Shown here piece by piece: positions 1-64,000 of a stretch of 64,000 bases of DNA; the first letter of the stretch is position 1; each line of letters begins with the position of its first letter. The translations under genes were made by a program, and so were the position numbers. The notes beneath the pieces are model-generated. The model was given only the letters and a program-made list of their open reading frames with translations, did no database searches and was not told where the DNA came from. The stretch comes from Alphaproteobacteria bacterium. Lineage in GTDB: Bacteria; Pseudomonadota; Alphaproteobacteria; CALKHQ01. The stretch is from the NCBI GenBank assembly GCA_965227515.1, contig CBDDFZ010000001.1, positions 3,392,001-3,456,000 of the forward strand, read 5' to 3'.

Positions 1-273
1 CTGGAGCTCGCCTCGCGGGTGTTCGTGCTGAAGACCAGCACCACGCCGGCAACCACGCAGTTGTTCGCCGTATGGACCGTGACCCGGGGCCAGCAGTACA
101 TCGACCAGACCGCGTATCGCGGTTTCCCGTGGATTCCGGGCTCGCGCCTCTACGAGGATGCGGAAGGCAAGTACATCGCGCTTTGCGATGGCCCGTGTGC
201 CAACCGTTTCGACGAGTTCAACGCCGAGTACATCGAGATCCTGGGCTTCCCGGCCGCGCTCGTGGAAGACTAG
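1..273 (+). CDS. 3' end of a hypothetical protein, truncated by the window edge
   Basis: Frame is open from base 1 (LELASRVFVLK...) to TAG at 271-273, has high-GC3 codon usage and is followed by a terminator. No recognisable motif. Confidence 0.7.
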   Translation: MELASRVFVLKTSTTPATTQLFAVWTVTRGQQYIDQTAYRGFPWIPGSRLYEDAEGKYIALCDGPCANRFDEFNAEYIEILGFPAALVED

Positions 274-301
274 TTCCTCCCAGTACCCAAGACCCAATGC
301 C

Positions 302-2458
302 TCAGCCCGGAGCCACCTGCTCCGGGCTTTTTTCTGTCATGCCGGCCTTGCGCAAGCCTTCCAGGTAGGTCGCCATCTGGTCGTCACGCTTCAAATAGAA
401 CAGGCGGTCGCGCGCGAACTCGACCGAGAACTCCGGCTTCACCTTCATCAGGTCGTCGACCGCAGCGCGCGCCTGCTCCTCGTCACCGAGGTGGCCGAGT
501 GCGGCGGCAAGGTGCGCCCGCGCCCAGTATTGCGCATTCGGAATCTGCACCGACCTTCGGGCCCACTGCACGGCATCCTGAAACTGGCCGCGGAACAGGT
601 GCGCCAGCGCGCGGTAGGAATAGAACGCCCAGCGGAACGGATCGTGCGGGCTCAGCTTGATGGCAATCTCGAATTGCTCGATCGCCTCGTCCAGGCGCCC
701 CTCGTAAGCCAATGAATCGCCAAGCCCGCAGTAGCTGACCGCCAGGCACGGGTTCAGTTCCAGCGCCAGCTCCAGCGCATTGATGGCTTGTTCGTACTCG
801 CGGCGCGCCAGATGAACCCGGCCGATGGTGAAGTGCGCGTTGGCGTCTTGGTGGTCGAGCACGATGGCGCGCTGCGCCATGGCCAGCGCCTCGTCCATCA
901 TCGCCGCTTCGGTCGCGGCGTCGAAATAGACCATGTTGAGGACGATGGCATAAGCCAGCCGCGAATAGGCGGACGCGAAATCCGGGTCGAGCGCGATAGC
1001 CTGGCGCATCAGCTCCTGGGCGCGTTGGTTGCTCTCCGGCGTGAACTTGTAGAACTCGACCGTGCCCAGTTGATAGAGGTCCCACGCGCCCAGGTTCTTG
1101 CGCGGCCGCCGCTCCGCCTTGCGGCGCTCGGTCAGCCCCAACTCGGACTCGATGCGCGACGCAACCAGGTCGGATATCTCGTCCTGCAGGTCGAAGATAT
1201 CGACCATGTCGCGGTCGAACCGCTCCGACCAGATGCTCTGCTCGGTCGCGGTGTCGGCCACCTGGACCGTGATGCGGAAGCGGGTGCCGGCCTTGCGCAC
1301 ATTGCCGGTGACGATGTAGTCGGCGCGCAATTGCTCACCGATGCTGCGGACGCTGTCGTTGGAGTCGCGGAAAGCGAAGGCGGGGTTGCGCGCCACCACC
1401 GAGAGCCAGCGGTTCTTCGAAAGCGCGGTGGTGATGTCCTCCGACACACCGTCGGCGAAATAGTCTTCCTCGCGGTCGTGGTTCAGGTTGGTGAACGGCA
1501 GCACGGCGACAGAGGGCTTGTGCGCCGCGGCCGCAAACCTCTCGCCGGCCTGCGGAAGCTCCAACTGCACCGGTGGATCGGCCTCGACCGCCGGTGCGGG
1601 ATCCTTCTTCGACGGGCCGTGCGAGACATCGGCGACGAAACGGAAGCCACGGCCATGCACGGTCGCGATGATGCGCTGCGAGGCGCCGTCGTCGCCCAGC
1701 ACACGACGTGCCGCCTTGATCTGGCCGCTGAGCGCGGAGTCCGAAACGATGCGGTCGCCCCAGATCGCCCGGAACACCTCCTCGCGGGTCACCACGCGGT
1801 CGTTGTTGCGGGCCAGAAAGACCACAAGGTCGAACACCTGGGGCTCAACCGTCACCCGCTCTCCGGCGCGCCGCAGCTCGAACAGCGACAGGTCGAGCTC
1901 GAAATCCTCGAAATAAAGAACATCCGGCGCCGAGCCATCGCTCTCCATGTCGACGCGATAGGCCAGGATCGGCCGGCTGATGTTCTTGATCGACTGCTCG
2001 CCGAGCGGCACGAAACCAACCGGCACATTGCTGCCGATGTGGTCGTGCACCTGGCTGGACAGCACGATGCCGCCGGGCGGCGCGATGGATTCCAGCCGCG
2101 ATGCGATATTGACGCCGTCGCCATAGATGTCGTCGCCGTCGACGATGACGTCGCCCAGGTGCATGCCGATCCGCATTGACAACGCAGACGAGCCGTTGGC
2201 GGCCCCCTTGCCGGCGCCAAGGTCGCGCTGGATCGACACCGCGCATTGCAGCGCCCCCACCACGCTGGGGAACTCCACCAGCGTGCCGTCGCCCATCAGC
2301 TTGACGGTGCGCCCGCCGTGACGGTCGATCGCCGGGTCGACGACGGTCGCGCGCGCCGCCTTCAGGCGGTCGAGCGTACCGACCTCGTCGCGCTCCATCT
2401 GCCGGCTGTAGCCGACGACGTCCATCGCGACGATGGTTGTGAGCCTGCGTTCGACCAT
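302..2458 (-). CDS. Class III adenylate cyclase fused to an OmpR/CadC-type winged helix, a TolB-like domain and TPR repeats
   Basis: Cyclase motifs AMDVVGYS, VKLMGDG, RIGMHLGDV, DIYGDGVNIASRLE; wHTH EPQVFDL...TVHGRGFRF; KPSVAVLPF; C-terminal TPRs. Start taken at MVERRL. Confidence 0.9.
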   Translation of the reverse strand: MVERRLTTIVAMDVVGYSRQMERDEVGTLDRLKAARATVVDPAIDRHGGRTVKLMGDGTLVEFPSVVGALQCAVSIQRDLGAGKGAANGSSALSMRIGMHLGDVIVDGDDIYGDGVNIASRLESIAPPGGIVLSSQVHDHIGSNVPVGFVPLGEQSIKNISRPILAYRVDMESDGSAPDVLYFEDFELDLSLFELRRAGERVTVEPQVFDLVVFLARNNDRVVTREEVFRAIWGDRIVSDSALSGQIKAARRVLGDDGASQRIIATVHGRGFRFVADVSHGPSKKDPAPAVEADPPVQLELPQAGERFAAAAHKPSVAVLPFTNLNHDREEDYFADGVSEDITTALSKNRWLSVVARNPAFAFRDSNDSVRSIGEQLRADYIVTGNVRKAGTRFRITVQVADTATEQSIWSERFDRDMVDIFDLQDEISDLVASRIESELGLTERRKAERRPRKNLGAWDLYQLGTVEFYKFTPESNQRAQELMRQAIALDPDFASAYSRLAYAIVLNMVYFDAATEAAMMDEALAMAQRAIVLDHQDANAHFTIGRVHLARREYEQAINALELALELNPCLAVSYCGLGDSLAYEGRLDEAIEQFEIAIKLSPHDPFRWAFYSYRALAHLFRGQFQDAVQWARRSVQIPNAQYWARAHLAAALGHLGDEEQARAAVDDLMKVKPEFSVEFARDRLFYLKRDDQMATYLEGLRKAGMTEKSPEQVAPG
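304..333 (+). terminator. Rho-independent terminator
   Basis: Perfect 10-bp stem AGCCCGGAGC-cacct-GCTCCGGGCT followed by a T run, 30 nt after the upstream stop. Confidence 0.75.
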
Positions 2459-2578
2459 GGTTATGGATCTGCCCGGTAATAGAGGTACCAATACCGGTTA
2501 GGTTACACCGGTGTCAGGTTCATTGAACATAGCCCGGTGGGACTGCTGTACCGTGGCAGCCCCACCGACGCACCAAAA

Positions 2579-3568
2579 CTAATCCTCGCCGAACGGCTCG
2601 AAGAGTGCCGTAGAGATGTAGCGCTCGCCACAGCTCGGCAGCACCGTCACCACCGTGCGGCCCTTCATTTCGTCACGCTTGGCGACACGCATGGCGCATG
2701 CCAGGGCAGCGCCGGACGAGATGCCGGCCGGAATGCCCTCCAGGCGCGCGACCTTGCGGGCCGTTTCCATCGCCTCGTCGTTGCTGACCAGCAGCACCTC
2801 GTCGATCAGGTCGGTGTCCAGGACCGGCGGCACGAAGCCCGCGCCGATGCCCTGGATCATATGCGGCGAGTGGGTGCCGCCGGAAAGCACCGGGCTCAGC
2901 TCCGGCTCGATGGCGAAGACCTTGATGTCGGGCTTGCGCTCCTTCAACACCTCGCCGACGCCGGTCAGCGTGCCGCCGGTGCCGACGCCCAGCACCACGG
3001 CATCGACCACGCCATTGGTGTCGCGCCAGATCTCCTCCGCCGTGGTGCGGCGGTGGATTTCCGGATTGGCCTCGTTGCCGAACTGCCAGGGCATCACCGC
3101 CTTCGGCGTCGCCTCGATGATCTCCTTGGCCTTCTCGATGGCGCCGTTGATGCCTTTCTCGCGCGGCGTCAGCGCCAGCTCGGCGCCCAGGTACTTCATC
3201 AGCTTGCGCCGCTCGATGGAGAAGCTGTCCGGCATGGTCAGGATGCAACGATAGCCCTTGGCCGCACAGGCGAACGCCAGCCCGATGCCGGTGTTGCCGG
3301 AGGTCGGCTCAACGATCACGCTGCCCGGCCCGATGGTGCCGTCGGCCTCCATCGCCTCCAGCATGGCGACCGCGATGCGGTCCTTCACGCTGGAGATCGG
3401 GTTGAAGAATTCCAGCTTCGCCAGCACCTCGCCCTGGCACCCCGCCTCCTCGGCCAGCGGGCCGATGCGGACCAGCGGCGTGTTGCCGATGGTCTCCAGG
3501 ATGCTGTCGTAGACCCGGCCCCGGCCAGGCTTGTCGAACGTCAGTCTGCTGCTGTGTTGTGCGTTCAT
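2579..3568 (-). CDS. cysK: Cysteine synthase A (O-acetylserine sulfhydrylase)
   Basis: IGNTPLV, PLP lysine in [40 protein letters not shown]. Confidence 0.93.
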
Positions 3569-4470
3569 TGTGCGGTCCCCTCGTCCTCTGGATTGGTTGC
3601 ACTGATGACCCAGGATGAACTGTCCATCACGATACCATCGGCACCGAGTTTCTGGGCCTCGATCGCCTTCGCCAAGGCGGTTTCGATTTCCGGCCGCCGG
3701 GCCTCGGCCAGATCGCCGGCCTCGCGGAACACTTCGCCCGCCGGACCGATGGCCAATTGAAAGGCAATGGCGTCGTCCACGTCGTTGCCGACCAGCACCG
3801 GCGCGTCGACGCGCTGGAAGTCGATGTCGGTGTAGCCGGCCGAGCGCATCATCGCGGTCACCATCTCCTGGTTCGCCATGGAGAACGGGCCGGGCCCACA
3901 GGTCTGGGCATCGTCGCCCGGTTGCGGCAGGTACTCAAGCACCACGTCCTTGGCCATCGACAGCCAGGGGTTGTCGGCGCGGTTGCGCCAGACGATGTGG
4001 ACCATCCGGCCGCCCGGCCGCAGCGCCCGGCGCATGTTGCGCAGGCCAGCCACCGGGTTGGCGAAGAACATGGTGCCGAAACGGGCGAACACGACGTCGA
4101 AGGAATCCTGCGGCAGCGCGATCTCCGCATCGCCGCGCATGAACGACAGGTTGGCGAGCCCGGTCCTCTCCGCATCGACACGGGCCATGTCCAGGAAGGC
4201 ATCGCAACAGTCGACGCCGACGACCTTGCCATCGGGGCCGACCAACCGCGCGAGCTTGATCGCGGTGTCGCCGAAGCCGCAGCCGACGTCCAGCACCCGG
4301 TCGCCCGGCTTCACGGGCAGGTTCGGGAAGATCGCCTCGCTGTGCTGGGTCAGGCCATCGACCAGGATGTGCTTGAACCGAATGAACTTGGGCGCCAGTA
4401 CCTCGTTCCAAAAGGTCACGAAGGCCGTGTCCTCCTGCTCAACCGGCAACCGTTCGGCGGCATTGCTCAT
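3565..4470 (-). CDS. Class I SAM-dependent methyltransferase
   Basis: VLDVGCGFG motif [19 protein letters not shown]. Stop overlaps the cysK start (ATGA). Confidence 0.88.
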
Positions 4471-4644
4471 GACGTGTCGCTCCTTTGCGTCAACGAACCG
4501 ATATTCGATGACACCAAGATGGGACATGCCGGGCCGCCATGCTTGAGGCCGCAATGGGCAATGTTGGGGAATTGCGTGGGGATTTCCTGAGGACGCGCAT
4601 TTTCGCGCTTCCGTGACGGCTTTTTGCCCGTGCGCCCGCGCCGG

Positions 4645-5613
4645 TTAGCCCCCGTAGCGTTGTCGCAAGGCGGGGCCTAGTTCGCGCTCGAAATATCGGA
4701 TGAAGCCGGCCTGGTCCTGGCCGATCTGCATCAGAATGATGTGGTCGTGGCCGGCCTGGACGAACTTGTCGACATGGGTAAGGTGCTGCTCCAGCGACGG
4801 GCCGCAACTGATCGCATCGGCCAGCGCTTCGGGCGGGGTGAACTTGCTGGCGCCGGCAAAGCCATCCGGATTGGGGATCTCCGTCACTACCGGCCAACCT
4901 GTCACCGCCCAGCGGAACGTGTGGTGCACGGTCTTCAGCGCGTCGTCCTTGTTGTCGGCGACGCACAGGCCGACCTCGGTGTAGCGAGGCCCGTCGCCGC
5001 CCGCGGCACGGTAGCCGTCAACCAACTCGGACTTCGGTTCGACCGTGATCAGCCCATCGCCCTTGCGCCCAGCCAATCGTGCCGCGCGCGGTCCGCCGGC
5101 GGCGATCACCACGGGCGGCTTGCGCTCGGGTCGGTCATAGAGCTTGGCCTGGTCCAATTGCAGGTGCTTGCCGCGGTAGTTGGTCATCTCGCCGGACAGC
5201 AGGCCCTGGATGATGTCGACCGCCTCCGCCAGCCGTTCGTGGCGGATGCCCATGCCCGGCCACCCCTGCCCGACGATGTGCTCGTTCAGGCGCTCGCCGG
5301 TGCCGACCGCCAGGGTGAAACGGTCGTCGGACATCAGCGCCGTCGTCGCCGTCGCCTGGGCGATGATCGCCGGGTGATAGCGCATGTGCGGGCAGGTCAC
5401 CGCGGTCATCAGGCCGAGCCGGCTGGTCGCCTGCGCGAGCGCGCCTAGCACGGTCCAGCACAGCGGCGAATGTCCCTGCTCCTCCAGCCACGGGAAGAAG
5501 TGGTCGGATATGGCGGCGAAATCGAAGCCGGCGTCTTCGGCCTGCAGCGCCGATTGGACCAGCGCCTTCGGCCCGTGCTCCTCGCACAACAGCTTGTAGC
5601 CGAACTTGATCAT
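4645..5613 (-). CDS. Luciferase-like, F420-dependent oxidoreductase of the G6PDH/FGD-like family
   Basis: SDHFFPW, TAVTCPxxRYHPAIIAQA and GTGERLNE, typical of FGD-like hydride transferases. Start at MIKFGYK; the ORF-track extension overlaps the upstream gene. Confidence 0.85.
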   Translation of the reverse strand: MIKFGYKLLCEEHGPKALVQSALQAEDAGFDFAAISDHFFPWLEEQGHSPLCWTVLGALAQATSRLGLMTAVTCPHMRYHPAIIAQATATTALMSDDRFTLAVGTGERLNEHIVGQGWPGMGIRHERLAEAVDIIQGLLSGEMTNYRGKHLQLDQAKLYDRPERKPPVVIAAGGPRAARLAGRKGDGLITVEPKSELVDGYRAAGGDGPRYTEVGLCVADNKDDALKTVHHTFRWAVTGWPVVTEIPNPDGFAGASKFTPPEALADAISCGPSLEQHLTHVDKFVQAGHDHIILMQIGQDQAGFIRYFERELGPALRQRYGG

Positions 5614-5642
5614 CGTCCCCCTCCCCCAAAATGCCGCCGGGC

Positions 5643-6644
5643 TCACCCGCCGCCGCGGTCGCCGTCTCCGCCCAGTGCCGCCATCGAACTCGCCGAGCGG
5701 CGATGGTCGCGGAAGCGCGCGAATTGCTGGTCGGCGATTACGCCGATCAGGATCACCGTACCCATCACCGCGAAGTTCAGCGACGACGGAATGCCCAGCA
5801 GGTTGACCAGGTTCTGCAAGATCTGCAGCAGGATCACCCCCAGCACCACACCGATGATCGACCCCTCGCCGCCACGTAGCGAGCACCCGCCGAGCACGGC
5901 AGCGGCGATGGCATAAAGCTCGTAGAAATTGCCATGGGTCGAGGGCGAGATCGACTTCGTGTACATGGCGAAATAAACGGCGGCGAGCGCGGTCAGCACG
6001 GCGCAGATGACATAGGCACCGACAATGACGCGCGTCGTGCGGATGCCGGAATAGCGCGCCGCCTCCTCGTTCTTGCCGACCGCGAACAGGTGGCGCCCGA
6101 ACACCGATCTGTGCAGCACGAGCCACGCGATGATCGCCACGATGCCGAACGCGATGATGCTGTGGGGCACACCGGCGGTGCGCCCGATGGTGAGCCAGTC
6201 GAGGTCCGGGAACGACTGGCCGAAGGTGAAGCCCGCCGTGCCGTCAGCGGTGTAGAACCGGGCCACGCCGCGATAGACCAGCAGGCCGCACAGGGTGACC
6301 ACGAAGGGCTGCAACCCCAGCCGCGTGATCAGGAAGCCGTGGGCGAGCCCGATCACCACACCCAGCGCCAGCACGATCACCAGCGCAATCGGCCATGGCA
6401 CGCCCACGACGGCGATCATGTCGACGAACAGAACGCCCAGAAGCGCGATCACCGACCCTACCGAAAGCTCGATGCCGGCGGTGATGATGACGAACGCTTG
6501 CGCGATCGCGAACAAGCCGAACAGTCCGATCAGGTTCGCCGTATTGGCCAGATTGTTCGCCGACAGGAACAGCGGATTGATGATCGCGACCACGATGCCG
6601 ACCACCAGGATCAGCACGAACAGGCCAAGTTCCTTCTTATGCAT
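5643..6644 (-). CDS. Sugar ABC transporter permease (RbsC-like)
   Basis: Hydrophobic; GIELSVG, FAVGKNEEAARYSG, YELYAIAAAVLGG. Confidence 0.92.
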   Translation of the reverse strand: MHKKELGLFVLILVVGIVVAIINPLFLSANNLANTANLIGLFGLFAIAQAFVIITAGIELSVGSVIALLGVLFVDMIAVVGVPWPIALVIVLALGVVIGLAHGFLITRLGLQPFVVTLCGLLVYRGVARFYTADGTAGFTFGQSFPDLDWLTIGRTAGVPHSIIAFGIVAIIAWLVLHRSVFGRHLFAVGKNEEAARYSGIRTTRVIVGAYVICAVLTALAAVYFAMYTKSISPSTHGNFYELYAIAAAVLGGCSLRGGEGSIIGVVLGVILLQILQNLVNLLGIPSSLNFAVMGTVILIGVIADQQFARFRDHRRSASSMAALGGDGDRGGG

Positions 6645-8157
6645 GCACGGTTCCGCCTTCGGGCGTGTGGCCGACGGCAAGTGTCAGCACGTTGTGTTCG
6701 GAGAACTGATCGCGCGTCAGCTCGCCGGCGATCTCACCATTGTGCATCACCAGGATGCGGTCGCTGACGCCGATCACCTCTTCCATGTCGGAGGAGATCA
6801 TCAGGACGGCGACGCCGTGGTCGGCGAGCCCACGCATCAGCTTGTAGATCTCGGTCTTGGCGCCGACATCGATGCCGCGCGTCGGCTCGTCGAAGATGAT
6901 CGCGCGGGGCTCCATGGCCAGCCACTTGGCCAGCACGATCTTCTGCTGGTTGCCGCCCGACAGCTCCATCGCCAGCCGGCCCACATCGGGCGCCTTGATC
7001 GACAGCGCCTCGCGCTGCGCGTTAGCCCGCGCGGTTTCGCGCTTGCGGTCGACCAGACCGCGGCGGCTGAGCGACTTCAGGGCGGGCATGGAAATGTTGT
7101 CCTGGATCGAGAACTCCAGGATCAGGCCGGATTGCTTGCGGTCCTCCGGCACCAGGAACAGCCCGCCGGCAATGGCGTCGCCGGGCGCGTGGTGGGCCAA
7201 GTCCGCACCATCCAGCACGATGCTGCCCTGGATCGCCTGGTCGATGCCGAACACGGCGCGGGCCAGTTCGGTCCGCCCCGCCCCGACGAGGCCCGCCAGG
7301 CCGACGATCTCACCCGCGAACACATCGAGGTCGACGGTGGCGCCCGGATTGGCTTCGGTCTGCAAGCCGTTGATCTGCAGGACCGGCGCGCCGCGCTCGA
7401 TACCCGGTGGATCGTAGAGCGCCTTCAGGTCGCGGCCGATCATCAGCCGGATCATCGCGTCGTGCTCGATCGCGTCGTGGGCAAGTTCGCCGGCGACCTT
7501 GCCGTCGCGCAATACCACCACGCGGTCGGCGCATTCCTCGACCTCGCCGAGCCGATGGGAGACGAAAATCACCGAGATGCCGTCTGCCTTCAGGTTGGCC
7601 ACGATCTCCAGCAGGCGATTGGTTTCCGAGATCGTCAGGCTGGAGGTCGGCTCGTCCATGATGACGACCCGCGCGTCGAGGGAGAGTGCCTTGGCGATCT
7701 CCAGCAACTGGCGCTCGGCCAGCGACAGGCGCAGCACCGGTGTGGTGGGCCCGAAGGTCGCGCCCAGTCGGTCGAGAATGGGCTGCACCCTGGCCGCCAT
7801 CGCCGCGCTGTCGACCAGCCCCAGCCGCCCTTTGCGCAGTTCGCGGCCGATGAATACGTTGGACGCCACGTCCAGATTGTCGAACAGGTTCAGTTCCTGG
7901 TGCACGAAGGCGATGCCGGCGGCCATCGACTGCTGTACCGACAGCGCCTTGTGCGGTTCGCCGCTGAGGCGGATGGTGCCGGCCGACGGCGCGATGACCC
8001 CGCCCAGGACCTTCAGCAGGGTGGACTTGCCGGCGCCGTTCTCGCCGATCAGGCCCAGCACTTCCCCGGGCGCCAATGACATCGAGACGTCATCCAGGGC
8101 GATCACGCCCGGATAGACTTTCGAAATGCCCTGAAGCTGCAGGATAGGCTCGGTCAT
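6637..8157 (-). CDS. Sugar ABC transporter ATP-binding protein (RbsA-like, two NBDs)
   Basis: GENGAGKST, DEPT, LSGGNQQK, DEPTRGIDVGAK. Confidence 0.95.
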   Translation of the reverse strand: MTEPILQLQGISKVYPGVIALDDVSMSLAPGEVLGLIGENGAGKSTLLKVLGGVIAPSAGTIRLSGEPHKALSVQQSMAAGIAFVHQELNLFDNLDVASNVFIGRELRKGRLGLVDSAAMAARVQPILDRLGATFGPTTPVLRLSLAERQLLEIAKALSLDARVVIMDEPTSSLTISETNRLLEIVANLKADGISVIFVSHRLGEVEECADRVVVLRDGKVAGELAHDAIEHDAMIRLMIGRDLKALYDPPGIERGAPVLQINGLQTEANPGATVDLDVFAGEIVGLAGLVGAGRTELARAVFGIDQAIQGSIVLDGADLAHHAPGDAIAGGLFLVPEDRKQSGLILEFSIQDNISMPALKSLSRRGLVDRKRETARANAQREALSIKAPDVGRLAMELSGGNQQKIVLAKWLAMEPRAIIFDEPTRGIDVGAKTEIYKLMRGLADHGVAVLMISSDMEEVIGVSDRILVMHNGEIAGELTRDQFSEHNVLTLAVGHTPEGGTVHA

Positions 8158-8279
8158 CGGCTTGATGTCGCACCGCGTCGCGCGCGCACCACGGCCATCC
8201 GGAACCCTTCGCCCCGGATGGCTGCAGCGTGCGTGTTACAAGACGGCGACGCGACAGGCGCCGCGCCGCCCACTTGGCG

Positions 8280-9227
8280 TCAGTTGCCTGAGATGCGCGA
8301 GATCAACTCCTCCTGGAACGCATCAACGTTCTCGGACGTGATGATCTTGGTCGGCACGATGATCAGGCCGTCATCCGGGACCATCGACTTGTCGCCTTCC
8401 AGGTAGTCGGCCATCAGGTGCATGCCCTGGTAGCCCCACTCATAGGGCTGCTGCACGACCGTGCCGGCAAAGCTGCCCTCGCGGACCGCGCCCAGCGTAA
8501 TCGGGTCCTCGTCGAACGCGATGACGGTGATCTCGCCCAGCTTGCCCGCGGCTTCCAGCGCCTCGTAGATCTTCGGCGGGTTGTAGGAGTAGAAGCCGAC
8601 CATGCAATCGATTTCAGGCATGGCCGCAAGAACATCGTCCACGTTGGAACGCGCCCGTGCGAAGTCGACATCGTCGCCGCGCACATCGACCAGCTCGATG
8701 CCAGAGCCCTCGACCGCCTGGCGGAAGCCGGCGATGCGCTCGACCGCATTGTCCGCGCCCAGGAAGCCGACGAAGCCCATGCAGGTACCGCCGTCCGGCA
8801 GCGCGCCGATGGCGATTTCACCCGCCTGCACGCCGGCGTCGGTGTTCGACGAGCCGATATAGGCGATGCGGTCGCTGTCCGGCGCGTCGCTGTCGGTGGT
8901 GAACAACGGCACCTGGGCTGCGATGCGGTTGAAAGCGTCGATCGAGGTCTTCGGATCGACCGACGAGATCATGATCGCATCGACGCCGGCAGCGACGAGG
9001 TCATCCATCAGCGCGTTCTGCAATGCAGCCGTGCCCTGGGCCGGATAGCGGAACTGCAGGTCGTAGTCCGGCAGCTCGGCTTGTGCCGCGTTCACGCCGG
9101 CCTCGGCCAGCTTCCAGAAGTCGGACGCCGCGTTGACGACGAACGCCATACTGGGCTTGTCCTGCGCCATCGCGGACGCGGAACCGAAGACGAGTGCCGC
9201 TGCACCCGCCAGCAATGCATATTTCAT
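8280..9227 (-). CDS. Sugar ABC transporter periplasmic binding protein
   Basis: Sec signal MKYALLAGAAALVFGSASAMA, GGAGG RBS, PBP type 1 motifs (TTDSD, IAFDED, VVQQPY). Confidence 0.92.
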   Translation of the reverse strand: MKYALLAGAAALVFGSASAMAQDKPSMAFVVNAASDFWKLAEAGVNAAQAELPDYDLQFRYPAQGTAALQNALMDDLVAAGVDAIMISSVDPKTSIDAFNRIAAQVPLFTTDSDAPDSDRIAYIGSSNTDAGVQAGEIAIGALPDGGTCMGFVGFLGADNAVERIAGFRQAVEGSGIELVDVRGDDVDFARARSNVDDVLAAMPEIDCMVGFYSYNPPKIYEALEAAGKLGEITVIAFDEDPITLGAVREGSFAGTVVQQPYEWGYQGMHLMADYLEGDKSMVPDDGLIIVPTKIITSENVDAFQEELISRISGN

Positions 9228-9424
9228 TATAGATCCTCCCAGGCCCGGGCTTTGCGTATGCCGCCCAGACTCCTTCACATCGTGGGCAGCCCGCCATGCG
9301 GGCTGCATCTGCCGGCCGGATAACCGGCGCAATCGCGCCGCACCGAACCGCGACCGGCGATGGGATAATACCCACACCGCTCGCGCACGGGCAACGCCGT
9401 TGCCTGCTAAACCCTTCGTCCCGC

Positions 9425-10477
9425 TCAGCCCCGCGCCAGTCTGAGTTTCTGCGCGTAAACGTTGATGATCAGGGCCAATAGCAGGATCAACCCGCGGATC
9501 AGCACCTTCAGGAAACTGTCGATGTCGATGTGGTCCAGCCCGTTGTTCAGCACGCCGAGCACGAACAGGCCGACAATGGTGTTGGGTATGCCCCCTCGCC
9601 CGCCGAACAGGCTGGTGCCGCCCACCACCACGGCGGCGATGCCGTCGAGCAGGTAGTCGTCGAACTCGTTCTGCTGGGCGCTGCCGAAATAGGCGACGCC
9701 GACCATGCCGCCGACGCCGGAGCACATGGCGCCGATGATCAGCACGCTGGCCAGGATGAGCTTGACGTTGACGCCGGAATACTCGGCGGCTTCCCGGTTG
9801 CCGCCGACCATGTACACATAGCGGCCGAAGCGCGTGTACTTCAGGACGAAGTGGCCGGCCGCCAGGAACAGCACGGCGACCACCACGATCCATGGCATGG
9901 ATATGTAGGTGTCCCCGGCCTGGAACTCGAACACGCTGCCGCTGCCCAGGGTCTTGATGAACTCCGGCACGTTGTAGGCGATCTGGCCGCGCACCAGCAT
10001 GGCCGAGACGCCGGCGCCGATCTGCATCATCGCCAGCGTCATGATGAACGATGGGATGCCGATCAGGGTGACGCCAACCGCATTGATGATGCCGAGGCCG
10101 AAGGCGGCGAACAGCGCGATGATGATCGCCGCATACCCCGGCAACGGGACGTTGGCGATGGCAACATACGCTTCCTGGGCGGTGAAGAACGCCAGCACGA
10201 TGCCGACCGCGTTGGCGATCGACGCGATCGACAGATCGATCTCGGCGGTCAGGATGACGAAGGTCAGCCCGGTGGCGATGATGGCGGTGATCGAGATGCC
10301 GCGCAGCACGTTGAAGAGGTTGCTGACGGTCATGAACGAGTCGCTCATGATCCCGAACACCGCGACCAGGAAGATCAGGGTGACGAAGGGGGCGATGTTG
10401 GTCATCTGGCGCGCGAGCCAGTCGCCAATTCCCTTCTGGTTCGCACTGGTCGGCGTGGCCGGCCCCTGTTCAGACAT
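9425..10477 (-). CDS. Sugar ABC transporter permease
   Basis: EIDLS, FGRYVYMVGGNREAAEYSG, IAAVVVGGTSLFGG. Confidence 0.92.
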   Translation of the reverse strand: MSEQGPATPTSANQKGIGDWLARQMTNIAPFVTLIFLVAVFGIMSDSFMTVSNLFNVLRGISITAIIATGLTFVILTAEIDLSIASIANAVGIVLAFFTAQEAYVAIANVPLPGYAAIIIALFAAFGLGIINAVGVTLIGIPSFIMTLAMMQIGAGVSAMLVRGQIAYNVPEFIKTLGSGSVFEFQAGDTYISMPWIVVVAVLFLAAGHFVLKYTRFGRYVYMVGGNREAAEYSGVNVKLILASVLIIGAMCSGVGGMVGVAYFGSAQQNEFDDYLLDGIAAVVVGGTSLFGGRGGIPNTIVGLFVLGVLNNGLDHIDIDSFLKVLIRGLILLLALIINVYAQKLRLARG

Positions 10478-10515
10478 GCGTAGTTCCCTCGACCCCGTTT
10501 GTTGGTTTCGGCCCG

Positions 10516-12018
<1,503 letters not shown>

Positions 12019-12032
12019 AAGTTTTCCTAACT

Positions 12033-12146
12033 CGTCATGCCCGGGCTGGCCCCTGCCCCGTTGGCAGGGGCCGAGACCCGGGTATCCACGACTTTCCTAT
12101 TCGCGACAACTAGACGTGGATGCGCGGATCAAGTCCGCGCATGACG
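12033..12146. repeat. CGTC-tagged palindromic (REP-like) dimer
   Basis: CGTCAT...ATGACG ends with two internal hairpins. The right half is the exact reverse complement of the left half of the copy at 24893. Confidence 0.85.
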
Positions 12147-12172
12147 ACAGTGTTTGGCTTCGGCCAACCCGA

Positions 12173-13216
12173 TCAGATCAGGAAGTGCTTCTGCATCCAC
12201 AGCATGCCTTCGGCATTGGCCTGGGTCACGACCGGGCCGTCGGTGATGACGTGCTTCGGAATGCCCTCGCCCGTGGACTCGCCGGTCAGCACAGCGGCGA
12301 CGCCGGCCATCAGCGCACCGCCATGAATGCGGCAGGACGGGTTGCGAACGGTCGCGTACATACGCCCGTCGAGCACGGCCTCGATCGCCGGCGGCATGGC
12401 ATCGACACCGCCGATCAGGATGTCGGTGCGGCCCGCACGCTCCATGGCATTGGCCGCGGCCAGCGCCATGTCGTCATTGTGGAAGAAAGCGGCGTCGATT
12501 TCCGGGTGCTTGGTCAGCAGCGAGTCCCAGATGCGCACGGCATTGGTGACGTCCCAGTCGGCCGGCTGCTCGTCCAGCACTTCGATGCCCGGGAACTTCT
12601 CGACCACCGAGTGGAAGCCGCGTGCGCGGCCCTGGGCGCCGGTGTGGCCCAACGCACCCTGGGTCATCACGATCTTGCCCTCGCCGCCGATGGCGTTGAC
12701 CAGGGCCTGGGTGACCGAGGCACCCATGAATTCGTTGTCGGGCGCCAGGAAGCTGTGAACGTCGATGTCCTCAAGCGGGGCGATCAGCGTGTCCATGTCC
12801 AGCACGGGGATGCCGCGCTCGATCATGCGGTTGACCGGGTCGGTCAGGGTGCCGATGCCGAAGGCCTGGATGGCCACGAAGTCCCAGTCCTGGGACGCCA
12901 TGTTGTCGATGGCCGCGCGCTGCTTGGTGGAGCTGAGCTCGCCGTCGAACCAGGTCACTTCCACGTTGAACAGGCTGCCCCAGTATTCCGCCGCCTGCTT
13001 GCCCTGGGCGCACCACGTCGCCTGCAGGCCGGCATTGGAGAACGCGGCGCGCAGCGGCGTCTCGGAGCGGCCCATCTCCTGCGCCATCGCCTGCGCCAAC
13101 CAGGGATTGAGACCAAGACCGGCCGCCGCCAGGCCGGCAGCGCCGGCTGCCGTCATCGCACCGCCCATGAATGTGCGCCGCGAATGGCCCTCTTTCTTGG
13201 TGTCGTCTTCAGACAT
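12173..13216 (-). CDS. Tat-exported sugar ABC binding protein
   Basis: SRRTFMGG twin-arginine signal; PBP type 1 motifs (HNDDMALAA, GGVDA); GGAGG RBS. Confidence 0.92.
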   Translation of the reverse strand: MSEDDTKKEGHSRRTFMGGAMTAAGAAGLAAAGLGLNPWLAQAMAQEMGRSETPLRAAFSNAGLQATWCAQGKQAAEYWGSLFNVEVTWFDGELSSTKQRAAIDNMASQDWDFVAIQAFGIGTLTDPVNRMIERGIPVLDMDTLIAPLEDIDVHSFLAPDNEFMGASVTQALVNAIGGEGKIVMTQGALGHTGAQGRARGFHSVVEKFPGIEVLDEQPADWDVTNAVRIWDSLLTKHPEIDAAFFHNDDMALAAANAMERAGRTDILIGGVDAMPPAIEAVLDGRMYATVRNPSCRIHGGALMAGVAAVLTGESTGEGIPKHVITDGPVVTQANAEGMLWMQKHFLI

Positions 13217-13258
13217 CGCGTTTCCTCCAGATTTCTTTAGTGCTTTGTTGGGGGCGGT

Positions 13259-13310
13259 AGTTAGGCATCCGCTCCGGCTAGGGTCAACGACTTACTGCAA
13301 TCGGTTTCAG
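13259..13310 (-). promoter_or_regulatory. Sigma70-type promoter with an adjacent LacI-family operator
   Basis: Minus strand TTGACC-N17-CTAACT (13287-13259). cTGCAATCGGTTTCAg at 13295-13310 fits TGnAAnCGnTTnCA. Confidence 0.6.
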
Positions 13311-13406
13311 GGTCTTGACGCCGCAGCGTTTTTTGTTGGGATTTCGGATGCCGAAAAAATAGGCATCCATTCCCGAACCCGAAGGTTGCGACCCACGCAT
13401 GCGGGA

Positions 13407-14609
13407 TCACACCCGCTCCAGCGCCATAGCGATTCCCTGACCAACGCCAATACACATTGTGCATAAGGCAGTTGCGGTCTGTTGTTCGTGTAATTGCTCA
13501 ACCGCGGTCAGCACCAGCCGCGCGCCGGACATGCCGAGCGGGTGGCCAAGCGCGATCGCCCCGCCATTCGGATTGACGTGCTCGGCGTCGTCAGGCAGGC
13601 CCAGATCGCGGGTTACCGCCAGCGCTTGGGCCGCGAACGCCTCGTTCAGCTCGATGACGTCGATGTCGCCGATGGTCTTGCCGAGCCGGGCGAGCAGCTT
13701 GCGGGAGGCCGGCGCCGGCCCGAAACCCATAATCCGCGGCGCCACACCGGCCGTCGCCATGCCTGTGATGCGCGCACGCGGCGTCAGGCCGTGCCTGGCC
13801 GCCGCCGATTCGCTGGCGACGATCAGCGCGGCCGCGCCGTCATTGACGCCGGATGCGTTACCGGCGGTCACCGTGCCGCCGTCGCGAAACGGCGTGGCCA
13901 GCGCCGCCAGCTTTTCCAACGTGGTCTCGCGGGGATGCTCGTCCGTGTCCACCACAACGGGATCGCCCCGCCGTTGCGGGATGGTGACCGGCACGATCTC
14001 GCGCGCGAGCCTGCCGGACGCCTGCGCCCTGGCCGCGCGCTGCTGGCTTCTCAGCGCGAAGCCATCCTGGTCGACACGCGCGATACCGAAGTCCTCGGCC
14101 ACGTTCTCCGCCGTATCCGGCATCGAGTCGACGCCGTACTGCGCCTTCATCTGCCGGTTGACGAAGCGCCAGCCGATGGTGGTGTCGTAGACCTCGGCAT
14201 TGCGCGAGAACGCCGTCTCGGCCTTGCCCATCACGAACGGGGCGCGGCTCATGCTCTCAACCCCGCCTGCGATGATGAGGTCGGCCTCGCCTGCCTTGAT
14301 CGCACGCGCCGCGGTGCCGACCGCATCCATGCCGGAGCCGCACAGGCGGTTGATGGTCGCCCCCGGCACCTCGGTCGGCAGGCCGGCCAGCAGCGACGCC
14401 ATCCGTGCCACATTGCGGTTGTCCTCGCCCGCCTGGTTGGCGCAGCCGGCCAGCGCGTCGTCGATGGCGGCGGCATCCAGCGATGGATTGCGCTCGACCA
14501 CGGCGCGGATGACATGTGCCAGCAGGTCATCGGGCCTGACGGCGGACAATGCGCCGCCATAGCGGCCAATGGGGGTGCGTACCGCGTCGCACACGAAGGC
14601 TTCGGTCAT
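13407..14609 (-). CDS. pcaF: 3-oxoadipyl-CoA thiolase
   Basis: [44 protein letters not shown]. Confidence 0.9.
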
Positions 14610-14743
14610 TTGCTCTCCGGGGATGATGTGGCGGCCGCCACATTATCGGATATCGCCGGCTCTAAATATCGTCGCGTCGCTTTGTTTCGCCGACAAGCAC
14701 GCGAGCTTGGCCTAACATGGCGCCAAAATGGGGGAGGAAAGCC

Positions 14744-15508
14744 ATGCGGCTGAAGGACAAGGTCGCTGTCGTGACCGGCGCGGGTAACGGCATCGGGCGC
14801 GCCATCGCGGAGGTTTTCGCCGCCGAGGGTGCAGCCGTCGTCGTCGCCGATCTGGAGGCCGACAGCGCCCAGGCGGCGGCCGGCGGTATCGTGGCGAAGG
14901 GCGGCGATGCGCTCGCCGTCCAGATGGACACTTCCGACGAGGACGCCGTGGCCGCGTGCGTGACGGCGGCGCTCGACCGCTTCGGGCGCATCGACATCCT
15001 GGTCAACAACGCCGCCGCCTTCGTGCTCGGCAATGTCGAGCAGGTCAGCCGGGCCGATTGGGAGAAGGTGTTCGCGGTCAACGTCATCGGCTACGCCAAC
15101 ATGGTGCGCGCCTGCCTGCCCGCCCTGCGCGCGGCCGGCAACGGGGCGGTGGTGAACATCGCCTCGGTCTCCGGCTTCGTCGCCCAGCCCGACTTCGTGC
15201 CCTACAACGCCTCCAAGGGCGCGGTGCTGCAACTCAACCGCTGCCTGGCCATGGATCTGGCCAAGGACAACATCCGGGTCAACGCGGTCTGCCCCGGCGC
15301 CATTCGCACCCGCGCCACCGACATCCACATCGCCAACCTGGGCACCGACCCGGAGGAGACCTATGCCGAGTTCGGCGCGGCGGCTATGATGAACCGAATG
15401 GGCCGGCCGGAGGAGATCGCCACCGTGGCACTGTTCCTCGCGTCCGAGGATGCCTCATTCATGACCGGCGCACATGTCGTCGTCGACGGTGGCGCGACAC
15501 TGGATTGA
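14744..15508 (+). CDS. Short-chain dehydrogenase/reductase
   Basis: TGAGNGIG, NNA, YNASK, VNAVCPG; GGAGG RBS. Confidence 0.92.
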   Translation: MRLKDKVAVVTGAGNGIGRAIAEVFAAEGAAVVVADLEADSAQAAAGGIVAKGGDALAVQMDTSDEDAVAACVTAALDRFGRIDILVNNAAAFVLGNVEQVSRADWEKVFAVNVIGYANMVRACLPALRAAGNGAVVNIASVSGFVAQPDFVPYNASKGAVLQLNRCLAMDLAKDNIRVNAVCPGAIRTRATDIHIANLGTDPEETYAEFGAAAMMNRMGRPEEIATVALFLASEDASFMTGAHVVVDGGATLD

Positions 15509-15524
15509 GCGGACATCGACACCC

Positions 15525-17216
15525 ATGCACGACCTCCTGATCAAGAACGCGACCATCATCGACGGCACCGGCGCGTCCGGCCGCCCCGGCGACCTGGCGG
15601 TCGACGGCGGCACCATCACCGGCGTCGGCCCCGAGATCCCCGGTCCGGCGACGACCATGATCGACGCCGACGGGCTGGCGCTCGCGCCCGGCATCATCGA
15701 CGGGCACACCCACTACGACGCGCAGATCACGTGGGACGGGTTTGCCCGCCCCTCCCCTGCGCTCGGCGTCACCACGGCGGTGATCGGCAATTGCGGCTTC
15801 GCCATCGCGCCCTGCCGCGCCGCCGACCGCGACCTGACCATGCGCAATCTCACGCACGTCGAGGGCATGTCGCTGGATGCGCTGTCAGCCGGCATAAACT
15901 GGGACTTCGAGACCTTCCCCGAGTACATGGACATGCTGGAGCGGCGCGGCGTCGGCGTGAACATCGCGGCCTACTTCGGGCACTCGTCGGTGCGCACCTA
16001 TGTGCTGGGCGCCGATGCCTCGTCACGTGCGGCCAACGACGACGAGATCGCGCAGATGGCGCGCCTGGTGCGCGAGGCGATGGATGCCGGTGCGCTCGGT
16101 TTCGCGTCGTCCACCAACGAGCCGCACAATGGCGAGAACGGAATTCCCATGCCCTCGCGGCTGGCCGAGTGGAAGGAGTTCGAGGCGCTGTTGTCGGCGA
16201 TGCGGTCCAGCGGCCGTGGGCTGTTCATGCTGACCAAGGGCGGGGGCACGTCGGTTGCCGAGCTGGAAGCACTGGCCGAGAAGACCGGCGCGCCGACACT
16301 GATCGCGGCGATGTTCCATTCCTCGCGCGCGCCGGACGGTGTGTTCAACCAGATCGCGGAGATGAAGGCGGCGCGCGAGCGCGGCCACCCGCTCTACCCG
16401 CAGACCGCATGCTGCCCGCTGGAAATGGAGTTCACGCTCGCCAGCCCCTATCTGTTCGAAGGCTTGCAGGCGTGGCGCCCAGCGATGACCGCTCATGATG
16501 CCGGCGAACTGCGCGCGGTCTATGCCGACCCGGGTTTCCGCGCCGCCGTGAAGGCGGAGATCGCGAATACTCGCGGCGGGCTGTTCAACGGCGAATGGGA
16601 CAAGGTCAACCTGGTCGGCGCCGCCACCCCGGCCAACACCGACAAGGAAGGCGCGCGGCTGAGCGCGTTGTCGGAGAGCGCCGGCACCGATCCCCTTGAC
16701 CTGATGCTCGACATCGGATTGCAGGAGGATCTGGGCACGGTCTATACCGCCCAGCTTCTCCACACTGACGAGAGCGCGGTCACCAGGCTTCTGCAAACGC
16801 CGGAAGCGCACATTTCGCTGTCGGACGCGGGCGCGCACCTGACCTTCCTGTGCGACGCCGGTTTCGGGCTCCACCTGATGGGCTATTGGTCGCGCGAGCG
16901 CGGGGTGATGAGCCTGGAACAGGCGGTCCATCGGCTGACCGGGCAGCCCGCCGCCATCTTCGGCATGCCGAACCGGGGCACGCTGGCGCCGGGCCGGGCG
17001 GCGGACCTGTTGCTGTTCGACCCGAAGACGGTCGGGCGCGGCCAGCGCTATCGGGTCCATGACCTGCCAGCCGGCGAGAGCCGCCTGCACACCGACCCCC
17101 ACGGCGTGCACGGTGTGTGGGTCAACGGCAAGCGCATCGTCGACGAGGCCGGCATGATCGAGGCGGCACCTCTGGCCGGCGAAGTCATGCGCGAATTTGC
17201 GGACTTCGCGGGCTAG
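15525..17216 (+). CDS. N-acyl-D-amino-acid deacylase family amidohydrolase
   Basis: IDGHTHYD, GNCG, SDAGAH, ADLLLFDP. Confidence 0.88.
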   Translation: MHDLLIKNATIIDGTGASGRPGDLAVDGGTITGVGPEIPGPATTMIDADGLALAPGIIDGHTHYDAQITWDGFARPSPALGVTTAVIGNCGFAIAPCRAADRDLTMRNLTHVEGMSLDALSAGINWDFETFPEYMDMLERRGVGVNIAAYFGHSSVRTYVLGADASSRAANDDEIAQMARLVREAMDAGALGFASSTNEPHNGENGIPMPSRLAEWKEFEALLSAMRSSGRGLFMLTKGGGTSVAELEALAEKTGAPTLIAAMFHSSRAPDGVFNQIAEMKAARERGHPLYPQTACCPLEMEFTLASPYLFEGLQAWRPAMTAHDAGELRAVYADPGFRAAVKAEIANTRGGLFNGEWDKVNLVGAATPANTDKEGARLSALSESAGTDPLDLMLDIGLQEDLGTVYTAQLLHTDESAVTRLLQTPEAHISLSDAGAHLTFLCDAGFGLHLMGYWSRERGVMSLEQAVHRLTGQPAAIFGMPNRGTLAPGRAADLLLFDPKTVGRGQRYRVHDLPAGESRLHTDPHGVHGVWVNGKRIVDEAGMIEAAPLAGEVMREFADFAG

Positions 17217-17341
17217 AGCATGATCATTTAAGTCGGCACCGGCCCTCTCCCCCACCCGGCCGCCCAACGACAGTATCCTGCTGGGTGGCCGGGTGGGGGA
17301 GAGGGCTGGCGCAGATTCAGCGTAAGCTGATCCCGATCTAG
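17213..17341 (+). mobile_element. MITE-like element, copy 1
   Basis: Imperfect terminal inverted repeats CTAGAGCATGATCA / TGATCCCGATCTAG and a long internal hairpin CCCTCTCCCCCACCCGGCC...GGCCGGGTGGGGGAGAGGG. Near-identical copies at 17775 and 56631. Confidence 0.8.
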
Positions 17342-17730
17342 TCCTCCGTACGCCCGGTGGCGTCGCGATCGCGCTCATAGCTTCGCTTGAGCGGAAACGT
17401 CGGAAGCCACGATTCCCGGCGAACGGTCCACAACTCATAGGTCGGCATCAATTGGTCGGGCGCATCAAGGGTGCCAAGGTGGACCTCGATCTCGTCGCCG
17501 TTTTGCGCGAAGACCGATGACCCGCACGTGGGGCAGAAATGCCTTCCCTTGTAGTCGCGTGTCTCTCCCTCGATGGTCACGGTCTCCTGAGGAAACATCG
17601 CCGCCGCGAAGAACAGCGCGCCATGGTGCTTGCGGCAGTCCAGGCAATGGCAGAGGCCCACCCGATGGGGCGCCCCCGTCGCCACGATGCGGACGCTGCC
17701 GCACAGGCAGCCGCCAGTCACCCGGTCCAT
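17338..17730 (-). CDS. GFA (glutathione-dependent formaldehyde-activating / CENP-V) family protein
   Basis: GGCLCG, CHCLDCRK, RHFCPTCGS. Confidence 0.9.
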   Translation of the reverse strand: MDRVTGGCLCGSVRIVATGAPHRVGLCHCLDCRKHHGALFFAAAMFPQETVTIEGETRDYKGRHFCPTCGSSVFAQNGDEIEVHLGTLDAPDQLMPTYELWTVRRESWLPTFPLKRSYERDRDATGRTED

Positions 17731-17774
17731 GTCTTGTCTCCCAGGGACACCGCAGGCCCGGCGCAGCTAACGAC

Positions 17775-17902
17775 CTAGAGCATGATCACTTAAGTCGGCA
17801 CCGGCCCTCTCCCCCACCCGGCCACCCACGAGAGTATCCTGCTGGGTGGCCGGGTGGGGGAGAGGGCTGGCGCCGATTCAGCGTAAGCTGATCCCGGTCT
17901 AA
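17775..17902 (+). mobile_element. MITE-like element, copy 2
   Basis: Same sequence as 17213-17341 with a few substitutions; right end is CTAA. Confidence 0.8.
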
Positions 17903-17907
17903 TACCT

Positions 17908-18843
17908 TCACTTCACCGCGCCGGTCGACAGACCCTTGATGATGTAGCGTTCCAGGATGATGCCGATTATCGCCAGCGGCAGGATCGCCGTGGTCGAGAT
18001 CGCCGCCATCGTCCACCAGTCGATGCCCTGGCTGCCGGTTTGGCTGGCCACCATCACCGGCAATGTCTTGGCGTCGGTGCTGGTCAGCAGGGCGGCGAAG
18101 AAATACTCGTTCCAGGTCAGCACCATCGACAGGATGAAGGCCGCCACCATGCCGGGCAGCGAGATCGGCACCACGATACGGAAGAACGCGCCCCAGGCGG
18201 ACAGCCCATCGACCAGGGCAGCCTCCTCCAGCTCGGCGGGCAGCGAGCGGAACTGGTCGCGCATGATCCAGACCACGATCGGCAGCACCGACAGCGCATA
18301 GAGCAGGATCAGCCCGATCCGGCTGTCGAGCATGGCCAGTTCCTTGTAGAGGACCAGGAACGGCATCGCGAGCACCACCGGCGGCAGGATCAACTGCGAC
18401 AGCAGGAAGAACGAGACGTCTCGGTTGAGGAACGGGCCCCATTTGTAGCGGAAGCGGCACAGCCCATAGGCGGCCAGCGACCCGATGACGATGGCGAGCA
18501 GCGACGCCGACACCGAGGTAATGACGCTGTTGAAGAACCGGGCCAGGAACTCGTCGCGCACCGTCGAGGTCTCGAAGATCGTGTCGGGCGACAGGCCGAG
18601 CCGGCGCCAGCCCAGCCAGTCCGGGTCAAAATCGAGCCACGGGATCAAGTTGCCGCGCTGCACGTCGCGAGCTGTTTTGAACGAGGTCGTCAGCGTCCAG
18701 TAGATCGGGAACAGGCAGACCAGTGTCCACAGCAGCAGCGCGCCATAGATGGCGGTGCGCGAGAACCAGCGCACGAACCGGGTCGGGTCGTAGACCCGCT
18801 CCTCGTTCGTCGTGCGGGCGCCGTTTGCGGTGCCGGCGGTCAT
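17908..18843 (-). CDS. Carbohydrate ABC permease (MalG-like)
   Basis: EAA loop ELEEAALVDG, TWNEYFFA. Confidence 0.92.
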   Translation of the reverse strand: MTAGTANGARTTNEERVYDPTRFVRWFSRTAIYGALLLWTLVCLFPIYWTLTTSFKTARDVQRGNLIPWLDFDPDWLGWRRLGLSPDTIFETSTVRDEFLARFFNSVITSVSASLLAIVIGSLAAYGLCRFRYKWGPFLNRDVSFFLLSQLILPPVVLAMPFLVLYKELAMLDSRIGLILLYALSVLPIVVWIMRDQFRSLPAELEEAALVDGLSAWGAFFRIVVPISLPGMVAAFILSMVLTWNEYFFAALLTSTDAKTLPVMVASQTGSQGIDWWTMAAISTTAILPLAIIGIILERYIIKGLSTGAVK

Positions 18844-19973
18844 TGCGAGTACCGCCGGACCCAGCGGGTCGACGTCACCAGGATGAACGCCAGGAACAGG
18901 ATGATCAGGATCAGGTAGAACTCGGCCAGCATGGTGCCGTAGCCGACGTTGGAGCGGTCCCGATACTCACGGAAGATGAAGCTGGTCACGCTGTCGGTGG
19001 CGCCGCCCGGGCCGCCCGACGTGACGTTGATGATGATGTCGGCCAGCTTCAGCTTGAAGATGATGCGCAGGATGATGGTGGTCACGCTGACCGCCAGCAT
19101 CAGCGGGAACGTGATCCTCCAGAACGCCTGCCATTTGGTGGCGCCATCGACCTTCGCCGCCTCCACCACGTCGCGCGGCATCGCCTGCAGGCCGGCCAGA
19201 AGCAGGATCATCATGAACGGGATGTACATCCACCCGTCCATCACCATGATCGAGATCCGCGCGATCACCGGATCGGTGAAGAAGGCCGGCGTGTCCCAGC
19301 CCAGGAACCGGGCCAGGTTGGCGATGGGGCCGAACCGCACCTCCATCATCGACTTGCCGACGATCCAGCTGATCGCCACCGGGCTCAGCATGAACGGCAG
19401 CAGGAACGCGACGCGGAAGAAACGGCGGCCCTTGATCTCCGCGTTCAACAGCAGCGCCAGCCCGAACGCGATCATGTATTCGACCAGGATCGCCAGCACG
19501 TACCAGACCATGTTGGTCAGCGCGTTCCAGTAGTACGGGTCCTGCAGCAGCTTGTAAAAGTTCTCCAGGCCGTTGAACTGCCGGCCCTCGAACGAGCTGA
19601 GGTTCCAGTCGGTGAACGCGATGTAGAGCCCGAAGAAGGTCGGGAAGATCACCATGGCGATGGTGAACAGCACCGCAGGCAGGATGAACAGCGCGCGCGA
19701 GCCCGGCTCGCCGCGGATCAGCACCTGGGCGGCCCCCAACGCCACCGACCAGACGATGAAGGCGTAAAGCAGCGGCCGCCAGTTCTCGAACCCGAGCAGC
19801 GGTTCCTCACCCTCGTCCAGGCTGGCGTCATAGGCCAGGACAGCCAGCACCGCGACCAGCAGCACGCTGGCGAAGATCAGCAGCCAGCGCCCGAGCCGGC
19901 GCCGGCCTTCCGATATGTCGCCATACACCGCGCCTGGCGATTGGCCGCCGCTGGCAATCGTTGTCTCAGCCAT
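18840..19973 (-). CDS. Carbohydrate ABC permease (MalF-like)
   Basis: GLENF, EAAKVDGAT, TSGGPG. Confidence 0.92.
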   Translation of the reverse strand: MAETTIASGGQSPGAVYGDISEGRRRLGRWLLIFASVLLVAVLAVLAYDASLDEGEEPLLGFENWRPLLYAFIVWSVALGAAQVLIRGEPGSRALFILPAVLFTIAMVIFPTFFGLYIAFTDWNLSSFEGRQFNGLENFYKLLQDPYYWNALTNMVWYVLAILVEYMIAFGLALLLNAEIKGRRFFRVAFLLPFMLSPVAISWIVGKSMMEVRFGPIANLARFLGWDTPAFFTDPVIARISIMVMDGWMYIPFMMILLLAGLQAMPRDVVEAAKVDGATKWQAFWRITFPLMLAVSVTTIILRIIFKLKLADIIINVTSGGPGGATDSVTSFIFREYRDRSNVGYGTMLAEFYLILIILFLAFILVTSTRWVRRYSQ

Positions 19974-20011
19974 TGGTTTGGCCTCGATTCCGGCTGACTA
20001 ACAACCCAATG

Positions 20012-20098
20012 CGTCATCCTCGGCCTTGAGCCGAGGATCCACGACTTTCAGCAGTCGCCGCCAAGACGTGGATGCCCGCAACAAGTGCGGGCATGACG
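20012..20098. repeat. CGTC-tagged palindromic dimer
   Basis: CGTCATCCTCGGCCTTGAGCCGAGGATCCACG...CGTGGATGCCCGCAACAAGTGCGGGCATGACG. Right half is identical to that of the 24893 copy. Confidence 0.85.
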
Positions 20099-20232
20099 AA
20101 TGAGTTCTAGAGCCAAACGAGGCCACGCGGGCATCTCCCTGAATACCGGATATGTCGCGCACGATCCCCGAACCTTCCAAGAGGGCCTGTCCGGAGATCG
20201 TGCGAATGGGCTTCGCCCGAACTTAGCCGCCG

Positions 20233-21897
20233 CTACAGGCCCAGCGAGGCCCTGTAGAGCTCGACCTGACGCTCGCGCCCGATCTGGTCGGTCAGTTCCT
20301 CCCAGGCGGCGGCGATGTTGTCGGCGCCGGTCTGCGCGTCCATCTGGCCCGCGAAGATCTTGGCCAACTCGTCCTCGGCCACGCTGTAGTACTGGAAGAT
20401 GCCCGGGATGCGCGGCTCGATGGCGGCATTCGGGTGGTTGTAGCTGTCCGCCTCGGACGCCAGGTAGTCGGAGATGAACGCCTCCTCGTAGCCGGCCTCG
20501 GTCCACTCCTCGATGTTGAAGTGGCTGTTCCGGTAGGGCTGGAAGCCCGACGGATAGGCCGCGCACCACAGCGAGATGTCCTTGCCGCCGAGATGGGCTG
20601 CCGCACTCCAGGCCGCCTTCTGCTTCGTGCTGTCGGCGTCGACGCGCGCCATCACGTACACGCCCCAGCCGATATAGGCCATGTTGGGCGCGAAGTTCGG
20701 GCCGCTGGCCAACGTGTCCCACTGTCCGGTCGAGGAATTGTAGACATCGTCGGAGCCGGGCAGCGTGGAGAAGCCGATCACGTCGCCGATCAGCGAGCTG
20801 TCGCTGGTCTGCGCGTTCGAGCCGATGTCGCCCCACCACGACAGCATGGAGCCGGTGCCGGCCAGGAACTGCTGGAAGCCGGTCGTGCCCGGGTCGGCGT
20901 TGATCTGGTCCGCCGGCTGCGCGTCGATGACGTCCAGCACATCCTGGATAGCCCGCACCCAGGCGGGGTTGTTGATGCGCGGCGTCATGTCCAGGTCGAA
21001 CAGGAACGCCGGGTCGTCGGGGTGCTTGGCATAGGCGGTGGCGCGGCTGCCCAGGAAGTAGAAGCCGAAGCCGCCCCAGCCCTTCAACGGGTCGAGATAG
21101 CCATAGGCCTCCAGACCGAACGGATCGGTCTTGCCCTTCAGGAACGCGGTGACTTCCTGCACCTTCTGCCAGGTGGTCGGCACTTCCCACGGGCCCTCGT
21201 GACCCTCGGCCTCCCAGGCCTCGGCCAGTTCATCATTGTCGAAATAGTCGGTGCGATAGTTGAAGTTGTGGCAGTCGCCGTCGACCGAGATGCGGTAGGT
21301 CTTGCCGTCCCAGGTACCGACCGGCGCCTGCAGGTAGCCGACATAGTCCTCCATGTCGATCAGCGGCGGCACCCAGTCCGGCATCTCGGACGCCAGGCCC
21401 TTACCGCAGACGTCGCCCTCGAACGGCGCACCCATTTCCAGGATGTCGAAGTCCACCGTCTCGGTCGCGATCGACTGCTGCAGGCGCGGGTTGTAGTCGG
21501 CCTGCGCCAGGTCGATCCAGGTGATCGAGGCGCCGGTGTACTCCTCCCAGGGCTTCAGGAAGCCACGGAACAGCAGATTGTGCAGGTTCTGGTTGTTCAG
21601 GCCCATGAAGGTCAGCTCAACGCCGTTGAACTCGCCTTCCTGAACCGTCTCCTTGGTCGGGCCGAGGCAGAGCGCACCGACCTGCTGCCAGTCCGCATCG
21701 GTGGGCGACCCCATGCCGACGCCCGGGATCTTCAGAATCTCGGCACGCAGATCGGACTGCGCGAACGACGGCTTGGCGAGCGTGCCAAGGGTGCCACCGG
21801 CGGCCGCCGCGGCAACGCCGGCGCTGGCCGCGCCCTTCAGAACGCCACGGCGGCTTGCCTGGCGCTGCGTGAGCCAATTGTGGTGATGAACTTTCAC
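20233..21897 (-). CDS. Tat-exported carbohydrate ABC binding protein (CUT1)
   Basis: SRRGVLKG signal, NYRTD motif, upstream of two CUT1 permeases. Confidence 0.88.
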   Translation of the reverse strand: MKVHHHNWLTQRQASRRGVLKGAASAGVAAAAAGGTLGTLAKPSFAQSDLRAEILKIPGVGMGSPTDADWQQVGALCLGPTKETVQEGEFNGVELTFMGLNNQNLHNLLFRGFLKPWEEYTGASITWIDLAQADYNPRLQQSIATETVDFDILEMGAPFEGDVCGKGLASEMPDWVPPLIDMEDYVGYLQAPVGTWDGKTYRISVDGDCHNFNYRTDYFDNDELAEAWEAEGHEGPWEVPTTWQKVQEVTAFLKGKTDPFGLEAYGYLDPLKGWGGFGFYFLGSRATAYAKHPDDPAFLFDLDMTPRINNPAWVRAIQDVLDVIDAQPADQINADPGTTGFQQFLAGTGSMLSWWGDIGSNAQTSDSSLIGDVIGFSTLPGSDDVYNSSTGQWDTLASGPNFAPNMAYIGWGVYVMARVDADSTKQKAAWSAAAHLGGKDISLWCAAYPSGFQPYRNSHFNIEEWTEAGYEEAFISDYLASEADSYNHPNAAIEPRIPGIFQYYSVAEDELAKIFAGQMDAQTGADNIAAAWEELTDQIGRERQVELYRASLGL

Positions 21898-21952
21898 GGA
21901 TTTTCCTCCCCTTGGCGGCGCTGAACGGTGCGCGCGCGTCGTCCGATGCCGC

Positions 21953-21980
21953 AGTATGTATGAGCGCTTGGGTGTGTCAA
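21953..21980 (-). promoter_or_regulatory. Putative sigma70 promoter of the CUT1 operon
   Basis: Minus strand TTGACA-N16-CATACT, about 55 nt before the start codon. Confidence 0.55.
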
Positions 21981-22015
21981 CGGTGGGGCGGTGTGTGGGT
22001 CACCCTTCCCCCTTT

Positions 22016-22103
22016 GTCATCCTTGGCCGAAGCGAAGCACAATCCACGGCGACGCCACCGGCATTGCTAAGAACCCGGGTTTCGCTGTGCTCCACCCGGC
22101 TAC
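22016..22103. repeat. Degenerate CGTC-type half repeat plus a GTAG-type REP
   Basis: GTCATCCTTGGCCGAAGCGAAGCACAATCCA, and on the minus strand GTAGCCGGGTGGAGCACAGCGAAACCCGGG (22103-22074). Confidence 0.6.
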
Positions 22104-22112
22104 ATCTCTGCG

Positions 22113-23027
22113 TCATTTCCCCCACTTCAGCACGACCGGATCGAGCGGCTTGAGCAACTCGATGAGCTGCTCGCGGGCCCAACCAGCCAGCGGCGGGATC
22201 GGGTGGCGGCAGAACGCCGACTTGATGACACCGCCCTCCACCATTGCCTCCTTCGACGCGCGGAAGCCGCACTGCCGATTCTCGTGGTTGATCGCCGGCA
22301 GCACGCGGGCGTAGCCGGCGAGTGCCGCCGCCCGGTCGCCGGCAGCATGTGCCTCCATGATCGGCTTGATCTGATCCGGGATGGTGGCCGACGTCATCGA
22401 ACCCGAGGCGCCGGCATCCAGGTCGGCCATCAGCGTGATCGCCTCCTCGCCGTCGAACGGCCCCTCCACCGCGTCGCCGGCGGCCTCCAGCAGGCCGCGC
22501 AGCTTCGCCGCCGTGCCGGCACACTCGATCTTGAATAGCTTTACCATCTCGATCTCGCGCGCCATCCGCGCCAGCAGCGGCACCGGCAGGTCGACGCCGG
22601 AGAGCGGCGCATCCTGCAACATGATCGGGATGCCGACCTCGCCCACCTGCCGGAACTGCTCGTAGGTCTGCTCCGCCGTGCCCTTCAGCAGCGCACCGTG
22701 ATAGGGCGCCATCATCATGATGCAGGCCGCCCCCAGCTCCTTCGCCAGACGGGCACGGTCGACCACGATGGGGGTCGCGAAATGGCTGACGGTCACGATC
22801 ACCGGCACGCGGCCGTCGACGTGCTCCATGCACAGCCGGGTCAGCATCTCGCGCTCGGCGTCGGAGATCAGGAACTGCTCGGAGAAGTTGGCCAGGATGC
22901 AGATGCCGTCGACGCCCTGGTCGACCATGCAGTCCAGCACACGGCGCATGCCGTCCTCATCCACCTTGCCGTCGTCGTGAAACGGCGTCGGCGCCACCGG
23001 CCAGATGCCGCGATAGGGTTTGGTCAT
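22113..23027 (-). CDS. DapA-family protein, L-2-keto-3-deoxyarabonate dehydratase-like (Azospirillum AraD type)
   Basis: CILANFSEQF, PYHGA, QDAP, FKIE, GPFDGEEAITLMADLDAG, INHENRQ, matching the L-KDA dehydratase sequence as I recall it. Confidence 0.82.
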   Translation of the reverse strand: MTKPYRGIWPVAPTPFHDDGKVDEDGMRRVLDCMVDQGVDGICILANFSEQFLISDAEREMLTRLCMEHVDGRVPVIVTVSHFATPIVVDRARLAKELGAACIMMMAPYHGALLKGTAEQTYEQFRQVGEVGIPIMLQDAPLSGVDLPVPLLARMAREIEMVKLFKIECAGTAAKLRGLLEAAGDAVEGPFDGEEAITLMADLDAGASGSMTSATIPDQIKPIMEAHAAGDRAAALAGYARVLPAINHENRQCGFRASKEAMVEGGVIKSAFCRHPIPPLAGWAREQLIELLKPLDPVVLKWGK

Positions 23028-23054
23028 TTTTCCTCCGGGTGTTTTTTTTATGAT

Positions 23055-23159
23055 CGTCATTGCGAAGAGCGGAGCGACGCGGCAATCCAAAGCGATCTCT
23101 TCAGCCCCCACGCCGATCGCCTGGATCGCCACGCTTGCCGTCGCAAGCTCGCGATGACG
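23055..23159. repeat. CGTC-tagged palindromic dimer (GTCATTGCGA subtype)
   Basis: CGTCATTGCGAAGAGCGGAGCGACGCGGCAATCCA...TGGATCGCC...CTCGCGATGACG. Confidence 0.75.
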
Positions 23160-23192
23160 GCAGTTTAGGTTGTTGGCGTCGGTTCGAACATC

Positions 23193-24854
23193 CTACACAT
23201 GCCGCTGGCGGGCGGGGCCGCGGTATCTGACCGTCAGTTCCGGGTCGATCTCCGAGCCATCGTAGAGGCCAAGCACGATGCCCTTGCGGCGGCTCTTGCC
23301 CCGCCCCTTCTCGATGGTTCGGTCGGCATGCGCGATGCGTTGCGACGACCGCCGCGCCCAGCGGCCGAGCCTCTCGTACATCGTCGCGATAACCTCGTGA
23401 TCGGGCGCGGTCTTGGCGAGATCGACGAACTCGTCCGGGTCGTTCTCCATGTCGAACAGCATCGGTCGGAAACCGCCCTCGGCATGCACGAACTTCCAGC
23501 GTTCATCGGCGATCATGAACAGGCGCGCGTCTTTCGGCGCGACACCCAGCTTCACCGCCATCGGCGTCGCCGAATAGTCGTACTCGCTCACCGCGAACTC
23601 CCGCCATTCATCCGGCGTCTCACCACGCAGGAACGGCAGCAGCGAGCGTCCTTCGACAATGTGGCCGGGCACCTCGCCGCCCGCCGCCTCGATGAACGTC
23701 GCCCCCACGTCGATGCCCTCGACCAGCGCATCGCAGACGGTGCCCCGCGTCGCGTCGGCCTCGCCGGATGGGTCGTAGACGATCAGCGGCGCCAGTACCG
23801 AGGGGGCGTGGAACAAGTCCTTCTCGCCCAGCCAGTGGTCACCTAGGTAGTCGCCGTGGTCGGAGGTGACGACGATCATGGTGTCGTCCATCCGCCCCGT
23901 TGCCTCCAAATGCGCGAACAGGCGGCCCATCTGATCGTCCACCTGCTTGATCAGGCCCATATAGGCCGGGATCACCGCCGCGCGCACCTCGTCGCGCTGG
24001 AACGCCTGGCCGATGACGTTGTCCATGAACGCGCCATAGACCGGGTGCGGATCGTCCCGTTCTGACGGGTGCCGTACCGCCGGCAGCACCTGATTGTGAC
24101 CGTACATGCCGTGATAGGGCGCCGGCACGATATAGGGCCAGTGCGGCTTGATGTAGGAGAGATGGCACAGCCACGGCCCGGCATCCGCGCGCTCATCCAG
24201 GAACCGGATCGCCTCCCCAGTCAGCCACGGGGTCTCGCTGTCCTCCTCGCGGATGTTTGCGGGCTTGGCCGCGTGCTGCATCAGCCAGCCCGAGGCGATC
24301 TCGCCGTCGTCGTCGACCCCGGCATTGGCATAGTCGTGCCAGGGGTTGTCGCCGTCATAGCCCTTCGACTTCAGATAGGCGTTGTACGGCGACGGCTTCT
24401 CGTCATAGCCGCCGTCGGGGCCGAACCCCCACAGCCCGTCATCGCGGACCACAACGTCGAACCCGGCCTCCGCCACCCGCGCACCGATCACGCTGTCCGG
24501 CGCCAGGCCCAGCCGCGCCATGCCGGCGGCGTCGGCCTTCATGTGGGTCTTGCCGAGCAGGAAGGCGTCCATACCGATGTCGCGCAAGTGGTCGCCCAGC
24601 GTCGGCTCGCCGACGCTCAGCGGGAAGTTGTTCCAGGCCGCGCCGTGGCTGTGCACGTATCGCCCGGTATAGAAGCTCATCCGCGAGGCACCGCACACCG
24701 GCGACTGCACGTAGCAGCGGGAGAACCGCACGCACTTCGACGCCAGCCGGTCGAGATGCGGGGTGTGCAGGTGCGGATGCCCGACGCAGCTCAGGTAATC
24801 GGCCCTGAGCTGGTCGAACATGATGAACAGGATGTTGCGGACGCGGCGGGTCAT
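23193..24854 (-). CDS. Sulfatase / phosphonate monoester hydrolase family protein
   Basis: NILFIMFDQLR, formylglycine motif CGASR, KPHWPY, TSDHGD. No signal peptide. Confidence 0.88.
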   Translation of the reverse strand: MTRRVRNILFIMFDQLRADYLSCVGHPHLHTPHLDRLASKCVRFSRCYVQSPVCGASRMSFYTGRYVHSHGAAWNNFPLSVGEPTLGDHLRDIGMDAFLLGKTHMKADAAGMARLGLAPDSVIGARVAEAGFDVVVRDDGLWGFGPDGGYDEKPSPYNAYLKSKGYDGDNPWHDYANAGVDDDGEIASGWLMQHAAKPANIREEDSETPWLTGEAIRFLDERADAGPWLCHLSYIKPHWPYIVPAPYHGMYGHNQVLPAVRHPSERDDPHPVYGAFMDNVIGQAFQRDEVRAAVIPAYMGLIKQVDDQMGRLFAHLEATGRMDDTMIVVTSDHGDYLGDHWLGEKDLFHAPSVLAPLIVYDPSGEADATRGTVCDALVEGIDVGATFIEAAGGEVPGHIVEGRSLLPFLRGETPDEWREFAVSEYDYSATPMAVKLGVAPKDARLFMIADERWKFVHAEGGFRPMLFDMENDPDEFVDLAKTAPDHEVIATMYERLGRWARRSSQRIAHADRTIEKGRGKSRRKGIVLGLYDGSEIDPELTVRYRGPARQRHV

Positions 24855-24892
24855 GGGCCTGAGATGCTAATCGACACGGCCAGCACCTTACC

Positions 24893-24983
24893 CGTCATGC
24901 GCGGACTTGATCCGCGCATCCACGACTTGTCGAAGCCGCTGGCAACAAAGACGTGGATGCCCGCAACAAGTGCGGGCATGACG
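24893..24983. repeat. CGTC-tagged palindromic dimer
   Basis: CGTCATGCGCGGACTTGATCCGCGCATCCACG...CGTGGATGCCCGCAACAAGTGCGGGCATGACG. Confidence 0.87.
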
Positions 24984-25035
24984 ACGTTGGATTGGCGATA
25001 GCGTGACCAAGTTGGCATGCGATACGGCAGGTGCC

Positions 25036-26070
25036 CTACTCCGCCGCCGATGCCTCCGGGATCTCAAGCCCGACCTCTTCATAGTAGCGCTGGGCGCCCG
25101 GGTGCAGATTCATGCCGCCGTCCTGCACCGCGTATTCCAGGGTGATGTCGGCGAGCCACGGCGCGGTCTCGCGCATCTCCGCCGCCCCCTCCCAGAACGC
25201 CTTGGTGATGGCATAGACGGTGTCGTCGTCCAGGTCCGCGCGGGTGGCGACACCGACGACCGAGCCAAAGGTGTACACGTCCTCCGCGTTGGAGATGCCG
25301 TCGCCATAGACATCCTTCGGGATCACTTCCAGCGACCGGCCGGGCACGCGGGCCGGGGCGAGTTGCTCGTCGGTCTGCGCCTCGACCTCGGCCTTAGTCG
25401 GCCCCAGTATGGTCAACTGCGATGTGGCGATCAGCTGCTCGACCTGCGGGAACGGCGGGATGCCGCCATTGACGTAGACGTCGATCTGCCGGTCCTGGAA
25501 CGCCTGGAACGCCGACGACCAGGAGCCGCGGAAGTTCTCGTAGTCCTCGTCCGGCACCATGCCGGTTTGCGCCTCGATCCACTGCTTGGCCGCGTTCCAC
25601 GCGCCGCCGCCCGGCGGGCCGAGAAACACCACCTTGCCGGCGATGTCGTCCAGGGAGGTCATGCCGTCCTCGGCATAGGTCAGCACGTGATAGGCACCAT
25701 AGGGAAACCAGAACACCAGGCGAAGATTCTCGGCCAGCTCGGGTGCTTCCGGCAGCTGCTGGTACATCACCGTGCCTTCGGACATGAACCTGAACACCGT
25801 CGGCGAGGTCATGACGAAGTCGAGGTTGCCCTCGGCAAGGTCGATCATGTGCGCGGTGGCCGCACCGGTGGCATCGACCGTGATCTCGTAGTCGTCCTGC
25901 TGCTGGTTCACGATGGTCGCCATGGTCGACATGGTGAGGTAGGCGGACGATCCCGGCGCGATGGTGGCCATCTTGATCGGGTCCGCCGCCTGCGCCGACG
26001 ATGCCAGCATCAGGCAGGTGGCGACGCCGGCGAGGAAACCAGCCCGCAAGCCCTCGTTCCAAAGTCTCAC
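25036..26070 (-). CDS. TAXI-family TRAP solute-binding protein
   Basis: Signal peptide; ATIAPGSSAY, GKVVFLGPPGGG, LHPGAQRYY; next to a fused TRAP permease. Confidence 0.88.
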   Translation of the reverse strand: MRLWNEGLRAGFLAGVATCLMLASSAQAADPIKMATIAPGSSAYLTMSTMATIVNQQQDDYEITVDATGAATAHMIDLAEGNLDFVMTSPTVFRFMSEGTVMYQQLPEAPELAENLRLVFWFPYGAYHVLTYAEDGMTSLDDIAGKVVFLGPPGGGAWNAAKQWIEAQTGMVPDEDYENFRGSWSSAFQAFQDRQIDVYVNGGIPPFPQVEQLIATSQLTILGPTKAEVEAQTDEQLAPARVPGRSLEVIPKDVYGDGISNAEDVYTFGSVVGVATRADLDDDTVYAITKAFWEGAAEMRETAPWLADITLEYAVQDGGMNLHPGAQRYYEEVGLEIPEASAAE

Positions 26071-26089
26071 AACGCTCCTCCCTTTGCTT

Positions 26090-27955
26090 TCAAGGTGCGC
26101 TCTCTTGTGGCGCTGCTTCCGTCACACGATGCACGACGATCAGGGCAATGGCAACGACCGCTCCCGCGCCGGCGACCCAGAGCACGGGCACCAGCACGGC
26201 GACACCGGCGGCCAGCCGCAGGCCTGCTTCCGGCACGGCAATCGGCCGGGTTTCATAGCGGCTGAGCCCGGTGCCGATCATCCAGGTCGAGAGCGCGAAC
26301 GCGGCCAAGGGCCAGGCAAGACCGCCGATCGTGACGCCCTCAATGATCAGCAGGTCGGGGTGATAGACGAACAGGAACGGCACGATGAAGCCGGCGATCG
26401 ACAGGCGCAGCGCGGCGACGCCGGTCGCCATCGGCGGCGAGCCTGCTATGGGGGCCGCGGCGAACGCGGCCAGCGCCACCGGCGGCGTCACCACCGACAG
26501 CACGCCGAAGTAGAGCATGAACAGGTGGGCGGCGATGGTCGGCACGCCAAGCTGTTCCAGCGCCGGGCCCATGACGATGGCGACGATCAGGTAGGCCGGG
26601 GCGGACGGCACCCCCATCCCCATCACCAGGCAGCCCAACATGATCAGCGCCAGGCTGACGATCAGCGTGTCGCCCGATACGGCCAGGATGCCTTGCGCGA
26701 ACTGCAGCCCGACACCGGACATATTGATGACGCCGATGATGAAGCCGACCGCGGCAACGATGACCATCAGGGTCGCCGCGGTGCGTCCGCCGGATACCAG
26801 CGCCCGCCACCACGCCAGCGGGTGCCTGAACTTGGGAAACAGAGCCATGCAGAGCACGAACGCGGCCGCCAGCGCATAGAAGCCGGCGAACTGCGCCGTG
26901 TAGCCCTGCGACAGCAACACGACGATGACCGCCAGCGGGACAACGAAGGCGATGCTTTGCAGCCAGTCCATCGCGGTCAGCCGGGGTCGCTCCTCGGCCG
27001 GCAGCGGGCGGATGCCCTGCTTGCGCGCCTCGATCAGGACGACGGCAAACAGGCTGACATAGTAGAGCGCGGCGGGAATGGCGGCGGCCACGATGATGTT
27101 GACGTAGGCGATGCCGGTGACATCGGCCATCAGGAACGCCACCACCCCCATCACCGGGGGCATCATCTGTCCGCCGGTCGACGCCGCCGCCTCCACCGCG
27201 CCGGCAAACCGGGCCGGAAAGCCCGCACGCTTGATGATGGGAATGGTGAAGACGCCGGTGGAAACGACATTGGCCACCGCCGCCCCCGACATGGTGCCGA
27301 ACATCGCCGACCCGACAATCGCCGCGTGCGCCGGTCCGCCCGCAAACCGCCCGGTTGCCGCGAAGGCCAGCTTCAGCAGCACGGCGCCCGCGCCCGACGT
27401 CTGCAACACCGCGCCAAAGACGATGAAGACCAGCACGGTGCGGCCAACGACCTCGACCGGGCGACCGAACACGCCGTCGGTCGAGTACCAGAGGTTGTCG
27501 GCGACCCGCTGCCAGTCCTCCCCCGCCCCCAGCCATTGGTTCGGCAGCACGATGAAGGCCGCGGCCAGCAGATAGACGAGCAGCATCGGCAGGCCGAGCG
27601 CCAGCCAGGTCGCATAGCCGATCAACAGGATCGCCGCCCAGGCGAGCGCCTGATCGAACGGCGATATGCGGATGAAGAATTCCTCCTGCGCCAGCATGAC
27701 CTGGAGCCACGTCCAGCACAGCCAGATCAGCACGCCGGCGACCGCCACCTGTGCGATCACGCGCCACCACGGCATCGCAGCCGTGGATGCCTCGGCGTCG
27801 GCCAATCCCTCCGGCCGGCGCAACAGCACTGCCGTCATCCCCAGGACGACGGTCAGCCCGGACAGCCAGCTATTGTCGAAGACGCCGAAGCCGGCGGTGT
27901 AGACGGCCAGCAGCGCCAACACCGCGCCGACCACGCGGGCCACGGCGTCCGACAT
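26090..27955 (-). CDS. TRAP transporter 4TM/12TM fused permease
   Basis: GTMSGAAVANVVSTG, EAAASTGGQMMPPVMG, TPPVALAAFAAA. Start at MSDAVAR. Confidence 0.9.
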   Translation of the reverse strand: MSDAVARVVGAVLALLAVYTAGFGVFDNSWLSGLTVVLGMTAVLLRRPEGLADAEASTAAMPWWRVIAQVAVAGVLIWLCWTWLQVMLAQEEFFIRISPFDQALAWAAILLIGYATWLALGLPMLLVYLLAAAFIVLPNQWLGAGEDWQRVADNLWYSTDGVFGRPVEVVGRTVLVFIVFGAVLQTSGAGAVLLKLAFAATGRFAGGPAHAAIVGSAMFGTMSGAAVANVVSTGVFTIPIIKRAGFPARFAGAVEAAASTGGQMMPPVMGVVAFLMADVTGIAYVNIIVAAAIPAALYYVSLFAVVLIEARKQGIRPLPAEERPRLTAMDWLQSIAFVVPLAVIVVLLSQGYTAQFAGFYALAAAFVLCMALFPKFRHPLAWWRALVSGGRTAATLMVIVAAVGFIIGVINMSGVGLQFAQGILAVSGDTLIVSLALIMLGCLVMGMGVPSAPAYLIVAIVMGPALEQLGVPTIAAHLFMLYFGVLSVVTPPVALAAFAAAPIAGSPPMATGVAALRLSIAGFIVPFLFVYHPDLLIIEGVTIGGLAWPLAAFALSTWMIGTGLSRYETRPIAVPEAGLRLAAGVAVLVPVLWVAGAGAVVAIALIVVHRVTEAAPQESAP

Positions 27956-28379
27956 GCCGGGAAGGCCTGCCACTCTCACCAAGGGCAACCGGCCCCAGCA
28001 TTCCACGCGGTGCCACGACCGTATGGCGCACCTGGCAAGGGTCCCTCCCGCGGACGTTCTCGTTGGCGTTGGCGGCACACTACCGCACCGACAACACGGC
28101 CCCGCATCATTTCGTGTAGGGCCGGCGCTGCAAGACATTTCTGCCGGCCAATTCCGGCGCGCGCACGCCCCGGCGGCACAGGTCCAGTTGACACGCCCCG
28201 TGAACTGCCCAAAACTCCGCGCGTTTCCGTGCAGCACGTACAAGGCACAGGCATCGGCGCGCGGCCGGGCCGGCGCCGCAGCGAGCACGGGTGGCGGCCG
28301 AGCCTCGGACGCTTTACCACCGCGCTAATTCGGACCGGAAGGGACACCCCAGCAATCCGGCCGCACAGGAGGAAACGGA

Positions 28380-29330
28380 ATGAAAATGCACATGGTGCCC
28401 GCCGCCGCCGCGCTGGTGCTGGCTTCGTCGCTGGCCGCACCGGCCGCGCAAGCGCAGGAACTGACGATCACGACTTCGGTGCCCAGCCTGGGCTTCCCGT
28501 TCTTCGTGCACATGATGAAGGAACTGGCCGCCGAGGCCGGTGCGCTGGGCGACATCACCGTCGTCGAATCCGACGGCCAGAACAGCGCGCCCAAGCAGAC
28601 TGCCGACGTCGAGGCGGCCATCATTCAGGGCGTCGACGGCATCGTCATCAGCCCGATTGACGTCAACGCCATGGCGCCGGCCCTACAGCAGGCGGTCGAC
28701 GCCGGCATCCCGGTCGTCACCATCGACCGCCGCGTCGACGGCGTCGACGGCATCCTGGCCCATGTCGGTGCCGACAACGTCGCAGGTGGCGAGGCCCAGG
28801 GCAACTGGGTGGTGGCCAACTATCCCGACGGCGCCTCCATCGTGAACCTGCAGGGCCAGCCCGGCGCCAGCCCGGCCATCGACCGTAACGCCGGCCTGCA
28901 CAACATTCTGGACGGCATGGCGGACAAGTACACCTTCGTCGCCGAGCAGACCGCCAACTTCGCCCGCGACCAGGGCCTCTCGGTGACGGAGAGCATCCTG
29001 GCCGGCCTCGACAGCCCGCCCGACGTCATTGTCGCCGCGAACGACGACATGGCGCTCGGTGCCTATGAGGCGGTCAATGCACTCGGCCTCGCGGACCAGA
29101 TTGCGATCATCGGGTTCGACGCGCTGCCGGAAGCCCTGGCCAGCGTGCGTGACGGCGCCCTTGCCGGCACCGTCGAGCAGTTCCCGGGCGGCCAGAGCCG
29201 CGAGGCGATGCGCCAGCTCGTCAGCCATCTGCGCGACGGCAGCACGCCGGAGCCGGTGACCATGCTGATCCCGATCATGATCACGCAGGAGAACCTGGAC
29301 GAAGGCGAGCGTCTGGGCGAGCTGAACTAG
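28380..29330 (+). CDS. Sugar ABC periplasmic binding protein (RbsB-like)
   Basis: Signal peptide, PVVTIDR, ANDDMALGA, GFDA; AGGAGG RBS. Confidence 0.93.
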   Translation: MKMHMVPAAAALVLASSLAAPAAQAQELTITTSVPSLGFPFFVHMMKELAAEAGALGDITVVESDGQNSAPKQTADVEAAIIQGVDGIVISPIDVNAMAPALQQAVDAGIPVVTIDRRVDGVDGILAHVGADNVAGGEAQGNWVVANYPDGASIVNLQGQPGASPAIDRNAGLHNILDGMADKYTFVAEQTANFARDQGLSVTESILAGLDSPPDVIVAANDDMALGAYEAVNALGLADQIAIIGFDALPEALASVRDGALAGTVEQFPGGQSREAMRQLVSHLRDGSTPEPVTMLIPIMITQENLDEGERLGELN

Positions 29331-29451
29331 CCCGGCTGCCGGGCCACTGCATTGGCGCCCTCGGCCACCGGTCGGGGGCGCCAACGTTTTCAACATGCTC
29401 AACGCGGTCACCCCCAATGCACCCGACCCACAAGACAGCGATAGTGCCGGC

Positions 29452-30990
<1,539 letters not shown>

Positions 30991-30994
30991 CCCG

Positions 30995-32047
30995 ATGTCG
31001 GACAACACTTCCCCAGGCGACGCCGCACCGCAGCGCCGGCAGATCGACACCTTCGAGCTGCTGGCCCGGTTCGCGCCACTGATCTTCCTGCTGGTGCTGA
31101 TGGCGGTGTTCGCCATAGCCGACCCCGGCTTCCTGCATCCGCTGAACCTGACCAACGTGCTGCGCCAGGTGTCAGTGACCGGATTGCTGGCCATCGGCAT
31201 GACATTCGTCATCCTGACCGCCGGCATCGACCTTTCGGTCGGCGCCGTGCTGGCCTTCGCGGGCCTGGTCGCCGCCGCCGTCGCCAAGGGCGGCCTGGAG
31301 AACCGGTTCGCGGTCGGCGAATCGTTCGAGGCCGTTGGCTATGGCTGGGGGCTCGCCATGCTGGCGGCGATCGCGGTCGGCATGCTGTGTGGCGGCCTGC
31401 AGGGGCTTGCCATCACCAAGCTGAAGGTGCCGCCGTTCGTGGTGACGCTGGGCGGCATGTCGGCGTTCCGTGGTGCGTCGCTTTGGTTCGCCGGCGGCGG
31501 GCCGATCAGCGGCTTCAGCGAGGACTACACCTATTGGGGCCAGGGCAAACTGTTCCTGGAATGGCTGGGCACCTGGGCGATCCCGGTGCCGGTGGTAATC
31601 TTCCTCGGCTTCGCGGTCATCGCGCACTGCATCCTGCGCTACACCCATTATGGCCGCCACGTCTACGCGGTCGGCGGCAATCCGGAGGCGGCCAGGCTCT
31701 CCGGCCTGAACGTCACCATGATCATCGCCAGCGTCTACATCATCATCGGCTTCTTCGCCGGACTGGGCGGGTTCGTGTTGTCGGCGCGCCTCAACTCGTC
31801 GGAGGCGGTCGCGGGCATCGGCTACGAGCTGACGGTGATCGCCTCGGTGGTGATCGGCGGCACCAGCCTGTTCGGCGGCGTCGGCAGCATCTTCGGCACC
31901 GTCATCGGCGCGCTCTTGATCGGCGTGCTGCTGAACGGCCTGCAACTGAACAACGTCTCGTCCTACGTGCAGCAGATCATCATCGGCGTGATCATCGTGC
32001 TGGCGGTCGCGTTCGATACCTTCGCCAAGTCGCGAAGACGGACATGA
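30995..32047 (+). CDS. Sugar ABC permease
   Basis: GIDLSVG, YAVGGNPEAARLSG, YELTVIASVVIGG. Confidence 0.93.
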   Translation: MSDNTSPGDAAPQRRQIDTFELLARFAPLIFLLVLMAVFAIADPGFLHPLNLTNVLRQVSVTGLLAIGMTFVILTAGIDLSVGAVLAFAGLVAAAVAKGGLENRFAVGESFEAVGYGWGLAMLAAIAVGMLCGGLQGLAITKLKVPPFVVTLGGMSAFRGASLWFAGGGPISGFSEDYTYWGQGKLFLEWLGTWAIPVPVVIFLGFAVIAHCILRYTHYGRHVYAVGGNPEAARLSGLNVTMIIASVYIIIGFFAGLGGFVLSARLNSSEAVAGIGYELTVIASVVIGGTSLFGGVGSIFGTVIGALLIGVLLNGLQLNNVSSYVQQIIIGVIIVLAVAFDTFAKSRRRT

Positions 32048-32063
32048 CACCCAGGGTAACCAT

Positions 32064-33161
32064 CTAACGCGCCGGCAGAACGAACTGCGGAGTGATCGCC
32101 CGGCCGTCTCGCGCCGCGTGAAGCACCGCCTCGGTTGCCGCAAGCGTGGCCAGTCCGTCGGCAGCGGACACCATGGGCAGCGCATCTGCGCGTATCACAT
32201 CGCAGAAGTGCCTGAGCTGGGTCAGCAGTGCGGTGCGTGGCCCAGCCTCGATCTCCCGTACCTGGAGCGGGTCCGACCAGCCGCCGGACGCCGGGTCGGC
32301 ATGACGCCAAAGTTTGATCCTCGGGAACTCCAGCGACCCGGCGGTGCCGAACAAGCGATACGGGTTCTCCGCCGTCGCAGGCACCAGCGGGTTCTCGCCG
32401 GTCGCCTGCTCCCAGCCCCACGGCGACGGCGCGGCATCGGACATGGTCACGGTCCCCACGGCACCGCCACGGAACCGCAGCAGAATGGCGGCCGTATCCT
32501 CGACCGCGAACCCGCGGGCCGCGTGGCTGCACAACGCCTGCACGCTTTCGATCTCACCGCACAGCGCGCGCAGCATGTCGATGTCGTGGATCAGGTTGAT
32601 CAGGACGGGACCGCCCCCGGGCGACCGCCGCCAGGCCACGTCGTAGTAGCTCTCCGGCTTGCGTACCGCCCAGATGGCGTTGACCGCAAGCAGTTGGCCA
32701 ATGCCACCCTCGCCCATCAGGTCCTGCGCCAGCCGCACCGAGGGATCGAAACGCCGATGATGCCCGGTCAGCACGCAAACGTTCGCTTCCGTGGCCGCGT
32801 CCAACAGGCGGCGGCCGGCGGCCACGGTATCGGCGATCGGCTTTTCAACCAGCACCGGCACGCCGCGTTCGATGTACCGCAGCGCAGTCTCGACATGGTC
32901 CGGCGTCGGCGTCGCGACAATCACGCCGTCACAGGTGCCGGCCTCTGCGAGCGCCGCGCCGTCGCGCATCCAAGGGGCATCAAGTTCAGCCGCCAACGCC
33001 TCCCCGTCCGGTGTCGGGTCGGCTATCGCGCCCAGCTCGCAGAAGCCCTCGGCCGCCACCAGCCGCGCGTGACGTGCACCGATGACGCCGGCGCCGACGA
33101 TGCCGATGCGTGGCCGGGAATTCTCGCAGCTTATTTGCACCCGGGCTTCTTGCAACGCCAT
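32064..33161 (-). CDS. Gfo/Idh/MocA family oxidoreductase
   Basis: IVGAGVIG, VEKP, GHHRRF, GGGPVLINLIHDID. Start uncertain (33140-33203). Confidence 0.88.
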   Translation of the reverse strand: MALQEARVQISCENSRPRIGIVGAGVIGARHARLVAAEGFCELGAIADPTPDGEALAAELDAPWMRDGAALAEAGTCDGVIVATPTPDHVETALRYIERGVPVLVEKPIADTVAAGRRLLDAATEANVCVLTGHHRRFDPSVRLAQDLMGEGGIGQLLAVNAIWAVRKPESYYDVAWRRSPGGGPVLINLIHDIDMLRALCGEIESVQALCSHAARGFAVEDTAAILLRFRGGAVGTVTMSDAAPSPWGWEQATGENPLVPATAENPYRLFGTAGSLEFPRIKLWRHADPASGGWSDPLQVREIEAGPRTALLTQLRHFCDVIRADALPMVSAADGLATLAATEAVLHAARDGRAITPQFVLPAR

Positions 33162-33318
33162 GCGCACCTGCGCAAGCCGACAACGCGCATCGGAATGGAC
33201 CAAATGCCGCTGCGGCGCTCATACCGTTGGTTGAAGACACCCATCTGACCACATGCGACAGTGGGCAGGTCGTCAGTCGCTCCGGCTTCGCATAGCCCAT
33301 CTCAGAGGATGCATCACA

Positions 33319-33909
33319 TTGGACAACGGCAAGCAGATTGCAGTCATACTTGGCCATCCGGATCCGGACCCCAGTCGGCTGTGCAGTGCGTTGGTGAATG
33401 CCTATATGATCGGTGCCCGGGCAGGCGGGCATCATGTGCGCCGGATCGACGTTGCCGAGTTGGATTTTCCCTGGATCAAGAACAAGGCGGACTTCGAGGA
33501 CGGGCCGCGCCCACCCGACATCGTGCGCGCGCAAGATGCCATTCACGCGGCGAACCACCTGGTCCTGGTGTACCCGCTGTGGCACGGCACCATGCCAGCC
33601 CTGATGAAGGCCTTCATCGAGCAAGTGTTTCGCTACGATTTTGCGTTCGAGCCTGAGCCGAAGGGCCGATACCGCAAGCTCTTGACCGGCCGTTCGGCAC
33701 GGGTCGCGATCACGATGGGCATGCCCGCATTGGCCTATCGCTTCTGGTTCCGTGCCCACAGCCTGAAGAACCTGGAACGCAATGTGCTCAAATTCTCCGG
33801 CATCGGGCCAATTCGCGAAAGCCTGTTCGGCATGGTCGAGGATGCAAGCGAGACCGTGCGCGCCAACTGGCTGCAGCGCATGGAGAGGCTGGGCCAGCAG
33901 GGCGCTTAG
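33319..33909 (+). CDS. Flavodoxin-like NAD(P)H-dependent oxidoreductase (quinone reductase family)
   Basis: ILGHPD, YPLWHGTMPALMKAFIE, TMGMP. TTG start after AGAGG. Confidence 0.85.
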   Translation: MDNGKQIAVILGHPDPDPSRLCSALVNAYMIGARAGGHHVRRIDVAELDFPWIKNKADFEDGPRPPDIVRAQDAIHAANHLVLVYPLWHGTMPALMKAFIEQVFRYDFAFEPEPKGRYRKLLTGRSARVAITMGMPALAYRFWFRAHSLKNLERNVLKFSGIGPIRESLFGMVEDASETVRANWLQRMERLGQQGA

Positions 33910-33916
33910 AGCTTGA

Positions 33917-34657
33917 TCAGGCTTGCGCGGCCTCATCCAGCGCGCGGCGCAGGCCGGCAACGCACGCCGGGTCCACGGCCCTGAGCCCGGCCGGCGGCAC
34001 GAATCCAAGCGCGAGTTCCGGTCCGTCACCCGCCCCTGGCGGCACCATCCGGTGGCAGGAGGCATGCACCTCGTCAACGCCGGTGGCACGCACGATGTCG
34101 ACCACATTGTCGGGCTCGATGCCGGCGCCGGCCATGATCGAGATCTTGCCGGCCGCCGCCGCGACGGTCTCGGTCAGCCGCGCCATCCCCTCAGGAACCG
34201 ATGGCGCCTGGCCAGAGGTCAGGATGCGGGCGATGCCGGCTTCGATGGCGTCGGCAACGCCCTGCCGGAAATCCGGGATCACATCGAACGCCCGGTGCAG
34301 GGTCGCCGGCAACCCGGCCCGGCCGACCAGTTCTGCCAGGAACGCGCGGTCCAGGCGACGGTCCGGCGTCAGCACGCCGACGACGATCCCGGCCATGCCC
34401 GCACCGGCAGCGGCTTCGGCGTCGCGCAGCATCATCGCCTTCTCTTCGGGGGAGAACACGAACCCGCCGCCGCGCGGGCGCATCATCGCCATCGCCGGCA
34501 CCGGCAGGCGCGCCACAGCTTCCATCAGGGCGACCGGCGGCGTCAGGCCATCCTCGCTGAGTGCCGCACACAGTTCGATGCGATCGGCCCCGTTATCGGC
34601 GGCGATATGCGCGCCCTCGATGGTGTCGACGCAGATGTCCAGCGGGATGTGCTTCAT
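33917..34657 (-). CDS. cutC: CutC family protein
   Basis: GADRIELC, MRPRGGGF, TLHRAFD, RILTSG. Confidence 0.92.
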   Translation of the reverse strand: MKHIPLDICVDTIEGAHIAADNGADRIELCAALSEDGLTPPVALMEAVARLPVPAMAMMRPRGGGFVFSPEEKAMMLRDAEAAAGAGMAGIVVGVLTPDRRLDRAFLAELVGRAGLPATLHRAFDVIPDFRQGVADAIEAGIARILTSGQAPSVPEGMARLTETVAAAAGKISIMAGAGIEPDNVVDIVRATGVDEVHASCHRMVPPGAGDGPELALGFVPPAGLRAVDPACVAGLRRALDEAAQA

Positions 34658-34664
34658 GGTCGCC

Positions 34665-35516
34665 CTACTTCTCGTCCGATTGTGGGTCTGCCGCGTCCTG
34701 CGCATCGGCGTCGGCGCCCGGCGGCTGGTCTTCGATCAACCCGGTTTGCGGCGGCGCGGTCGGCCGGTCCCATTCCTTCAGCGGGCCAGGCTCGCCGCCG
34801 GCCATGGAGCCGCCCGGCGGCACTGTCGGCTGCGCCTGCTCTTCGGCGGATCGCATGTCCTCCGGGGTCACCATGCCGCCGGAGACCACCATCTTGATGC
34901 CCTCCTCCACCGTCATGCTGAGGTACACCAGCTCGGTTTCCGGGATGAACAGCAGGTACCCCGACGTCGGGTTCGGTGTCGTCGGCAGGAAGACGTTGAC
35001 CATGCGGTCGGCGGTCTGGTTCTGGATTTCGCCCTCGGTCACGCCGGTGATGAAGCCCAGCGCCCAACTCCCGCGGCGCGGATACTCGAACAGGACCACC
35101 TGACGGAAGGAGTCGTTCTGGCCCTTGAACACCATCTCGAACACTTGCTTCAGGAAGCTGTAGACCGAGCGTACGATGGGCATACGGGCCAGCAGCGACT
35201 CGTACGTACGCACGAACATGCGGCCGATGAAGCCGGTGGTCATTGCGCCGATCAGGGTGATGCCGATCAGCACCACGATGACGCCGACGCCGGGCACCGT
35301 GATCGGCAGGTACTGGTTGGGCACCCACTCCGGCGGCAACAGGTTCGTGACCGTCTCGTCGATCCACTCGACGATGCCCAGAACCAGCCAGACGGTGATG
35401 GCGATCGGCGCGCTGATCAGCACGCCGGCGATGAACCACCGGCGCAGGCGCGCCAGCACGCCTGTGCGGTGGCGGCGCTCCTTCCTCGGCGGCGGCCGAT
35501 AAGTACGGGCGTTCAT
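34665..35516 (-). CDS. DUF502 membrane protein
   Basis: Two N-terminal TM segments, EYPRRG, VFLPTTPNPTSG, VVSGG. Confidence 0.88.
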   Translation of the reverse strand: MNARTYRPPPRKERRHRTGVLARLRRWFIAGVLISAPIAITVWLVLGIVEWIDETVTNLLPPEWVPNQYLPITVPGVGVIVVLIGITLIGAMTTGFIGRMFVRTYESLLARMPIVRSVYSFLKQVFEMVFKGQNDSFRQVVLFEYPRRGSWALGFITGVTEGEIQNQTADRMVNVFLPTTPNPTSGYLLFIPETELVYLSMTVEEGIKMVVSGGMVTPEDMRSAEEQAQPTVPPGGSMAGGEPGPLKEWDRPTAPPQTGLIEDQPPGADADAQDAADPQSDEK

Positions 35517-35664
35517 TGCCCCCTGGCGTTGCTGCGGGTCACGCGTACACCCCTTGCCCGGACGATCAGCCCATCATGATGCCGGAATTCGTCGGGATTG
35601 TATTGGGCATTCGCACCCGTGGCACGGAGTAGCGCTCACGCCACCAGCACCCCCGGACCCTACC

Positions 35665-38600
35665 TCAGCCGACAGCCCCGATGTCGTGGATGACGCCGGC
35701 GCTGACACGGCGGATCAACTCATAGAACCGTGACAGCGGGTCGAAGATGGTCCGGTGTTCGCGCAGATAGGATTGCGCCTGCTCGGTCTCGTATGTCGCC
35801 GGCTCGCCGAACCCCTCTTGCACGTCGCCGGCATCGGTCTGCGGGAAGATCATGTTGAGGGAGTCGATCACGTGGGCGACGTCCAGATGCAGCACGTGGG
35901 TGATCAAGGTGTCGCGGTCGACGTCGTGCTGGATGCTGAAATCGGGGATGTGCATGGCCAGCACGTAGACTTGCTGGATCAGTGCGATCCTGATGGCGTG
36001 CAGCAGTTTCAGGTTGGAGCGCTTCTCGGCGGACACCAGGGCATGTCCGGCCGGCACCACCGTCTCGGCGCGCAACGCACGCAACGCATCGTCCAGGTCG
36101 CTGCAGTCGCGCCGCAGCTTGCGGAAGATGCGGACCAGCCGGGCGTGAATGTCCAGCCGTTCCAGATGCGCCACAAGCTGGCGGATTGCCTCGCGCCGTT
36201 CGCGGTCGGGTTCCCGGCTGCCGCGCAACAGCCACAGGCCGGGATCGAGGGTGTCGATATAGGCCTTCAGCACATCCAGGTCGGAGAACGCGCGCGCATA
36301 TTCCACCATGCCCAGCAGGCGGCGGAACCGCGGCGAGTCCGCATAGAGCGCGCGAAAGCCCGCCGGGTCGCCACGCACCGCGCGCCCCAGGCCGCCGACC
36401 GTGTTCGCCAGCAGGCCCATCTGCTGCAGGATGGCATTGTGCGGGATCGCCCTGATCTGGGAAGGGTGTAGCCCGCCGCCATCCTCGCCATAGTCGTGCT
36501 GGCGCCGGAACGCGCGGCTGCCGGTCTTGTGCAACAGGTTGGGGCCGAACGCGCCGAGCAGCGCGGCATAGTTCGGATCGTCCATCACTTCGGCATTGAA
36601 GTGCTGCACGCCGCTGAAGAACTCCTCGACCCCGGCGGGGTCGGCATAGAACGGGTCGCCCCCTTCGCCGTTATCGCCGTTCTCCGCCGCCTTCTCCTCG
36701 CCCGGCGGCAACGGGCCTAGCGCGTGCTCCAGCACACGGGTGACAGAGGCGAACGCCATCTCCGGCGTGATGAAATAGAGGTACCCGTCGCCGCCCTGGA
36801 AGCTGGACTCCTGCTTCAGCTCGACGCCGTCCTCTTGCAGACCCGCGCGCACGGCGGGCGAGCAGATGTAGTTCAGGCGGTCGACGAAGCTGGCCGGATG
36901 GCCGCCACGGCCGATCGACTCCCCGTGGGTGTTGAACACCACCAGCTGCACCTCGGCGAGATCGGGGGCCGTCAGCAGCGCGCCGACACGGCGCTGCAAC
37001 CGCTCGATCGCCACCGCTGAAGCGGTCTGGCCGAGATACCGCCCCGCATCCGAGAAACCGGTCTGGATGCACAGCCGGCGCGTCTTGCGGACGTAGTCGC
37101 GGTAATGCGGCTGGTCCAGCAGATCGGCGATCACCTGGTCGCCCCGCCGCAGCGCGGTCTCGGTCTCGAACAGCGGCGAAATTTCGATCCGGTCCTCTAT
37201 GCCGAACAGCCGCGCGTAGTACAGCGCCACCAGCACGGTGAAGGGCGTATCGCACTCGGCGATCAGGAAGCGCACCGGCTGGCTGTGGTCGATGTACTTC
37301 AGCATTTGCGCGACCACCATGAACAGGCGCTTGGCCGACGCCCGTTCCGCGATCAGCGAGCCGAAGTTGATCGACACCGGCTCCACCTCGTCGATCAGGC
37401 CGTTAATGGCAACCAGATAGCGGTTGCGGCTGGTCGGATCGTCGGGCGCGGAGTCCATGCCGATCTGCTTGCGGACCGCATTGTGGAGCTGGCTTGCGTT
37501 CAGGCGCACATGGGTGCCGGCAAGCCCCAGCCCCTGGTTGGCCACCTCGGCGCGCAGCACACACAGGTCGCGCGCGCCCTCGTCGGTGCGCATCTGGCCG
37601 ATGGCGCGGTTGATCAGGTCGATCACCTCGCCGGTGTCGACCACGCGCTGTGGCAAGTGGGCATACATGCGGCTGGACAACGCCTTGATCCGGTCGGTCT
37701 CGTCGCCATCGTGGTCGTCGCTAGCGGCGGCAAAGCCGGCGATCTCGTCCTCGACCTGACGCAGCGTCAGCACCAGGCGGCTTTCCACCAGCTCCAGTGT
37801 GCGGCGCAGGTCCTCGTCGCGCGGCGCGCGCGCGTGGGTTTCGATCATGTCTGACACCGCGGCCGCATGGTGGCGCAACTGCGCCGCCTGCACGATCAGC
37901 CGCTTCTGGAACGTCTGCCACCACCCGATATCGGCGCGACCGTCCAGGTCATAGCCGACCCAGCTTGCAATGGTGATCAGCCGGGGGTCGATATGGCGCC
38001 AGTTCTGCGGATAGAGCCGTGCCGCGATCTCGAAGACGATGCCGTAGACCCGGCTGAGCGCGGCCCGGGCATGGCTGATCGCCAGCATCGAGAGTTCGTG
38101 CTCGCGATCGAGGGTCAGCGTCGGCTCCGGGCTGTGATCGGCATCCATCGCCATGCGCAGGCGCGCATCGATATCGTCACCGCCCATCGGCCGGCCGTCG
38201 CCGACGCTGCCCACCGCCAGTTCCGCCAGCGCGCGCAACAACGGCTCCGGTGTCGAGAATGTCGGGTGGGCTGTGAACACGATGCCGAACAACGCCTGCT
38301 CGATGGTGTGCTTGAAGGTCTCGAACGGCGCCTGCACCCGCGCCCCGTCCTGCCCGGTTTCCCATGCCAGATCTTCGACCAGCGTGCGCAGACGCTCGGC
38401 ATTACGCGTGGTGTCGGTTTCGCCGACATAAGCACCCAGCCGTTCGGCCCGAATGACATAGGCCTCGGCACTGAGTTCCTGGATCAGTTGCTCGATGGCG
38501 GCGTATTTCAGCTCCCCGGCATCCAGCCGCCGACCCAGTTCCAGGGCCACGCGCTGGATAGGATTGCTGTAGGGGTCGTCGGCCGCCGCCTCCTCGAAGC

Positions 38601-38856
38601 GGGTATGCATCGCCGTGACGTCGGCCAGCAGGTCGCGCGCGGCGGCTGTGTCGGAATCCGCGAAGCAGCGCTTCTCGGGCGGCAGGAAGGGTGTCGTCCG
38701 CGCTGCCACCAGCGCGCGAAACCGGTCCATCAACGGCGGGGCATCGGCCTCGGCATCGCCCGCATCGGCAGGCGCACCCGCCGGTCCGGCGCTTGCGACC
38801 GCCTCGCCCGTCGCCGCCTCTTCATGCGTCACCGTATCCGGTGCGTCTTCGTGCAT
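35665..38856 (-). CDS. ppc: Phosphoenolpyruvate carboxylase, divergent type
   Basis: VFTAHPT, SWVGYDLDGR, SPLFET, GFSD, HGESIGRGG, QGG, RAIP. Start taken at MHEDAP. Confidence 0.82.
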   Translation of the reverse strand: MHEDAPDTVTHEEAATGEAVASAGPAGAPADAGDAEADAPPLMDRFRALVAARTTPFLPPEKRCFADSDTAAARDLLADVTAMHTRFEEAAADDPYSNPIQRVALELGRRLDAGELKYAAIEQLIQELSAEAYVIRAERLGAYVGETDTTRNAERLRTLVEDLAWETGQDGARVQAPFETFKHTIEQALFGIVFTAHPTFSTPEPLLRALAELAVGSVGDGRPMGGDDIDARLRMAMDADHSPEPTLTLDREHELSMLAISHARAALSRVYGIVFEIAARLYPQNWRHIDPRLITIASWVGYDLDGRADIGWWQTFQKRLIVQAAQLRHHAAAVSDMIETHARAPRDEDLRRTLELVESRLVLTLRQVEDEIAGFAAASDDHDGDETDRIKALSSRMYAHLPQRVVDTGEVIDLINRAIGQMRTDEGARDLCVLRAEVANQGLGLAGTHVRLNASQLHNAVRKQIGMDSAPDDPTSRNRYLVAINGLIDEVEPVSINFGSLIAERASAKRLFMVVAQMLKYIDHSQPVRFLIAECDTPFTVLVALYYARLFGIEDRIEISPLFETETALRRGDQVIADLLDQPHYRDYVRKTRRLCIQTGFSDAGRYLGQTASAVAIERLQRRVGALLTAPDLAEVQLVVFNTHGESIGRGGHPASFVDRLNYICSPAVRAGLQEDGVELKQESSFQGGDGYLYFITPEMAFASVTRVLEHALGPLPPGEEKAAENGDNGEGGDPFYADPAGVEEFFSGVQHFNAEVMDDPNYAALLGAFGPNLLHKTGSRAFRRQHDYGEDGGGLHPSQIRAIPHNAILQQMGLLANTVGGLGRAVRGDPAGFRALYADSPRFRRLLGMVEYARAFSDLDVLKAYIDTLDPGLWLLRGSREPDRERREAIRQLVAHLERLDIHARLVRIFRKLRRDCSDLDDALRALRAETVVPAGHALVSAEKRSNLKLLHAIRIALIQQVYVLAMHIPDFSIQHDVDRDTLITHVLHLDVAHVIDSLNMIFPQTDAGDVQEGFGEPATYETEQAQSYLREHRTIFDPLSRFYELIRRVSAGVIHDIGAVG

Positions 38857-39059
38857 GGAATCCAGCTCCTCGTTCCCGGCACTGCTCAATACCGCACTGC
38901 TCAATAACCGGGCAGCAATCGTCATGCCACTCCGCAATGACCGCCAGCTGCGCAAGCCTTGGGTCTTCGGGCCGTTCAACTGACCTTAACCACAATCGGC
39001 GCCTAATGCGCCCGCCTCGCCCGCACGGGCCGCACCCCACCGCAGGAGAACGACGCGCC

Positions 39060-39836
39060 ATGAGCCTGAACGTGATCATGCCATGTGCCGGCAGCGGCAC
39101 CCGCCTCGGTCTGCCCTACCCCAAGGAAATCCACCTTGTGGCCCGGGACACTGCGCTGATGGATTTCAGTCTGTCGCTGTGCGAGGACGCCCGCGCCCTG
39201 GTCGGTTCCGTCAGCATCGTGCTGACGCCGGAGAAGGCCGATATCGTGCGCTACCTGGCCAAGTGGCGCGACCGGTTCAATTTCCGCTTCACGTTCTTCG
39301 ACCCGCAATACCACGAATGGGCCGGCAGCGTGCGCTCGGCAGCCCCGCTGTTCGGCGAGCGCAACGTGGTGCTGCTGCCGGACAGCGTGCTGCACCAGGC
39401 GCCCGACAACCCGGTTCTGGCGGCCATCGACCGTGGGCTGGACAGCCACGACGTCATGTTCGGCCACGTGGCCGAGACCGATCCGGCGCGCCTCTGTCGC
39501 CTGGGCGCCCTGCGTGTCGAGGACGGTCGGGTGACCGCGTTCTGCGACAAGCCGGACCGCGACCACGCACGCTTCAACGCGTTCTGGGGTACGTTCGCGT
39601 TCCGGCGCGCCGCGGCCGAGACCCTGCTGGACTTCATGACCCGCTCCATCCGCCGCGAGCCGGTGGACCTGGCCGATCTGGGGCTGTCGGTCGGCACCGT
39701 GCCGCTGGCCGGCTATGAGGACCTGGGCACCTGGCCCAGCCTGCACAACATCGGGCGCTTCTTTGGACCCAACCCGGAGCGCAATGCTACCCTTGGCGAC
39801 CTGCATGAAGATGCAAACGCCCGCGCATCTGCTTGA
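39060..39836 (+). CDS. Sugar-phosphate nucleotidyltransferase family protein
   Basis: IMPCAGSGTRLGLPYPKEI, DKP, YEDLGT; AGGAG RBS. Confidence 0.8.
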   Translation: MSLNVIMPCAGSGTRLGLPYPKEIHLVARDTALMDFSLSLCEDARALVGSVSIVLTPEKADIVRYLAKWRDRFNFRFTFFDPQYHEWAGSVRSAAPLFGERNVVLLPDSVLHQAPDNPVLAAIDRGLDSHDVMFGHVAETDPARLCRLGALRVEDGRVTAFCDKPDRDHARFNAFWGTFAFRRAAAETLLDFMTRSIRREPVDLADLGLSVGTVPLAGYEDLGTWPSLHNIGRFFGPNPERNATLGDLHEDANARASA

Positions 39837-40090
39837 GCGCAAACACATTTACATACGGTCATCTCGCCCGAATTGACCGCACTGCTGCCCTATTCTATCG
39901 GTAATCGAAGCTATATGTAGCCAACGCACGGCTACGACAGCGCGCGGCCAGAATGGCCCCGGCCGAACCGAACCCTTACGCCACGCCGGCAACAGCGCCG
40001 GATGGCCAGGAACCCGGGACAGGCCGGCGGCGAGTCGCGGCTGTTGGATGGATATAGGCGATTGGCTGCCCTCGGCCCGCGATGACAGGT

Positions 40091-42280
40091 ATGTACGACC
40101 CACCACCACCCTCCGTCTGGAGCACGAACCCCGCATTGCGCCTTGCGCGCCAGGTGTTCGGTGGGCCTGTGCTGCGCATTCCGCTGCCGAAGGCGCCCGA
40201 GCCGCGCCGTCTGTTGAATGCAACGTTCCTCTCGGGCTTCCTGCACCTGGTGCTGGCGGGCGGCGTGCTGTTCGCGTCGGTGTCGGGCGACCTGCTGGAA
40301 GGCAGCTCCAGCGGCGGCGTCGAGATCGTGATGGATGTCACGGGGCTTTCGACCAGTGTCGGCCCGCTCGCCGAGCGCGACATGGCCCCGCGTCCCGACG
40401 AAGGCGACACCTTGGCCGCGCCGCCGGCCGCCGACGACCCCGAGGTCGCCGAAGCCGACACGGCCATCCCGGACACGCCACCTCCCGACACTTTGGCAGC
40501 CGATACGCCGCCTGAACTGGCGGAGGCGGCACCCGACATCATCGACCCCGCAGATGCGCCGGAGGCCGCGCCGGACATCGCGCCGCCGGATGTGGCAGAG
40601 GTGGCCGAAGCCGCGCCTGAGTCGCCGCCGCCATCCATGCCCGACGCCCCGCAGGTGCCCGATGAAACGGCGCTGGCCGCCCTGGCGCCCGACCTGATCG
40701 CGGCCGCACCGCCGGCGCCGCAGGATGCGCCGGCTCCCGAGCCAGCGCCCGCACCGGCGGACGTGCCTTTGGCCGCCGCGCCCTCGCCGCCAACCGCGCC
40801 AACCGAGGACGCGCCGCAAATCGACCCGTTGCCGTCGATACCGCCGCCGCCCGCGCCCGCACCGGACGTCGCGGCCGTGCAACCGATCAGCACTGCGCCC
40901 ACGGCACCGCCGCAGGACACCCTGCCGGCCGACCTGCCGGTGCAACCGCTAGAACCCTTGGCCGAGGCACCGACACCGGACCCGACGCCAACGCCTCAGG
41001 TCGCCGAGGCCCCGCCGCCAACGCCAGAGCCGGCGCCAGAGCCGACTCCGGAGCCGGTTGAGCCGCCTGTGACGGCCGACGTGCCGGTTCCGCCAAGCCC
41101 GGACAGCATTCAGCCGCTGCCGGCCCCGCCCCCAACCGCGCTGACGGCATTCGAGGCGCCCGAAGCGCCAGCCGACGAGCAGCCGGAAGCGCCTGACGAG
41201 CCGTTGCAGCTCGCCGCGGCGGACGTGCCGCCGGTGGTGCCGGAGCCCGAATTGCTGGAGATACCGCGTGGCCTGGCCGGTCCGGAGCGCTTGCAGCCGG
41301 TCGCTCTGTCGCCGCTGCAGGATCCGGTGCCGCCACCGCCGGAAGTGGCCGAGACGCCGCCGGAACCCGAGCTGCCGGAGCCCGACGAGACGACGATGGA
41401 AGAATTGCTGGCGTCCCTGAATGCGCCGCCACCCCCGTCCGCGCCCGACCCGGAGGAACTCGATACCCCCATCGAAGAGACCCAGGAGATTCAACCTCCA
41501 GGCGTGGAGTCGGACCTGGGAGGGGCGCTGGCCGCCGCGCTGGGTGACATCTCCTGCGGTAGTCTCAATCCGCAGGCGACCGACGGCGAAATCCAGGTCA
41601 GCGAGGACGGCATCGTCAGCATTTCAGGGTTCGTGTCATCGGCCGAGGATCTGGACGCATTGCGCACCCGGGTGGCCGCCATTCCCCAGATCAACGGCAT
41701 GGACGAAAGCGGCGTCGTGGCTGTCGAGCCCGGGCTTTGCAGCGGGCTGATCCACTACGTCAATTCCGGCATTGCCGCTTCCGCCGACCCTGAGCTGCCG
41801 GAAGACTTCGACAACATGCCCGCCGAGTTGCAGGCGATCGTCTACAACCCATTGTTCGGGCAGGTAAATGGTGCACAAACCGAGGTCCAGCCCAGCCAGT
41901 ATCTGGACGTCTATTTCGAGACGCCAGACTACCCGGCCTACGCTTATGTCGACTTCTTTCGGGCCGATGGCACCGTGCTGCACATTCTGCCGAGCGAGAC
42001 GTGGCCGAACCACTTCTTCGAAGAGCCGAACCAGACCATCGAGATCACCGGCCAGGATCAAAGCGACGGTCAGGTGTTGGCGGGCGACGTGCTGGGCCAG
42101 GGTATGGTGGTCGCGCTGGTCACCAACCAGCCGGTGTTCCCATTCGGCAGTGTGCGGCCGTGGGAAGAGGACGCGGAATCCTATCTGGCGGCCCTGGACA
42201 TTGCCCTCGCCGAGGCCGAGCTGGTGGATACGTTCGAGTCCGAATACAGCTACGTCTTCATCCAGATCGGCAACCGGTAG
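40091..42280 (+). CDS. Membrane-anchored Pro/Ala/acidic-rich protein with a DUF4384-like C-terminus
   Basis: One N-terminal TM (FLSGFLHLVLAGGVLF), a long P/A/D/E low-complexity tract, then a globular region (YAYVDFFRADGTVLHILP). Confidence 0.75.
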   Translation: MYDPPPPSVWSTNPALRLARQVFGGPVLRIPLPKAPEPRRLLNATFLSGFLHLVLAGGVLFASVSGDLLEGSSSGGVEIVMDVTGLSTSVGPLAERDMAPRPDEGDTLAAPPAADDPEVAEADTAIPDTPPPDTLAADTPPELAEAAPDIIDPADAPEAAPDIAPPDVAEVAEAAPESPPPSMPDAPQVPDETALAALAPDLIAAAPPAPQDAPAPEPAPAPADVPLAAAPSPPTAPTEDAPQIDPLPSIPPPPAPAPDVAAVQPISTAPTAPPQDTLPADLPVQPLEPLAEAPTPDPTPTPQVAEAPPPTPEPAPEPTPEPVEPPVTADVPVPPSPDSIQPLPAPPPTALTAFEAPEAPADEQPEAPDEPLQLAAADVPPVVPEPELLEIPRGLAGPERLQPVALSPLQDPVPPPPEVAETPPEPELPEPDETTMEELLASLNAPPPPSAPDPEELDTPIEETQEIQPPGVESDLGGALAAALGDISCGSLNPQATDGEIQVSEDGIVSISGFVSSAEDLDALRTRVAAIPQINGMDESGVVAVEPGLCSGLIHYVNSGIAASADPELPEDFDNMPAELQAIVYNPLFGQVNGAQTEVQPSQYLDVYFETPDYPAYAYVDFFRADGTVLHILPSETWPNHFFEEPNQTIEITGQDQSDGQVLAGDVLGQGMVVALVTNQPVFPFGSVRPWEEDAESYLAALDIALAEAELVDTFESEYSYVFIQIGNR

Positions 42281-42393
42281 CCGCGCAGTTCGCCTGGCGA
42301 GGCCGGACCACGCGATGTCATGGCGAGGGCGTGCAATTCACGGCGCTGTCGCTTGCCCGCCGTAGAGCTGGCTAGCTCATGGCCAATAACGAT

Positions 42394-42430
42394 CGTCATG
42401 GCCGGGCTTGACCCGGCCATCCACGACTTT
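42394..42430. repeat. CGTC-tagged palindromic half repeat
   Basis: CGTCATGGCCGGGCTTGACCCGGCCATCCACGACTTT. Confidence 0.8.
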
Positions 42431-42542
42431 GGTCCGTAGATGGCAAGCCACGGATGCCACAGCACACGCGCTGCCATAACGCCGGTGGTTGGGGCTAACC
42501 GACCGCTTCTTGAAAGTCGGAAATGGGAGTTTGCCGGACCGC

Positions 42543-43046
42543 TTAGTTATGGATCCAGGTCTCGAACTCGTCGACGCTGCCCAGGAAGATGCCGACCATG
42601 TTCTCCATCGCGTCATAGCTGATGCCGCCATAGGCGCTCAGGTCCATGTCCATCACGATAAAATTGTCGGAGTCGATATAGGCGCGGGCAAACCGCCGCT
42701 CCACATTCCACTGGTTGATCAGGTCGAGATAGACCGGGTCACGGCCGGGCCGGAACGCGGCCATCATCAGGATGTCCTCGCACTCGCCGGCGGCATCGCA
42801 ATTGAAGAACAGCACCTGCCCGAAGTCGGCGATGAAGTTCTGGTCGGACATCAGTTCCAGATACGGATCGCCGTAGTCGTCGGTGGAGGCTTCTGAACGG
42901 ACGCCGTATGCCGAAAACGCACCGGCGACGTTGTTCGCGTTCAGCGACTCGGCCAACGCCTGGCTGGCAACGCCAAACACGGCGATGGCTGCGACGGGCG
43001 CAAGCGCCATGCGGGCGACCCGGGATATGGACGACGATACAGACAC
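42543..43046 (-). CDS. Secreted YbjN-domain protein
   Basis: Signal peptide, FFNC..C, INQWNVERRFARAYID. GTG start with GGGAG RBS. Confidence 0.78.
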   Translation of the reverse strand: MSVSSSISRVARMALAPVAAIAVFGVASQALAESLNANNVAGAFSAYGVRSEASTDDYGDPYLELMSDQNFIADFGQVLFFNCDAAGECEDILMMAAFRPGRDPVYLDLINQWNVERRFARAYIDSDNFIVMDMDLSAYGGISYDAMENMVGIFLGSVDEFETWIHN

Positions 43047-43281
43047 GGTGGACTCCCACTGCTTCGAAGGACATCGGCGCGAACCGGCAATCTGCCAAGA
43101 TTCGCGGCGTGTCACAATGGCCCCGGCTCGCGGCAGGCCGAAGCTATTGACCCCGCGTGCGGAACCATCGCATGCGACGGTCAGCGCCTACGTTCGGCGA
43201 TCTAACGTGGGAAGCGGTTGCGGCGAAAGCGTGGCAACACCCGCCGCGCCTGGATGCAGGACCCTCGGGCCAACCGCACAA

Positions 43282-44892
43282 CTACATCGGTGCGCCGTTG
43301 ACGGGCCCTGCATGCGGGTCGCCACCGCCATTCGGCGTCACGTTGGGAACCGCGGCACCGTTGGGCTGGCCGCCATTGAGACCGTTTTGCGCGGCACTCG
43401 CCCCGTTGCTGCCCGGCAGGCCAACCGCGCTTGTCGGCCCCGCCGCCTCCGCATCCTCGACATAGAGGTTGGACAGGGCGTCGGCCACGCGCTGGGGCGT
43501 GAAACTCGGCGGCACGCCCTCGTACTTACAGGACGCGATGACCTGGTTGATGATGAATTTCGGCTGGTAGGACGCGAGGCCCCGCTTGCCGTCCTGCTGC
43601 AGCGACTCCAGAACCATGTGGAAGTCATCGTCGCTGAGCTCGATGCCGCGGGACTTGGCCACGCCCTCGAATATCTTGCGATAGACCGGCAGCGTCGGGC
43701 CCGGGATGTTCATCTTGTACGGAATACGCCGCAGGAACGCGGGGTCCATCAACTGGCTGGGCTGCAGGTTGGTGGAGAAGATGACCAGAGCGTCGAACGG
43801 AATCTGGAAGCTCTTGCCCGTGTGCAGCTTCAGATAGTCGACCCGGCTCTCCAGCGGCACGATCCAGCGGTTCAGCAACTGCTCCGGTGTCACCAGCTGG
43901 CGGCCGAAGTCGTCGATGATGAAGGTGCCGTTCAGCGCCTTCATGTGCAGCGGCGCCTCATAGAAGCCCGCCTCTTCGCTGTACTTCAGGTCCAGCATCT
44001 CCAGCGACAGCTCGCCGCCGGTGATCACGGTCGGCCGCTGGCACGGCACGAAACGCAGGTCGATCTCCTCGCGCCGAAGCGACTCGGCAATGCGCGCACT
44101 CCCCTGCGCGCTCACCTTGCTCATGTCGAACTGCTGGTGAACGCTGGGGTCGAAGATCTTGATGATCTGCCCTTCCACCTCCACCGCATGGGGAATGAAG
44201 ACCAGGTTCTGGAACATGGTCGCCACCCGCTCGGCGATCGTCGTCTTGCCGTTGCCCGGCGCGCCGTAGAGCAGGATCGAATGCACGGAGTTGACCGCCG
44301 GGCCCAGAACCCGCTCGAGCCAGTCCGGGATCACCAGCGACTTGAACGAGTCGCGGATCGTGTTGACGTCGACCCGTTCGTTGGACAGGCGCTGCGCCAT
44401 GACCTGTTTGGCATAGGCCTCCAGCGGCACCGGCGCCGGCCCGATGTACTGGTTCTGGCCCAAGGCCTCGTTGGCCCGACTGCGGCCGGTGTTGGTCAGG
44501 CTGTAACGCAGCTCCGACCGGCGGATGGAGTTCGCGGTGCCCAGGATCTCGACATATTTCTGCTCGACCGCGATGCCGAGCAGTTCGGAGATGATCTTGT
44601 AGGGCAGCTTCAGCTGGTTGCGCAGACCGCTGGGCGTGTTCTCGCCGGTCGCCAACATCAGCTTCAGCAAGTGCGGGACCAGCCGCGTCTCGGGAATACC
44701 TGTTTCCTCGATGGAATGCGGCATCTGCGGCACCAGCAGCAGGGCCGTCTCCAGCACCTCAGGACTGATCAGACCGAGCGCGAGAAGGTTATCGCCGATC
44801 CGGCCGCCCTCGCTCTTCTGACGCTCGATCGCACGCTCGATATCCTGGGTGGTCACGAAACCGTGAGCGACAAGTGTTTCGCCGAGCAGCAT
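43282..44892 (-). CDS. AAA+ ATPase with N-terminal MshEN-like domain
   Basis: Walker A GAPGNGKT, Walker B FIIDDFGR, FSTNL, AFLRRI. N-terminus LLGETLVAHG...Q-x5-RIGDNLLALG. Confidence 0.85.
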   Translation of the reverse strand: MLLGETLVAHGFVTTQDIERAIERQKSEGGRIGDNLLALGLISPEVLETALLLVPQMPHSIEETGIPETRLVPHLLKLMLATGENTPSGLRNQLKLPYKIISELLGIAVEQKYVEILGTANSIRRSELRYSLTNTGRSRANEALGQNQYIGPAPVPLEAYAKQVMAQRLSNERVDVNTIRDSFKSLVIPDWLERVLGPAVNSVHSILLYGAPGNGKTTIAERVATMFQNLVFIPHAVEVEGQIIKIFDPSVHQQFDMSKVSAQGSARIAESLRREEIDLRFVPCQRPTVITGGELSLEMLDLKYSEEAGFYEAPLHMKALNGTFIIDDFGRQLVTPEQLLNRWIVPLESRVDYLKLHTGKSFQIPFDALVIFSTNLQPSQLMDPAFLRRIPYKMNIPGPTLPVYRKIFEGVAKSRGIELSDDDFHMVLESLQQDGKRGLASYQPKFIINQVIASCKYEGVPPSFTPQRVADALSNLYVEDAEAAGPTSAVGLPGSNGASAAQNGLNGGQPNGAAVPNVTPNGGGDPHAGPVNGAPM

Positions 44893-45436
44893 GGCTGGCC
44901 ATTTCCCGTATTGGATGTTTGACGACGCCGATCATCACACAAAGGGCTTAACGGAGTTTGACCGTGCCCCGGCAACGCCTGGAAATCTCTTACAATTCAA
45001 TTGGTATTTGCAGTGGTTAATAGAAGCGACGGACGTTTCCCAAAAAACGAGCCGCAAGCAAGCTAGCGAGGAAAGCAGTCCGGCTCTGCTGATCAAACAC
45101 CAATAGAGATTTGCACATATTACGACAAATTCATGAATAACTTGGCATTTTTCCGATTATTCTCTTATGGCGCTGCTTCCAGAGTAAGCGTAGTTAAACA
45201 TTACCATTTTGTTGAAACCAGGAGGTTTCGACAATCTGGTGATCAAAGCCCCGCCGAGCGCCCCCCCCACACGCCGGCGGGGCACTTGATTCTGGGCGCC
45301 GGAATCCCGGCGCGCGGGCGGCGTGAAAAAGTCGCTATGGTTAACCTTCGCGCAATTTGATCGAAATGTTCCGTTAATCCAACTTTGCCACGGTGCCTCC
45401 AGCGAAATCAGCCGACACTGGCTTTGGAGGCCAACC

Positions 45437-45631
45437 ATGGCAAATGTGAACAAGGACGACCGTCTCTCCCAGTTGCGCGAGTTGGAAAACCGCGCGAGCA
45501 TGAACTGGGCGCTGGCCCAGCGCGCCGAGCGCGAGGGTAATGAGGAGCTCGCCTTTCAGCTGGCCGCGATTGCGCGGGAGGCCGACGCGATGGCCATCTC
45601 CCGCCGCGACGGCGCCGCAGTCTGCTACTAG
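45437..45631 (+). CDS. Small helical hypothetical protein (64 aa)
   Basis: GGAGG RBS 6 nt before ATG, host-like codon usage; MANVNKDDRLSQLRELE... Confidence 0.7.
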   Translation: MANVNKDDRLSQLRELENRASMNWALAQRAEREGNEELAFQLAAIAREADAMAISRRDGAAVCY

Positions 45632-45683
45632 CCCCTCTTTTGAGCGTTTTCGCCGTCTGTACTGCGATCCGCGATTATTCGCA

Positions 45684-45725
45684 TTGAACACATCGCCTTT
45701 CCCGGCCATAGTCGATGTATCGACT
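45684..45725 (+). promoter_or_regulatory. Putative promoter overlapped by a palindrome
   Basis: TTGAAC-N17-CATAGT (45684-45712); inverted repeat AGTCGAT-gt-ATCGACT (45710-45725). Confidence 0.5.
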
Positions 45726-45749
45726 CAACAACGGAAAGGAGGTGATCCA

Positions 45750-45827
45750 ATGTCTAGCGAATTGCGCGTGGAGCGCTTTGCCCGGGTTCGGACGCAGACG
45801 ACGGAGCAGCCTCTGTTGGCCGTGTAG
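45750..45827 (+). CDS. 25-aa small ORF MSSELRVERFARVRTQTTEQPLLAV
   Basis: AGGAGG core 7 nt before ATG; stop TAG at 45825-45827. Confidence 0.55.
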   Translation: MSSELRVERFARVRTQTTEQPLLAV

Positions 45828-45872
45828 AATCCAGGATCAGTGATCCAGGGCGCGTTCAACGCCCAATTTGTG

Positions 45873-45900
45873 CGGGGCTGCCGAAAGGCAGCCCCGTTTT
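45873..45900 (+). terminator. Rho-independent terminator
   Basis: CGGGGCTGCC-GAAA-GGCAGCCCCG-TTTT. Confidence 0.85.
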
Positions 45901-45933
45901 CATTTGCCGGTCACCGCCTGTCCGCAGCCCGCG

Positions 45934-47277
<1,344 letters not shown>

Positions 47278-47392
47278 CTATCGGCGCCCGGCCCGCAACA
47301 ATTGCCCTGCAAGAAATATGTTCGACCATGTCCGGTTTCGGCCCGCCCGTTCGTCCTTGTCGGTGTCCGCAACACCCACCGGGAGAGGAACC

Positions 47393-48517
47393 ATGGGCAC
47401 CAACCATTTGCGCATGTTGGCAACCGCCACATCGGCCATAGCCGTTGCCGCCGTCATCTGCGCCATCTCACCAATTGCACGGGCGCAGGACGGCCTGACG
47501 GTCGAGGCTGAACTGGATATGGCGCCGGGCAACCTGACCCATAGCGCCGACGGGCGCACCTTCATCAGCCTGCACCAGCTCTACATGCCGCCGTTCGCTG
47601 TGGCCGAGATCGTCGATGGCGACCCGGTCCCCTTCCCCGATGCAAGCTGGCACGATCCTGCGAGCCCGCCCGACGCGCGGCTCTTCGCCGTGCTCGGCGT
47701 CCAGGTCGACGCCGAGGGCATCCTCTGGATGCTGGACGACGCTGTCGGTTTCGATGCGCAGCCGAAACTGGTCGGCTGGGACCTCGCCGCCAATGCGTTG
47801 CACCAGGTTGTCGACCTGGGTGCCGCGGTCGCCCCGAACAGCTTCTTGAACGATCTTGCGGTCGACCGCACCCATGACGCCGTCTACATCACCGACACGG
47901 CGTTCGGTCCCAATGCGGCGCTGGTTGTGGTGGACCTTACCGCAGGCACCGCAAGGCGCGTGCTGGACAGCCACCCGACCACCATGCCGGAGGATGTCGA
48001 GTTGGCGATCGAGGGAACGCCCGTCAGGTTCATGCAGCCGGACGGCAGCACCGCAAACCCGCGATTCGGCGCCGACGCCATCGCGCTCGACGCGGCGGAC
48101 GAATGGCTCTATTTCGGCGCGCTGTCCGGCACCGCGCTCTATCGGGTCGCGACCGCCGACCTGCGCGACGCAACGCTGGATGACGCTGCGCTCGGCGCGC
48201 GGGTGGAGCGGTTCGCCGACAAGCCGCTCTCCGATGGCATCGCGCTCGATAACGCCGGCAACGTGTACATCACCGACATCGCCGCCTCTGCGATCGGCGT
48301 CATCCACGCTGGCGACCGCAGCTACCGGGTGTTGCATCAAGACAGAGACCTGCTGGCATGGCCCGACGCGCTGAGTTATGGACCGGACGGTCGGATGCAC
48401 GTCTCCAGCACCCAACTGCACCGTTCGCCGGTGCTGAATGGCGGCGAGAATGCCGTGGTGCCGCCGTTCCTGTTGACCTCGTTCGCGTCACTGGCCGAGG
48501 GCACAGTGGGCCGCTGA
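47393..48517 (+). CDS. Major royal jelly / yellow family (L-dopachrome tautomerase-related) secreted beta-propeller
   Basis: Signal peptide; LWMLD, NSFLNDLAVD, YITD, ALVVVDL, DAIAL, WPD. Confidence 0.85.
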   Translation: MGTNHLRMLATATSAIAVAAVICAISPIARAQDGLTVEAELDMAPGNLTHSADGRTFISLHQLYMPPFAVAEIVDGDPVPFPDASWHDPASPPDARLFAVLGVQVDAEGILWMLDDAVGFDAQPKLVGWDLAANALHQVVDLGAAVAPNSFLNDLAVDRTHDAVYITDTAFGPNAALVVVDLTAGTARRVLDSHPTTMPEDVELAIEGTPVRFMQPDGSTANPRFGADAIALDAADEWLYFGALSGTALYRVATADLRDATLDDAALGARVERFADKPLSDGIALDNAGNVYITDIAASAIGVIHAGDRSYRVLHQDRDLLAWPDALSYGPDGRMHVSSTQLHRSPVLNGGENAVVPPFLLTSFASLAEGTVGR

Positions 48518-48536
48518 ACGGAGGAATTTTGCAGGC

Positions 48537-49769
48537 ATGGACAGTGACGATGCCATCGATGGTATCTACCGCCGGCGCCATGGGCAGGTGCTGGCGGCGG
48601 TCTGGCGCTCGGTAGCACCGGCCGCGCTGACCGAGGTCGAGCCGGTCGTGCAGGATGCCTTCATGCGCGCCATCGAGCGCTGGAGTCGGGACGGCATGCC
48701 GGACAATCCGGTGGCGTGGCTGATCCGCGTGGCACGCAACCGCTTCCTGGACGATGCGCGGCGCCGACAGCGCAGCCCCCAGCCGCAATTGGACACCTTG
48801 CTGCCGGACGCGCCTGCACCAGACGCAACTCTCGGCAGCGACGACATGCTGCAACTGCTGTTCGTGTGCTGCGCCACCGATCTCAGCCAGCCGAGCCGCA
48901 TACTGCTCGCCCTGCGCCATGTCTGCGGCTTGGGCACGGCGGAATTGGCCACACTGTTCTGGACCGACCCTGCGGCCCTGGATCGACGCCTTCGCCGCGC
49001 GCGGCGGGCAGTTGGCACCCTGGACCCCGATGCCGACATGCCGGCGGCCACCATGCGCAGCCACTCCGGCGACGTCATCGCGGTCATCTATGCGCTGCAC
49101 AGCGGCGGTTTCGGCGACGCGGCGGACGATCCGCCGAACGCGGACGTTGTGTGCCGCGAAGCGTTGCGGTTGGCACGCCTTGTCGACGAAAGCCGGCACA
49201 CGGCCTCGCCGCGCAGCGCGGCCCTGCTGGCCCTGGTGCTGTTGACCGGTGCCCGCTTGCCGGCGCGCACCGATGCCGACGGTGCGCCACTGGCACTGGA
49301 CGAGCAGGATCGGAATTTGTGGCGACGCGACTGGATTGCCGAAGGGTTGAGCCTGTTGCCGCGCATCCAACAGGCGCCGCAACCCCATGCCATCGCGGTG
49401 GAATCCGGCATTGCCGCATGCCACGCCACGGCAGCCGACTTCATGACCACGGACTGGGCACGCGTCGCGGCGCTCTACGATGTACTGCGCAGCCTCGACC
49501 CCTCGCCCGTCGTGGCGGTCAACCACGCCGTGGCGGTCGGCCTGGCCGACCGTCCCGAGACAGGATTGGCAATGCTGAGCGCCATTGCCGACGCCGCCAG
49601 CGACGCGGTTCGCCATCAATGGTACGCGGCAAAGGGCTTTCTGCTGGCCCGCGACGGCGATACCGAGGCGGCGATCAGCTCCTATCGCACGGCCCTGGAC
49701 CTAGCGCCGCGCCCGGCACAGCGCGCCGGGCTCGCCAAGCGCCTCAAGGCCCTGGAAGCCGGACCGTAG
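48537..49769 (+). CDS. ECF sigma factor with C-terminal TPR extension (ECF42-like)
   Basis: VQDAF, PDNPVAWL..VARNRFLD, DDMLQLLFVCC, LDEQDRNLW, TDW...LYD, SPVVAVNHAVA. Confidence 0.87.
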   Translation: MDSDDAIDGIYRRRHGQVLAAVWRSVAPAALTEVEPVVQDAFMRAIERWSRDGMPDNPVAWLIRVARNRFLDDARRRQRSPQPQLDTLLPDAPAPDATLGSDDMLQLLFVCCATDLSQPSRILLALRHVCGLGTAELATLFWTDPAALDRRLRRARRAVGTLDPDADMPAATMRSHSGDVIAVIYALHSGGFGDAADDPPNADVVCREALRLARLVDESRHTASPRSAALLALVLLTGARLPARTDADGAPLALDEQDRNLWRRDWIAEGLSLLPRIQQAPQPHAIAVESGIAACHATAADFMTTDWARVAALYDVLRSLDPSPVVAVNHAVAVGLADRPETGLAMLSAIADAASDAVRHQWYAAKGFLLARDGDTEAAISSYRTALDLAPRPAQRAGLAKRLKALEAGP

Positions 49770-49778
49770 GTACGGCAC

Positions 49779-50960
49779 CTACTGTGGCGAGTAGACGAGC
49801 CACATGCCGAGCAGTGCGATCATGTCGTCCGGATGCAGGCCGCTGCCCGGGTCGACACGAACGTCGCCGAGGGTTGCAAACGAGACCGGCACCACCGGAT
49901 CGAACGTCAGCGCGACCTCGTCGTCGCGGTAGGCTCCGAAGCCTAGCAGCATCTCGCGCGCGACCGACAGCATGTCCGCCGCCGACCCGTCCGGCGACCC
50001 CAGGTCATTCGCCATTTCACCCAGTGCTTCCAGGCCGTCGGCCACCACCAGGAACGCCGGTTTGCCGCTGGCCGCCATCGCCAGTTCCAAAACCGTGTCG
50101 ACCAGGCCGGCGTCGCGATAGGTCAGCGACGCACTTTGCCACTCGATGAAGTCGACGAACGTCTCGTAGCTACGCATTTGCGGCCCGAACTCGTTCTGCA
50201 TTTCATCGCCGTACATGCCGGATGCGGCAAAGACCATCTGGCCCTGGTTCGAGGCGAACTCCCCGCTGACCTCCACGTCGCCTGTTTCGAGCGATGCGGT
50301 GTAGGTCATATTCATGTCGATGCTGATGTCTCCGACATCCATCAACTGTCCAAGCGCGATGTAGAACAGCTCGGCCGGCAACTCGAAGTCGGTCATGGTC
50401 ACGGAGAACAGCGTCGGCAGCACCCGCTCGCCCACCTCCGGCTGGCGCTCTGCGCCGGACGTGTCCGGGTACCAGTCCGGCTGTTCCATCCGCACGTCGA
50501 TGGCGAGCATGCCATCCGGGCCGAAATCGTAGACCGCATGGCCTTCGATCGACCCAGGCACCCCGTCGTCGATCCGGTAATTCAGAACGATGTCCGCCGA
50601 CAAGCTGTCTTGCGCGAACGGCCAGCGCATGTCGGACTCATACGCGCCCTGCTCGATCAGCAACCCATTGATCTCGATGTCGAGCCACTGCGGCGCGTCC
50701 CCTGACATGATGCTCGCCAGGTCCAGGTCGCCGACGGCGAACCGTTCGGCCGTGACCACGCCGAACTCGGGGATGTCCATCGTGACCTGGTCGAAGACGA
50801 CACGCCCATCGGCGTCCACCGTCTGGCTCTCATAGGCGAGCAGGTCCGGCGGCATCGATTGCAGGATCGGCTGCAGGTCCGCGGGTTCCAAGGCAGCCGC
50901 AGGCCCCGCCAGGCAAACCGTGCCAAGAGCGGCGAGTCGAATGGCGCGCGATCGGACCAT
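49779..50960 (-). CDS. Secreted acidic hypothetical protein
   Basis: Signal peptide ending GPAAA, GGGGGAG RBS, beta-strand-like patterning, no known motif. Confidence 0.75.
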   Translation of the reverse strand: MVRSRAIRLAALGTVCLAGPAAALEPADLQPILQSMPPDLLAYESQTVDADGRVVFDQVTMDIPEFGVVTAERFAVGDLDLASIMSGDAPQWLDIEINGLLIEQGAYESDMRWPFAQDSLSADIVLNYRIDDGVPGSIEGHAVYDFGPDGMLAIDVRMEQPDWYPDTSGAERQPEVGERVLPTLFSVTMTDFELPAELFYIALGQLMDVGDISIDMNMTYTASLETGDVEVSGEFASNQGQMVFAASGMYGDEMQNEFGPQMRSYETFVDFIEWQSASLTYRDAGLVDTVLELAMAASGKPAFLVVADGLEALGEMANDLGSPDGSAADMLSVAREMLLGFGAYRDDEVALTFDPVVPVSFATLGDVRVDPGSGLHPDDMIALLGMWLVYSPQ

Positions 50961-51076
50961 GATGTGTTCTCCCCCGATTTCAGGTCGCATCCCGATGGTC
51001 CGGTCGGGACCAAGGCACGCAACCTAGCGACATGGATGCGTCGAAATGATGACAGCCGCGCCCACGTCCGGGCCCG

Positions 51077-51436
51077 TCAGTCCTGCTGCGGGAAGCTGTC
51101 CACACGGCGCAACTCCACGCTACCGCCGACCGCCAGCACCGGGCATTCCTGGGCAAGGGCAAGTGCTGCCGCGTCGTCCGCTGCCTTCACGATGACAAAG
51201 CCGTTGATGAGCTCATGGGATTCGGCGTAGGGCGCCTCTACGGCCAGCCCATCGGGCCGCGTGGTCAGCACCTTTGGCGCCTCCATGCTCAGCCGCCGCA
51301 CCGCCGACAGCGCATCGCGCGCCTGCAATGCCTGGGTCCAGGTCACGAACTGGGCCACCACCTCGTCGATCTGCTCCGGCGAGAAGCCTTCGAGCTGGCG
51401 CGAGGCATCGCGAAAAAACAATGCATATTCATTCAC
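51077..51436 (-). CDS. YciI/DGPF family protein
   Basis: EAPYAESHELINGF (variant of DGPFxEtKE), AQECP, GSVELR. GTG start. Confidence 0.82.
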   Translation of the reverse strand: MNEYALFFRDASRQLEGFSPEQIDEVVAQFVTWTQALQARDALSAVRRLSMEAPKVLTTRPDGLAVEAPYAESHELINGFVIVKAADDAAALALAQECPVLAVGGSVELRRVDSFPQQD

Positions 51437-51506
51437 GACCAATCCCCCTGATATGGCTCCGAACCGTCGTGGGCCGCCGCGCACCGCGACAATTGGCAAT
51501 TCGACT

Positions 51507-51536
51507 TTGCATCGCCGCGACGGATTGCTATATAAC
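51507..51536 (+). promoter_or_regulatory. tRNA promoter
   Basis: TTGCAT followed by GCTATATAAC and a GC-rich discriminator, 45 nt before the tRNA. Confidence 0.6.
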
Positions 51537-51581
51537 GCGGCTCCACTGCGGTGTTGAGGCACCTTGCAGCGAGTTTGGTAA

Positions 51582-51657
51582 TCCCCGGTAGCTCAGTTGG
51601 TAGAGCAGGTGGCTGTTAACCACCCTGTCGGCGGTTCGAGTCCGTCCCGGGGAGCCA
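51582..51657 (+). tRNA. tRNA-Asn (GTT)
   Basis: Acceptor stem TCCCCGG/CCGGGGA, anticodon arm GGTGG-CTGTTAA-CCACC, GGTTCGAGTCC T arm, encoded CCA; 76 nt. Confidence 0.97.
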
Positions 51658-51684
51658 ACCCCACATCCAAGAAATAGTAGCGAC

Positions 51685-52683
51685 CTATTGCGTGGCGGCG
51701 AATGTCTCGTGGTAGACGAACAGCGACGGCGTGCCGCCGGTGTGCATGAACACCACCGACTGGCCCTTGCCGTAGGCGCCGCCGCGGATCAGATCGATCA
51801 GACCCGCCATTGCCTTGCCGGTGTAGACCGGGTCGAGGATCAGCCCCTCAAGACTGGCGCATAGCCGCAGCGCCTCGACCATACCCTCGGTCGGCTGGCC
51901 ATAGGCCGGGCCGATGTAGCTGTCGCGCAGGTCAACGTCTGCATCGGTGTAAGTGCGCGGCACACCGATCAGTTCGGCCGCCTCGGTCGCCAACCGCGCG
52001 ATCTCGGGCTTCAGCACCGAGGGCGGATCGCCAATGCAGATGCCGACGACCGGCACCGCATCGCCGAGCCCGACCATCAGGCCCGCCTGGGTGGCGCCGG
52101 AGCCGGCGGTGACAAAGACCGCATCGACGGCGATCCCCGCTGCCGCGGCCTGATCCGTCAACTCGTGACCGGCCACCACATACCCCAGAGTGCCGAGCGC
52201 GTTCGAGCCGCCGATGGGCACGATATAGGGCCGATGACCGGACGCCCGCACCTCTTCGGCCACCCACGCGAATTCCGCTTCCTGGTCGCTGTCGCCCGGC
52301 ACGATGTGGACCTGGGCGCCCGCCATATGATCCAGCAGCATGTTGCCCGAGCCGAGGTAGAGGTTACGGTCGGGGAACGTCACGCGGTCGACCAGCACGA
52401 CGTGGCAGGCAAGCCCGTAACGCGCCGCCGCGGCCGCCGTCTGCCGGCAATGATTGGACTGCGGCGCCCCCATGGTGATCAGGGTATCCGCATCGGCGGC
52501 GAGCGCATCGGCGATCAGGAACTCCAGCTTGCGGGCCTTGTTGCCGCCCAGCGCCAGTCCCGTCGCGTCGTCGCGCTTCACATAGATGTCCGGCCCGCCG
52601 AGATGCGCGCTCAGGCGCGGCAGCGGCTCCAATGGGGTCGGCAGGTGGCAGAAGTGCGCACGCGGTATCTGGTCAAGCGACAT
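51685..52683 (-). CDS. D-cysteine desulfhydrase / cysteate sulfo-lyase family PLP enzyme
   Basis: KRDD, GGNKARKLE, QSNH, LDPVYTGKA, HTGG. Confidence 0.88.
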   Translation of the reverse strand: MSLDQIPRAHFCHLPTPLEPLPRLSAHLGGPDIYVKRDDATGLALGGNKARKLEFLIADALAADADTLITMGAPQSNHCRQTAAAAARYGLACHVVLVDRVTFPDRNLYLGSGNMLLDHMAGAQVHIVPGDSDQEAEFAWVAEEVRASGHRPYIVPIGGSNALGTLGYVVAGHELTDQAAAAGIAVDAVFVTAGSGATQAGLMVGLGDAVPVVGICIGDPPSVLKPEIARLATEAAELIGVPRTYTDADVDLRDSYIGPAYGQPTEGMVEALRLCASLEGLILDPVYTGKAMAGLIDLIRGGAYGKGQSVVFMHTGGTPSLFVYHETFAATQ

Positions 52684-52707
52684 GGCGTCCTCACAAATCC
52701 AACCGGC

Positions 52708-53505
52708 TCATTCGAATACGCCGTGGAAGCGGCCCAGGAAAGCGGCAAGCCGCTCGGAACCGGGGTTGGCGAACAACTCCGCCGGCGGGCCGTCGGCCGC
52801 GATCCGCCCCTCGGCCATGAACACCACGCGGCTGGCCACCTCGCGCACGAACAGCATTTCGTGGCTGACGACCAGCATCGTCATGCCGCTGCGTGCCAGG
52901 TCCTGCATCACCGTCAGCACCTCTTGCACCAGCTCCGGGTCCAGGGCCGACGTCACCTCGTCGAACAGCACCAGCTTCGGCTCCATGGCGACCGCGCGGG
53001 CGATCGCGACGCGCTGCTGCTGACCGCCGGAGAGCTGGAACGGATAGTTGCGGCGCTTGTCGCCCAGGCCGACCCGCTCCAGCCAGCGTGCCGCAATCTC
53101 GCGCGCTTGCGGCACGGGCAGCTTGCGCACCTTGGTCAGGCCCAGCATCACGTTCTCTTCCGCCGTCATATGCGGGAAGAGGTTGAAGCTCTGGAACACC
53201 ATGCCGATCTTGGCCCGCTGCCGCGCGATCTCCCGCTCCGACAGGCGGGTGCGCCCGCCCCCGCGTGTCCGGTAGCCGATGCTCTCCCCATCGACATGGA
53301 TTTCGCCGGCCTCGAACGTCTCCAGCATGTTGATGCAGCGCAGGAGCGTGGTCTTGCCGGACCCGCTGGACCCGATCAGCGCCACCACTTCGCCCTGCCG
53401 CACATCGGTGGTGATGCCCTTCAGCACCTCCAGGTCGTCGAAGCGCTTGTGCAGGTCCTCGATGTGCAGCAATGCCTCGGGCTTTGCGGACGCGGTGTCG
53501 GCCAT
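52708..53505 (-). CDS. Polar amino acid ABC ATP-binding protein
   Basis: GSSGSGKT, FQSFNLFPH, LSGGQQQR, DEVTSALDPE. Confidence 0.94.
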   Translation of the reverse strand: MADTASAKPEALLHIEDLHKRFDDLEVLKGITTDVRQGEVVALIGSSGSGKTTLLRCINMLETFEAGEIHVDGESIGYRTRGGGRTRLSEREIARQRAKIGMVFQSFNLFPHMTAEENVMLGLTKVRKLPVPQAREIAARWLERVGLGDKRRNYPFQLSGGQQQRVAIARAVAMEPKLVLFDEVTSALDPELVQEVLTVMQDLARSGMTMLVVSHEMLFVREVASRVVFMAEGRIAADGPPAELFANPGSERLAAFLGRFHGVFE

Positions 53506-53512
53506 GGCGCTC

Positions 53513-54181
53513 TCAGTATTTGAGGTAGGCGAAACGGCGCTCCAACCGGGCACCGAGCCAGGAAACGGCGAAACAGATGATGAAATAGACCACCGCGGCG
53601 AACAGGTAGAACGGGATCGGCTTGTAGGTGCGGCCGATAATCTGCTGGGTCGACAGCAGGAGTTCGACCACGCCGATCACCGACAGCAGCGACGATGCCT
53701 TGATGATCTCGACCGCCGTGTTCACCCAGGGCGGCAGCATGCGGCGCGCGGCCTGGGGCAGGATCACGTACCAGGCGCGTTGCCAGAAATCGAGGCCGAT
53801 GGATTTCGACGCCTCGGTCTGGCCGACCGGGATCGACATGATCGCGCCGCGGGCCAATTCGGCGACGTGGGCGCCGCAGAACGCCGCCAACGCCAGCGCC
53901 CCGGCCTCGAACGCACCGATATCGGCGCCCAGCAGCGACAGCCCGTAGTAGCTGAAGAAGATCAGCACCAGCACCGGAATGCCGCGCATGATGTCGACAT
54001 AGGCGCGGACCGGGATGCGCACGGCGATGTTGCCGTATGCCAGCGCCAACCCGAACAGCATGCCGATGATGGTGCCGACCAGGATCGAGATCGCGGACAC
54101 CTCCACCGTGATCCACAGCCCCTCCAGCATGGAGTAGCGCGCCACCCAGAGCTGCTCCCAGAATGTCGGCTGGCCTTCCAC
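53513..54181 (-). CDS. Polar amino acid ABC permease
   Basis: RGIP, GQTEA..IGL, ILPQA. Confidence 0.92.
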   Translation of the reverse strand: MEGQPTFWEQLWVARYSMLEGLWITVEVSAISILVGTIIGMLFGLALAYGNIAVRIPVRAYVDIMRGIPVLVLIFFSYYGLSLLGADIGAFEAGALALAAFCGAHVAELARGAIMSIPVGQTEASKSIGLDFWQRAWYVILPQAARRMLPPWVNTAVEIIKASSLLSVIGVVELLLSTQQIIGRTYKPIPFYLFAAVVYFIICFAVSWLGARLERRFAYLKY

Positions 54182-54190
54182 GCGCGTCTC

Positions 54191-54856
54191 CTACCTGATG
54201 CTCGCGTAGCGCCGTTCGACCATACGCAGGCCGAAGGCGATGCTGTAGCAGACCGCCAGATAGAGGCCGCTGGCGACCATCCATGTTTCGATCACGCGGA
54301 ACGTTTCGACGTTGATCTGGCGGGCATAGAAGGTGAGTTCGGGCACCGCGATGGCGGCGGCGAGCGATGTGTCCTTGAACAGCGAGATGAAGTTGGACGA
54401 CAGCGCCGGCAGCGTGATGCGGAACATGACCGGCAGCACGACATAGCGTTGGCGCTGCAGCGGCATCAGGCCGATCGCCTTGCCGGCCTCGACATACTGG
54501 GTCGGGATTGACCCCAGCCCCGCCCTGAACACCTCGGTCAAATAGGCCCCGGCGTAGAGCGCCAGGGTCAGCATGAAGCTGTCGTACTTGTCGAAGATCA
54601 GGATGCCGAATTCCGGCAGGCCGAAGAAGACGAAGAAGATCAGCAACAGGATCGGCGTGTTCCGGATCACCTCCACATAGGTTGCCACCAGCCACCGCAG
54701 CGGCGGGATCTTCGACGTGCGGCCATAGGCACACAACAGGCCGATGATCGCGCCGACGAACAGCGAGATCACGGCCATCAACAGGCCGAGGCCCAGGCCC
54801 GACAGCAGATTGTCGAAATCCCGCCAGACGGGATCGAAGTTGAAGTCGTAGTCCAT
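54191..54856 (-). CDS. Polar amino acid ABC permease
   Basis: RNTP, EVFRAG, KDTSL. Confidence 0.92.
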   Translation of the reverse strand: MDYDFNFDPVWRDFDNLLSGLGLGLLMAVISLFVGAIIGLLCAYGRTSKIPPLRWLVATYVEVIRNTPILLLIFFVFFGLPEFGILIFDKYDSFMLTLALYAGAYLTEVFRAGLGSIPTQYVEAGKAIGLMPLQRQRYVVLPVMFRITLPALSSNFISLFKDTSLAAAIAVPELTFYARQINVETFRVIETWMVASGLYLAVCYSIAFGLRMVERRYASIR

Positions 54857-54885
54857 CCGGCGGGATGAAGACCTTTCGTCAAAAG

Positions 54886-54971
54886 TCTGCGCCGGCCCTC
54901 ACCCCCACCCGGCCGCCCAACAACAGTATGCTGACTGGGTGGCCGGACGGGGTGCGGGCCGGTGCCGACTT
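54886..54971 (-). repeat. Degenerate MITE core lacking its termini
   Basis: TCTGCGCCGGCCCTCACCCCCACCCGGCCGCCCA...TGGGTGGCCGG...GGGCCGGTGCCGACTT matches the reverse of the 128-bp element. Confidence 0.7.
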
Positions 54972-55033
54972 CGCGAGTGCGAAAGCGATCGGGGAAGCAA
55001 GCGGCCGGACGCTAACGCCCGGCCGCAATCGGA

Positions 55034-55948
55034 TCAGGAATACTCAACCGGGAAACCGGTGCTGGGCGGCGGCACATCGACGCCGAACCACGTCTTGAAC
55101 GATGCCTGATAGCTCAGGAAATCGACGCCGGTCATCGCCTCGTGCAGGATCGAATTGACGTAGTTGAGCCACACCTGGTCGCCGGGCTTGACGGCCGCGG
55201 CATAGGAGTTCGGCATCCAGCCATAGCCGCTGTCGACATACCGGCCCGGGAACTGCGCCATGATCCAGCCGATGGTCGACTGGTCGAGCGCGGCAGCGGT
55301 CGCACGGCGCGAGTTCATGGCCTGGATTTCAGCGTCGACGCTCTCGTACTGGTCGACCACCGCTTCCGGCAGCGCCAGGCGGATCCAGTCCTCGATGAAC
55401 ACGTTCTGAAGGGCGGAAATCGTGATGTCGGACCCGCCGGCCAGCAACTGGTCGTAGGTCTGAATCTCCTCGCCGGCCAGCATCATGAAGCCCACGCCCT
55501 CGCGATAGTAGGGAATGGTGAACTCCACCTGTTGGGCGCGGCCGGGCGTGATGGTCATGAACTGGAAGATCGCGTCCACCTTGTCGGTGACAAGGTTCGG
55601 AATACGCGCATCCGACGCCCCGATCACGAACTCGACCGCCTGGTCGTCGTCGAACAGGCCCTTGGCGAGCAGCCGGGCCATGTCGATATCCATGCCCTGC
55701 AGCTCTCCGGCCTCGTCCTCGAAATGCCAGGGCGGGTTGGTGCTGCCGGTGCCGACGATGACGTGGCCGCGGTCCAGCACGGTCGCCAGCCGGCTGCCGC
55801 CGTCCTGCGCCATCGCCTTCTTGGTGCCGGCCGTCATGGTCGCGGTTCCCGCGAGCGCCGCCGCACCGGCCACGCCGAGCGACGACAACGCCAGCATGTT
55901 GCGCCGGTTGACCGCGCCTTCGCCCGTTTCGTCGTTGTGGTCGCTCAT
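55034..55948 (-). CDS. Tat-exported polar amino acid binding protein
   Basis: NRRNML signal; PPW, GMDID, TITPGR, FTIPY. Confidence 0.9.
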   Translation of the reverse strand: MSDHNDETGEGAVNRRNMLALSSLGVAGAAALAGTATMTAGTKKAMAQDGGSRLATVLDRGHVIVGTGSTNPPWHFEDEAGELQGMDIDMARLLAKGLFDDDQAVEFVIGASDARIPNLVTDKVDAIFQFMTITPGRAQQVEFTIPYYREGVGFMMLAGEEIQTYDQLLAGGSDITISALQNVFIEDWIRLALPEAVVDQYESVDAEIQAMNSRRATAAALDQSTIGWIMAQFPGRYVDSGYGWMPNSYAAAVKPGDQVWLNYVNSILHEAMTGVDFLSYQASFKTWFGVDVPPPSTGFPVEYS

Positions 55949-56243
55949 CGTCCGTTCTCCCCATCAGGCGGTGCATGCCGCCCAATGCGGCAAATCGGCA
56001 CCAAGTGTTGAGACTGCGCGTGCGGCCGAGAACCGGCCGGTCGCAATACCGGTCGATTGTGCACCTGCACACACCTGGGGACAAGGCAAAGAAGTTTCGT
56101 CTGGGGCAAAATCGTTAAAATGTTGCGCCGAAAATCCGCCAAATACGACCGCATTTTGTGAACGCGGCGGATATGGAATTTTTGTTTCAAAGGGCTATAT
56201 TTGGAAGCACTACGCGTCCGAAACGAAAGAAGGAGTGGCCACC

Positions 56244-56411
56244 ATGAGCCAACTCGGGCATTTGGAGGATCTTCGCGCGCAGCATGCTCGGCTGCATACG
56301 CAGATCGAGGAAGAACTCGCGAGGGTCTCTCCGGATGAAGTACGAGTGCAGGAACTCAAGCGTGAGAAGCTCAAGATCAAGGACGAGATAGCGCGCCAAG
56401 CGCCGCATTAG
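56244..56411 (+). CDS. DUF465/YdcH family small coiled-coil protein
   Basis: H..L...I.EE...PD....ELKREKLKIKDEI; AAGGAG RBS. Confidence 0.88.
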   Translation: MSQLGHLEDLRAQHARLHTQIEEELARVSPDEVRVQELKREKLKIKDEIARQAPH

Positions 56412-56422
56412 CGAATTCGATC

Positions 56423-56452
56423 AAACCGGCCGGGACTTTCCCGGCCGGTTTT
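56423..56452 (+). terminator. Rho-independent terminator, possibly bidirectional
   Basis: AAACCGGCCGGGA-ctt-TCCCGGCCGGTTT-T. Confidence 0.8.
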
Positions 56453-56526
56453 GGTTTCAGGGCCCGGTTTTGGTTTTAGGGCCCGGTCTTGGTTTCAGGG
56501 CCCGATCTTGGTTTCAGGGTCCGGCG
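56451..56526. repeat. 19-bp tandem repeat, 4 copies
   Basis: TTGGTTTCAGGGCCCGGTT / TTGGTTTTAGGGCCCGGTC / TTGGTTTCAGGGCCCGATC / TTGGTTTCAGGGTCCGGCG. Confidence 0.9.
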
Positions 56527-56630
56527 CGACGGTACTGCTGACCGTCGTATTGCGGTGTGTGCCGCATTCCCGACTTGACCGGCCCGGGCGGATTGCACAG
56601 GTCTGGGCCGCTGTTTGGCAGGCTCCGGCA

Positions 56631-56758
56631 CTAGAGCATGATCATTTAAGCCGGCACCGGCCCTCTCCCCCACCCGGCCGCCCACGAGAGTATCCTGCTG
56701 GGTGGCCGGGTGGGGGAGAGGGCTGGCGCAGATTCAGCGTAAGCTGATCCTGATCTAG
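56631..56758 (+). mobile_element. MITE-like element, copy 3
   Basis: CTAGAGCATGATCA...TGATCCTGATCTAG, 128 bp, near-identical to copies 1 and 2. Confidence 0.8.
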
Positions 56759-56828
56759 CCGGAGCGCGTGTTCACGCACACGCGCTCCAGCGGTTGTCGG
56801 TTGCCCCTACTCCAACCTTGATGACCGC

Positions 56829-59800
56829 CTACTCCACTTTGATAACCATCGAACCGATCACCTGGTCCGACCGGCCCATCAGGTACTGTACCTCGTAGGC
56901 GCCCGTCTCCTCCGGCACCTGGATTTCCGCCGGCGAGCCGCTGCCGATACCGACCTGGGACAGGATCGCGCCTTCCGGATCGTCCGCCGCGACGATGACG
57001 ATTCGGTCGCCATTGTTGCCGGGCCCCTCGAAGTCGATCAGCACCCAATGGCCCGGACCGGCGGTCGCGGGTCCACTGAGGGTGGCGGTCGGCTGCACGA
57101 CAACCAGCGGCACCACGACCAAGGCACGGCGGTCCTGGCCCGTCAGGTAGCGTAGCTCGTAGTTGCCGGGCTCGTCGGGCGCGCGCAATTCCACCGGAGA
57201 GCCGTTGTCGGCCCGCCCATAGACCAGGTAGTCGGCCTGGCGCGACCCGACTTCGGCAATGGTGATGCGGTCGTTGCTGTTGCCGGGCCCCTCGAACACG
57301 ACATCGAACTCGGCGCCGGCGAACACCTCGCCCGGTTCCTCGATACTGGCGGTCGCCGCCGTCACCTCGATCGGCACCGCGACCAACGTCGCGCGCGCCT
57401 GCCCGGTCATATAGCGGATCTCGTAGCTGCCGGGCCGGTCCGGCGCGGTCAGCTCGGCCGGCACGCCGTTGCGGGTGTCGAAGTAGTCGCGGTACTGGCC
57501 GTCGTCGGCATCCGCTTCGACGATGACGATCCGGTCGCCCTGGTTGTTCGGGCCTTCCCAGACCACCTCGAAGTCCGCGCCGGCACCGATGGTCTCCGGG
57601 GCCTGCAGGCTGGCGCTGGCCGCGGTGACGGTGATCGGCACCGCCACCAGCGTGGCGCGGCTGCCGCCGGTCATGTAGCGAACCTCATAGTCGCCCGGCA
57701 CGTCAGGTGCGTTCAACTCGGCCGGGTTGCCATTGCGGGTGTCGAAATAGTCGCGGTACTGGCCGTCGTCGGCACCGGCCTCGACGATGATGATGCGGTC
57801 GCCCTGATTGTCCGGCCCTTCCCACACCACTTCGAACGCGCCACCGGCCCCGATGGTCTCCGGCGCCTGCAGGCTGGCACTGGCCGCGGTCACGGTGATC
57901 GGCACCGACGCCAGCGTGGCGCGGCTCTGACCGGTCATGTAGCGGACCTCGTAGTCGCCCGGCACGTCAGGTGCGTTCAACTCGGCGGGCGAGCCGTTGC
58001 GGGTGTCGAAATAGTCGCGGTACTGGCCCTCGTCCGCCCCGGCCTCGACGATGATGATCCGGTCGCCCTGGTTGTCCGGGCCTTCCCAGACCACGTCGAA
58101 CTCGGCACCGGCGCCAACCGTCTCGGGCGCTTGCAGGCTCGCCCCGGCGGCCACCACCGAAATCGGCACCGCGGCCAGCGTCGCCCGGCTCTGGCCGGTC
58201 ATGTAGCGGACCTCATAGTCGCCCGGCGCATCCGGCGCCCTCAACTCGGCCGGCGATCCGTCGCGCGCGTAGAAATAGTCGCGATACTGGCCTTCGTCGG
58301 CGCCCGCCTCGACGATGATGATGCGATCGTTGTTGTTGGCGGGGCCGGTCCAACTCACCTCGAACTCGGTGCCCGCACCAACGCTTTCCGGTGCCTCCAG
58401 CGCTACCGCGACCGACACCACCGAGACCGGGACGGACGCCAGAGTCAGCTGGTCCTGGCCGGTCATGTAGCGGACCTCGTAGTCGCCCGGCGCATCGGGC
58501 GCGGTCAGCTCGGCCGGCGACCCGTCGCGAGCGTAGAAGTAGTCGCGGTACTGGCCCTCGTCAGCGCCGGCCTCGACAATGATGATCCGGTCGTTGTTGT
58601 GGCCGGGACCCGTCCACGTGGCCTCGAAATCGCTGCCGGCCACCACTTCGGCCGGAGCCTCCAGCGCTGCCAGCGCTTCGGTCACGACGATATCCACAGC
58701 GGCGAGCGTCCGCTGGCCTTCGCCGGTCATGTAGCGAATTTCGTACGCACCCGGCACATCTGGCATGGTCAGCGTCGCCGGCGAGCCGTCACGCGCATAG
58801 AAGTAGTCGCGATACCGGCCCTCGTCGGCGCCGGCCTCGACCACGATGATGCGGTCATTGCGATTGCCTGGGCCGGTCCAATGAACCTCGACGTCGCTGC
58901 CGGCAACCGCCTGGTTCGGGGCTTCGAGGGTGGCGACGACGTCGACCACTTCGATCGCCTGAGACGCCAGCACGATGCTGGACTGGCCGCTGACATAGCG
59001 GACCTCGTAGGCGCCGGCGATCTCTGGCGCGGTCAGGTCCGCGGGGCTGCCGCCGGTCGTGTACTCGTAGTCACCGTACTCGGCCTCGGCCGCGCCCACG
59101 GGGACGATGGTGATGTAGTCGTTCGGCCCTTCCGGACCCTGCCACGCCACGTCGAACTGACTGCCGATCAGCACTGTCTCCGGCGCCGACACCGATGCCG
59201 GAACCTCCAGGATGGTGACTTGCAGGCTGGCCAGCGTTTCCTGGGTCGGCCCGTAGACGTAGCGCACCTCGTACGCACCGGGCACGTCGGGCGCGGTCAG
59301 GTCCAGCGGGCTACCGACGGTGGTGTACTCGTAGTTGCCGTAGTTACCCTCGGCCGCGCCGACCGGCACGATGGTGATGTAGTCGTTCTCGGCATCGGGC
59401 CCTTCCCAGGTCACGGCGAAGTCGCTGCTCATCGGGATCGCCGGGTCTTCGACGCTCAGCGACGCCGGCGCGATGTTGGCGTCCAGGGTCACGCGCTGGA
59501 TCGCGGCGACACCGGCCTCGACGCTGAATTCGATCTGGCCCTCAGCGCCCTCGGTCATGGCGATGGCGACGTACTGGCCCTCTTCCAGATAGAGCTCGGG
59601 CCGCGCGACGATCTCGCCGTCCAGCATTGCCTGCTCGTCGTCCAGCGCAACCACCGTCCATGTCACGCCGTTGTCGATCACCGCACCGCTGGCGCCGTCG
59701 ATCGCCTCGAACACGATCAGCGCGTCGTCCGGCGGCAATGGCGCCTGCTCGGTCACGTTCAACAGCGCGTCAGACAGTTCCTGTGCATTGCTCGCGGGCA

Positions 59801-60383
59801 CGAAAATGCCGCCGGTGTTCTCCGCGATGCAGGAGAGCTGCGCCTGGTCCTCCGGATCGGCGACGTCGAACCCGATGACGTGCGCGGTGAACTGCACGCC
59901 AGAGCGCTCCAGTTCGGTCGCCAGCGCGCAAGGATCGGCGTCGCAGGTCTCGATGCCGTCGCTCAGCAGCACGACTGTGGCCGGGTTATCTCGATAGCTC
60001 AGGGTCTCGGCCGCCAGGCGCACGGCCTCGGTCAGCGGCGTGCGGCCGCGCGGCACCAGGCTGTTGACCAGATCGGTGAAGTTTGGCGCATCGACCCGCC
60101 CAACCGGCATCACCAGCTCGATGTCGCCGCAATCGCCCTCGCGGCGATGGCCGTATGCCACCATGCCCAGACTGGTGGTCGCGTCCCAGTCAAGCAGCAG
60201 GTCGCCGATCACCTCTCGCGCGATCTCGATCTTGGAGACGCCGTCGATCTGGCCCCACATGCTGTTGGAAACGTCCAGCACGAGGATGACATCGTTGTCG
60301 GCCGCCTCGGACCGTTCGGTCACGGCGGACCCGGCCAACGCCATCAGGCCAACGACGAATATCCTGGACCAGATCGCACGCAT
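56829..60383 (-). CDS. Secreted vWA-domain protein with ten ~88-aa beta-sandwich-like repeats
   Basis: Signal peptide, MIDAS LDVSNSM, GRTPL, SDGIETC; repeats W.GP...D.I.IV...P..PG.YEVRY. Confidence 0.9.
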   Translation of the reverse strand: MRAIWSRIFVVGLMALAGSAVTERSEAADNDVILVLDVSNSMWGQIDGVSKIEIAREVIGDLLLDWDATTSLGMVAYGHRREGDCGDIELVMPVGRVDAPNFTDLVNSLVPRGRTPLTEAVRLAAETLSYRDNPATVVLLSDGIETCDADPCALATELERSGVQFTAHVIGFDVADPEDQAQLSCIAENTGGIFVPASNAQELSDALLNVTEQAPLPPDDALIVFEAIDGASGAVIDNGVTWTVVALDDEQAMLDGEIVARPELYLEEGQYVAIAMTEGAEGQIEFSVEAGVAAIQRVTLDANIAPASLSVEDPAIPMSSDFAVTWEGPDAENDYITIVPVGAAEGNYGNYEYTTVGSPLDLTAPDVPGAYEVRYVYGPTQETLASLQVTILEVPASVSAPETVLIGSQFDVAWQGPEGPNDYITIVPVGAAEAEYGDYEYTTGGSPADLTAPEIAGAYEVRYVSGQSSIVLASQAIEVVDVVATLEAPNQAVAGSDVEVHWTGPGNRNDRIIVVEAGADEGRYRDYFYARDGSPATLTMPDVPGAYEIRYMTGEGQRTLAAVDIVVTEALAALEAPAEVVAGSDFEATWTGPGHNNDRIIIVEAGADEGQYRDYFYARDGSPAELTAPDAPGDYEVRYMTGQDQLTLASVPVSVVSVAVALEAPESVGAGTEFEVSWTGPANNNDRIIIVEAGADEGQYRDYFYARDGSPAELRAPDAPGDYEVRYMTGQSRATLAAVPISVVAAGASLQAPETVGAGAEFDVVWEGPDNQGDRIIIVEAGADEGQYRDYFDTRNGSPAELNAPDVPGDYEVRYMTGQSRATLASVPITVTAASASLQAPETIGAGGAFEVVWEGPDNQGDRIIIVEAGADDGQYRDYFDTRNGNPAELNAPDVPGDYEVRYMTGGSRATLVAVPITVTAASASLQAPETIGAGADFEVVWEGPNNQGDRIVIVEADADDGQYRDYFDTRNGVPAELTAPDRPGSYEIRYMTGQARATLVAVPIEVTAATASIEEPGEVFAGAEFDVVFEGPGNSNDRITIAEVGSRQADYLVYGRADNGSPVELRAPDEPGNYELRYLTGQDRRALVVVPLVVVQPTATLSGPATAGPGHWVLIDFEGPGNNGDRIVIVAADDPEGAILSQVGIGSGSPAEIQVPEETGAYEVQYLMGRSDQVIGSMVIKVE

Positions 60384-60450
60384 CGGCTTTCCTTCCCCTT
60401 CTTGCCCCTGGGCGGGACATAACTGCTATCGAATCATCCTGGTCGACACT

Positions 60451-61152
60451 ATGCCATACGACCTGACGCGACGACCGGCACGCAGCGCCGCCCAACGTAC
60501 TTGTAACGTGTGGCGGGCCGCTGCGTTCCTGGCCATGGCATGGCTGGGCGCAACCGTAACCGGCTGCGGCTTCCACGTCCCCGATGGGGTCACCCGTCAT
60601 GTCGATAACGCCGCTTCTCCGTCAGGCTTTAAATACTGTTTTGGGCATGGATGTGGCGATAGCGCGATGATCGCCTTTTCGGCCGACCAGTGGGCCGATG
60701 TGCGGGCGTTGTTCGATCCCGAAACCATGGATGCCGAGACCGAACGGGCGCGGATCGCCGAGGCAGTGGCGCTGATGGAGACGATGGCCGGGGCCAAGGC
60801 CGGCACCTCGGGCGACGTTGGCGGCACCGGCGGCGGTCTTTTCCGCCACGGCCAGCTCGACTGCTATGACGAGGCGATCAACACCTCCAATTTCATTGCC
60901 ATGCTGTGGGGCGACGACCTGTTGCGCTTCCACCGCCCCAGCTCGCCGGCCCAGCACGGCATCATGTCGGGCTGGTGGTGGCCGCACGCCACCGCGGTGA
61001 TCGAACAGATCCCCGGCCCGTCGACCGGCCTCGCCAGCGCCACGCGCTATGCCGTGGACAGTTGGTTCCACGACAATGGCAGCAGGCCGGAGGTCGTGAC
61101 CCTGGCCGCTTGGCGGCAGGGCTGGAAGCCGACGGCGACCGCTTCGCGCTGA
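60451..61152 (+). CDS. Putative lipoprotein with a transglutaminase-like Cys-His-Asp pattern
   Basis: Lipobox-like VTGC; CFGHGC, GQLDCYDEAINT, HATAVI, YAVDSWF. Start uncertain. Confidence 0.7.
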   Translation: MPYDLTRRPARSAAQRTCNVWRAAAFLAMAWLGATVTGCGFHVPDGVTRHVDNAASPSGFKYCFGHGCGDSAMIAFSADQWADVRALFDPETMDAETERARIAEAVALMETMAGAKAGTSGDVGGTGGGLFRHGQLDCYDEAINTSNFIAMLWGDDLLRFHRPSSPAQHGIMSGWWWPHATAVIEQIPGPSTGLASATRYAVDSWFHDNGSRPEVVTLAAWRQGWKPTATASR

Positions 61153-61289
61153 ACAAGGCCGCCGAGGCCGCGCATGCCGCGCCGCTCCGCCGCCGGGCGA
61201 GAATGCGATGCAGCTGTCATTGCCTTTTGCTAGTTTGGCGGCAACGGCGAAACCCGCCGCCCATGGCCCTTGCTGAGGAGACCCCGACC

Positions 61290-62831
61290 ATGATGATCCG
61301 CACCCCGGTATCGAGAACGGCCCGCGCCACGATAGCCACCCTGACAGCCGCGCTGATGGCCGGAACGGCTTGGTCAGGGGCGGCCCTGGCGCAGGAGCCG
61401 ATCGAGGCGACGATCCGCATCGTTCATATCAGCGACATCGACCGCATGGAGGACGACGACGGTTCCGGCGGCATCGCCAAGGTAGTCGGCGCGATCAAGA
61501 TGGCCGAGGCCGAACACGGCGGCGACGTTCTGGTGACCCTGGGCGGCGATTTCCTGTCGCCGTCGCTGATGTCCGGGTTCGACCAGGGTGCCCACATGGT
61601 GGCGTTGCTCAACGAGGTCGGCGTCGACGTCGGCGTGCCCGGCAACCACGAGTTCGACTTCGGGCCGGACGTCGCGATGACCCGCCTGGGCGAGGCGAGC
61701 TTCCCCTTCGTCTCCACCAACATCGTCTACAACGGGGCGCCATTGACACAGGCGAATGAGATGGTCACCGTCGACGGCATCAACATCGGGTTTCTGGGGC
61801 TGACGACGCTGGATACGGCGGTCATCTCCAGCCCCGGCGAGGACATTGAGTTCCTGGACCCGATCGCGACCGCCGAGGAGGCAGCCGCCAGCCTGCGTGA
61901 AGAGGGCGCGCATCTGGTGATCGCGCTCAGCCACATGGACATGGACGATGATCTGGACGTGCTGCGCGCGGTGCGGGACGTCGACTTCGTGCTCAGCGGC
62001 CACAATCACGAACTGCAGGTCTGGTACAACGGCCAACAGGGCATGCTGGAAGCAGCCGCGCAGGGCGACTATGTCGGCATTCTGGACCTGACGGTGGCGG
62101 TCACCCCCGAGGAGGAAGGCGGTGTCGACATCGACTGGCGGCCGAACATCAATTTCGTGTCCACCATCGACGTCGCGCCCGATGAAGAGGCCGCCGGCTG
62201 GGTGCAGGCCTACACCGACCAGCTCGACGAGGCCCTGAATATCGACATCGGGATCACGCGGACCGAACTCGATTCGCAGCGCGGCTCGGTGCGGTCGCAG
62301 GAGACCGCGATCGGCAATCTGATCGCCGATGCCATGCGCGAGGCCGTGGGCGCCGACGTGGGCATCACCAACGGCGGCGGTATTCGCGGCGACCGCACCT
62401 ATGATGCCGACACCGTGCTGACCCGCCGCGACATTCTGAGCGAACTGCCGTTCGGGAACACGGTCGTGCTACTGGAAGTCAGTGGTGCCACGATCCGTGC
62501 CGCCCTGGAGAACGGCGTCAGCCGCATCGAGGATGGCGCAGGCCGGTTCCCGCAGGTTTCCGGCCTGACGTTCGCGTTCGACGCCGCCGCCGAGCCCGGC
62601 AGCCGCGTCGGCGACATCACCGTCGCAGGTGTCCCGCTGGACGAGGCCGCCACCTACACCCTGGCCACCAACGACTACATGGCGGGCGGCGGCGACGGCT
62701 ATGCCGCGTTCGGTGACGGCAATGTGATCATCAACGCGGTCAGCGGCCCGCTCATGGCAACCGCCGTGATCGACCACATTGCGGCAGCTGGCGAGGTGAG
62801 CCCGGCGATCGAAGGCAGGATCGTGCAGTAA
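61290..62831 (+). CDS. Periplasmic 5'-nucleotidase / UDP-sugar hydrolase family protein
   Basis: HISD, GGDFLSPS, GNHEFD, LSH, SGHNH, NGGGIR, PFGN, GGDGY. Confidence 0.92.
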   Translation: MMIRTPVSRTARATIATLTAALMAGTAWSGAALAQEPIEATIRIVHISDIDRMEDDDGSGGIAKVVGAIKMAEAEHGGDVLVTLGGDFLSPSLMSGFDQGAHMVALLNEVGVDVGVPGNHEFDFGPDVAMTRLGEASFPFVSTNIVYNGAPLTQANEMVTVDGINIGFLGLTTLDTAVISSPGEDIEFLDPIATAEEAAASLREEGAHLVIALSHMDMDDDLDVLRAVRDVDFVLSGHNHELQVWYNGQQGMLEAAAQGDYVGILDLTVAVTPEEEGGVDIDWRPNINFVSTIDVAPDEEAAGWVQAYTDQLDEALNIDIGITRTELDSQRGSVRSQETAIGNLIADAMREAVGADVGITNGGGIRGDRTYDADTVLTRRDILSELPFGNTVVLLEVSGATIRAALENGVSRIEDGAGRFPQVSGLTFAFDAAAEPGSRVGDITVAGVPLDEAATYTLATNDYMAGGGDGYAAFGDGNVIINAVSGPLMATAVIDHIAAAGEVSPAIEGRIVQ

Positions 62832-62985
62832 CACTGCTTGCCGATGGGCCGGCGATCGCTAAAGTGCTTGCAGCGGTTTCCGGCCCGTCCCCAGCTTGTC
62901 GGCACGCCGATGATCCGTTGATACGGCGTTTGCGTAGACAAAGAGCACGGAGACCTCGCAACGATCCGCAGGAGGTATCGAGATC

Positions 62986-63678
62986 GTGTTACGCCCCTTG
63001 AGGAGCCTGGTGTGCCAATTAGGTCTCGCCCTCGCCGTCGGCGCAGCCCTTGCCGCGCCGCTCGCGCCGCCGGCCTTCGCCGAGAGTCCGATCTCCGTCA
63101 CCGGCGTGCGCTTCGCCAATGTCGACCGGTTCCCGCGCTGGATGCGCGTGATCACCGCCCATTACCAGGACCTGCGCACGGCCACGGAGCAGTGCCGCCT
63201 CGGCTCCCAGATGTACTGCTACCTGATCAACTATGAGCAGTATCTCGTTGGTTTAAGGCCAGAAACCCCGCTTGAGCAAATCGCCAAGGTCAACCTTTAC
63301 GTCAACCAGTTCGACTATGAGGAGGACTCGCGCAATTTCGGCGAAGTGGACTACTGGGCCACGCCGCTGGAATTCTTCCAGGCCAATGGCGACTGCGAGG
63401 ATTTTGCCATCGCCAAGTACTTCGCACTGCGCAGGCTTGGTTTCAGCGACGGCGACCTGCGCATCGTGGTGGTGCACGACACCGCGCGCAACGTGCAGCA
63501 CGCCTATCTGCGGGTGACGATCAACGGCCACCGCCTGGCGTTGGACAGCGTGACCAACGACATCAACTTCGAAAGCGACCTGGGCCAGTACACGCCGATC
63601 TACTCGTTGAATGCAGAGGCGTGGTGGCTGCACGACCAGCGATTCCTGAACGTCGGCATTCCCTCGGCGGGGCAGTAA
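62986..63678 (+). CDS. Bacterial transglutaminase-like cysteine proteinase (BTLCP/LapG-like)
   Basis: Signal peptide; VN..VN, DYWATP.EF, GDCEDFAIAKY, HAYL, ALDS, YSLN. Confidence 0.9.
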   Translation: MLRPLRSLVCQLGLALAVGAALAAPLAPPAFAESPISVTGVRFANVDRFPRWMRVITAHYQDLRTATEQCRLGSQMYCYLINYEQYLVGLRPETPLEQIAKVNLYVNQFDYEEDSRNFGEVDYWATPLEFFQANGDCEDFAIAKYFALRRLGFSDGDLRIVVVHDTARNVQHAYLRVTINGHRLALDSVTNDINFESDLGQYTPIYSLNAEAWWLHDQRFLNVGIPSAGQ

Positions 63679-63793
63679 GGCGCCAGCCTCCGCACGGTCG
63701 CGAGTCATAATCCGTTAAGCTAGTCGTAGCATTCTGGTGACGATTGCGATCCCGCGCGGCGAACGGCTGCGCTGAACCCTCAGGAGAACCCGC

Positions 63794-63976
63794 TTGAGTG
63801 CCATTGGCGACATTCTCGGCGTGCGCTTGGACACCGCGCTCAATGCGCTGAAGGAGTCCGCGACCCGCGACCGGACGGCCGTCTCCCTGGTCGATCAGGC
63901 CGTGGACGACGCCAAGGCAAGCGCACCGGCGCCGACCAGCGGCCCGCGCGGCACCAATCTCGACATCGTGGTTTGA
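63794..63976 (+). CDS. Small protein, possibly YjfB-like putative motility protein
   Basis: AGGAG RBS and TTG start; helix, Pro-rich linker and C-terminal RGTNLDIVV. Confidence 0.55.
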   Translation: MSAIGDILGVRLDTALNALKESATRDRTAVSLVDQAVDDAKASAPAPTSGPRGTNLDIVV

Positions 63977-64000
63977 TCAGAAATCATTTTAAGAAACAGT

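What the first reader, a model, noticed from the sequence alone, without database searches (positions are those of the whole stretch)
45684..45900. Mini transcription unit with a 16-nt perfect complement of the 16S rRNA 3' end fused to a 25-codon ORF
Seen: promoter-like TTGAAC-N17-CATAGT, then GAAAGGAGGTGATCCA (45734-45749) immediately followed by ATG, the ORF MSSELRVERFARVRTQTTEQPLLAV, small hairpins and a GAAA-tetraloop terminator. Known: the conserved 16S tail is TGGATCACCTCCTTT(C), so pairing runs far beyond a normal 4-8 nt Shine-Dalgarno and fills the whole spacer; very long SD duplexes slow ribosome escape. Inference: an RNA that captures or parks 30S subunits, interacts with pre-16S 3' maturation, or sponges anti-SD (CCUCC) sRNAs, with a peptide whose LLAV end resembles ssrA-type degrons and may be disposable. 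The 5' end resembles my memory of the alphaproteobacterial sRNA BjrC1505, whose function I do not know to be established. This is the best candidate for an undescribed system in the window.
Basis: partly seen in the sequence, partly recalled or inferred. Interest (0 to 1): 0.78.

Follow-up and report, generated by a model that had tools for sequence, protein, structure and literature searches.

The report
Ribosome-docking small mRNA (rre/CC2171 type)
This is a real small RNA whose leader matches the end of the ribosome's 16S RNA perfectly, but the type was already described in 2016 (rreB) and is in Rfam; its cellular role is still unknown.

Summary
Window 45734-45749 is a perfect 16-nt complement of the genome's own 16S 3' end. 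It is followed by ATG, a 25-codon ORF and a terminator.

It is not an undescribed system. The stretch gives a full-length but sub-threshold match to Rfam RF01867, the CC2171 sRNA (38.9 bits against a cut-off of 75; E 1.2e-6). It also meets the sequence definition of the 'rre' small mRNAs of Hahn et al. 2016 (PMC5711450). Their rreB binds 30S subunits, is weakly translated, and is degraded in a start-codon-dependent way. Its function is called 'elusive'.

What I add:
- The motif occurs in 74 of 401 genomes sampled from the class. A reversed-pattern control gave 0.
- The TGATCC extension is conserved when it is not imposed by the search (38 of 46 exact).
- The ORF is open and 18-35 codons long in 51 of 51 aligned members. 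Its codons show no coding-type substitution pattern: 79/75/64 by codon position, against 332/207/1044 in flanking genes.
- A conserved segment inside the ORF pairs with the SD.
- RF01867 also hits rreB-type loci.

Verdict: a new member of a known kind.

The parts
45684..45712 (+). Putative sigma-70-type promoter: -35 TTGAAC (45684-45689), 17-nt spacer, -10 CATAGT (45707-45712)
   Evidence: Read in the sequence. Not called by the consensus scan. Homologues mostly show TTG and CATAnT-like hexamers at the same distance from the CAAC leader. The transcription start is not mapped.
45726..45733 (+). Leader CAACAACG, predicted single-stranded, just 5' of the 16S complement
   Evidence: The two A's of CAAC are conserved (one invariant, one at least 90%) in 51 aligned members, although not imposed by the search. 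Mean unpaired probability is 0.6-0.95 over the first seven modelled positions. The Rfam CC2171 model starts here.
45734..45749 (+). 16-nt perfect complement of the own 16S rRNA 3' end (extended Shine-Dalgarno)
   Evidence: Predicted duplex -29.7 kcal/mol. Conservation across the class.
45750..45827 (+). sORF: ATG, 25 codons, TAG stop
   Evidence: The frame is open and 18-35 codons long in 51 of 51 aligned members, against 12 of 51 and 9 of 51 for the other two frames. The peptide has no Pfam or NCBIfam family and is not in the protein collection. No third-position excess among substitutions.
45757..45764 (+). 5' strand (GCGAATTG, codons 3-5) of long-range helix P1
   Evidence: Pairs with 45864-45871 in the MFE fold. 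7 of 8 pairs show changes on both sides among 20 relatives, and 76% of cells are paired.
45797..45814 (+). Internal anti-SD segment GACGACGGAGCAGCCTCT inside the sORF (roughly codons 16-22), predicted to pair with GGAGGT / TCC / TGTC of the SD and start region
   Evidence: RNAalifold consensus. 99.2% and 95.7% of cells are paired, with one-sided changes only. It is the MFE pairing of the nascent 95-105-nt transcript. The motif lies in all three reading frames among relatives.
45828..45863 (+). 3' domain with small hairpins (for example GGATC-AGT-GATCC at 45834-45846)
   Evidence: MFE fold of the own RNA. A comparable hairpin is visible in relatives in alignment A2. It was not tested formally.
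45864..45871 (+). 3' strand (CAATTTGT) of long-range helix P1
45872..45901 (+). Intrinsic terminator: 11-bp stem, GAAA loop, T run
   Evidence: 9 of 10 terminator pairs show changes on both sides in relatives.

Best explanation
**What it is.** Window ~45720-45901 (+) is a stand-alone gene for a small mRNA of about 180 nt. It belongs to the alphaproteobacterial 'rre' class, whose founding members are rreB and rreR. Rfam models the Caulobacter-type members as the CC2171 sRNA.

**Proposed mechanism.**
1. The single-stranded leader and the first bases of the 16-nt complement act as a toehold for the free 3' tail of 16S rRNA in a 30S subunit.
2. Full pairing gives 16 bp at about -30 kcal/mol. It displaces a competing segment of the RNA itself (45797-45814, inside the sORF) and docks the 30S tightly.
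3. Because the duplex fills the whole SD-to-start spacer, and codons 3-5 are held in long-range helix P1, initiation is slow. The RNA therefore sits on 30S subunits and is translated only weakly.
4. When a ribosome does translate the roughly 25 codons, it unzips the internal anti-SD and the RNA is turned over.
5. The peptide is probably a by-product. What is conserved is that a frame of fixed length is read.

**Shown and inferred.**
- Shown here: the anatomy, the conservation, the covariation, and the ORF statistics.
- Shown in print for rreB only: 30S binding, weak translation, and start-codon-dependent decay.
- Inferred: transfer of those properties to this locus, toehold displacement, and a non-functional peptide.

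The physiological role is unknown.
For: **Identity**
- RF01867 gives a full-length match (model positions 1-159) at E 1.2e-6, with an identical 5' consensus.
- The same model hits loci that fit published rreB (14-codon GTG ORF next to tRNA-Gly) at 44.5 and 41.9 bits.
- The locus meets Hahn et al.'s sequence criterion: at least 16 nt of complementarity to the 16S 3' end, directly before a sORF.

**Conservation**
- The pattern AGGAGGTGATCCNDTG is found in 74 of 401 genomes of the class, mostly once per genome. The reversed-pattern control gave 0 of 401.
- In a phylum sample it is found in 63 of 115 same-class genomes and 7 of 286 genomes of other classes. None of those 7 sites is rre-like.
- Of the 77 sites, 64 are rre-like with 18-35-codon ORFs.
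- When the 3' extension is not imposed, it reads TGATCC in 38 of 46 sites, TGGTCC in 4, a one-base variant in 3, and an unrelated sequence in 1.
- The GAA preceding AGGAGG was not imposed and is at least 90% conserved.

**ORF**
- Frame 0 is 18-35 codons long in 51 of 51 members. The other frames reach that range in 12 of 51 and 9 of 51.
- Substitutions in 19 close pairs fall 79/75/64 by codon position. In flanking genes of 8 of the 12 genome pairs tried they fall 332/207/1044.
- The motif GGAGCAGCCTCT lies in frame offset 2 in 16 members, offset 0 in 3, and offset 1 in 3.

**Structure**
- The SD:anti-SD helix is predicted independently in both subfamilies.
- At the one freely varying SD-side position, 3 of 4 departures from the commonest pair are compensated: AU 15, UA 1, CG 1, GC 1, UU 1.
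- The whole tested structure is 90.5% paired, against 46-57% for slid controls. 0 of 500 shuffles reach the observed values.
- The own RNA folds at -85.9 kcal/mol, z-score -5.4.

**Published experiments on rreB** (PMC5711450)
- The RNA co-sediments with 30S subunits.
- The 5' extension is needed for localisation to the ribosome-containing fraction.
- Translation is weak.
- Changing the start codon to a stop codon raises the half-life from 10 to 37 min.
Against: - The Rfam score (38.9 bits) is far below the curated cut-off of 75, so by Rfam's own rule this is not a member of RF01867.
- The published experiments were done in another organism, on a member with a 14-codon GTG ORF and 17 nt of pairing. 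This locus has ATG and 16 nt, and Hahn et al. found ATG to be translated better than GTG.
- The promoter is weak by consensus and was not called by the scan.
- Single-sequence ensemble folding only partly supports SD sequestration. The mean probability that GGAGG pairs inside the ORF is 0.31, and it exceeds 0.5 in 12 of 51 members. For the own RNA it is 0.46, and the full-length MFE leaves the SD free.
- Forcing the SD helix in the own RNA costs 6.8 kcal/mol.
- RNAduplex z-scores for the SD against the RNA body are modest: median -2.0, with 26 of 51 below -2.
- The SD side is nearly invariant, so most support for the SD helix comes from one-sided changes.
- A strictly kept ORF could also mean that the peptide matters. 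Hahn et al. report peptide conservation within Bradyrhizobiaceae and Rhodobacterales.
- Five loci with the same leader encode 49-59-aa signal-peptide proteins, so the leader can also serve real protein genes.
- Overexpressing rreB gave no growth phenotype, so no function is established.
Confidence: 0.75

Rival explanations
1. It is simply a small-protein gene. The 25-aa peptide is the active product, and the extended SD only sets its expression level.
For: An ORF with a start codon at fixed spacing is present in every member, and its length is held at 18-35 codons in 51 of 51. Hahn et al. report peptides conserved within Bradyrhizobiaceae and Rhodobacterales and detected an RreB-EGFP fusion. 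Five relatives with the same leader encode 49-59-aa proteins with a signal peptide.
Against: There is no third-position excess among substitutions: 79/75/64, against 332/207/1044 in neighbouring genes. The best-conserved internal motif lies in all three frames among members. Peptides are unrelated between subfamilies. The peptide has no Pfam or NCBIfam family. RreB and RreR were unstructured in solution, and overproduction had no effect.
Confidence: 0.15
2. It acts mainly in trans as a base-pairing RNA. Either the SD-like leader sponges sRNAs that carry CCUCC anti-SD motifs, or the internal mimic of the 16S tail, once freed by 30S binding, masks the SDs of other mRNAs.
For: The RNA carries both a long SD and a conserved anti-SD segment. 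It has its own terminator, has no conserved gene neighbours, and is structured like an sRNA (z-score -5.4). From recall only, not from any call: alphaproteobacterial sRNAs often use CCUCC motifs.
Against: The conserved extensions (GAAA at the 5' side, UGAUCC at the 3' side) match the 16S tail specifically, not a generic CCUCC motif. The start codon and the fixed ORF length would be unexplained. The conservation of the anti-SD segment is already explained by pairing in cis. No target is known.
Confidence: 0.08
3. It is a chance or trivial feature: an unusually good SD before a random short ORF, or a stray fragment of the rrn operon.
For: GC-rich DNA leaves many short frames open. In the other two frames, 28 of 51 and 25 of 51 members have no stop within the first 18 codons. 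The same 12-mer also occurs inside ordinary genes (6 coding-context sites).
Against: About 0.003 copies of the 16-mer are expected by chance in this genome (arithmetic). The identity to the rrn locus stops at 16 nt. The element is conserved, mostly as a single copy, in 74 of 401 genomes of the class, with 0 hits for the reversed control. It shows covarying structure.
Confidence: 0.01

Closest known systems
rreB of Bradyrhizobium japonicum and rreR of Rhodobacterales (Hahn et al., RNA Biol 2016/17, PMC5711450; abstract, Results and Discussion read)
   Same: A stand-alone small mRNA of about 165-190 nt with its own promoter and terminator. It has 16-17 nt of perfect complementarity to the 16S 3' end running up to the start codon, a very short ORF, a predicted hairpin that covers most of the SD while leaving its 5' end free, and no conserved gene neighbourhood outside the family. 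[quoted passage not shown]
   Different: This locus has ATG rather than GTG, so 16 rather than 17 paired nt; Hahn et al. mention ATG only for Azospirillum. Its ORF has 25 codons, against 14 and 18, and its peptide is unrelated. The anti-SD lies deep inside the ORF and competes with a long-range helix. None of the biochemistry has been done for this locus.
Rfam RF01867, CC2171 sRNA of Caulobacter. Found by Landt et al. 2008 (recalled; the paper is not held). Northern-confirmed in Methylorubrum extorquens (bioRxiv 10.1101/2022.01.24.477521; passages read).
   Same: The 5' consensus CAACAA-N-GAAAGGAGGUGAUCCA-(G/A)UGUCU is identical. The model aligns end to end (positions 1-159). Both have a long-range helix starting just after the start codon and a terminator with the same GGGCCGCC-type stem.
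   Different: The score is 38.9 bits, against the gathering score of 75. The middle of the RNA belongs to a different subfamily: my 'type B', which carries GGAGCAGCCUCU instead of CCUGGAUCGUCGCC. Rfam files the family as a non-coding sRNA. The passages I saw do not mention the ORF or the 16S complementarity.
BjrC1505 sRNA
   Same: An alphaproteobacterial sRNA that is annotated alongside CC2171 in Methylorubrum.
   Different: There is no match to that family at E up to 10 in the Rfam scan of 45400-46100. The resemblance is not real.

Membership tests
rre small mRNAs (Hahn et al. 2016) | [quoted passage not shown] | tested here: met
   45734-45749 is the exact complement of the end of the single 16S gene.
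rre small mRNAs (Hahn et al. 2016) | The complementarity region is directly followed by the start codon of a very short ORF | tested here: met
   ATG at 45750 and 25 codons. In rreB and rreR the first base of GTG is part of the pairing. Here ATG ends the pairing at 16 nt.
rre small mRNAs (Hahn et al. 2016) | Stand-alone small transcript (about 165 nt) with its own promoter and terminator | tested here: inconclusive
   The terminator is predicted. A promoter-like pair is present but not called by the scan, though it is positionally conserved in homologues. The transcript itself could not be tested.
rre small mRNAs (Hahn et al. 2016) | Tight association with 30S subunits, weak translation, start-codon-dependent decay | not testable with these tools
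   Known only for rreB.
Rfam RF01867 (CC2171) | Covariance-model score at or above the curated gathering score (75 bits) | tested here: not met
   38.9 bits, E 1.2e-6, model positions 1-159. rreB-type loci also score below the cut-off, at 44.5 and 41.9 bits. Only 2 of 41 related genomes scored above it.
Rfam RF01867 (CC2171) | Consensus 5' tail, long-range closing helix and terminator | tested here: met
   The 5' tail is identical. The closing helix covaries among 20 relatives. The terminator is predicted.
BjrC1505 sRNA | A match to the Rfam model of that family | tested here: not met
   It is not among the matches at E up to 10.
ssrA-type C-terminal degron | A conserved hydrophobic C-terminal tail (such as LAA) across homologues | tested here: not met
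   The C-termini of homologous ORFs vary freely, for example LLAV, LLVA, LTAA, LTTA, SAAI, SRSA. This was judged by eye, and no degron assay was possible.

The most novel reading that the evidence does not exclude
The rre/CC2171 RNAs are not small-protein genes. They are a class-wide RNA switch gated by the ribosome. A mimic of the 16S 3' tail embedded in the ORF holds the SD shut. Only a 30S subunit with a free, fully matured 3' tail can invade, starting from the GAAAG toehold. The ORF serves as a ruler of fixed length that a ribosome must traverse to unzip the mimic. The output is either ribosome-dependent decay of the RNA or release of the mimic to act on other SDs. The cell would thereby read out its pool of free, mature 30S subunits. 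The peptide would be waste.
Probability: 0.15. Interest if true: 0.65.

Novelty: new member of a known kind. Interest (0 to 1): 0.33.

Why it matters
The locus itself is one more member of a class that is already published. Two things make it worth recording.

First, the class has had no known function since 2008 (CC2171) and 2016 (rreB), although it is widespread. It was found in 63 of 115 complete genomes of the class in one sample (one of the 63 is an unpublished genome, G756).

Second, in the papers I could search, the two literatures do not cite each other. Rfam-based annotation therefore calls these loci a non-coding sRNA, while the rre paper calls them small-protein genes.

The comparative results here point future experiments at the act of translation and at the RNA switch rather than at the peptide. 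Those results are a fixed ORF length without coding-type substitutions, an internal anti-SD that is conserved and compensated, and a competing long-range helix.

Tried and rejected
**RNA evidence.** The look-up of sequencing runs listed no RNA holder, only two runs kept as contigs whose kind is not on record. I therefore did not use read laying. This says nothing about expression.

**Protein searches.**
- Exact look-ups of the own peptide and of 5 homologous peptides found nothing. ORFs this short are probably not called by gene finders.
- Pfam and NCBIfam gave no family for the peptide or for the upstream 64-aa ORF.

**Synteny.** No neighbouring gene is shared beyond genus or family level among 51 loci. 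The largest cluster covers 5 loci. This agrees with Hahn et al.

**Thermodynamic tests of SD sequestration** gave only partial support. I rely on the comparative data instead.

**Not done.** I did not build a covariance model of my own. The helix counts come from MAFFT alignments A2 and A3, so helices in the poorly aligned middle and 3' domain were not tested.

**Papers.**
- Landt et al. 2008 is not held. What I say about it is recalled, or taken from the Methylorubrum preprint.
- In Schrader et al. 2014 (PMC4117421) I saw only passages. Its supplementary tables might show whether the Caulobacter ORF has ribosome footprints. The supplementary alignments of Hahn et al. might also bear on the claims here.

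**'Not in print' claims.**
- The claim that CC2171 and rre are not linked in print rests on searches and on look-ups. It covers the held library only.
- The claim that no functional follow-up exists rests on searches.

**Rows dropped before the counts.** Of the 77 pattern sites:
- 26 were left out of alignment A1 because no terminator was called or the stretch was too long.
- L008 was left out because its contig ends 20 nt upstream of the motif.
- L005, a TGGTCC variant found by the Rfam model, was added.

Thirteen of the 26 were later read and are rre-like with 18-32-codon ORFs. The other 13 are 5 long-ORF loci, 1 site cut by a contig end, 4 sites inside a coding context, and 3 others (L033, L070, L074).

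Full report
**1.

- TTGAAC at 45684-45689, 17 nt, then CATAGT at 45707-45712.
- GAAAGGAGGTGATCCA at 45734-45749.
- ATG at 45750.
- A 25-codon frame (MSSELRVERFARVRTQTTEQPLLAV) closed by TAG at 45825-45827.
- A GC-rich hairpin with a GAAA loop at 45872-45897, followed by a T run.

The genome has two contigs, 5.52 Mb and 66.6% G+C, and holds one 16S gene. The last bases of that gene are the exact complement of the 16-mer. The 16-mer occurs only twice in the genome, once at the rrn locus and once here. Beyond the 16 nt the two places share nothing, so this is not an rrn fragment. The predicted duplex is -29.7 kcal/mol, against -8.7 for GGAGG alone.

The promoter scan does not call the TTGAAC/CATAGT pair.

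**2. It is a known RNA**

A permissive Rfam scan of 45400-46100 gives RF01867, 'caulobacter sRNA CC2171', at 45726-45895 on the + strand. The score is 38.9 bits and E is 1.2e-6. The match covers model positions 1-159 and has the same 5' consensus, CAACAA-N-GAAAGGAGGUGAUCCA-(G/A)UGUCU. The score is below the family's cut-off of 75, so by Rfam's rule the locus is a relative, not a member. No BjrC1505 match appears.

A literature search then found Hahn et al., RNA Biol 14:1353 (PMC5711450; abstract, Results and Discussion read). They describe rreB of Bradyrhizobium japonicum as follows:
- It is a 165-nt mRNA with 17 nt of perfect complementarity to the 16S 3' end and a 14-codon GTG ORF.
- It co-sediments with 30S subunits, and the 5' extension of the SD is needed for that.
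- It is translated only weakly.
- Its half-life rises from 10 to 37 min when the start codon is replaced by a stop codon.
- Overexpression does not affect growth.
- A BLASTN search found 16-17-nt analogues before sORFs in Caulobacterales, Rhizobiales, Rhodobacterales (rreR, 18 codons) and Rhodospirillales.
- The function is called elusive.

This is the same kind of element as the one in the window. CC2171 has been seen on Northern blots in Methylorubrum extorquens, with function unknown.

The rre paper does not contain the words CC2171, Rfam or Landt. The Methylorubrum preprint does not contain rreB, Shine-Dalgarno or 16S. No paper in the held library joins the two.

I checked the link directly. 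Two loci have a 14-codon GTG ORF next to tRNA-Gly(tcc), which is the published context of rreB. RF01867 hits them at 44.5 and 41.9 bits.

**3. Distribution**

RF01867 found matches in 12 of 41 related genomes, two of them above the cut-off. Of the 13 places:
- 10 carry the exact motif in an rre-like setting.
- L005 has TGGTCC instead of TGATCC.
- L013 lies in a coding context.
- L014 lacks the motif.

The pattern AGGAGGTGATCCNDTG hits 74 of 401 genomes drawn evenly from the class, at 77 places and mostly once per genome. The reversed pattern hits none.

In a phylum-wide sample it hits 63 of 115 genomes of the class (one of them, G756, is unpublished) and 7 of 286 genomes of other classes. I fetched all 7 of the other-class sites. 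None has the leader, and five run into long ordinary ORFs.

Gene neighbours are not conserved beyond genus or family level.

**4. Is the long pairing itself conserved?**

The pattern above imposes AGGAGGTGATCC, so two tests avoided that circularity.
- The three bases before AGGAGG were not imposed. They read GAA in at least 90% of 51 aligned members, and in 87 of all 111 distinct pattern sites held. They pair with the last bases of the 16S rRNA.
- A search that fixed only CAAC-N4-GAAAGGAGG-N7-start found 46 places in 45 of 401 genomes. The free positions read TGATCC in 38, TGGTCC in 4 (G.U keeps the pair), a one-base variant in 3, and something unrelated in 1.

An earlier version of the second search had my spacing error and found nothing.

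**5. The ORF is kept, the peptide is not**

In the 51 aligned members, the frame set by the start codon runs 18-35 codons in all 51, with a median of 25. The other two frames fall in that range in 12 and 9 of 51. They have a stop before codon 18 in 23 and 26 members, and no stop by codon 35 in 16 members each. Thirteen further members that I had set aside have ORFs of 18-32 codons. rreB-type loci have 14.

Several results argue against selection on the peptide:
- Peptides differ completely between subfamilies.
- In 19 close pairs with equal ORF length, substitutions fall 79/75/64 on codon positions 1/2/3. Flanking genes were found for 8 of the 12 genome pairs tried, and there the split is 332/207/1044.
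- The best-conserved internal motif of the window's subfamily, GGAGCAGCCTCT, lies at frame offset 2 in 16 members, offset 0 in 3, and offset 1 in 3.

The conservation inside the ORF is therefore at the RNA level. Pairs are not independent, and RNA constraints could mask weak selection on the peptide. Even so, I see no coding signature.

Five loci with the same leader carry 49-59-codon ORFs with a signal-peptide-like start. They are an exception I cannot explain.

**6. Structure**

RNAalifold predicts that the SD and start region pairs with a segment inside the ORF. It does so separately for 20 members of the window's subfamily and for 19 Caulobacter-type members:
- In the window's subfamily, GGAGGU/UCC/UGUC pairs with GAC..GGA..(G/A)CCU(C/U)(U/C). 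In the window this segment is 45797-45814.
- In the Caulobacter type, GGAGGUGAUCCAGUGUC pairs with GACCUGGAUCGUCGCC. That partner is a close copy of the 16S tail.

In the window's subfamily 99.2% and 95.7% of cells are paired, with changes on the ORF side only. In the Caulobacter type, the one freely varying base on the SD side is compensated in 3 of 4 departures: AU 15, UA 1, CG 1, GC 1, UU 1.

A second helix, P1, joins codons 3-5 (45757-45764) to the bases just before the terminator (45864-45871). It has changes on both sides in 7 of 8 pairs.

For the whole tested structure, 90.5% of cells pair, against 46-57% when the partners are slid. None of 500 shuffles reaches the observed values. The tool warns that related sequences can beat shuffles without any structure.

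P1 and the SD helix cross, so they are either alternatives or a pseudoknot. In the own RNA:
- The full-length MFE (-85.9 kcal/mol, z-score -5.4) has P1 formed and a free SD.
- Forcing the SD helix gives -79.1 kcal/mol.
- The nascent 95-105-nt transcript folds with the SD shut.

Ensemble calculations across the 51 members are equivocal. The mean probability that GGAGG pairs inside the ORF is 0.31, and it exceeds 0.5 in 12 of 51 members. The leader is mostly unpaired.

**7. Reading**

The locus is a new member of the rre class, which overlaps Rfam CC2171. The most likely mechanism is the one Hahn et al. propose, sharpened by the comparative data:
1. The 16S tail invades from a single-stranded toehold.
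2. It displaces an internal anti-SD, and the 30S subunit docks through 16 bp.
3. Initiation is slow because the spacer is paired and P1 blocks the mRNA channel.
4. Occasional translation of a frame of fixed length opens the RNA and leads to its decay.

I hold the identity at about 0.9 and this mechanism at about 0.5. The stated confidence of 0.75 is for the statement as a whole, with its inferred steps marked. What the cell gains from the element is unknown.

**8. What could not be done**

- No run on record as RNA was listed for this organism.
- The supplements of the two key papers are closed.
- The Landt 2008 paper is not held.

Noticed in passing
L022, L043, L045, L085, L086 (relatives' loci; ORF references): Five loci have the same CAAC..GAA-AGGAGGTGATCC leader and a terminator, but a 49-59-codon ORF with a signal-peptide-like N-terminus. 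Four of the five carry an A-E/D-C motif after it. They match no NCBIfam family above cut-off. L085 still matches RF01867 at 43.8 bits. They may be rre loci that gained, or kept, a real exported small protein.
   Followed up: partly
L013, L057, L069, L082, L083, L098: The 12-mer AGGAGGTGATCC followed by a start-like codon also sits inside a conserved coding context, in a stretch that translates as ..DFEHERREEVIQ... From recall only, this looks like a DnaE-type polymerase. It is a perfect extended SD inside a gene, not an rre element. It could pause ribosomes or start internal translation.
   Followed up: no
window 45437-45631 (+): A 64-aa ORF with its own GGAGG lies immediately upstream of the element on the same strand. 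It has no Pfam or NCBIfam match, and no shared neighbour turned up among the relatives' loci.
   Followed up: partly
window 45934-47271 (-): A convergent class-III aminotransferase gene (Pfam PF00202, E 2.4e-84) ends about 35 nt from the element's terminator. The hairpin may therefore terminate transcription in both directions.
   Followed up: no
G000 C1:3794600-3796099: The 5.5-Mb, two-contig genome holds only one 16S rRNA gene.
   Followed up: no
G190 (L042 and L046): One genome of the class sample carries two rre-like copies of different subfamilies, one with a GTG 25-codon ORF and one with an ATG 21-codon ORF. In the phylum sample several genomes have 2-3 pattern sites (G599, G608, G634, G708, G759). 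Of those extra sites only L097 and L098 were read, and both lie inside long ORFs.
   Followed up: partly
window 51582-51654 (+): A tRNA gene is the only Rfam match above threshold in the whole window.
   Followed up: no
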